Source: Bugula neritina
Lineage: Eukaryota; Animalia; Bryozoa
Assembly (NCBI GenBank): GCA_964035545.1
Contig: OZ037765.1
Span: 1,612,001 to 1,676,000 of the forward strand
Reading direction: 5' to 3'
Length of the DNA stretch: 64,000 nt
Part shown: one piece after another, positions 1 to 64,000 of the stretch
Layout: every line of letters starts with the position of its first letter
Numbering within the stretch: the stretch's first letter is position 1
Notes under the pieces: model-generated
Databases searched by the model: none
What the model saw: the letters and a program-made list of their open reading frames with translations, nothing else
Told to the model about the DNA's origin: nothing
Translations under genes and position numbers: made by a program

Positions 1-394
1 TGTATAATGAAAATTAAAGAACTTGGTCTATTGTCATTTTTCAGCTGCTACACTTACATGAATACTCACTAGGAAATATGTAACTGGCTTTAAAACAAAT
101 GACTAAAATAAATTTTAAATTATAATATGATATTATTCTCTCTTGACAAAAGTGAATCATTGACTCTTCTCCAATCTGTGTAATACTAACGCTTGTTGCT
201 AAAGTTTTGAGTCATATTTTATTAATTGTTATAAATGCACTGGTTACTATGGTAACATTTTTATTTATCGTTTGCAACTGGGCAAACACTTCAAGTAAAG
301 TCAAGAACTATTTAGTATTGTTTTGGCAAGATTCGAAAGCTGTTGCAGTGGCTACCATTGTATTAAAATGTTCACATAATATATGGTAGAATAT

Positions 395-1122
395 GTTATA
401 CATTGTAATATATATTACAGTTGCTAGCATGGACTGTGTTATACCATGTAATATATATTACAGTTGCTAGCATGGACTGTGTTATACCATGTAATATATA
501 TTACAGTTGCTAGCATGGACTGTGTTATACATTGTAATATATATTACAGTTGCTAGCATGGACTGTGTTATACCATGTAATATATATTACAGTTGCTAGC
601 ATGGACTGTGTTATACCATGTAATATATATTACAGTTGCTAGCATGGACTGTGTTATACCATGTAATATATATTACAGTTGCTAGTATGGACTGTGTTAT
701 ACCATGTAATATATATTACAGTTGCTAGCATGGACTGTGTTATACCATGTAATATATATTACAGTTGCTAGCATGGACTGTGTTATACATTGTAATATAT
801 ATTACAGTTGCTAGCATGGACTGTGTTATACCATGTAATATATATTACAGTTGCTAGCATGGACTGTGTTATACATTGTAATATATATTACAGTTGCTAG
901 CATGGACTGTGTTATACCATGTAATATATATTACAGTTGCTAGCATGGACTGTGTTATACCATGTAATATATATTACAGTTGCTAGCATGGACTGTGTTA
1001 TACATTGTAATATATATTACAGTTGCTAGTATGGGCTGTGTTATATCATGTAATATATATTACAGTTGCTAGTATGGACTGTGTTATACAGTGTAATATA
1101 TATTACAGTTGCTAGCATGGAC
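395..1122 (+). repeat. 43-bp minisatellite, about 17 copies, containing the caspase 3' splice site
   Basis: Unit TTGCTAGCATGGACTGTGTTATACCATGTAATATATATTACAG. AG ends recur every 43 nt from 420 to 1108; the last is the real acceptor. Confidence 0.97.
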
Positions 1123-3285
1123 TACACTCAAATGGACTGCTTGTTTGTGGCTGTGCTGTCACACGGAGATGAGAACCATTTGTTTGCTGTCGACAGAGCC
1201 ATCTCCTACGAAATGCTGACGAGTCCCTTGAAGTCAGACCGTGCTGCGTCTCTGATAGGCAAACCTAAACTCTTTCTCTTTCAGGTAAGTGTACAAGTTA
1301 GAGGTAAATGTACAAGTTTGAGGTAAGTATTCAAGTTAGAAGTAAGTATACAAGTTAGAGGTAAGTGTACAAGTTAGAGGTAAGTATACAAGTTAGAGGT
1401 AAGTGTACAAGTTAGAGGTAAGTGTACAAGTTAGTAGTAAGTGTACAAGTTAGAGGTAAGTGTACAAGTTAGAGGTAAGTGTACAAGTTAGAAGTAAGTA
1501 TACAAGTTAGAAGTAAGTATACAAGTTAGAAGTAAGTATACAAGTTAGAAGTAAGTATATAAGTTAGGAGTAAGTTTACAAGTTAGAAGTAAGTATACAA
1601 GACTTCTAACCATGTTGAGGAGTAAAAACTACATGTTTGTGTAACTCCCAGTTGCTATTGTAATTATGAAACTTATTGCATGTATGCAAGGGTAAATGGT
1701 AATTGGTAAAGCCTTAGTTTTAAGAATTCCTCTGCTTATAAAGGTGGGGGTGTCTGTTAATGTTCCTAAGCTATATGTGGGTCCTAGTTTATAGTTTCAG
1801 TTACCCTTTCTGTAGCCAGCCTATGCAGTATATATCAGTATAGTTTCCTTATCATTGGGAAATACAAAATCTATTGTAACCTTTTATGACTCATCCTTTA
1901 TTTACATTCAGTGATGCAATAACCACTCTAGTAAGGTGGTTACTATAGGGTGTTGGCTACAGTTGTGTGTTTTTATTTATTCTGTGCATCTTCTAAGAAA
2001 GGAAATAAAAAACAGTTCAGCAGCAACAGCGTGTTTACAATAACCTTTTCAACCCACTGACTCAATCATAATGTTATTGTATTGTAAAATGTTTATGACT
2101 TCGTGTAATCAACGGTGGAGTGTTTGTTAATACTGGTCTTTTCACTCTTAGTATTAGCTGAATGGCCATCATACAAATTGTAAGAGTTATCTTTTCCTCA
2201 TAAACTGTTTATTGCTTGTATTGCAACCAGCTTTCATATTAGCAAGTTTGAAATATATAGAGCTCATCTAGTGCGTAAAATATGTCTACCAGTACTAAAA
2301 CCCCCATAAAACAAAGTGTTTTATAGATGCTTTGTGATGGTTAGACTACTATTAAATCTTTCAGCTTTGTTGCTCTAACAGTTACATGTTGTGGCAGAGC
2401 AAGTTTTATAGCCTTAGCTCATATTTTATAGACTTAGCTCATGGTTTGTAGCATTAAATCTTGCGAATTAGGTATATAGTATAGTTGTGTATGTAGGCAT
2501 GCAGAGGCGAGAAGCTAGACGAGGGAAAACTCTTACAATCTGATGCATTTCCTGGTGGAGAGAATAAGCAGTATTTCATAGCCAAGGAATCTGACTTTCT
2601 TCTTGCTTATTCTACTGTCCCAGGTACTGCCCCCCCCTCCAGATATTCTACTGTTCAGAATACTGGGCTACAGCCTAGCCACAGTTCCACAGCGTTTATA
2701 AAATCTGTCATAATCGAAGAGTTGAAAATAAAAGCAATAACTTGGAATGAGAAAAAAAGTTATAGTTTGATATATTTTGTTCTTTTAAAATTCGTGTTGT
2801 TTGCTTTGTGTTTTTAGTGAAAATGATATTGTAAATATTGTTATCATAATTCTTGAGAAAGTTTCATTTTGGCATTCACCTATCCTAATATTTGTTTAAA
2901 ATTTACTATTTAGAACATGTTATGGAATACATTTTGCTGTAATATATAATACTATACTTTATGTCATTTGCTATGCTATGTATTACATAATACTATAATT
3001 TATTGTATAATGTATAGTATTACGTATATTATTACGTATAGTATTACATACTCTGCAGGCTACTACTCATGGCGGAACTGTGCAAACGGCTCGTGGTTTG
3101 TGCAGGCGTTTTGTGAGGTGATGTTGAGAGATGGCAGAAGGCTGGAGTTTGTTCAGCTTCTCACTAGAGTAAACAGAATGGTCTCTTACACCTTCCAGTC
3201 TAACGCCAGTCAGTTCAGTATGACCAATAAGAAGCAGAGCCCCTGCATCACCTCTATGCTCACCAAGTCACTCTACTTTGCGTGA
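1109..3285 (+). CDS. Effector caspase (caspase-3/7-like), 3' part; 5' exons lie before the window
   Basis: Exons 1109-1284, 2497-2623 and 3059-3285 join in phase. They give ...DCLFVAVLSHG... (catalytic His), GKPKLFLFQ|ACRG (catalytic Cys), a linker with LQSD/A, then DFLLAYSTVPGYYSWRN..GSWFVQ and QSPCITSMLTKSLYF*. Confidence 0.95.
1285..1601 (+). repeat. 19-bp minisatellite, about 17 copies, containing the caspase 5' splice site
   Basis: Unit GTAAGTGTACAAGTTAGAG repeats every 19 nt from 1285 to 1589; the first copy is the real donor. Confidence 0.97.
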
Positions 3286-4624
3286 CGCTCTGCATTGCGT
3301 GACGATTTCATCTTGCCATGATAGGATACTCAAAGTATTGTGTTACATGACGCTGTTTTATTACTAGTTTCTATCATTTCACCTTTATTATAATATCAAA
3401 GTCAGTTTCAGTTTCATAGCGAGTATTAAAGGGCTGACTCTAGTTTCCATGACAGCATCTGCCTAATAATCTTGTATTGCCATTTTACTTATTAGAGTCG
3501 TCCAATCTTTTAACACATTCTATATTGCTGATTTGAGTGTAGATAGTACTTCATGATACTGATTCATCAAGTGGTTTATCGTCTTAAGGAATCTTGACTA
3601 ACTATCGCTCTGTCCACTTTTATATTTCTACTAATTACTAATTTTGATTTGTAGTTTGCACTAAACTATCTCATTATAATGGTATGCCTGTTAAAGCAGT
3701 CAACATGGAGTATATTGTATAGACTTTTTGTATTGTCACATAATACCTTAGGGCTTAGAGTTTGAAATTACATGTCAAAATATTTTTGTTGAAATTGTAT
3801 GGCATATTTTTTTTCACTCTTGACAGTTTATTTGGCATTTTGTGCAGTTTGTTACAAAAGTGAAATATAACATTTATATGTTATAAGTTTAACTGTTTTA
3901 GTTTTTCATATGGCAACTTGTGTATCATCAAATTTCAATACAATAAAACCTTTATGAAATGGTTGAAAAATGTTAACTTGTGTAGATAAAAGGCTGGGAA
4001 TTTCTTGCCTACTTTTCATCAATGATTAATAATTTTCTGTTTCTGGATTTCGTTCAATATAATAGGTAGCGCCAAGATGTGAACTTTTTGTTGTTGATGA
4101 AATTTCAAGTTTTTGACAACTCAGAAGACCTACGTTTTTCCCAAAACGCAATTGAATAATATGGATAAACTGCAAGTGTTGAAACCATTGCAAGTTCATG
4201 GATGAAATCTTCATATTATATTATTTCAAGTTAAAGGCATAGGAGTTATGTTTTCAGTTGTTCAACAATAAGGAGTTATCCACTGAATTAAAACATGTTA
4301 TGTTTTAATGGAGTAAGTTTAAGCGCAGTGATATCTCATGTTGCGATTGGAAATTCCAATACAATCATTGGTCAAGCACTGCTATAACGACTTAGTTCAT
4401 CAAGATATCATTGTACTAAGGAAAGTTTTATTTGTGGATTCTGATAAGAGCTAGGATTTTCCTTGACAAACATCTGGTCAACTTTTTAGTTAAATAAATG
4501 AAAGTTGTTATCTAATAATTTTTATACCGCACAATTGGCGGTATTAAATGAGTATGAACAAATTTACAAGTACCAGTTTAAGTTGAGTAGGCGTAGAACT
4601 GGATAGCACTACATGAATTTCTAT

Positions 4625-4830
4625 AACTATAAAATATAAATATAACTATTAGTATTAGTATTACTATTAGTATTAGTATTACTATTACTATTAGTATTAC
4701 TATTACTATTAGTATTACTATTACTATTAGTATTACTATACTTATACTTATAGTATTACTATTACTATTAGTAATAGTATTACTAATAGTAATACTAATA
4801 GTAATAGTAATACTAATAGTAATAGTGTTG
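4625..4830. repeat. (ATTAGT/ATTACT)n low-complexity tract
   Basis: Visible period-3/6 repeat upstream of pseudo-caspase A. Confidence 0.9.
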
Positions 4831-5955
4831 ATAAACATGATAATTTTACAGATCATATTTATATAAATGTTTTATAATTAAAATATGAATACTATTTACA
4901 TTGTGATTCAAGCTATTTGCTACAATAATATTAATAACAACAAATGTTACACTAGAAATGTCCGCATCTTATCTTTATCTTCATTAATATAGTAATTGTA
5001 AATAAGTAATGCTGATTAGTAACTGTAAGTGTAATGTAAGCAGTGTTCTTTATTAGTATTATTATTAGACTTGATAAGGATATTGATGACTAAAAGTAAA
5101 AGCATAACTATTAGTATTATACAAATTTGCTCAAATTTAGTATCATTATCAGTATGAGTATGGCTATGGAAAATGTATCGTTATGAGTATTTAGAATTTC
5201 CTGGTCTAATAACTTTACTAGCATGATTAAAATTTGTCAATTAATAATATCACCATTGGTAACTTATTACTATTACTTTTCATTTTATGATAAGAATAGC
5301 AACTTGCTGACCTAAAATTGCAGCAGTCATAGTAATAGTAATTTACTAATGTTAATTTCTTCTTTTTACATTAGGATTTGTTTTAACTTGTAATTAATTT
5401 CTTACTCATTGAGTTTATTCATTTATTTGTCTATTATCTGTTTGTATTTAATTGCTTGGCTGTGTTATTAACTTAAGCTCTCACTCGGATCTGTAGTATT
5501 CAAGTATCTGTCATAGACTTTGCTTGAAGGCCTTTAGATAATAGTGTCAGTATGGTAACACTCAACAGTCTCGCACAATCTCTACACTCCCCAATTTTAT
5601 AGACACATCATATTTTCAATCAATTAGACCACACCTGCATTGTATCCTGTTATACTGTAACTGCATCACTTCGATTTACAGCTCTCTGAATAGCACTGGC
5701 AATAATTGCTTAGTGACTCTTGAAAGTTGTACTACAAAACCTGTCATAGTGATTGGTAATGCAATAAAGTTATTCTGGTTTCTTGTTGCAATTATGAATA
5801 GATGATGTTGATAAGGGACCATAGTTTTGCCATTGCCGTGCATTATAAATTTAAAGCTATTCCATTAACCTCTGGTGTTGATATTGACAATTAACATATA
5901 AGATAAGTCTGGTATGTCTCTTCTGTTGTGTAGGTTGTAGAAAGACTATGTGAGA

Positions 5956-8195
5956 ATGGCAGGTATTGCTTACAAAGAGTTTGAAGACACAGACTTCATG
6001 TATCGAATGAGATCAGGGTGGGGGAAATATTATTTTAACGATATAATCTATATCGATTACAATTTAATAAATCAATCAACATAAAAGAAACATCAGTCAC
6101 AACTATACTAATAATAGAAGAAAGAATTATCGTCATTTTTAACTAAACTGTAAAGATTAAAATTTGTTTCAGTTATAACTATTATTCGGAAGTTTAAAGA
6201 GACTTATTCTGATAGATTTATTTTACGGTGTACAATGTTTATATATGAAGAAATTACCTTTCTTCTGTTGTGTGAGTGTTTGCTGTGATGTTTCAAGTTT
6301 TGTGATACATACCATGTTGCAGTCACAAAGGTATAGCTATAATCATCAACAATGAGAAGTTTGACTGTGAGCTGAACGTAGTAGACAGACTCAGTTCACA
6401 GCCACAACTCAAAAGTCTCAGATCGGCTCTCTCGTATATCGGGTATAAAGATATAAGAATTTACAAAAATTTAACTGGCAAAGAAATATGTCAGCTCCTT
6501 AAAACAGGTGAGTTGGTAAAACTCGATGTGAATAAAGCCTATTCTTCAATTTAAATTAATAATGTTATTATTTGTCTTGTAATTATTTTTTCAATATATA
6601 ATGTGAAAAGCTGTCTGAATTTGTTCTCAGTTGTGGACAAAGACTATCGGAGTCGAAGGATGGACAGCTTTTTCCTGGGGATATTTTCCTATGGGGATGA
6701 GCGTAATATCTACGCAGTAGACATCATGTTATCTCACCAAATGCTAATGGAACCTTTAAGAGCTCTAGCTCATATACCTAAAATCATCATTGTACAAGTA
6801 TGTGTCTTATATATACACTATACACTACTTACCTTGTATATACACTATACAGTATGTACTTTATATATGCACTCTGCACTACTTACCTTATATATACACT
6901 ATAGGGGTTAGAGCGTTTGCCTAGTAAACATGAGGTCATGGGTTCGAGCCCAGACAAAGGCCATTGGTGATGTTAGGAAGAGCATCCAGTCATAATTGCT
7001 CCTGTGCCTCATTTAAACAAGTCCTTAGCCCACTTTTACAAAAACCCTTTCCATCAGGGGTTTCTCACAGGGATAGTGACTATAAACTTGCGTGAGTTTT
7101 ATGTACCATCTATGTATATACACTACAGTGCGTACCATATATTTAGGCCCATCAAGTTGACGCCCAGCCATCTCATTACCTTCTAGAAGAGCAGAAGCGA
7201 ATGCAAGTCACTCAACCAATGGACGGCGGAAGTGAATACTTCTATGACCACATACCTCCCGCTCTAAACCCGCTACGTCGTCATTCTGACGCCATATTTG
7301 TAAACTCTGTGCTCAGAGGTGAGCAAAACCAACCATTATTTTTCCTAAATGTCATGTTTTTGTCAGGAAAACTTGTGACAAGTGATTCCGTTATTGTTAA
7401 ACTTCAGTTGTTCATTTACTTAGAACAAGTAATTCATCGCTCCACTTTTTAAGTATTGTTAGTTATTCGACCACCTCTTATCCTATTCATCACTACAACC
7501 AATCACTGAGCAGTTTTACTAGCCTAAGTTCTTTTATTTTATTAGTGAGTTTTGATTTGGACTCAGGTTAAAGTTCTTGCTTGAACATAACTTCCCTTGC
7601 TACATATCTGATTTAGGACACTAGATTTTCTTAATTTCTCTTTTACTGCATCTTCTGCTTTATTCACTTCACTCACTCACCTACTCATGCACTCACTCAC
7701 TCACTCACTCATACACTCACTCATATACTCACTCACTCACTCACTCACTCATGCACTCACTCACTCACTCATGCACTCACTCACCCACTCACTCACCCAC
7801 TCATGCACTCATTCACCCACTCACTCAATCATTCACCCACTCACTCACTCGCTCACTCACTCACTCACTCATTCACTCACTCATTCACTCACTCACTCTT
7901 TCACTTACTCACTCTCCTAATTCTTTTAACCCTTTTAACGATGTTATTCATATAATAAGTTAACCTTCCATCAATGTATGCACGTACTTTACTTCTAGGT
8001 TCAGAGTTTATAGAAGCTCTCTGTGATGTGCTGAGATATGATGGAAGAAAGTTAGAGATCATGAAGTTACTAACCCGAGCTACTCGTATGATGTCATACG
8101 GCCCACACACACCTGTTGAGTACTGTCATCCGAACAAAGACCTCCGTTACCCCAGTGTCTTCTCTGTTCTTACAAAAGACTTTTACTTCTACTAG
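5956..8195 (+). CDS. Catalytically dead caspase paralog A (pseudo-caspase), about 260 aa
   Basis: Exons 5956-6017, 6323-6507, 6631-6797, 7147-7318 and 7999-8195 all have GT-AG ends and join in frame (783 nt). Caspase motifs KGIAIIINNEKF, KNLT, PKIIIVQ and SVLTKDFYF are present. SHG has become SYG, QACRG has become QAHQV, and YYSWRN is missing. Confidence 0.85.
6904..7089 (+). mobile_element. tRNA-derived SINE-like insertion in intron 3 of pseudo-caspase A
   Basis: Pol III A-box-like GGTTAGAGCG and B-box GGGTTCGAGCCC at tRNA-like spacing, followed by a non-tRNA body. It interrupts a TATATACACTA-type intronic repeat that resumes afterwards. Confidence 0.65.
7665..7915. repeat. (TCAC)n microsatellite
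   Basis: Visible tetranucleotide repeat in intron 4 of pseudo-caspase A. Confidence 0.95.
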
Positions 8196-9029
8196 CTTTC
8201 ATCAAACAAGCCTCAAACTAAAACACATTCGGATTTAACCCTAAAGTATTGTTCATTATAAGGAACATTTCAATCTATTTTTTGTATTTTCAAGTTACTC
8301 ATGTTCTATAGTACCCATCAATGCAGCATGGGTTGAAGATGAACCATCAACATTTCAGACCGTGCTCTCCATTAACATTGCTAGATAAATTTATTTTACT
8401 GTTTTTTAAACTATTCTACACAATAGATTCTTCATATTTTCATTTAATCATGGCTCTATAACATGAAATAAGTGTAAGTATGATATGCATAGCTATAACT
8501 TTTCTATATGATTTCTAAAAGGTTAAATTTTGATTTATGTATCATTACATTATATTTTGCTTAACAGAGGTTCTGCTTATAATAAATAACTGAATGTAAA
8601 TTTTGACATTTGATTTTATTGTGCTTAGATATAGCATTTCTGTCCATGAGATAGATTTAAATATATTTGTATTTTTGCATGCATAAAGTTGTCTTTTCTT
8701 TCACCCAGTTACTGCGCCTTATGTAGCACCAGAAAAATGTTCGTGAAAACTTGTCATCTTACAAGTTGTCTTCTCCTTGTTCTTTTCCTAAAACACTAAT
8801 ACTGGGAAGTTTCTATTTTATTACGACTTCACAACAGCTTACTATTCATAGCTGTTAAAAGTGGGTTTTCCATAACTACTACTTTGAGCACTCCATTAAC
8901 GTTAAGATTATCAATCTGAGTATCAGCTAAAAATTCTTATCTACCTTGTAACTAGTGTCTGGCGATTACAATAGAAACTATTTTTCAACAGCTATATCTT
9001 CCTAGCTATCAAGACTTGAATAATTAGTA

Positions 9030-10075
9030 TCAGTATGAGTATGACTATAACTATAAGTTAAAGTATAAGTATCACTAGAAAACTATAAAGTATAAACTTG
9101 AAGTTGATCATGATGTGATATTGGCTGACTGTGACTTATTATCGTAATCATAATGATAATGACCAATGGTTATCATTGTGAACTATTACTGTAACTATAA
9201 GTCTATAAATATTACTATTAGTATTACTATATTAGTATTAGATTTACTATAAGTATAACTATTACTAATAGTATTAGTATTACTATCAGTATGAGTATGA
9301 GTATCACTATGAGATATGAGTCATAGTTATAGTATGAGTATCAATGAGTATTACTATTCAGTATTCGTATTAGTATTACACTATTAGTTATTACTATTAG
9401 TATTACTCTAAGTCTATTACTATTACTATAAATATTAGTAACACTATTACTATTAGTATTAGTATCACAGTATTACTATTAGTCTGTTAAATTTAGTTTT
9501 ACAATTAGAATTACTGTATTACTAATACTATTAGTATTATATTTAATTTTACTATTACTATTAGTATTACTATTTTTATTAGTATTGCTGTTAGTGTTAG
9601 ACTTAGCATTATATTAGTATAACTATAACTATAAGTATTACTACTAGTATTAATATTATAATAACTATTAGTATTACTGTTGGTATTATAAATATATTAC
9701 ATTTACTAGTAGTATTACTATTAAACTATTACTAATAGTTAAACTTATTTGTGATCATAATGATAATGACTTATGCTTGCTTCTACTTTTAGTGTTATGC
9801 TTATAGTTGTAGTTAGGCTTACACTAATACTTAAAGTCTATAAGTGTTACTATTAGTATATGACCCCCCAGTCATTTCAATCAGAAATAGTAAGAGTCGT
9901 AGTCTAACACTTAGTTTTACTATAGTGTAACTGTAAGTATAAAACATTAACTTTAAGTTTAACAATAACTATTGCTATTTCTTACTCTTAATCTTACAAT
10001 TACACCAAGTCTAACTGATTTATGATACTGTAAGTACTGCTGGTGCTGTTATTACTGGTAGTAGTAGTAATAGTT
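9030..10075. repeat. Long degenerate period-6 (A[G/C]TATN)n tract
   Basis: For example AGTATGAGTATGACTATAACTATAAGT; upstream of pseudo-caspase B. Confidence 0.85.
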
Positions 10076-10474
10076 TAAGGAATCTTCACAAAGGTTTGTG
10101 AAGTTTCACTGAACCAATAACTCACTCAATTAGAAAGTAACACTAATTCCAACACCCAATTGAGTGCTGTGTAAACTGTACTGACCTGGCAAGCATTAAC
10201 CTGATTCTATTCCAAAATAAAAATCTTATTAGAGTGTAGCTCACAGAGTCTTTTTCATTCATTTTAATTGTTAGTATTCAATGTATTATTTGGTAAACTC
10301 ATTTAAATTTTGTGTTTAAGTTTTACAGAGAAATGAAATCATAGGTCTATAGATTTTCAAAATACTTTGTCTCATTTGGATTTTGTTTTTCTGCAGATTT
10401 ATGATTTTTGTTTTGAATCAAGTTACGTCAGCAAGAGCTTAGATGGTCTTACTATGTTTTAGAATGGTTATGCT

Positions 10475-13347
10475 ATGGCAGCATTCAGTTCATCCGAAGT
10501 GAGGCCAAGCCCAGCAAGACCAAGTGGTCTTTCTTATATTGATATTGACGAGGGACTATTTTCAAATAGGAAACACAAAAAGTTTGTTCCTGATAATTGT
10601 AAAGTTCTTCCGTCCATTCAATGTGTTACTCTGTTAATATTTTGCTATGAATGTGAATTTATCCTAAGCTGTCTACCAACTTTTAGTCGACTGTCCGTGG
10701 CATGTAATTCATAATCCACAAACTACAGCATATTTCTAAGTCATTATAAAATCTTGTAACTTTAACTTTTTATTGGTTTTTAGACATGTTCCCATACATT
10801 TGATAATGTGAGTTTCATCATAATTTTGTCTGATTGATTTTATGCTAAGAAAAACATGAGTGAATGTAAAGTTTGGTTCTATGTATAAAGTATTAGTAAC
10901 AGAGGATTTAGCTTGGACTTACCTAAGGTTAAAGGTTAAACTCAAACCACTTTTGGACTGATCCTGATATCATGCAGAGAGTAAACCACAAAAATTCTTT
11001 TAGCACCATCCTCTCTCCCTGAGCAATAACTCTCAATGGCTAATTAGGGATCAGTTATTGTTTTGCAATAAGTGTTTGTTTTTGAAAAATAGAAGAGTAG
11101 CTGATCCAGTAAACATTGAGATCTAAACTTGTTTTACTTCTTTTACAGGAAAAAGAAAATAGCTCTAATAATCAACATTTCTAGATTTACTCGATATGAG
11201 TTACCCAACAGACCGGAATCTGATGAGAAGAGGGACAAGCTCATACAAGTTGCGAGATTTCTTGGTTTCAAAGACATTCGTTTGTCAGAGAACTTGATTG
11301 CTCAGCAAATTATAGAATTATTAACCACAAGTAAGCTGCTTATATTTATTGAATAAAATTTCCTCTTATAATAGTGTAAACTGCCAAATCTTGATTGATA
11401 CTATATATTTAAAAACAAATAGTTTTTAGCAACTGTATATAGACTGGACACCTTAGCTTTGAGATAAAAATATTGTCTATTATTTAACTTGCTTTGGCCA
11501 CTTCAAGGATTTTCTACAAACCTTGTCATAGATGAAATTCTTAATATTTCAATTGGCCTCACTATGAGCATAATTATGACTTGTGTTCAGAATTGATAGG
11601 CAATAACACTTAAGGCTCTATTGCTTAGAGTACAAACTTAAATAATATTAGTAAAAAAAAATTTTAAAGCTAAATTCAATTGTTGAATGCCTGACGTAGA
11701 ACATTATTTTATATGAACTTTTCTACACAATTTCTTTCCTGCTAAACCAAAGTTAAAACTTTTGAATGTTGAAACTTCACTTGCTGAAACTGAAGTTACC
11801 CAACTTGTGACCAACTTGGCCTTCATTGTAGCTTTTCTCATATTTGCCCCAGTTATCTGAATGATTCAATTCCTATTCAACGTAATTAACTTTTGAATAC
11901 AAATATTTTGTCTGTTTAATAAATGCTCAATGTCATGATAAATTTGTAGTTGCATCGGATACGTCATATGACTTGGGTACCCTACTGATATTCTTCCTGA
12001 CATATGGCACTGATAAGAATATCCACGCCACTGACAAGACCATAACTTATAATACTTTGAAGGAGCCGCTCAAACATGCGAATATGAATGGCACATTCAA
12101 ACTCCTCTTCGTTTCTGTAAGTGTGATTCACAGAATATCGCAGGGTCACTTGTAGTTTTGTAAAAACAATTGTTGTAGCTTTAAAATGTTCATTACTCAA
12201 ACTTTATGGGACTCAACCCCAAGTGTGTGTTATTTAGATAAGCTTAATTGGCAAAATATTATGTGGGTAAGAAAATTGATGGCTCTATATTTATTTACTT
12301 ATTTAATTTCTTTTAAATATTATTTACCTACTTTTATTTATTTAATTTTTTTGACTAATCAACTATGCAACAAATGTGCCTAATTATTGCTTATATGAGT
12401 TTAATTCTTCAAGTTATTTTATATTGTAGTTACTATAATATATGCATAGATAGTATAAAACCTTGAAACTAAAGACTATCCAAAGCTAAAATATTTCTTG
12501 TCGAGAAATAGAAGAATTTTTAAAATTTGAAAAGTAGGCATGGTTTTTGTTTCAGGCGTGTCCCCCTCCGCCAGATGTCAGAGTGCCAGAACTTGACTGG
12601 AGGTTAGCTGTCGACAATCTGGTGCCTCGCTTGCGTATTGAATATGACGCTGCTGTGTTTGGATCTCGGAGAAACTATCAAGTTTACGAGGAACTGGATT
12701 TCTTGTTGGCTTATTCTGTATATAAAGGTAACCTTAGTTTAGATATAAAACTATTAGCATTAAATATACCACAGCCCTTCAGTTACTATACATACGACAC
12801 TTGTCACAGCCCTTTAGTTACTACACATACGACACCTGTCACAGCCCTTCAGTTACTATACACGACGACTCACCTGTCACAGTCCTTCAGTTACTACACA
12901 TACGACACCTGTCACAGCCCTTCAGTTACTATGCACGATGACTCACTTGTCATTGTCTTTCAGTTACTACAAATGTCACGCCTGTTCACCCTTCATTTAA
13001 TTTACGTGTTACACAAATCAAATAAAGGAAAAAACAGTTCCGACTCGAGTTAATTACAAAAAAACCGACTTTAATATTTAGGTATCAAGTTTAATACAAA
13101 AGTATCTATACAGATACACATACCATGCAATCTATGTTTTCTTGTTTTAGAATTTAACTTCGTGGATGCTCTTACAACCGTTTTGCTGAGAGATGGGAAG
13201 AAGTTGGATATTTTTACTCTTCTGGCGCGAACACATCGCATGATGAGATACGGTCTCGGCGCCAACCCGGCAACATGTCAAATACAGCAGAGTCTGCCAT
13301 TTCCACGAGTCATATCAACGCTAACTAGTACTTACTATTTCTTTTGA
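10475..13347 (+). CDS. Catalytically impaired caspase paralog B (pseudo-caspase), about 274 aa
   Basis: Exons 10475-10581, 11149-11330, 11950-12116, 12556-12727 and 13151-13347 join in frame (825 nt). Motifs KIALIINISRF, LGFKDI, DFLLAYS and STLTSTYYF are present. SHG has become TYG, QACRG has become SACPP, and YYSWRN is missing. Confidence 0.85.
12770..12970. repeat. 35-bp tandem repeat, about 5 copies
   Basis: ACAGCCCTTCAGTTACTACACATACGACACCTGTC-type units start at 12771, 12806, 12841 and onward. Confidence 0.9.
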
Positions 13348-13856
13348 TTCATTTTGCTTTGCTCTCTCTGCTTGGTATTTTGTATCAATACTTCTATTAC
13401 CAAATTGAATTTTTTTTTAAAATTCATGTTTTCTGTCACTTAAAATGTCATTGGCGGGCTTGTTGATTACCCAACACAATGTTTTATATCGGGTAAAAAT
13501 AGATTCTCAGTTTAGGAAAACAATGACCTCATAGGTCACTTTCTAAGAACACATTTGCCCTTTTATAATGTGGGAGTTATTTTTGTGGTGCCCCCAACCA
13601 ACCAATTTTATTTTCTGATTCATGTATTTATACCTGAAAAAGATTAATTAAAACTAAAGTTCTTTGATGATATGAAAAGTGCTCAGAAAACGGTTTACAG
13701 TAATTAGTTCTGTTCTATACTGTGCATTCATTTTATTATTCTTTTATATTTAATATATAGAGTCTTGCAATGTTGTAAAATAAAATTGAACAATGTATAA
13801 CTTTAAAAAGTAACTACATAAATTATAGAACACTTCGTAATAAAAAAGAGATTGCG

Positions 13857-16800
13857 TCAAACAAGGTGGTTATTTCTCGTGTCCACAGATACCGTCTCTT
13901 TACTTTCGCCAATCTGTATTGCTGGCACGGCAAGACACGCCACAACGCACCTACAGATTCAGAAATAACTAAACATAAACACTTGAGGAAATCTACTAGT
14001 GCTGATGTACAAAGTGCAAATCATGTGCAATAATAATAAATATGGCAGAGTAGTTTATCCAGTATTGCGTCAGTGTTTTAATCTTACTAGGGTGATATTA
14101 GAAAAGACCTCAAGCTAAGATCTTCGAGGAGCTTGAGGTGAAGGAAGTTCATATCTCTATATAAAACTGTTAAGATAAAGTTCTCTAATGTATTTCAACT
14201 ATAGACTACAAACGCACTCACCATATCAAGGTAATCACAGATGTTCGGTCAAATAATACTGGAGAAACCACCGCAGCCAACATCTACATCAAAATAAGCA
14301 GATAAAGTCGTTAATGAAATATTTTATGTAACCAACAGTAAATATAAAACATAATATTGAGCGTTAAATTGTAATTTTTCTTATTCATAACTATAATATA
14401 AACAAAATATATTACTTAAAATACTTGAAAGTTGAAACTAACAAAATTGAGGTCTTCTACCATCTGTTTGTCCTATATTATTAGGAAGTTTTAAATTTAT
14501 CAATTCTTCCGTGAAAATATTAGCATCAAAAACTTAAATTCCATGTTATATGAAAGCAAAGGTGTAAATTGAACACATTAGGTAAAGCTAAACAGCATCC
14601 ATAAAAGAATATAAGCAACACTGTTTAGAGTGGCTAATATTAAGTTATATGGAAATGTGAGAGAAGGAATGTAGACATGTTCATCAGACACCTACCCTTG
14701 ACAAAGCTGTATAACCTGTTATGTTGGTTTTAGAAGAACCATTGGATTCACTGGTTACGTTTTTCAAGTCGTTATTAATAAGTTTAACGTACAGAGCACT
14801 GGTGAATGCACTGAACACTCCACTACAACACAACATTGCATTCTTCGATAAATTATAAAATATTTTTAATGTATAGCAGTTGGTCAAACTTGTCAAAAAT
14901 AATATATTCTCATCCAATACTAGATTCACCGAGATATAGCATATTTGAAAAGTAGCCATAAAAAGCTAAAATAATATTCTTTCATTGCATTCAATTCTAC
15001 ATGAAATGAAATGCAAGCCAATGAAACTATTTAAAAGCATTTTTGAGGCGCCGGCACAAAATATTTGGTTGGACAATAGTTTTATCACAAAACAAAAAAA
15101 ATTAAACAGATAGAGGTTTTAAATCGTCTTCATGATTTTTTGTTTAGAAATTGGGTTAAAAATTCCTCGAGATTTTAAAATTCTCTTAAATCAAAACTAC
15201 TCTAAGGTCAAGAACAAACATGGCACTCATCAGCTGAACATCTTCTTTAATCCGTTCACACACCAGACTCACCTGAGAATAACGCCAACATAGAACTTGG
15301 AGAAGTATAGGTTAGGGTAAGTCTGAACTGCCTGTAAGTCACCTGCACAATGAACAGGAGACACATGAGATTGTACTGTATCGATACTGTAACTTATACA
15401 TAGATCTAACGTATAAAGGTATTATCATATAGATAGAATATTGCGACACAGTGCAGGGTTAACTTACCAAAGAAAAATGTACAAGGAGCTAAAGAGAGGA
15501 ACCTACAAAGAAATGTTTAAAATGGAAACACCGACATAGCTATTACCTCACACTAAACAAAAACAGGGAAGAAATAATTGAAATGGTAAATAAATAAATA
15601 GAGAACTACCATATTAACAAACTACAAGATGTTAACTCACCCAAATAAATTATTTACAATGACAATCCCCTCGTGATCCAACGTATCTTCTTCATTGATG
15701 TATTCAAATACAGCGCAAAAACCTGTTAATGGTAAACAATCAAACAGAATCAACACACAAATCTTAGGCTGAAATAAATTCATCATAATAATGAATATAT
15801 TTAATACTTGTCTACATATATTTAATACTAGTCACATGTATTCAAATCGATTCAAACTTCCACTCACCTGATGATACGAGATGAATGACAACCCAGAAAT
15901 ATGAAATTGGACTCAAAACTGACTACAAGTCAAAAAATACAGAAATTTGAAGTAATTGGAAAATATTTTTGACCGATAGATAGTACAGTGAGTAGTGCGT
16001 GATGCAATACACAACGCTTTCGACATTGTGGCAACAATTGTAGAGTACGAACAGTATTGGATCGTCTATTTTAATAAATGCAAAAACAGGAATTGCAAAT
16101 ACAGTAGTTGTTTTACCCTGATTAATAGTATACACAAGAGAAGACAACTCTAAGACAACATTCTAATGCTGGGACTTACTTGCTCATTATACCAGATAAA
16201 AGCACACGCTGTTAATAGCACCATTTGAGAGAGTATAGTCTGATTTCTCGGTTTCTACAAGGAAATTGAAACAGGAAGCTGAATAAAATAAGCATTCTAA
16301 ATAACGGCCACTGAACAACTCTAGTACTTGATTTTACACATTGATAACTTACTCCTAGTTTTGTGGCATTTGATTCTTATGTCTTCATTTACGAAACCAG
16401 CCGCACACTGTACAATATATTTAAATATATTTAAAACAAAAGAAGAACTGTTAGAGATCTACTAAATTCTAGTTGAGCTGTCTACTGAGGATATAAAGCA
16501 TAGCCACACTTTCTTATCTTTAAAAGTAGATGTTTGTCAAATTTCTGATTGGATAAATGAACTGATGACCAACAAGTTTCCTTTTCAGTCGCTGCCGACT
16601 AGACGCAGCTTGTAAACAACTTTAAGGAGTCGAGATTTCAGATTGAAAACCGGACATAAGATGAGATTCTTACCTCCTCCAAAAGAAACAGTTTGAGTAT
16701 CGTCACGGCAACAAGAGATAAATTCTGTAGACCAAGAAATACTGGGACAGGCTAAAACACAGGGTTGGGGTCACAGAGTCAATAAAATGAAATCAATATT

Positions 16801-19027
16801 TCAGTGCAGGAGCACACAACTACAGTATGTGCAACTAAATTAGACAAAGGGAGACACAACTGCAGAATATAAGTGATTTAAATCTGTCACTAAATTTTGT
16901 CTACCACTCTTTCTATATGCAAGTCAAGGTTATTCAGAAAGCACACAACTCCTGCTAACCTTTGCTGATAATAATGTCTATACTCACCAATTTAGACAAG
17001 GCTTTACTTCCAGCATATATGGAGCACACAAAGAATATGACTTCAGATAAATAATGCAAATTAAAGCATCTGCAAATATAATAATTGTTATAATATGTTA
17101 TCATATGTTATATTATTGCGACGATTCATTTACACTGAATTATATCCTAGCCTTTGTTGTTTTTATATAAGTTTGACATGACATTGTATAATATTGTATG
17201 ACATTGCATTAAGGGGGGAGGGGGGTATAGAAGTCCCACCTTTTGATCTTTATTATAACATTCTGTCTTCTAAGAATACAGGCTAAAACCAGGAGACTGA
17301 CAAGACACTGCCATCTAAACATACGATAATATAACACAGTAATATGTAATATATAACACAGTAATATATAACACAGTAATATATAACATATAACCCAGTA
17401 ATACATAATATATCACACAGTAATATATAATATATCACACAGTAATATATAATATATAACACAGTAATATATAGTATATTACACAGTAATATATAATATA
17501 TAACACAGTAATATATAATATATAACACAGTAATATATAACACAGTGATATATAACACAGTAATATATAACATATAACGCAGTAATATATAATATATCAC
17601 GCAGTAATATATAATATATCACACAGTAATATATAATATATAACATAATAATATATAACATATCACACAGTAATATATAATATATCACACAGTAATATAT
17701 AACATATCACACAGTAATATATAACATATCACACAGTAATATATAACATATAACACAGTAATATATAGCATATAACACAGTAATATATAACATATAACAT
17801 AGTAATATATAACATATAACGCAGTAATATATAATATATCACACAGTAATATATAATATATAACGCAGTAATATATAATATATAACGCAGTAATATATAA
17901 TATATCACACAGTAATATATAACATATCACACAGTAATATATAATATATAACACAGTAATATGTAATATATAACACAGTAATATGTAATATATAACACAG
18001 TAATATATAACATATAACATAGTAATATATAACATATCACACAGTAATACATAACATATAACGCAGTAATATATTACATATAACACAGTAATATATAATA
18101 TATAACGCAGTAATATATAATATATAACACAGTAATTTATAATATATAACGCAGTAATATATAATATATAACACAGTAATATAGTACATATAACAGATAT
18201 AATTCAACGCTATATCACATGCAAAACATATACATAGTTTGAAATATAAATAAGTTCAGAAAGTTTACATAAGGCTTGCAACAATTGAAGCAGTTTAAAA
18301 GAAATATAAAATAATGTTAGAATAAAAAGATACAAACCCTTGGAATATGGTGGGGAAGGTAAACTTCAACACAGACAAAACATACTAAAAGAGAAAGAAT
18401 TTAATTTAATCAGTTGATTGCTACAATTAACAATCAACAATTGAAATAATTTTGCAACAATCATTTAAAAACCGACAACCTATACTTAATGCATTACTGT
18501 ATGTAAATCATTATGTTATCAATCTGCATCATTGTTTATTGCAATACTTCATTAAATAATAAAAATATTTCTTAGAAATTATTGGAGAAAAAAAGTTGTT
18601 TTTCTATTGTAGCTTATCCTTTTAACCCAAAATTAGGCAAAAATATTTGCTGAATGGATAACTAAGATTAAGTATTGCAACAAAATGTTCATGAAAATAT
18701 CATGAGTTGATACTGGAATGTAACCACACAATACACCATATCCACATGCAGTTAACTTATAATGCTGTAAAACATATTTGTATCAAAAAACGTTTAATTC
18801 TTAAAACAATGCAATGAAATTAAATCAAAACAAATCACCTGTAATATATCAGCAAGAGGCTTCAAGGAAAATTATGAAATAGTCAAGAAATTAAAAGATG
18901 AGCCAATTTAAGTTTCTAATGAAAAAAAATAAAAAACCAAATAGTATATAAAAGTGCATACCTTATTAACAAACAATGACAATATGCTAGAGAGTGTAAA
19001 AAGTACCCCAACCATCAAAGGGGACAT
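13857..19027 (-). CDS. TMEM241: TMEM241 / SLC35D4-like nucleotide-sugar transporter, 13 coding exons
   Basis: The spliced translation MSPLMVGVLFTLSSILSLFVNK|YVLSVLKFTFPTIFQG|WQCLVSLLVL...|FFVCSIYAGSKALSKL|PVPVFLGLQNL...|ISYFWVVIHLVSSG...|GDLQAVQTYPNLYFSKFY... matches recalled TMEM241 motifs (NKYVLSVLKFTYPTLFQGWQ; IYAGSRALSRL). The start codon is uncertain. Confidence 0.9.
17325..18195. repeat. About 22-bp AT-rich minisatellite in a TMEM241 intron
   Basis: ACACAGTAATATATAATATATA units, abutting the acceptor of coding exon 3. Confidence 0.95.
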
Positions 19028-21583
19028 GGGGTTGGCATAGAGGATTCTGTAGTTTTCTAGTGACTACAATAAAATAGTAAATTAAATGCCTTTCAAGACA
19101 CGGATTGTTATGCACAGTTATCTTATATTATCTGTACAGCTTTAAACAAAACTTACAAATATATAAGGTATAAATGTGTGTATGATATAAATTAGAGCTA
19201 ATACTTTAGCTTATGGTAAAGATCCTAAAAGAGAGGGAGGTGCTGTGTTTTGGTTAAATTTAAAAGTCAGATGCTTTTGCGGCATCATCAAAAATACGCA
19301 ACACTCTATTCTTAGATAAAAGTTAAGCTAAAACATACCTACACCCTGTAGCACCGTGATTATTACACAATGCAAGAGTTGAAGAAAATTATAACTATAT
19401 CTTCATAGTTTACAACTTTGATTATTCCATCAAATAGTTTTATCTTTATTGTGTCATATTTCATTATAAAACTGAACTAAAATTATTTAACTGGAAAATT
19501 AGGCTATTATTATTAGATTTTTAAACCAATCTAAAGAGCAATTTTAGTATAACCCTAATTGTAAAAGTTGCTATAAATATAAGCCATAAGATTAAGTACA
19601 ACACAAATCATTTATTTGATAGCATTTACTTGTATTAACTGCTAATAAATGATTTACTTTTAGTTTTATATTACAACACAAAAAATATCAATTTTATAAA
19701 TAATATAAGTATAAATAAATATATAAAGTTTAAATATATTTGCAAAATCATTATGATTATAACTATCATTATGACTACAATTAATAAATTGATATTTTAT
19801 TAATTATTATTAAGCTACTGCTAGTACTACTACCACTACCACTACTAGTATCACTATCAACAATTATACAAACATGTTCACATATTTATTATTGTAATAC
19901 TAATATTAATAATATTATTAATATTATCTCTGATTTACTCATTTAGGATTATTCATATTAATTTCTAATTAATTTAAAATTAAACAATCACAATCACAAT
20001 GATTCAACAATGATGATCACGATAACTATCACTATGACTGATAAGTATAAGTATTACCTCTAATATTTGTAATAAAAACTTAATTACATCAATTACTTGT
20101 AATGATAAGCATTATTACTATTATTAAAGTTTATAAGCAATAACTTAACATTGAAAGATTTATAATTTTATTAAATTTAATGATCAACGCTTCTACAAAC
20201 TAATAAAGTGAAAATGATTATCCATTTCAGTGCTACAATGCAAATGAATATCCTTGACCTAACCTAATATTTGCAACTATAAATCTAATCGTTTGAAAAT
20301 GCAGTTAGAGTTGTCCTATCAAAAACAAAAATTGAAACAAAATCACAACTAGAAACGTCAGCTATTAGAGAAAATAACTCGTGTGAAACAATAAACTCGT
20401 TTTGTTATAATAAAGTGAGTTATTTGAATGCATGCAATATTAAGTTTTAGTGCTTAAAGAAAAACACCCTGTTTAATTTTAGAATAAATGAAGTTGTGAG
20501 TGATTTGATTTACAGACATACCTGTTAACTCCCAACCCACATGGAGGAAAATGATATAGATTAACCTGATTTTGCAGGTCAACTTTCCAGACTTGTAGAA
20601 GTTGCAACAGACATCTCTGAACGCAGTTGCAGCTCACACAGAGTTAATCCGACACATGGAGTTTAGTAAACATAATAACCACAATATCAGGTTTAGAAAG
20701 TGCAAGACAAAAAACTTCTACCTGTGATTAACAAAATAACTTCTTACTCAGTCCAAACCCCATGTTTCTCATATCCTTAATGGGTGAAAAGTAAACTGAA
20801 CAAATTTTTTCAACAGAATTGTTAGGCATTTCACGAATATTTAGAATTTTATACAAATTGCTGTTAAATCCTAAACTGATTGTTGCACATGGTCCGTCAG
20901 TTTTAGCCACTAGCATAAATTAATGAACTAAAAATATCACTCAAAAACTTAAAACAAATGTGCAATCCTTAGAATTATTGTTATGCTCCAAACAAGGCTT
21001 ACAAATTAATTAAAATAACTAGATTTCATCTGTCTATATTGTCTATTATATTTCAAAATATAAACAAATGCCATCAATATAAATACTACTACTAGTACTA
21101 GCTAATTTCATTACATCTTTGAGAGGACTAAGTTTGTAACTAGACAATATAAAAACACTGGAGGATATAAAACGGCACCCACACACGCGAGTTGGTTTAA
21201 AACACAGGCTAAAGTACAAGGACACGGGACAGTCTGTATTGCGTAGCTACTAATCATAAGCAAACATAATAAATAAAGACATATGAATAAATTAATCTGA
21301 ATTATCCGCACAATTCTAAATTATTTAGTGTCAAAACAACAGGTAGGCAGAAAATTACAATAATAAAGGTAATTGTTTAAAGCAATGTTTTATAATATAT
21401 TTTTAAAACTTGGTAAATTTTACCATAAAGAACATTTGGCAGGAAGATCTTCAAATAAAAAAGGTAATAAGTATAAACCCAGAAAAATCTGGTGATGATA
21501 GAAGTTTCTATTCCGTGATGTAAGTTACCATATAACAACTAGATCTTCACAATAGTCACCATACAGCAAGCTGGCACCGGACT

Positions 21584-24500
21584 TCATATGCCGGTTTGAT
21601 AGCGCACCATGTTCAACTGCTGGACTACCTTCTCGGCATCCAACTGGCGGAAGTAGTAGTCATCTTCGTCACGCCTCAGTTGCTCCTGGAAATCCTTGAT
21701 GTCTTTCTCCATTTTCTTTCGCAGCTCCATCTTCATTTTATCCAATACCTGAATCCATTAAACCAAATGAATTCAACTGTTTGAGAAAAAACTGAGACTT
21801 GGATGTAAAACACAAATAAATGAAAATTAGAAATAAAAGCAACACACGAAGTATAATACATACTAAACTGTTACAGACTCTACAGTTTCAGCACAAGACA
21901 AACTCTCACCTTGGCTTGCGCCGCGTCCCTCACTTCCACATTCCTACGCTCCTGGGCCACGTTCTCGGCCAAGATGTTGAACTGGTCCTTGTAGAAATTC
22001 TCGAGAGATGCGACGTCCAGCTGCTGTCGATGAGCTCGTTTCTCGCGCTGCTCTCTGGTGTAGTTGCGTAGAGTCTGCATTCTCTCCTTCTGCACTCTCA
22101 GTCCCTCCGCAAACAGTCTCTTGAACAGCTAGACAAACAGATTCATTGCTACATGTCTTCTGTCTGCATATGGTAATATAAATCTTAGAGTTTACTCAAT
22201 TACTGTGCTCAACAGACAAGTTCTAGAGAGAAGATAACTCTACGGATGCATTATGTACAACAGGCTTGCTGTCTATACACCTTGCAGGATGTATTTTATT
22301 GGATAAAAACTACTGGTTAGTAACAACCAGTCTAAGGCTTTTGATTTATGGAAGGGTCAGAAGGCAGAAGATATTTAAGTTCTATTGACAAAGATTATAC
22401 TCGAAAGCTAAAATCATGCTCAAAAATACCATTTTGTAAAATTCGGTAAAAGACACAAAATTTCAATGCTTGGGGAATATTTATTTTATAAGTTGCTCAG
22501 TTACTTCAAAAAGCAGCACAAAGTTCATCATATGAAAGCCTACAAAGCACGAACCAGTGACTTAACTATTATACCTGTAGACTGAGAACCATATTGATAG
22601 ACTAGGAGTGTAACGCACCTGCTCTTCCTTAGTCTTGTTTTTCAGCATACTGGATTTCATTCTAACGGCGTAGTCGTCGTAATACTTCTTCACCCTAGCT
22701 GACTGCACTCTCACGTCCCTCTCCCTCCTCCTGTTCTCTATCTCCGCATTCTCCTTGTCTCTCATCTGTTTCACTCTCTTCGTGTGGTCCAGCTCTTTCT
22801 GCATGATCTTCATCAGTAGACTCTGTCTCTTCTCCGCATCCTCTATCTGCAGAATACACTTACTGTCTAAATATCAATCTGCAGAATACACTCTCTGTCT
22901 AAATATCTATCTGCAGAATACACTCACTGTCTAAATACCTATCTGCAGAATACACTCACTGTCTGAATATCTCTCTGCAGAATACACTCACTGTCTAAAT
23001 ACCTATCTGCAGAATACACTCACTGTCTAATTGTCTATCTGCAGAATACACTCACTGTCTAAATATCAATCTGCAGAATACACTCACTGTCTGAATATCT
23101 CTCTGCAGAATACACTCACTGTCTAAATATCTATCTGCAGAATACACTCACTGTCTAACAATCTGCAAACCCTACTCTAATGGTCAATCGATATATCAAC
23201 TATTTACATAGGAGAAATAGATGCAGTAAGAGCTGCCAGCGTATACTCACAGTAGCCTGCGCCTTGTTACTCTTCCGCTTGTCCTCCTCAAGTGCCTTGT
23301 TAACCGCTGCCGTCTGCTGCCGATGGTTCTTCCACATCTTCTGTATCGTCTCAGGAGCCAGGTACAGGTGAGGGAATTCCTCCATCAGGTTGGGCAAGAA
23401 ATTGTCGTCTGCCGGATCCACTAAAAACATTTTCATAGTCTAACTAGTCGACATAGTCAACTAGATGAAGAAAGCTGCTACTTCATGCCTTCTAGAATAT
23501 CCTGATCAGTTGCTGTGTGCTGTGGAACAATTTGATTGGTTGACCAATCATATTGCACGCTTGTGTTAAGTCATTCTAGCCAAAGTTCATCAGATAAAAC
23601 AAGACTCCAAATGAATAGGAAGTATATTATAAGTATATTATAAGATATTACAAAGAGGGAAATAAGAGAGTAGAATATATTACACTGAATCTTACAAGGT
23701 TTGTCTGTAGCAACGTCCTCAGTGATTGCATCTTTGTTTTGGGAGGAACATTTCTTTTTCTTAATTTTTCTCGTCTTTGGTAACAAAAACCCTGAATACA
23801 CAAAACTCCTTCCATTAAGTAAACAAGACTGATGGAGCTTAGACTGTGCCAAATTCATACAAAGTAGAAGAGTACAATTAATTCACAATATTCGACTGTA
23901 ATACATGATTAGGAAATTCATGCAAACATCTAACGTCTTAGGGACGCGTCTTACACCCCCCACCTTTAGGAGCGGTGACAGGTCTAGACCTGACAGGCTT
24001 ATCCCCGTAAGCTTCAGAGAGACGGAGGACGCTGGCGGTGAACTCCTTGTCTTGCCTCTTGGCCGTATCCTTCTCCTCCTCAAGCTGCTCCCGGTGGGCC
24101 TCCACCATGTCAGTCAGATCATCCTTGTACTGCTTAGCCAGCAGCTGTAACAGAACAGTGGTGTACTCTAACATAGCTATACGTGCATAGCTACAGCTCA
24201 CATTGCCTTGCAGTTAGAGTACTAAACTGTCAACACAGTTTATTTCCTTTCATTAGAAGAATTGCAAAGAGACTCTTTCTTCTACCAGAGATGCTTTGCT
24301 GCAGACCAATATCTTAAATCTCGTAACAGTCTGTCTGTTTTGGGATACAATCACTTCAGCTACCAGAGCAGTTGCACACAGATATATATCTTGTAATAAG
24401 TGAAGAGGTCAATGTGACTCATCAACTGAGAGGTCAGCTAGCTTTGATCTCTCCACTTACCTTCTGCTGCACTCGATCTCTCCACTTCTCTTCGTCTAGA

Positions 24501-27500
24501 GTCTTCCTCACAGCATCCACTACTGTTTCCGGCTTCTCTTTGGACTTAGCTTCACCTGGTCTGTTGAACCTGACTTTCTTCTCGCGCCTTTCTGATAGCT
24601 TCACCCAGCCGCCCCGTCCTTTAGGCTCGCCAAACTTAGGCTATGTTATAACAAAACAGTATAGCTAAAAATTATTATAGTTGGATAACAAACAACAGTG
24701 TGTGGCTACATATAATATATAATCAGTATAATACAGACTACATATAATATATAATCAGTATAATACAGACTACATATAATATATAATCAGTATAATACAG
24801 ACTACATATAATATATAATCAGTATAATACAGACTACATATAATATATAATCAGTATAATACACACTACATATAATATATAATCAGTATAATATAGACTA
24901 CATATAATATATAATCAGTATAATACAGACTACATATAATATATAATCAGTATAATACAGACTACATATAATATATAATCAGTATAATACACACTACATA
25001 TAATATATAATCAGTATAATATAGACTACATATAATATATAATCAGTATAATACAGACTACATATAATATATAATCAGTATAATATAGACTACATATAAT
25101 ATATAATCAGTATAATACAGACTACAGAGATGAGTTATCAGTATAATACAACATGAAAATACATACGTGGTCCTTTCTATGAATCTTGTTCAACACCGAA
25201 GCCCGGTTACCCAAACTTTCTCTTACGGCTGAGTCACCAACACCCCCTCTGTGATCTCTCTTTTCAGTAAGTTTCCTGAAATCACACTACTCGTGTACAT
25301 ATGCACAAGTTACTGCAATTACTATTTCTGCAGATTCAATATGCACATGAACACCATTACAACAATGTCTACCCACCGAGCTCTAAGCTCCTCCCCCTTA
25401 GATCTGGCATAGTCACTGTACGCTGTGTTAAACTCCTCAGTTACCGGAGCTCCCTGCGTGGCCGTGGCGTAACTCGCAGAACTTTCCTCTCCCGAGATGT
25501 ATGCAGCAGACTTGGGAGCAGTAGTGTAGTTCTCAGAGAGAGAGGAGACGGTAGGGGCGGTCTCGTAACCGTACCGGTCTACATCTTCACTAGTCCTCAG
25601 TCCATCTTCAGACCTCAGATCTGCAACATTAGACTGGTGCCGGCGTGGTGCTGTCTTCTCGATTCGGTAGTCAGAGGACTGGGCGAGGTTGCGAGTGACA
25701 GTCAGCGAAGGTGGCGTCAGCATTCCTTCATCCTGACTGCCTTCCTTACCTTTCATATGAAACAAGCACAGGAAAGTCACAATGTGCACACATTACAAAT
25801 CAGGAGCTCACAGAAATGGAGCAGATTCAAAAGTTCGATGCAAGCTTCTCTATTTATCTAAATTCTGCTGCAGCTACTTCAATAAACAGCTCTATAAGAA
25901 GATGAAGAGAGAATGACGTCTGTTTTTTGACAGTGAGCTGGAATGGCTCTTACTGCTTAGCCCTAGGTGATTATATCTTTTCATATTACTTCATAATTCA
26001 AACCCACAAATGTAAAAAATTAAAAACAACTTGCTTTAGCTACATCAAAGCAATCATAGAGACAAACAATGCACACAGATATATATTCCATCTTGGATTT
26101 GATTAGCTCAGTGTAAATTGGTTACAGGCTAATTTTTTGTTCTCAAAAAATTCTCAAGAGAAGACAATGGCCCGCCATCTGCACATGTGTAGTAACAGAG
26201 AGAGTAGAGGTTGCTCACGTTTGGCATATTCAGAGAGTCTGTGCGAAGAGCTCACGGGCTGGTAGTACTGAGTAGTGGAGAGATCAGTGGCAGCAGACAG
26301 GTCATCGGCAGCAGTTACGTAATTCTCACTCTCGCACCTCATTGAGTCGAGTTTCTTTGTGGCAGCGTTCCTGAGGGCCGTCACTCTGTCGTACAGAGAC
26401 GCTGACTTCTCCAGGGCAGTCTGATACTCAGATGATTGTGTCGGAGGAGACAACTCCTGAAAACACCGTACAGCGGTTAGAGCACCTGCACTGTGTGTCA
26501 TCTGGTATCAGTGACAGGACAAACAAACACCTGTGGGTATATTCTAAGCACTTGCCATTTGCTGCCGCATACATATATGAGATACCTCGTGTGATTGGCT
26601 AACAGCCTGCTGTCGGTTGGCATCACCTCCACCTGTTTCTTTCTTATTGAAGTAGTCCACCAGTCGGCTGCTGAGGTTGTGTGCATCACTCTTGCTGAAA
26701 CATCAACACAACACCCAGTATATGAGAAGACCCACACTAAGGTGTCATACTCCCACATAGTATAGTGTGTCACATAGCATAGTGTGTCACATAACATAGT
26801 GTGTCAGATGACACACAGAATATGTGATGTCGAAAGGTAGAGGAGGTGACACACCACCTGCACACAAGGCATCAGTGATTACCAGAGAGAGGCAGTGATT
26901 GCCTGAGAAAGGCAGTGATTACCTGAGACAGACAGTGGTTACCTGAGAAAGACAGTGGTTACCTGAGACAGACAGTGGTTACCTGAGAAAGACAGTGGTT
27001 ACCTGAGTAAGACAGTGGTTACCTGTAGCTAGCGTGTGACTTCCTCTGAAAGTAAGGAGGTTCACTAAGAAGTCGGGAGTTGATGTCATCAGACGTGTCG
27101 TCGTTGTGGACGGAGCGGTCACTGACAAAGGAGACGTGACGCTTGGCTGTCCTTGACCTCTTCATAGGCTTTGACTGCCGGGCATTATTAGAACTGTTCA
27201 GGACATCCCTGTAGACATCATTGTATTGAGCAGAATTTATTTTGCAAACTTTAATAATATATACAGACCAAGACTACCAACAGCCACACTCCATAATATG
27301 GATATATTATATAATATATTATAATATAATATTATATAATATATATAATATGGTATAATATATACTATATTATATAAGATATATTAGATAATATATATAC
27401 ATATTATATAATATAGTATAGTATACTATATTATATATGTTACATAATATTATATAATATTACATATTAGTGCATCACCGTATACCTATTCTGATGACAT

Positions 27501-30500
27501 AATAAAGAGGGGTCACCTTTGGTCTTGGCTCTCTTTCGGTTTCTTAGCACGAGATCTAATCCTAGGAGCGGGTGAGTGACCAAGGGCCATCAGCTCCCCC
27601 GTACTATCACCCGTCTGTAGTATCTCCTCAGCAAGTTTATGGGCTACGGGAGGTACTGCAGGCTTTATGAAGGTCGTGTCACCGGTAGGCGTCTGTTCGT
27701 CTGCTCACAACAGTTCAGAGTATATAATATAGTGTCACGTATTCCACACTACAGCAAAGCAATGCCTAACTTCTGTTTTAGGCAAACGCAATTAAAACGT
27801 GGTAAACAAGCATATCTAACCTGTAGCCTGAGTCTCTTTAGGGCTATTATATTCCGCAGGTACTTTGGAGAAAGCTAAAGCTTTACCTGCTGTGGGTTTC
27901 ACAGAAGCATCAGATTCCGACTCTGAAAGATAGAATCAAAGAGAATGTCTCTAGAACTCATTGAGTCACACAGTGTTGTTGAAAATATAACATAACATAA
28001 CATAAGAACAATAAAATAAAAAACAAATGGAACATAAAAGCAGGTTAAATTTACATTAAAAGCATATCAAAACACCAACTTGTGCAATTTACAAATAGCT
28101 CAATCATGTATAGATCCATAATACACTATCCTACAGCTTTATACTCTCAAACCTGATGCGTTTACTTGGTTTCTTCTATTTTTAATTCCTAACTCACTAT
28201 TATAATGTAATTTGAGCAAAGAATTTAATTCTTGAAAACAATACGAAAAGACAAGGCATTGTTGAAATTCTAAATGCAATTACAGGCAACAAATACATGG
28301 TGCAATTATATAGTTATTTTAGAATTCAACAAACCATTTCAAGTATGTTGAGAATTTCGAAAAGAACAACAATAAAATAATAAAATAATCAACTAAATTA
28401 TTTACCTGCAGAAGATGGTACGTTAATAGATTGAAGGGAACTACTAGCTATAGGCTGTGACACAACTTGAGGGGCCACACTTCTGGACAGTCTTCTCTTT
28501 TCACGCTTTTCCTCTGTAAAAGTATGATGAACCTTGGACTAAATATTACCTAGTCACTAGTCACCTACAGTTATCTAGTATTACCTACTAGTCAACTAAG
28601 AGTTATCTACTTTTACCTACTAGTCAACTAAGAGTTATCTATTATTTACACAAAACTGTTACTTACAAGTGACCTGTTATATAACAAGTTTTAACGCACC
28701 ATCATTTTAATAGTTAACAAAACATTAAAATAACTTCTCAAAAACTCTATGCAATTCATTTGCATTTCAAAAATAAATAATCTGCATTAAACTGGGAAAA
28801 TGAGGGATGCTATTTCTAAAATACTTGTAAAAAGCATTCAACGATTTTTACAGTCGCAATGTTGAAACTATTATAAATACTAAAATTTCTCGAAGACAGA
28901 TCTGTAAATTCTACATAGTCAAAGATTTCATCATCACCACAATTACAATGAGTAGAGAAATCTACATGCTGGACTCTAGAGAGTCTTGACATAAACTAGA
29001 GTCAATACAATGTTAACAAAGTAATGTAGACATTGAGTGAATACCATAGCCAGAAAAAAGACAATAGTTAATAGACAACTGGTACATCTTCCGGCCTATT
29101 CTCATTATAAGTCAATTTCAGCAATATAGAAAGCTTGTCACAATCAAAACATGCCCTGTCTCAGGTATCTTAGTCTCTGCTACCCGACAACCATTAATTT
29201 CATAGCCCTAGTCTCGACAAACTAACCCGAGGTTCTTGACTTCTTGCTACTGGGACTGGCGGTAGGGCTGGAGACCTCCCCTAAGGCTATCAGAGCCTCA
29301 GTGTTGTCATCAGAGTTATCAGTTGGTCTGTTGGTAGTGTCAGTCAGTCCCGGACGCAGCGCCTCATTCAACACAGACTGGCCGATGACATCAGACGCTT
29401 TAGTAACATCGGCTGCTACGAGAATTCAAACTACGGGTTATCTTGTGTTTCTACACATACATCATAGATGAGTGACTTATCCATTGATACAGAGTAACTA
29501 ATCATCTTAATTCATTCAAACTTAGTTAATGACTATTAAAAAACGACTCAACTCAACTAAACTAACGCATAAACTAAATCAAAGTTGTCCGCAAAATTTG
29601 TTAGTTTTAAAAAATTATTATAAATAAAATCAAACATAGTCTAGACATATCATACTCTCGCTCCACCTTCAACATAGCCTATACTAGTTTCAGCCTCTTT
29701 TGATGCTAATAACAAAAATCAGAAGTGAATAAATGGTGAAATCCGTCAAAAAAATCCATTTCAACTCAAATAATGAACAGAAACCTGGGAGGCAGAAGCA
29801 CAAAACAATGTAATACTATAACAAAATCAATAATATAATTAAAACAATATTATAGAAATAACAATATAATTAAGATGATAATATAATAACATAATTAAAT
29901 TAAGAATATAAGTTCAAAAGATTTTCTCACCACCATCTGAGTTGCTCTCATCCTTCTCAATGCCGTCAAGGATATACTCGAGTAAGCCCGAGAATATATC
30001 CAGCAGGTTTACCATGGACATTCTTCTACCTTTCACCACATCTTCACCAGTTATGTGTGCGAGAGAGGTGTGGAGCACATCTAGGGCCAAGCTGTCTATC
30101 ACACACTGCATGTTATGAATATTATCTTCTTCCGTCTTGCAAGGTCGTACCAAATCTACAGCAAGCACTTCACTTTAAACACACTGCAGTTCACTAAAAA
30201 TACAGCTGAACCGCAGCAGAAAAAATTACTCAGAGAGAAAAAGCAAATAAAAAGCAAATAAAAAGATCTCTAAATAATATTAGCATCCATAATTCTGAGT
30301 GTCCAAAGTTGATGGAAAACTTCAAACTTACCAGCTTAAAGTAACATAGTTCTATTTATTACAATAGCTAGCAAGTAACTATAACTAACTACTAATTATG
30401 ACTAGTAATTAACTCTAACTAACTACTATGGTTAACTACTAACTATGGCTAACTACTAACTATTAACTGTGACCAACTACTTATGTACTAACTATGACTA

Positions 30501-31598
30501 TCTACCAACTATGACTGCGAATGCAATTGAAACCTATTAGTTTGCAGCTGTAACTTGACTTCTGAAAAATAAAATATCCTTTTTAATTTTCTTTTATTAA
30601 TTTCAGTAAAATTTGTTGTCAGTTGTTATAATAAATACACTAATATGATAGGCAGCATACTTTTAACCAACCAGAAGCACCTCCTGGCGCTGAGCACAGA
30701 GTTCTTTTTAACAAATTACTGCATAGTAGAGATGTGCAGCTTATCAGACCTAGTATTGTCTCACCACATGAGCCATACCTGGTATTGTCTCGCCACACAG
30801 CCCCTCATAAAGTGTAACAAACATGTTGGTGTTGACATCTTCTATCGTCTTTACTCTCAGCGGAACAGTCAATTGAGCCAAAATAGTATTGGCGGTTTTT
30901 ATGATTTCTGAAGAACCAACATAGAAGTGTAGTTATTGCAAAGAGTGAATACAAACTAGTAATCATTATATTCATAAAAATAAGACTGATTAAAATCGAA
31001 AAGCTACAGATAGTAGTTACTATCGAAAATTAATTCAATATTAGATGACAATACCAACTCCTTATTGCAACTTATATGCTGAGTCTCCTCTTTGTATTGC
31101 TATTAGTTTTACTTGATACTGACACACTATGACTATGATACTGATACTCATACTGATAGTGATACTAAATGTAATCATAATGATGATGATAATGAAAAAG
31201 ATGAAAATAAGCAAGCAAGTGACATTCATGTGTGATTGTGTCACTGTAACTGTCACACTCTTGACCTATAAATTTAGTTATTGCCATTACGCCTTTACGA
31301 TTATCTAAACTCAATGCGAAAGTAGATTTGAAAGAAGTAAAAGTTGACTTTTCTAATAAAAATTTAAATACTATCATTACGATCCGATTAATACTACAAT
31401 AATTAAAACAATTTGAATTAATACAGTTATAAATAAACAAATACTTGTTTTATTGAGTTTGACTATTCAGTTTGAATTTGAAATTAAATTTAATGGACAT
31501 CATGGTCACCAATCATCATCATGATCAAATTTAACAAGTTTCAATTGGAAGTATGATATTAACTTTAAGTATGGAAAAAACTTACGATTATCTTCCAT
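21584..31598 (-). CDS. CEP95: Centrosomal protein of 95 kDa (CEP95/CCDC45)
   Basis: Putative first exon 31586-31598 (MEDN). The N-terminal domain reads ...FVTLYEGLCGETIPDLV..EEDNIHNMQCVIDSLALDVLHTSLAHITGEDVVKG..NLLDIFSGLLEY. It is followed by a low-complexity middle and C-terminal coiled-coil exons (SLENFYKDQFNILAE; EDDYYFRQLDAE). Middle exons were not all resolved. Confidence 0.9.
22843..23166 (-). repeat. 32-bp minisatellite, 10 copies, containing a CEP95 3' splice site
   Basis: CTGCAG recurs every 32 nt from 22847 to 23135. The sense-strand unit is ATAGATATTTAGACAGTGAGTGTATTCTGCAG. Confidence 0.95.
24705..25150. repeat. 32-bp minisatellite, about 13 copies, filling most of a CEP95 intron
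   Basis: GACTACATATAATATATAATCAGTATAATACA units. Confidence 0.95.
26875..27025 (-). repeat. 20-bp minisatellite, about 7 copies, containing a CEP95 5' splice site
   Basis: Sense-strand unit GTAACCACTGTCTTTCTCAG; the real donor is at 27021-27022. Confidence 0.92.
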
Positions 31599-32978
31599 TG
31601 CATAGAGTTAGAGACTGAACATTTTAAACGAGCAGAATAAAAACAAAGCCCTGGAAATCCAAACACAAATGTGACAGCATAATATATTTTATAATTAAAA
31701 ACAATGCTAATCTTATGATACTGTGATGGAAATCAAATGCAAATGCGTTTTAATCATTGTTTAAATATGGCGGATGTTGTCACCCACTTAGTGAATAGAT
31801 TTGATTGGCTTGATCAGCTCACTCGCTGGGGCTAAACAAGCCAGAGGCGTTTGGTGTTTGTAAATATAGACACGTGCTCATAACAATAACTGTGCAAGTA
31901 CAAACAACTCCATATTACATCCCTGTCGCAACAAATTACTTTTCTTTGGGTAACTATACCTCATTGAAAAAATTAAATTGCAAAATTGATTTTTACATAT
32001 ATTTGCAAAAGTAAGTTAACTAAAAATGCTTTTCTAGTACACTACACAACTGGCTGACACTTGTTGTAATTACAAACAGTATATTTATTGATGATCATCT
32101 GCCATAAATCAAAACTATACAAAATTTTCTATAAAGATTTCAATAGTTAACAGGATTTTTAGTATACAACAGTATTAAAATGAATTATAAAATGGGAACA
32201 ATAACCAATAATCATTAGTAAACAGGAAGTAGATAAATATGGGCGGGCACTACATTGAATATAATAGAGATACTAATAGCATCTATTCATCACACGATTT
32301 TGAGGGTTGACTCAGTTAGTAGAACCTAGCTGATGCATCAGCCATAGTTATATTGACCATAAGGAAAGTAATTAAAATAGAAATCCCTAATTCTTTATCA
32401 TTTCGCATATATATTTCCATTAGGATTGTTTACTTTTTTTAGTCAGACAACTCCAAAGTAGGAAAAAGTACAGACTACTAAACTCAGCAGTTATAGAACT
32501 ATAGACACATGTTTTGCTAAGCATTATAAATTGCCAAAACTACATTAAGTTGTAGGATTATAGTACAATGAGCTACTACTAAAATGAAAACAAACATCAC
32601 AGACTAAGTCATAGCCGGTAATGGTGTTGCACCTACTTTTGACATGAGAGAATAAATTAGAAAAAAATCTTAGAAGAAAGATTAGTCAAGTGCAACATTG
32701 AAAAAGCCTAGCAAAACACAATACAACAGAAATTGTAAAACAATACAAGATAACACAAGGTGACTAGCCATCTAGTAATTGTAAATTTGTAGCCAACTGT
32801 CTGAAATACGGAGATAGCTTTGGATCCATAAGTTATGTCTACATCATGAGGGCAGTCAAAGGTACACCCTCTCTAAGAGTGAGAGCAACTGAAGTCACCC
32901 ATAGACAGAATAATTTACTTCTACAGTACACTAAGTTGACAAATATCACAATTGCTTGTAAGTACGTGCAGACGCATG

Positions 32979-50611
<17,633 letters not shown>

Positions 50612-51300
50612 TCTGATTTTCGAAGCAAATGTCAATATTTCAGTCACTTGTTTACTAATTTGGTTTATTCTTCTGCTTGGCTTAGATTCTTGTACTTCGT
50701 AGGCGTAGCATTTGGTTTTACATATCCAGATTTTTCACACACAAAAATTAAAAAGCTAAGAATCTTGCTTAAGAATCAAATTAAAATTGAATTTCAAATA
50801 CTCAAATTCAATAGTTGTTCAACTTTCACATTAAGTTTAACTTTCTGAAACTCTCAAGAGTTAAAAGTAACACTTGTAACTTCTCAAGCGTTTCTCCAAG
50901 TTGTAATTTTAATTTAATGTTTTCAATAACTATAAGTTATTAAGTTCGGCAACGAATAGGTACAGCGCTGTAATAAATGAACTATTACTATAACTATAAG
51001 TACTGTTAGTGTTAGTATTACTACTACTGTACTAGTATTACCAAATGATTCGCAAAAGACTTGAATCTCTTGAAGTTGAATGGCTGTAGGCGATATAACT
51101 TTCTTTGAGAAAAGACTAAAAAATTTAGGCAGAAGAAAAAAGGGACTCAAACCTGATATCAACAGCCTGCATTTAACGTAATAACTCCACCGTTTGCATG
51201 GAATTAAATTAAAAATGATTGCTTTTGAGGTCTTTTAGCGCATTAATTTTTCAGGTGCGCGTGTAAGTAGGCGCGTAGTATTTACATTTTTACCTTGACC

Positions 51301-51314
51301 TTCTCCATAACAAC
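51301..51314 (+). promoter_or_regulatory. Candidate RFX X-box upstream of SAMD15
   Basis: TTCTCCATAACAAC matches the consensus GTHNYYATRRNAAC at 13 of 14 positions, about 210 nt before the SAMD15 ATG. Confidence 0.45.
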
Positions 51315-51525
51315 GTCAACATAGACAGATATGAAGAAATAGCCACTTGCAATAAAAGTTATAGCAGTGAATGCTTGGAAAGCAAAATTTTAAATAGAAT
51401 AGCTTCTATATTTCCAACTACTAACCTTTAAAATACAAATCAGTCAATGGTCATATCATAGAACTGAATTATACTAGTTTTCAGAGTTGTAATTACCAAG
51501 TTAAATTTGTATAATTATCATAACT

Positions 51526-53833
51526 ATGTCAGGGACAGGATCTGCAATAATTGAAGATTTAAAAGACTCCCGGGTGCCACCTTGTCTATATTGGTCTGTT
51601 GAACAAGTGTCAGAATGGGTTGCATCTGAACTGGGTCTAGAGGAATACAAGGTAAAAAAGAATGTTATGTTTGTATGTGCAAACTTGATTATTTTGAGAT
51701 ATTTTATTTTCTTTGCGAAAGTATTATATCTAATAACATTTTTTTATATGCATCACATTGTATGTATTTAAAGGAATGCTTCGAGAAGAACAAGGTAGAT
51801 GGAAGAATGTTGGTCTTTGTTACATCTTCTACTCTTCCACAAATTGGAGTAACAGATTTTGAACACATAAAAGTGAGTGTGGCTGCACTGTTGTAGAACA
51901 AGTTACCTTACTAAACTGTTGATAACTTACAGGATTGTGTGAAAGTGAGGTGGGGGCAGAACTGGAGGTTTACTAGTGCTGTAGATTGTAGTAATTAACT
52001 CTTCAATACAAAATTTGTTAATTTGTTTTTAAATTGATTAAATCTGACCATTTTGTAGAAAGAAATTCATGCATGGGCATTAGGCTCTATTGATATTCTT
52101 TTTTAAATTGATTACAGTATATTTTTATCTAAATGATCCATGTTGCCTAACGATTCAAGTTTCACATTTAGTAATTTTGCACAAAATATTCAGAAACTTA
52201 TTTAATTAACTTCATATTTCAATTAGCTCACTGTAGCTTATCTGTTTGTTATGTAGTAGAAGCTATGTATGGTAGCATTTGAAATAATAAATTGAAAATT
52301 AACAAACTATTTTTATGAAAAAGTTAAGTATTGAATAACGCTAATTTGTTATTTTTTCAACCAATATTTGAATGAATTGAAGGAAGACAATTTCCCAATT
52401 GGTAACAGAACTCGTATAAGTTGCTACAATAATATGTCATCATAATAATTATGCATATTGTAAACTAGCTGTCATTATAATATTTAGTTATTATGTAATA
52501 CAATATGAAATACATACAGTGTATTTTTGGTGGCAGATTATTTCCAGGGGTGTGAGAGAAATCTTGCAGTTAGAAGATCCTTTCTGGAACAGGTCTATCT
52601 CCCTGCCTCCAAGAGACCAGAAAGGTACCATTGTATATCTACACACATGCACTTATTAATCTTATATATGACTGCTTGTTTGTGAAACTCATATTTAGTT
52701 GTTGTCCAGTTAACCTAATGACCTTCACCTGTTAACCCAATGACTTTTTCAGTCACCAAAGTTATTGTAGATTTCCATTATAGTCATTGTGATTTTGTAA
52801 TTCAATTTTAGAAGAATTTGACACGCTGATTTAACTTTTGTTCAATGAACAATCTGACTTTTTTGTCTTAGTGCCAATTTTCTCCAATATCACACAAGAC
52901 TATCTGTGATGCCTTTTTCTGTTTCACACTAAGTTGATAGTACTTCCTGCCTTTCCTTTTGCATATGCTCCATCTCATCATCTTCAAATTTGTTTTTCTT
53001 AAAATATCCCCCTTATTTAAATATGGCTTTCACCATCGCCTTTCCTTGTAGCCAAACTTTTGACTTGTCTTCTCTTTGCTATATAACCAGTTTAATTGCA
53101 GTGTGTTTTACTATTGCTAACTCGCGTATGCTCTTTGCAAGAAATGGTATATATGATGTTTTAGTTGCAATGTAAATGAATTATAAAGGCAGATATGTAT
53201 TCTAACCATATTATGTACAGTTCTTCATGACATGTAATTATGCACAGAGGTCTTAATGCAAATGTAATTTAATTAGCTTTTATTTTTAAATTTTGTGCTT
53301 GTATTATGAACATTAATTTACTGTTATCATGATTGTTTTATTGCCTGCTAGTAATCATTGGTATATATGCTGTAAGATACAAGCACACTATTACAGCTCT
53401 TGATTAGGCTACTATATTATTTTGTAGCTACTTCAACCATAAGCACTAAATATAAGTCATTAGGCTATGAAAAACTTTCATAATAGTAACATGAAATGAA
53501 ACATTGATATAATTGATCTATTTTTGATTGCAGGAGTTAAAAAGTACTTTACCCACACCGTTTAATAACCTAAGTTGCTAAAAATAGCTGTCCACAGTAA
53601 AAGTAAAATATACTTATGTATTGTATGCTCAATGTAGACTGATTACATGGTGTAAGTTCATTAACTACCAGTTATTAACTATTCATATTGTGGCTGCAGG
53701 CATGTATATTGAGAGCAAAGCTGTGAGAGGCCAGCATGCAGATGGTTTGACCTATCAGCTCTATCTTGACACTCACGAGGAGCCGTTGTGGCAACCTCCC
53801 CTCAATAACCACTGTCAGCTACTGCCTCACTAA
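51526..53833 (+). CDS. SAMD15: Sterile alpha motif domain-containing protein 15-like, 148 aa
   Basis: Exons 51526-51651, 51774-51872, 52537-52624 and 53700-53833 give WSVEQVSEWV..YKECF..DGRML..STLPQIGVTDFEHIKIISRGVREIL.LEDP.WNRSISLPPRD..GMYIESK...ADGLTY. Confidence 0.9.
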
Positions 53834-56800
53834 ACTGCCGTCTGCTAAGTCACTAAATCAACTAGGAATAGCTAAAAGCAGCACAGAGTCGAGAGTCATT
53901 GAGTGCAGTGTTTGCATAGTCCGACGATGTTCAAACTCGATATCCCACAACTGCACTCAGTGACCACCAACTTTGTGCTTCTTCAGACGATTTCCAAATC
54001 AACACAGGACATGGTGTATTTAAAAACGGAAATGTATTTTCAACTAATTCTTTTTTAAATCAAATAAATATAAGATGAAGCTGTTGAAATTTCATTAATA
54101 AATGATTGAATATCGCAACTTTTAAATTTTATGCAAGCATAAGCAAACATAAACTTGGCAACTTTTTAAGAATGCTATATAGATTTGAAATATTTAAACT
54201 AATGTAAGCAATAAAACAGATATGAGAAAAAACAAAATATACCTTGTGCTTGTTCTATAATTTTATGCAACTAAATGCTAACAATTTGTGGTATACTGAG
54301 TAAAAGAAGGCGCAATGGTAGTTTTAATAAGAACAAAAAATATATATTTTGGAAGAGTCTAAACTATTGAAATAGAATAGTTTTAGTTCTAAACTAGTTT
54401 CTTTTCATTTATAAACTGTTTACTAGACTACAATATATTTCTTAAAAAAGAAAATGAAGCAGTACTATATCATGAAACAACAAACGGAAAATATTGAAGT
54501 AATTTATTTGTTGAGGTTAGATAAAGCAGTTCAGGTAGGTTAATTTTGTTAATTTTATTATGTGGGTTATATAAGACAAACAAATACCATAATACAACTA
54601 TTGATAATAAATTGCAGTCAAGTCTGCAGAAATCAGTTATGGCTGTTGGCTGCTCATGAGTACTGTCAAGGTTGGCTTAAAGTAATATTCTTCTGTTGCA
54701 ATTTAGAACATTTCTTGGGGTACTCTGCTAAATTACTGCTAATTGTAAATATAAATTACTATTGGATATGGTATGATCAATGTCAGTTCTATGCATAAAA
54801 ATGTGTAATTGCAGACTTAGCGTGCCCTGTTTCTAATTTTACTATAGAACACTACAATATACTATATGAACACTCTGAGAGTTACTATACCAAGTTCAAA
54901 ATATTGCAAACTATTATTTTAATGCAATTATATATAATATATTTATCAAGGGCTTTGGTGCTATCTACCTTAAACTGTCCGCTATCAACATGGAAGGTAA
55001 CATTCAAATACTCATACTGCGAGAAGATAGCAGTCAAGCTGAATATGCTGAAAATTGTAAAACCTATATTATGGTCATATCAGTCAGAGGATTGTCCCAC
55101 CAGCAACTTTAAAGTCTATGGCTCTACGCCTTTTGGGTCAAATATTAAAGACTTCTATAGGTTTCTTGAAACAGCATTATACGAGCTTTGTGAACAACAT
55201 TATTTTGTCCCAATAATTTATTATTGCTTTGAAATATTATAATTATGTCCGGTTTTTTACTTTGTTGTCTTCTATTTTATATAGACTTATCTTCTTACCG
55301 AAATAGTTCTGTAAACGCACGAACTAAAAAAAGTCGGCATTGTAGGATTATAATACGCAGCCGTTTCAGTTTTGCACTGATATCATTACTAAACTAGTAT
55401 ATTAAAAACAAGGGTGTAACCGAGACGTCAATTCGCAAATCTATCATCTGATGAGAACTCAGTAAGCAGGAGAACCACCTTGCTGCACTTGTCCAGCAGT
55501 AACATTTCGACGTTCTATTACTTTTACGTGCAGTCAACTCGACGCAACCATTATGTAGTTTAACTTTAATAAGTTGAAAAGATGCTAATGACTTATCTCC
55601 TTTCTACAAACCAGTGAACTCAAAACTGAAAGTAAGTTACCCCGGCAGCAACTCAAGCTTTAGTTACAACTCCAAGTACAAGTCAAATCTGAAATCACAA
55701 ACTCAAAGTCAATGTCAAGGAACAATCATAATATCATTGTGAATGTGTTACTGATTGTCATTGTGACAATTATCATTGTCAATAATGCGAAGTCATAGTC
55801 ATAGTGATACTGAGAGTGAGAGTGATACTCTGATAGTCATAGACTGATGGTGATACTATCACCACTGATAGTCAGAGTCATACTGATACTCATACTCATA
55901 GTGATGGTTATTTCATTTTAATTTGAATTTTGCTAATTCAGTAATCGTTTAGTAAAGTTTGTTTATTTTTCTTATGACAGTGACAGTGCAGGTAGGGCTG
56001 TGACTATCACTGTCAATATGTTTACTTTATATTGGTATTTAGTAATCTATTTCTGGACCTGTGATTAAAATCAATAAATGAATATAACGTTGATAATCTT
56101 AAATTTAATCTCTGCTGGATCTCCACCTGTCTGAGAATAAAACAGTATGATAAAGATACTCATAATGAGTTATCGTTGTAGGTATGACTGTTATCTGTGT
56201 ATAAGATTCTCTATGAAGATTATCATTGCATTTACTTATTACTCATTAGTCTTTAGATTTAGTGGAGTTCCATGAATCATGATTGAAGCACCAAGTTTAA
56301 CGGTACAAATATAAGTTCAGTAAAACAAAGTAATATGAATTTTACTATAACCTTTGGTTAAGGGCAGAGCCTTTTGGAAAAAGAAACTTTTTGCTGTAGT
56401 CAATGCAGCATTAGTATGTCTGTTATAGTGTTAATAGTTTAATCTGGTTACATAGGTTCCTCAGTAATTATGAGTGACCAGTGGCAAAAAGTTAATATTG
56501 ATGTTTCTTGCTGTGAATCACAGTGTGAGTGTCTGTACCTACAATTAGTCAATAGCTGTCAGTGCTAGACAATAACTATAATACATGTCCATTTTTAGGT
56601 CATTTAGGTAACATGCTGTATAATAAAAATAGAAAAACACAACAATATAATTATGACTATATTATCATAATAAATGATTAATTCGCATCTTCCAATGTAA
56701 TATTTTTCATATAAATTTATCTTGATTTTATGAAATGATAAATAGTATTTATTTTGCTTTAGATTTAGCTTCTACCAAGTTCAACTTCATTTGTTAACTG

Positions 56801-58277
56801 CACCAATTTTAAGCTACAGTAAAAAAAAGTACCCACAAATATTTGGAGTGTCAATTGAAATTGCTATCACAAAATAATTGTTTTTACCAGTGTGTTAGGG
56901 AGCTTATATTTATAGAAATTTATAGTTCTTGGACACTGATATACTTAGGAATTTAAAGTTTAATTTAATATTATGAATATAGTCTAACTATTTTTACTTT
57001 GCTGGAAAATTATGTTTCTGTTTAGCCCTTTTACATGCTCCTTTGATTTTGTTGAAGTAAATTATTAAATTTTAAAAACTCAACACTTTACCAGTAATTA
57101 AACTTTGTATTTTAGGAACCATTAATGATTATTTTAATAGTGGTTAAAATACTCTGAAAAACATTAGCTATCAACATTCAGAATATTGGTGTGTAAAATC
57201 AAAACTCAAATTTACTAGCTTGCTAATTATTGTGGTGCAAGAGTTGAGATTCTTTGAATCAAGAGTGTTTATCAGCCTGTCAAAAGGGCTTCTAGTCACG
57301 AGGGTAATTTTTCTTGACTTCACTTTATTTTTATTTTCATTGTGCTCTAGTTTAATCAACACATGCTTCTTTGCTGTCACAAAATACCCATGTGCTTGTC
57401 GTGTGTTGCAAAGAACAAAAATGACAAAACTATGCAGAAAAAAATATGGTAATCGTTTTATTTTTTCTTTAAGAAGAATTTTTAAAGATTTATGTTTAAA
57501 ATGAATTTTTTATTATTTTTTCTGATTTCTTTCATTAGTATTTTTTGTTCCCTTCTAAAACTTGTTGTTTGTCCAACTTGTCTCTCTAAATTGTACTTGA
57601 TGTTATTTGTTCATATTTAATTTTATATTTGGGAAATTTTTTATAATAATTTATATTAATTGGTTTATGTCTACTACAATAGTATACAAGTATTGAAAGA
57701 TATTTTGCAGAGAAATTCTTTTGTAATCAATAAGTTTTCCAAGTTTCCTTCTCATTGATAGTAGCCAATGAACTGCAATCAAATCAGGATTCAGTGAAGG
57801 ATCAATATCTGGGTACTTGTATATATATTATTAAACTGTTATTCACCATGTCTCTGTTTATCATGAAAGCATATTTGTACAATACCAATTGAACTAATAA
57901 CATGACTATTTACTATTCCATGTTGTATTGTATTCAAGTGGTGCTTCCTTGAGACATTATACTGAGTCCTTTTTGTTCTGTAGAACTACAACTTGGTTTT
58001 GCTGACTGCAACTGAAATATAGGGATCAATGGCTGTCTCATTTGCAAAATAAAATCTGATTTACTAAGTTTTAAATACTTATACAAAACTTTAAATACTT
58101 TTGCTGTTGCTAGTTTTAATCGAATACGTGAGCTATACACTTCCTAGGTATGTTTAATAGTAATTATGTGTATAATTTAAATATCGCAGGGTTAACATGA
58201 ACTTAGTATGCTGGCAGGTGTCCCAAGTGCTCCATATTCTTTGCAGGTGCTCCCTGGATGGTTGATAGGTGTCAATC

Positions 58278-61200
58278 ATGGCAGAGATGAGCGCCAACAG
58301 TTTTCTCCACATTGGAGACATAATTTCTCTGTACGCAGAAGGCTCAGTCAATGGGTTCATCAGCACCTTGGGGTTTGTTTTCTGCTTAAGTATGCAAATA
58401 TTGTGTAAATTAAACATTGTACCTATTTCTTCAGCCTTCCATCTCTCAGACTATTGGTCTATGTTGTTCAAATGAATTGCTGCAAATACTATGGCTGTAT
58501 TCTTAAAACTGTATCACTTGCATTTACAGGGCCGTATTTTGGAAGTAATTAGCTAGAAAGTAATGAACTAGTTTCACCGATATAGACTGATGATTGAGGC
58601 ATTGCATTTGTAGGTTGGTGGATGACAGATGTGTGTTGAAACCTGATGCAGGAGACCTTACCAACCCTCCCAAAAAATTTCGAGGTTGGAAGTCTAAATA
58701 TTGCCCGATATATTATTTATTATATAATTTATCAGGCTTTTAGACTGTTTATTTTGAATTACTTCCTTGTGCACTTGGTTCGTGGAAAGTTTTGCCTGAA
58801 ATTACATTCAGATGTATAAATAAACAATACAAAGAACACAAGTTGTTTATAGGAAATTTAACAGCAGAATTATCAAAAGGATGAAGCTACTCGTAAAATA
58901 TTTTGTTGGTTGGTACAAGTTGTGGTTCTTTTGGTCCATATTATTAATTTTAGTAACCACACTTTTTGTTATTACAATACTAGCTAATGCTGGTGGGAGG
59001 ATGACGTTATGTCTGTGAATTAATGTACTTTTATTAAAGATGTATCTTTAGCTAATAAGTGTGTAGGTGTAGCTGGTACACCACAGAATTATTAGTAGAC
59101 TTCCTTTATAACTATGCTAGATATTTTTCAGTTATGTGGGCAAAAAGCTCTTCTATATTTTAATGACAAACAAGTTAGTAGTAGGCTAGTATGACTGTAT
59201 ACTGTATTGGAGGGGATGGGAATCTTCTAAATGACCCTCATTTTATTAACTGTTGGTTGAGTAAACCATTCACTCGTGTTGAGCACAAATTTACCAGGAC
59301 AGATTCTCAAACTAGGAAGCTGGGAGTGAAAGTATTTTTCCGTTTGAATTTTTAAAGTCACTTACAAGGGCACTAGAAAATGCTAGCATTTCTGGCACAG
59401 TTTTTAATAGATAAAATACATTTGACTGGTCAGTCCTTCAGTCTATGGTATAGAGAAGTAGATGGCTTTCTGGAACTCTACTCTGACTGCACAAAACTAT
59501 AGACTTGTGTTCCTACTGTATAGTAAACTAAGTGGTCCTAGTTGGACATACTCCTTCATTTCTTGTTTTGGACATGTAAAAACATATTTTTTCAGCTTTT
59601 ACTGCTGTAGTTTTTTCAAGCGCCATTGCTGAAAAACTATTGAGAGATTTGCTTGTGATAAAAATTTTTGTCAGTTGTTTGGTACTCCACATGTATGATG
59701 TAATTTTTTCACAATTTCCTTTTTAAAAGCTTCCTGTGTTGTTTATTAGTTCATATTTTGGCTCGTGTTTCTTTTCACAAGCTCTGTGAAATTTATTTAC
59801 TGATTCAAGTTATCAGAAGCTGAACTTGTTGTCACTGTAGACTGTCTCTTCAAGATTTGTCCAATGAGCAGATATTCCGCCCAAAAGCAGTTCTGGAAAG
59901 CGTCTAAACAGTCACCTACTGCTGACGCTGCCGACGCAGTTCTCCTCACTAAACTACACGTAAGTATGAGACATGCAAGTGCACTACAGAAACTTCGTGT
60001 AGTAAAGAGGTTATAGCTTATACCTGCGAAAATTCTGATAAAATTCTTCCTATAGTTGCTCGTCAAATGGATGCTTTACATTATATTATATTGGGTATTC
60101 TCGAAAGGTAAAGATAATTCTTTTAATTTATCATTCTATCGTATTGCTATCCTCTCTCTTCCCTCTGTGTTGGATGCTAGGCAACTAGGTGCAGTTTTTC
60201 GACAGCTAAGCAAAGTGCAATTGTATCTCCATTCAGTGGGTACTTAAGAGTGGATTAAGTAGAAGTCAAGCGGTACCAAAGTTATTTGACACTCCAGATA
60301 TACACACAGTGATCTCTTCGATCCAATACTGATACATATACACCCACTTTCATTAATTCCTTCAAGTGCAGATCAATGTACTTCAATGAACTCTAGCTGG
60401 TTTTCTGTGTTTATAGATGTAGCTAGGATTCAGTAAGCTGTATACTCAGGCTGTACAAATGTATCGTTTGCCAGTAACTCTCAATTATACATCGAATGCA
60501 GTTAATAGCACTAATTAAATGAGTGTATATTCATGTGCCTGTGTACTGTGTGTATACCAACTGTATAATTACCAGCTTCCCCTTTTCATGTACTGAACTA
60601 GATAGCAGCTGAGGTTGCAATAATTTAGGGTAATTAATACTTTTTGTCCCCTCTTGCTGTAAAACTGCGAAGTATTCCTATGGGAGTCCCATGTAGTTTT
60701 TGTTGCAATTTTTGATTTGTACCATGTTGGTGGGAGTTTATTTGAAGAGGCATATTTAGTACATGGTCTATGTTTAGCACATGGTCTATATTTAGCACAT
60801 GGTCTATGTTTAGCACATGGTCTATATTTAGCACATGGTCTATATTTAGCATGCTGCTGAGACTGAGAAGAAACAGAATGACCTGGAAAGCTCCAAACTT
60901 ATTGGAACTGATGTCCAGTATGGTGAGGTGGTGCAGGTACGTTGATGATATACAGTATTGTACTATTGTATTGTACAGTTGTATTCACCTTAATATATAG
61001 CATTTCTGAAAGATTTTTTAGCGGAATTATTAATCAATATAATTTATATGTTGCCCTGTAGTATAATCATGGTATTTCCACCGCCGTGGTAGGTTACGGG
61101 CAAGTCTTGTGGAGCTGATCTCCCAGTGAGCACATTTTCTGTACTTTGGAAAGTAGTCAGTCATGTATACACACACTTGTGCCTTTACAGCAGATACTCA

Positions 61201-63826
61201 TCTGTGTTTGAACATAGCATTATATACAACCTTGTAAAAACCTAAGCTCGTATCCAATAGCGTTTGTTTTGTGTGGAGAGAAAATTCAAAATTACTTTTT
61301 TGGAAGTAGTTTAATATATTTGATAGCCGTAATAATAACCGATTACTATATTCACTACATATTTAGATGTAGTTGAAGTATAGCTGCAACATACCCAAAC
61401 TTGTTGAATATTCTAATCTGTCTGTGTTATTGAACTGTTACTATTGTGGCAATAGTCTCAGGTCATGTCTGGTTATTAGCAGGTTACATCAGTTACCAGA
61501 ATTATCCATAATCAACTCATCTTTTGAGAAGTCCACTAGAAAGTTTACTAACTTATGTGTTCAGCATCAGCATGTAATGAGGGCGTGCAATTACTAGAGT
61601 GTGCTTTTTGTAAGCAGTGGAAAAGCTTCATTTAAACAGGGAAAAATGCTGCATTGATTAAACACCTGGACTATATCACTTTACATTACTTTAAAAAAGA
61701 CATCAAATATTTGACCATAATGATTATGAACTAGTAGTAATAATCTTTAGAAAAACTTAATTGCAATAGTTTAAGAGTCAAATTTGCTGCAATTTTCCAA
61801 GTGTTTTGATTATTCTGGGGCATGCGATCACGTAATTCAAAGCAGTGTTGGGTAATTAATTATATTTTGTATTTAATATATAATGTGATATATATTATAT
61901 ATCATCTTCACTCTGTCCTGTTGCTATATATTATATATAATGTATTGTCATAAATATTATACATAATTATTTATATAATTTTGAGTCAGTTAGCAAGCGC
62001 TGTGAAGCATTATATATCATATATAAAAAATTAAACCCTCTTTGAAGTTATTTTTTTCATGTAAAATAACTGAAAGCATCAATACGTCAATATTTGATTT
62101 AATTGTTAAAAAATTATAGCATTTATAGTATTTTTACTATTAGTCAATAATATTTTTAATTGATTATTTAATTAAAATTACTATATTTTAGTGTGGGTGT
62201 TACTTTGAAGGTGGAAATATTGCTGGAGATGATGCATAATATTTATAACAACTGATAATAACCCCTGTAACAGTCATAAGTCATAACACCTGATCCAACC
62301 TGTAGGAAAACTCCAAGTAATAAGAAACAAATAATGCAGTAAAATAAACTGTATTGATTTTAGTTTCAAAGCCAACTTATAATTTGTTGGATTCCCATTC
62401 TATTTTCTGAAGAATGGTTTTGGCTAACGACTCAGGTGCTACATCACTATGTTTGGGGAAGTGTTAGTAACTGTAACTAACATTATCAGTATAACTATAA
62501 TTTATAGGGCATACAGATAATTAATGGACAAACATCCACATTTCCAAGTTGTTATCACAATATATGGTGCTGTAAATACCCTTCAGTGTACACAAGTAAA
62601 AATTTACCCATCAATACTAATGAAGTGTGGTGGAAGGGAAGCATAACTACAAACAGACAAAAATCTCTGCACGCTTGTCATACCTGAAGTTGACATTGTT
62701 TTTGTATATTTTGTAAATATATTTTGTTTAAGGTCTTTAGATTAGGAACTAAAGTACTGCTAATTCTCTAAATTGACATTTTAATATCAAATATTATTTT
62801 TAAATTATATGGTGAAGTCAATTGCGATATTTAAGAAAATTTCATAGAATATTCCATATACGCTGTACTTTATATTTTCTTGAAAAAGCCAAAATCAAGA
62901 TTCTGCGCTTTACAGCCTCTTTTACATCATGTCAAGGTTAGGCGCACTTACTGTGTTGAGCTAATAAAATGTTTATAGCACCTGAAGGTATGCCCAGTTG
63001 GTTTTGACGATTGTTTAGGCATGTCTTAAGTTCACTGCAGATTGAACTGGCAGGATTATGAGCTTTTCCAAGAATGTAAGCTGAGGCTGTCTGTTGTTTA
63101 AACAATTTGGTTTTGTTGTTCCTTAATTACATTACAAGCAACTCAACTTACTGTCTTTTATATCCAGGAAATATCCAGGAACTTTGTTGAATTTATACAG
63201 TTAAATAGTAATAACAGTAACAGCAGTAATAGCAGTATCAATAGTTATGGTTATACTCACAATTATAGCTATATAGATATATAGATATAAAAATTGTTAT
63301 AGCAATAAAATTTGAATTTGTACAGTAGGCTATGTTTAATGTTATTTAGCAACCAATATATATTTAATTTTTGGACTATTATAGTTTTGCGTTGGTTTAA
63401 TAAATTGCCTTTATAGTAGAAAAAACATCTTTTAGACATATTTGTGTGAAAAATGATTTAATTCAATTAATTTAATTGTACATCCATAAAGGATCAATGC
63501 TCATTTAAATTTAATCAAAGATTGAATTAATTTTTTCTCCAATTCGCAAAATTTAAAATCTTGAATTTTAATTTTAACAGTTTTGACAATTTACGACTGC
63601 TTGCTAATAGGAGTTGTCTCATGATAGCTGGCGAGTTTGCAGGCTGACCTTGAACTCTGTGTTTTAGCTGCTGCACCTGAAGAGCAACAAGTATCTCACA
63701 GTGAACAAGAGACTGCCAGCTCAGTTAGAGAAGAATGCTATGAAAGTAACTCTGGACATGGCGGGAGATGAGGGCTCCTGGTTCTACATCCTCCCCTTCT
63801 ACAAGCTCAGAGTGACTGGTGACAAG
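58278..63826 (+). CDS. ITPR: Inositol 1,4,5-trisphosphate receptor, 5' part (suppressor domain); continues past the window
   Basis: Exons 58278-58372, 58614-58684, 59841-59959, 60850-60936 and 63668-63826 give [84 protein letters not shown]. Confidence 0.97.
60752..60851 (+). repeat. 18-bp minisatellite, 5-6 copies, containing an ITPR 3' splice site
   Basis: Unit CACATGGTCTATATTTAG. AG ends fall at 60759, 60777, 60795, 60813, 60831 and 60849 (the real acceptor). Confidence 0.95.
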
Positions 63827-64000
63827 GTGGGTCAGAACTTAGTCTATGCTTTATAGTGATACTAGGGCTAGGGCCATTTACATATGAATGTAATTTATTA
63901 GAATTACATGAAAATTTGTCCATTATAAATACAGTTATTATTACAGTTAAAAATGAGTGTAATTTATTACATTTACATAATAATTTACTCAATTACAATT

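Follow-up and report, generated by a model that had tools for sequence, protein, structure and literature searches.

Expressed, selectively maintained caspase paralogs with a disrupted catalytic dyad around an executioner-type caspase gene in Bugula neritina

Known pseudo-caspases and the Bugula cluster

Pseudo-caspases are few, and most are single examples: FLIP(L), CSP-2/3, and CASPS18. Effector caspases are constitutive dimers. In C. elegans, the noncatalytic caspase homologs CSP-3 and CSP-2 bind to the zymogen of CED-3 and hold its autoactivation in check. Human c-FLIP(L) is a pseudo-caspase that heterodimerizes with an active caspase and can either inhibit or activate it (PMC7586951). In the Aedes aegypti pair CASPS18/CASPS19, CASPS18 lacks catalytic capacity and is co-expressed with its active paralog, for which it is seen as an enhancing decoy (Bryant et al. 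2010, as cited in PMC4840389). In oysters, the catalytic His of Cg3A is replaced by Tyr, and the Cg3/7-like A-H genes lie in clusters (PMC7836458).

Here, we analyzed a 64,000-nucleotide stretch of B. neritina DNA (the window) in which two genes, A and B, follow a canonical caspase-3/7-like gene, C. All three are on the + strand, with 2.7 kb between C and A and 2.3 kb between A and B. A third dead paralog, U, is located head-to-head upstream of C, just upstream of the window. The initial annotation described a tandem pair of dead paralogs; A and B do lie beside C, but the locus is a four-gene cluster (U, C, A, and B) with three dead genes around one canonical executioner. Three more canonical C-like genes are found 2 Mb away, and among the genome's 60 best PF00656 loci, 55 keep both His and Cys. 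We favor the view that A, B, and U are expressed, selectively maintained pseudo-caspases, which probably serve as noncatalytic partners in the caspase pathway. As such, they join an already known class of animal proteins and bring no new principle; what the locus offers is three conserved, expressed, effector-type pseudo-caspases clustered at one executioner.

Gene models, transcripts, and selection

Exons 1 and 2 of C lie upstream of the window and exons 3 to 5 inside it. Exon 3 (1109..1284, + strand) encodes SHG with the catalytic His (PF00656, 37.7 bits), exon 4 (2497..2623, +) the ACRG of QACRG and the intersubunit linker, and exon 5 (3059..3285, +; PF00656, 58.9 bits) the full L3 loop with SWR and GSWF, the C-terminal strand, and the stop codon. 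C therefore carries the canonical dyad, SHG and QACRG, and its B. neritina ortholog, P0053, is named "CASP3."

Exon models rebuilt from coordinates yield five exons each for A (783 nt, 260 aa) and B (825 nt, 274 aa), with no internal stops and with GT..AG at 8/8 introns of the two genes. Intron positions are common to A, B, and C, with phases 2,1,0,1 in all three. These models agree with the earlier description of two intact, stop-free genes of about 260 and 274 aa with canonical splice sites and the intron positions of C. In A (+ strand), exon 1 (5956..6017) encodes a short prodomain with an EDTD motif and is followed by exon 2 (6323..6507), exon 3 (6631..6797), with Tyr at the catalytic His position (codon 6690-6692), exon 4 (7147..7318), with His at the catalytic Cys position (7150-7152) and the linker, and exon 5 (7999..8195). 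In B (+ strand), exon 1 (10475..10581) encodes a short prodomain with an IDID motif; exon 2 (11149..11330) and exon 3 (11950..12116) follow, the latter with Tyr at the catalytic His position (12003-12005), then exon 4 (12556..12727), with Cys present at 12559-12561 (ACPPP) and the linker, and exon 5 (13151..13347). Intron 3 of A contains a dispersed SINE-like repeat (6900..7100, no strand assigned) that is no part of the genes. In all four runs, partial contigs match it by the thousands, with summed depths of thousands to hundreds of thousands; so many runs match because the repeat is dispersed, and ARAGORN found no tRNA in it.

Both genes are transcribed and spliced. In X1, X2, and X3, which represent at least two studies, RNA contigs connect exons 2 to 5 of A with one another and with a 3' UTR that extends to about position 8675, with joints at 6507/6631 (in X1, X2, and X3), 6797/7147, and 7318/7999. 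Other contigs splice exons 1, 2, and 3 of B, with the joints of exon 2 found in X1 and X2 and that to exon 3 at 11330/11950. Each of these joints coincides exactly with predicted GT..AG sites, with no gaps inside the exons; for exons 2 to 5 of A and 1 to 3 of B, the junctions predicted by the initial annotation are found in RNA. These contigs come from a sister lineage, whose alleles they represent rather than those of the window's individual, and they speak for presence and splicing, not for expression level; among the differences listed between them and A, at least 19 are synonymous and at least 6 nonsynonymous.

The contigs also bear on whether A and B could be alternative 3' exon sets of C, an arrangement that would suit their common strand, the spacing of 2.7 and 2.3 kb, and the identical intron phases. 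However, B contigs begin at 10461-10468, 7 to 14 nt before the ATG exon of B itself, and A contigs from three assemblies end 83 to 97 nt before exon 2, a length consistent with A's own exon 1 plus a short 5' UTR. No listed RNA joint connects exons of A with those of B, and A and B each have their own start and stop codons, conserved in the sister lineage. We therefore consider shared exon sets extremely unlikely.

The locus is collinear in the public B. neritina assembly GCA_010799875.2, with all exons of the same length and all splice sites kept. Between the window and this collinear locus (two lineages, NG86 method), dN/dS was 0.082 for A (95% interval, 0.03 to 0.17), 0.139 for B (95% interval, 0.07 to 0.24), 0.041 for C, and 0.089 for U, with binomial P values of 2e-10 to 2e-14 for the selection tests. 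dS was 0.17 to 0.23 and intron K 0.06 to 0.28; the 1,608 coding bases contain no indels, whereas the introns are full of them. Purifying selection acts along the whole chain and not only on the last strand. A, B, and U are thus under purifying selection and are not pseudogenes, as the initial annotation had held for A and B.

Decaying or recently dead duplicates, still open and transcribed, might nevertheless have been suspected from the lost catalytic residues, from the very long branch of B in the tree, and from the public B. neritina models, which break A into two "hypothetical proteins." GCA_010799875.2 carries a +1 frameshift in A exon 4, and a second assembly copy carries a frameshift in A exon 3. 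Yet the RNA contigs lack both frameshifts, which arise where the two assembly copies, representing a single allele, differ in homopolymer length. We read them as homopolymer errors, a null allele being formally still possible; A is broken in the public models because of assembly errors, and the present models correct them. With upper 95% limits of dN/dS at or below 0.24, all splice sites kept in two lineages at a dS of about 0.2, and both frames open even though A and B are only 29% identical (a divergence that had been pointed out before), the observations already contradict decay, and its probability is close to nil. An unprocessed pseudogene was rejected on the same grounds.

Catalytic and substrate-binding residues in an old bryozoan clade

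A matches PF00656 in exon 2 (23.4 bits) and exon 5 (22.7 bits; Pfam cut-off, 21.4), and B in exon 2 alone and weakly (18.1 bits). The caspase homology of B is secured by its full-length ortholog P0001, whose residues 42-283 align with PDB caspases in phmmer at 1e-6. In the AlphaFold2 model of P0001, the core has a pLDDT above 90; Foldseek matches reach a probability of 1.0 and TM values up to 0.83, and the best PDB/Foldseek matches are caspase-7, -3, and -6 and Sf-caspase-1. The B ortholog is thus predicted to fold like caspase-7. Taking the exons of A, and P0001 for B, the caspase fold of PF00656 and peptidase family C14A extends over both subunits. The prodomains of A and B, 20 to 50 residues before the first strand, are short, as in effector-type caspases, and a Pfam scan of the exons found no DED, no CARD, and no domain besides caspase. 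Membership in the FLIP family, which needs tandem death-effector domains, was discarded.

The His-Cys dyad of active caspases (SHG ... QACxG) is absent from A, B, and U. A has SYG and QAHQV, with neither residue of the dyad; B has TYG and SACPP, in which Cys is still there; and U has Tyr at the His position and no Cys, with TWR still present. Both Bugula lineages share the Tyr, QAHQV, and ACPPP motifs without change. In A and B, 10 residues (30 nt) are deleted at the start of exon 5, which measures 197 nt compared with 227 nt in C; the deleted L3 stretch includes the Arg of SWR. This L3 residue is the S1 arginine, which binds the P1 Asp, and the L3 residues form the S1-S4 groove. The initial annotation gave the same motif changes for A and B and called both genes dead. 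His-to-Tyr indeed applies to both, but of the two only A has lost Cys; since B keeps it, "dead" rests on His-to-Tyr and on the loss of the L3 loop and the S1 arginine. Judging from these residues, Asp-directed proteolysis would be lost in all three proteins, which are caspase-fold, selected, and expressed and thus qualify as pseudo-caspases.

Could A and B, or at least B with its Cys, instead be proteases of noncanonical mechanism or specificity? We know of no caspase that functions with Tyr in place of His, A lacks both dyad residues, U lacks Cys, and A and B lack the L3 residues of the groove, including the Arg for the P1 Asp. Conversely, the Cys of ACPPP is kept in both B lineages, relatives of A and B in Watersipora keep His and Cys despite a short L3, and in oysters, Cg3A carries Tyr in place of the His and is developmentally regulated (PMC7836458). 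On balance, we regard a noncanonical protease as very unlikely.

In the tree, A and B form a short-L3 clade with P0003 and two Watersipora genes (support 95/90), to which U is sister (92/83); mollusc Tyr-bearing matches fall outside the bryozoan clade. A and B belong to an old subfamily with dyad-bearing Watersipora members: the short-L3 clade is an old cheilostome-bryozoan caspase-3/7-like lineage, and the A/B pair is not of recent origin. The Watersipora subatra genes, both "caspase-3-like," are XP_067934957 (P0040) and XP_067947822 (P0052). Like A and B, they lie downstream of a canonical caspase-7-like gene on the same strand, in the order canonical P0042, P0052, P0040, mirroring C, A, B; furthermore, A exon 5 is the genome's best match to P0040 and to P0003. 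Unlike A and B, they keep both His and Cys (THG/QACNP in P0040, SHG/QACKA in P0052), and their L3 loop is shortened by 6 residues rather than 10. On the reading that we favor, L3 shortening came first and the dyad was lost afterwards, more than once. Watersipora offers a living comparison, in which the same clade still has the dyad, and the clade a natural series for how a protease becomes a regulator, with the substrate loop lost first and the catalytic residues later, repeatedly.

Possible roles and comparison with described systems

Besides a caspase fold of the effector type, A, B, and U retain the short prodomain, the linker between the subunits, and the C-terminal β-strand, and two routes of action can be proposed. 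In the first, they would use the caspase dimer interface to pair with C or other canonical paralogs, whose activity they would damp or boost. By analogy with known pseudo-caspases, heterodimerization with C, as the initial annotation had proposed, is plausible. The C-terminal strand is present in A and B, as noted at the outset; since it also belongs to the core sheet, its presence is no proof of dimerization, and adjacency to C does not imply functional coupling. The binding partner and the direction of effect are thus putative. The second route, as cleavable decoys, is suggested by Asp motifs that persist at prodomain and linker positions.

A selected role apart from heterodimerization with C, for instance as decoy substrates, IAP sinks, or scaffolds in immune or other signaling, is possible, although we hold it to be unlikely. 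Such a role would be consistent with the EDTD (A) and IDID (B) motifs at the prodomain position and with the linker motifs, IEYD-A in B, VEYD-A in its ortholog, and xxxD-A in the Watersipora genes and P0003, at about equal distance from the next strand. Selection over the whole chain and the age of the clade with its repeated loss of the dyad point the same way. However, short acidic motifs are weak evidence, the linker of A has D-H in place of D-A, and CASPS18, the known effector-type decoy, acts on a paralogous caspase.

A bolder reading, which we consider improbable, holds that the short-L3 clade has been nonproteolytic since the L3 trimming, before the Bugula/Watersipora split, and has since served as a switch operated by caspase cleavage. 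The cut, made by an upstream caspase at the linker Asp (IEYD-A in B), would expose an Ala-first N terminus that resembles IAP-binding motifs; cut pseudo-caspases would soak up IAPs in a feed-forward manner, and uncut ones would cap canonical caspase monomers. If so, with three such genes around one executioner, the massive cell death that accompanies metamorphosis and polypide recycling in bryozoans would be under combinatorial control.

Returning to the noncatalytic partners that we favor, their relation to described systems differs from case to case. C. elegans CSP-3 is essentially a small subunit only, whereas in the Bugula proteins both subunits are present, as is the linker. Like FLIP(L), the Bugula genes encode caspase-fold paralogs without catalytic residues that are kept by selection; FLIP, however, has tandem DED prodomains and an initiator-caspase partner at the death-receptor complex, while A, B, and U have short prodomains without DED or CARD and are of effector type. 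The oyster genes are likewise clustered lophotrochozoan caspase-3/7-like expansions in which His and/or Cys is not conserved, with the same His-to-Tyr replacement. They fall outside the bryozoan short-L3 clade in our tree and were described from sequence and expression only, without a selection test or a reported L3 deletion (PMC7836458).

Aedes CASPS18, as summarized in PMC4840389, is like A and B a short-prodomain, effector-type paralog, and it lacks catalytic capacity, as they are predicted to do. Its lineage is insect Decay-like and different from the Bugula genes, and its enhancing activity was shown by experiment, whereas the Bugula genes are known from sequence, RNA contigs, and a structural model. 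In contrast to CASPS18, A and B have lost the L3 loop, are members of an old clade, and lie in a cluster with three dead genes around one active gene, a locus that lets one ask whether constitutively dimeric effector caspases can be tuned by dead partners.

A cluster of caspase-like genes around one canonical member

Two genes, A and B, lie 3' of the canonical caspase-3/7-like gene C. When rebuilt from coordinates, A (forward strand, exons 5956-6017, 6323-6507, 6631-6797, 7147-7318, and 7999-8195) encodes 260 aa, and B (forward strand, exons 10475-10581, 11149-11330, 11950-12116, 12556-12727, and 13151-13347) encodes 274 aa, with GT..AG introns throughout, in phases 2, 1, 0, and 1. The stop-free frames and canonical splice sites claimed in the initial annotation are thus confirmed, as are the intron positions that A and B have in common with the active gene, including the split between Q and A of QACRG. 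In C, exons 3 to 5 fall inside the window, which spans G000:C1:1612001-1676000, and exons 1 and 2 in the flank 5' of it (L001, G000:C1:1602001-1612000). C carries SHG, QACRG, and a full substrate-binding L3 loop (SWR ... GSWF). The annotated replacement of the catalytic His by Tyr also holds: A has SYG and QAHQV, and B has TYG and SACPP, with its Cys present. Exon 5 measures 197 nt in A and in B versus 227 nt in C. According to the motif table and an alignment of P0001, the B. neritina ortholog of B, with Spodoptera caspase-1, the 10 residues absent from A and B are the L3 stretch containing the Arg. In caspases, this Arg binds the P1 Asp of the substrate. The C-terminal strand is kept in both proteins, as had been noted.

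A third such gene, U, is located 5' of C in a head-to-head orientation (L001 3804-3692, 3283-3093, 2652-2471, 1824-1710, and 768-533, reverse strand) and encodes 278 aa with the same phases as A, B, and C, giving the cluster order U(-), C(+), A(+), B(+). U carries SYG; its exon 4 begins at the expected ACRG position but without the Cys, and its L3 loop is present (TWR ... GSHF). The gene is intact both in the window genome and in B. neritina assembly GCA_010799875.2. A 467-aa B. neritina model joining U to a weak PHD_Pygo match is probably a mis-fusion; part of it falls in a 4.6-kb stretch that the window genome lacks. The NCBI model of B (P0001) has an N-terminal 14-residue extension (window 10433-10474) that a TAG closes off in the window genome, so the conserved ATG at 10475 is the likely start of B.

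Translation, dN/dS, local blastp, alignment, and the tree are based on spliced models of the four genes A, B, C, and U; database searches were run exon by exon or with database proteins such as P0001 and P0055. A full-length A protein was not found: a profile of the A exons and their relatives returned fragments only, and P0055, a B. neritina fragment of A, returned only P0049. The Pfam caspase domain matches A exons 2 and 5 above the cut-off and B only weakly. The caspase homology of B is nevertheless secure from the evidence on P0001, namely a PDB caspase match, an AlphaFold2 model, and Foldseek. The model, built with a 23-sequence alignment, has a confidently modelled core with a pLDDT of at least 90 at 114 residues, a disordered prodomain and linker, and a caspase-like strand-helix order through the last strand. 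Its best Foldseek matches are caspase-7, pro-Sf-caspase-1, caspase-3, and caspase-6 (probability 1.0, target TM up to 0.83).

Three further canonical C-like genes (SHG, QACRG, and WR) are found at C1:3.615-3.638 Mb, 2 Mb from the window (L006-L008; G000:C1:3615001-3641000). Among active genes, these are the nearest paralogs of C, and they too are candidate partners for A, B, and U. The 216-Mb genome yields at least 177 six-frame matches to PF00656, and 55 of the best 60 of these loci keep both His and Cys. Since this best-60 census is biased towards canonical sequences, and A, B, and U are absent among the 150 matches listed of the 177, the resulting count of dead copies is a lower bound.

Minisatellites flank C exon 3 on both sides (window 394-1123 and 1283-1601) and copy its splice signals: one array consists of 17 copies of a 43-bp unit comprising the acceptor and first exon bases, the other of about 17 copies of a 19-bp unit starting AG|GTAAGT (donor). 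They are found in the B. neritina locus too and could provide numerous cryptic splice sites. The C-to-A and A-to-B spacers (window 4641-4826 and 9182-9734) contain long, imperfect arrays of TATTAC/TATTAG hexamers, with similar arrays in the B. neritina locus.

Constraint between two Bugula lineages and transcription in one of them

Protein and DNA matches assign the window to the bryozoan Bugula lineage. B exon 4 matched P0001, deposited as "hypothetical protein EB796_024234 [Bugula neritina]." The contig that encodes P0001 in GCA_010799875.2 aligns collinearly with the window, with about 84% identity when gaps are counted. A dS of about 0.2 indicates that the two genomes represent sister lineages and not one population. 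Exon lengths and splice sites of C, A, B, and U are all identical in the orthologous locus (L002, L009). The comparison with orthologs proposed in the initial annotation yielded Nei-Gojobori dN/dS values of 0.041 for C (95% bootstrap interval, 0-0.11; dS, 0.21), 0.082 for A (0.03-0.17; dS, 0.17), 0.139 for B (0.07-0.24; dS, 0.22), and 0.089 for U (point estimate; dS, 0.23). The intervals for A and B both lie below 1, and binomial P values against neutrality range from 2e-10 to 2e-14. Constraint on B is somewhat below that on C (P about 0.02), and A and C show no clear difference. Introns diverge with K of 0.06-0.28 and many indels, while no indel occurs in the coding sequence of A and B (1,608 bases). 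The altered active-site motifs are themselves conserved between both lineages. We consider it very probable that A, B, and U are selected pseudo-caspases.

Frameshifted orthologs would speak for decay, and the public assembly does contain two apparent frameshifts, both in A and both at homopolymers. At L002 7421, an extra C in the exon 4 C-run (C4 instead of C3) caused NCBI to split A into EB796_024232 (P0055) and EB796_024233 (P0010). The same assembly contains the locus a second time (L070; P0048, P0049), with C3 at this site and exon 4 in frame; at about L070 3565, this second copy has T4/G3 in exon 3 versus T5/G4 in L002 and the window, and its gene A is split into the "hypothetical proteins" EB796_003573/003572. 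Homopolymer lengths aside, L002 and L070 differ at 0 to 6 aligned positions per exon; exons 1 and 2 have no differences, and the exon 5 count is inflated by clipped ends. Contigs assembled from RNA runs are gap-free in A exons 3 and 4. From this near-identical second copy and the gap-free RNA contigs, we conclude that both frameshifts are most probably homopolymer-length assembly errors.

These RNA contigs, from runs X1 (symbiont-metagenome RNA-seq), X2, and X3, which represent at least two studies, were aligned to window 6200-12199, a stretch that covers A from exon 2 and B through exon 3. In each run, one A contig joins 6322-6504, 6628-6797, 7147-7316, and then 7997 onwards, ending at 8675 in X2; every joint falls on a predicted GT..AG site (with 2-3 nt ambiguity), and the exons are without gaps. 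In the B contigs, 10461-10581 is followed directly by 11149-11328 and then by 11950-12114, and the X2 contig (2,330 nt) extends past the aligned stretch. The predicted junctions are thereby verified for A exons 2 to 5 and B exons 1 to 3. A and B might instead be 3' exon sets of C. However, the A contigs have only 83-97 letters 5' of exon 2, and the B contigs begin 7-14 nt before the B ATG, which speaks against this possibility and indicates separate mRNAs. The contigs differ from the window at the same bases as the B. neritina assembly does; therefore, the spliced A and B transcripts belong to the sister lineage of the window genome.

A intron 3 contains a dispersed repeat (window ~6900-7100) that is highly transcribed and has a tRNA-like box; ARAGORN called no tRNA in it. 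It has thousands of partial contigs in all four runs, with very high summed depth, and explains a large part of the small word shares by which the runs were found. The shares of 0.05-0.06 are compatible with this repeat alone, yet the aligned contigs include truly spliced ones; a fourth run, X5, matches the dispersed repeat only.

History of the short-L3 genes

When 1.84 billion representatives were searched in full with P0001 by HMMER, only 39 matches reached E <= 0.001. The nearest relatives are P0003, a transcript contig of SRR31736957 (TYG, QADPI), and the Watersipora subatra "caspase-3-like" proteins P0040 (THG, QACNP) and P0018/P0052 (SHG, QACKA), in all of which the L3 loop is shortened by 6 residues. 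A exon 5 is the best window-genome match for P0040 and likewise for P0003. In the maximum-likelihood phylogeny, an analysis that the initial annotation had suggested, the bryozoan sequences form a clade (support 99/98). This clade includes a short-L3 group (95/90) made up of A, B, P0003, and the two Watersipora genes, with U as its sister (92/83), while C, its three distant paralogs, and the Watersipora caspase-7-like P0042 fall in the other bryozoan branch. Canonical P0042 (~71.45 Mb), P0052 (71.32 Mb), and P0040 (71.17 Mb) follow one another on one strand of Watersipora OY755158.1, mirroring Bugula C, A, and B. From the clade, the loop lengths, and this gene order, we conclude that both the shortening of L3 and the linkage to a canonical gene are older than the divergence of Bugula and Watersipora. 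The conserved gene order favours an old A/B duplication, whereas the shared 197-nt exon and the sister relationship of the Watersipora pair argue for lineage-specific duplications or gene conversion; an AU test does not reject A and B as a single clade (p 0.35).

The catalytic dyad, kept in Watersipora, was lost at least twice in the short-L3 clade, in the Bugula genes and in P0003, suggesting that catalysis had already become dispensable there. A Tyr at the His position is also seen in the caspase-3-like P0014 from the snail Bulinus truncatus and in P0009 and P0035 from run assemblies (motifs QACPM, QTCPP, or QACKY). Since these are placed outside the bryozoan clade, the His-to-Tyr change arose repeatedly.

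Possible roles and known non-catalytic caspases

A and B are caspase-fold proteins that lack the substrate groove and the His, are under selection, and are transcribed. The retention of their last strand and of their Asp motifs suggests that they could be non-catalytic partners in caspase signalling. The last strand of effector caspases forms the dimer interface, but it is also a core strand of the fold, so its retention is a weak pointer to dimer pairing. At the prodomain position, A has the Asp motif EDTD, B has IDID, and C has DLDD; in the linker, B has IEYD-A, its ortholog VEYD-A, and A D-H. An xxxD-A linker motif also occurs in P0003 and both Watersipora genes, roughly as far from the next strand as in B. 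With these motifs kept, A and B may still be cut by caspases. Pairing of A, B, and U with C or with the canonical paralogs of C as their mode of action is a tentative proposal, which we hold to be possible but somewhat doubtful; their action as a decoy, sink, or scaffold seems unlikely. The effect on caspase activity could be damping, as for CSP-3, which damps caspase activity, or enhancing, as for CASPS18 or for FLIP(L), which enhances it at low dose.

The assignment of Bugula A, B, and U to the already known non-catalytic caspases is well supported. FLIP(L) has been reviewed as the sole human pseudo-caspase (PMC7586951). In a passage citing Bryant et al. 2010, PMC4840389 describes the Aedes effector-type decoy CASPS18 as without its own catalytic domain and considered an enhancer of CASPS19. 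Oysters have several caspase-3/7-like genes without His or Cys, some of them tightly clustered, and Cg3A has a Tyr at the His position, like A, B, and U; the authors of that study suggest that catalytic function was lost (PMC7836458). To these known pseudo-caspases, the Bugula cluster adds a selection test, RNA evidence, a third gene, and a clade history shared with Watersipora.
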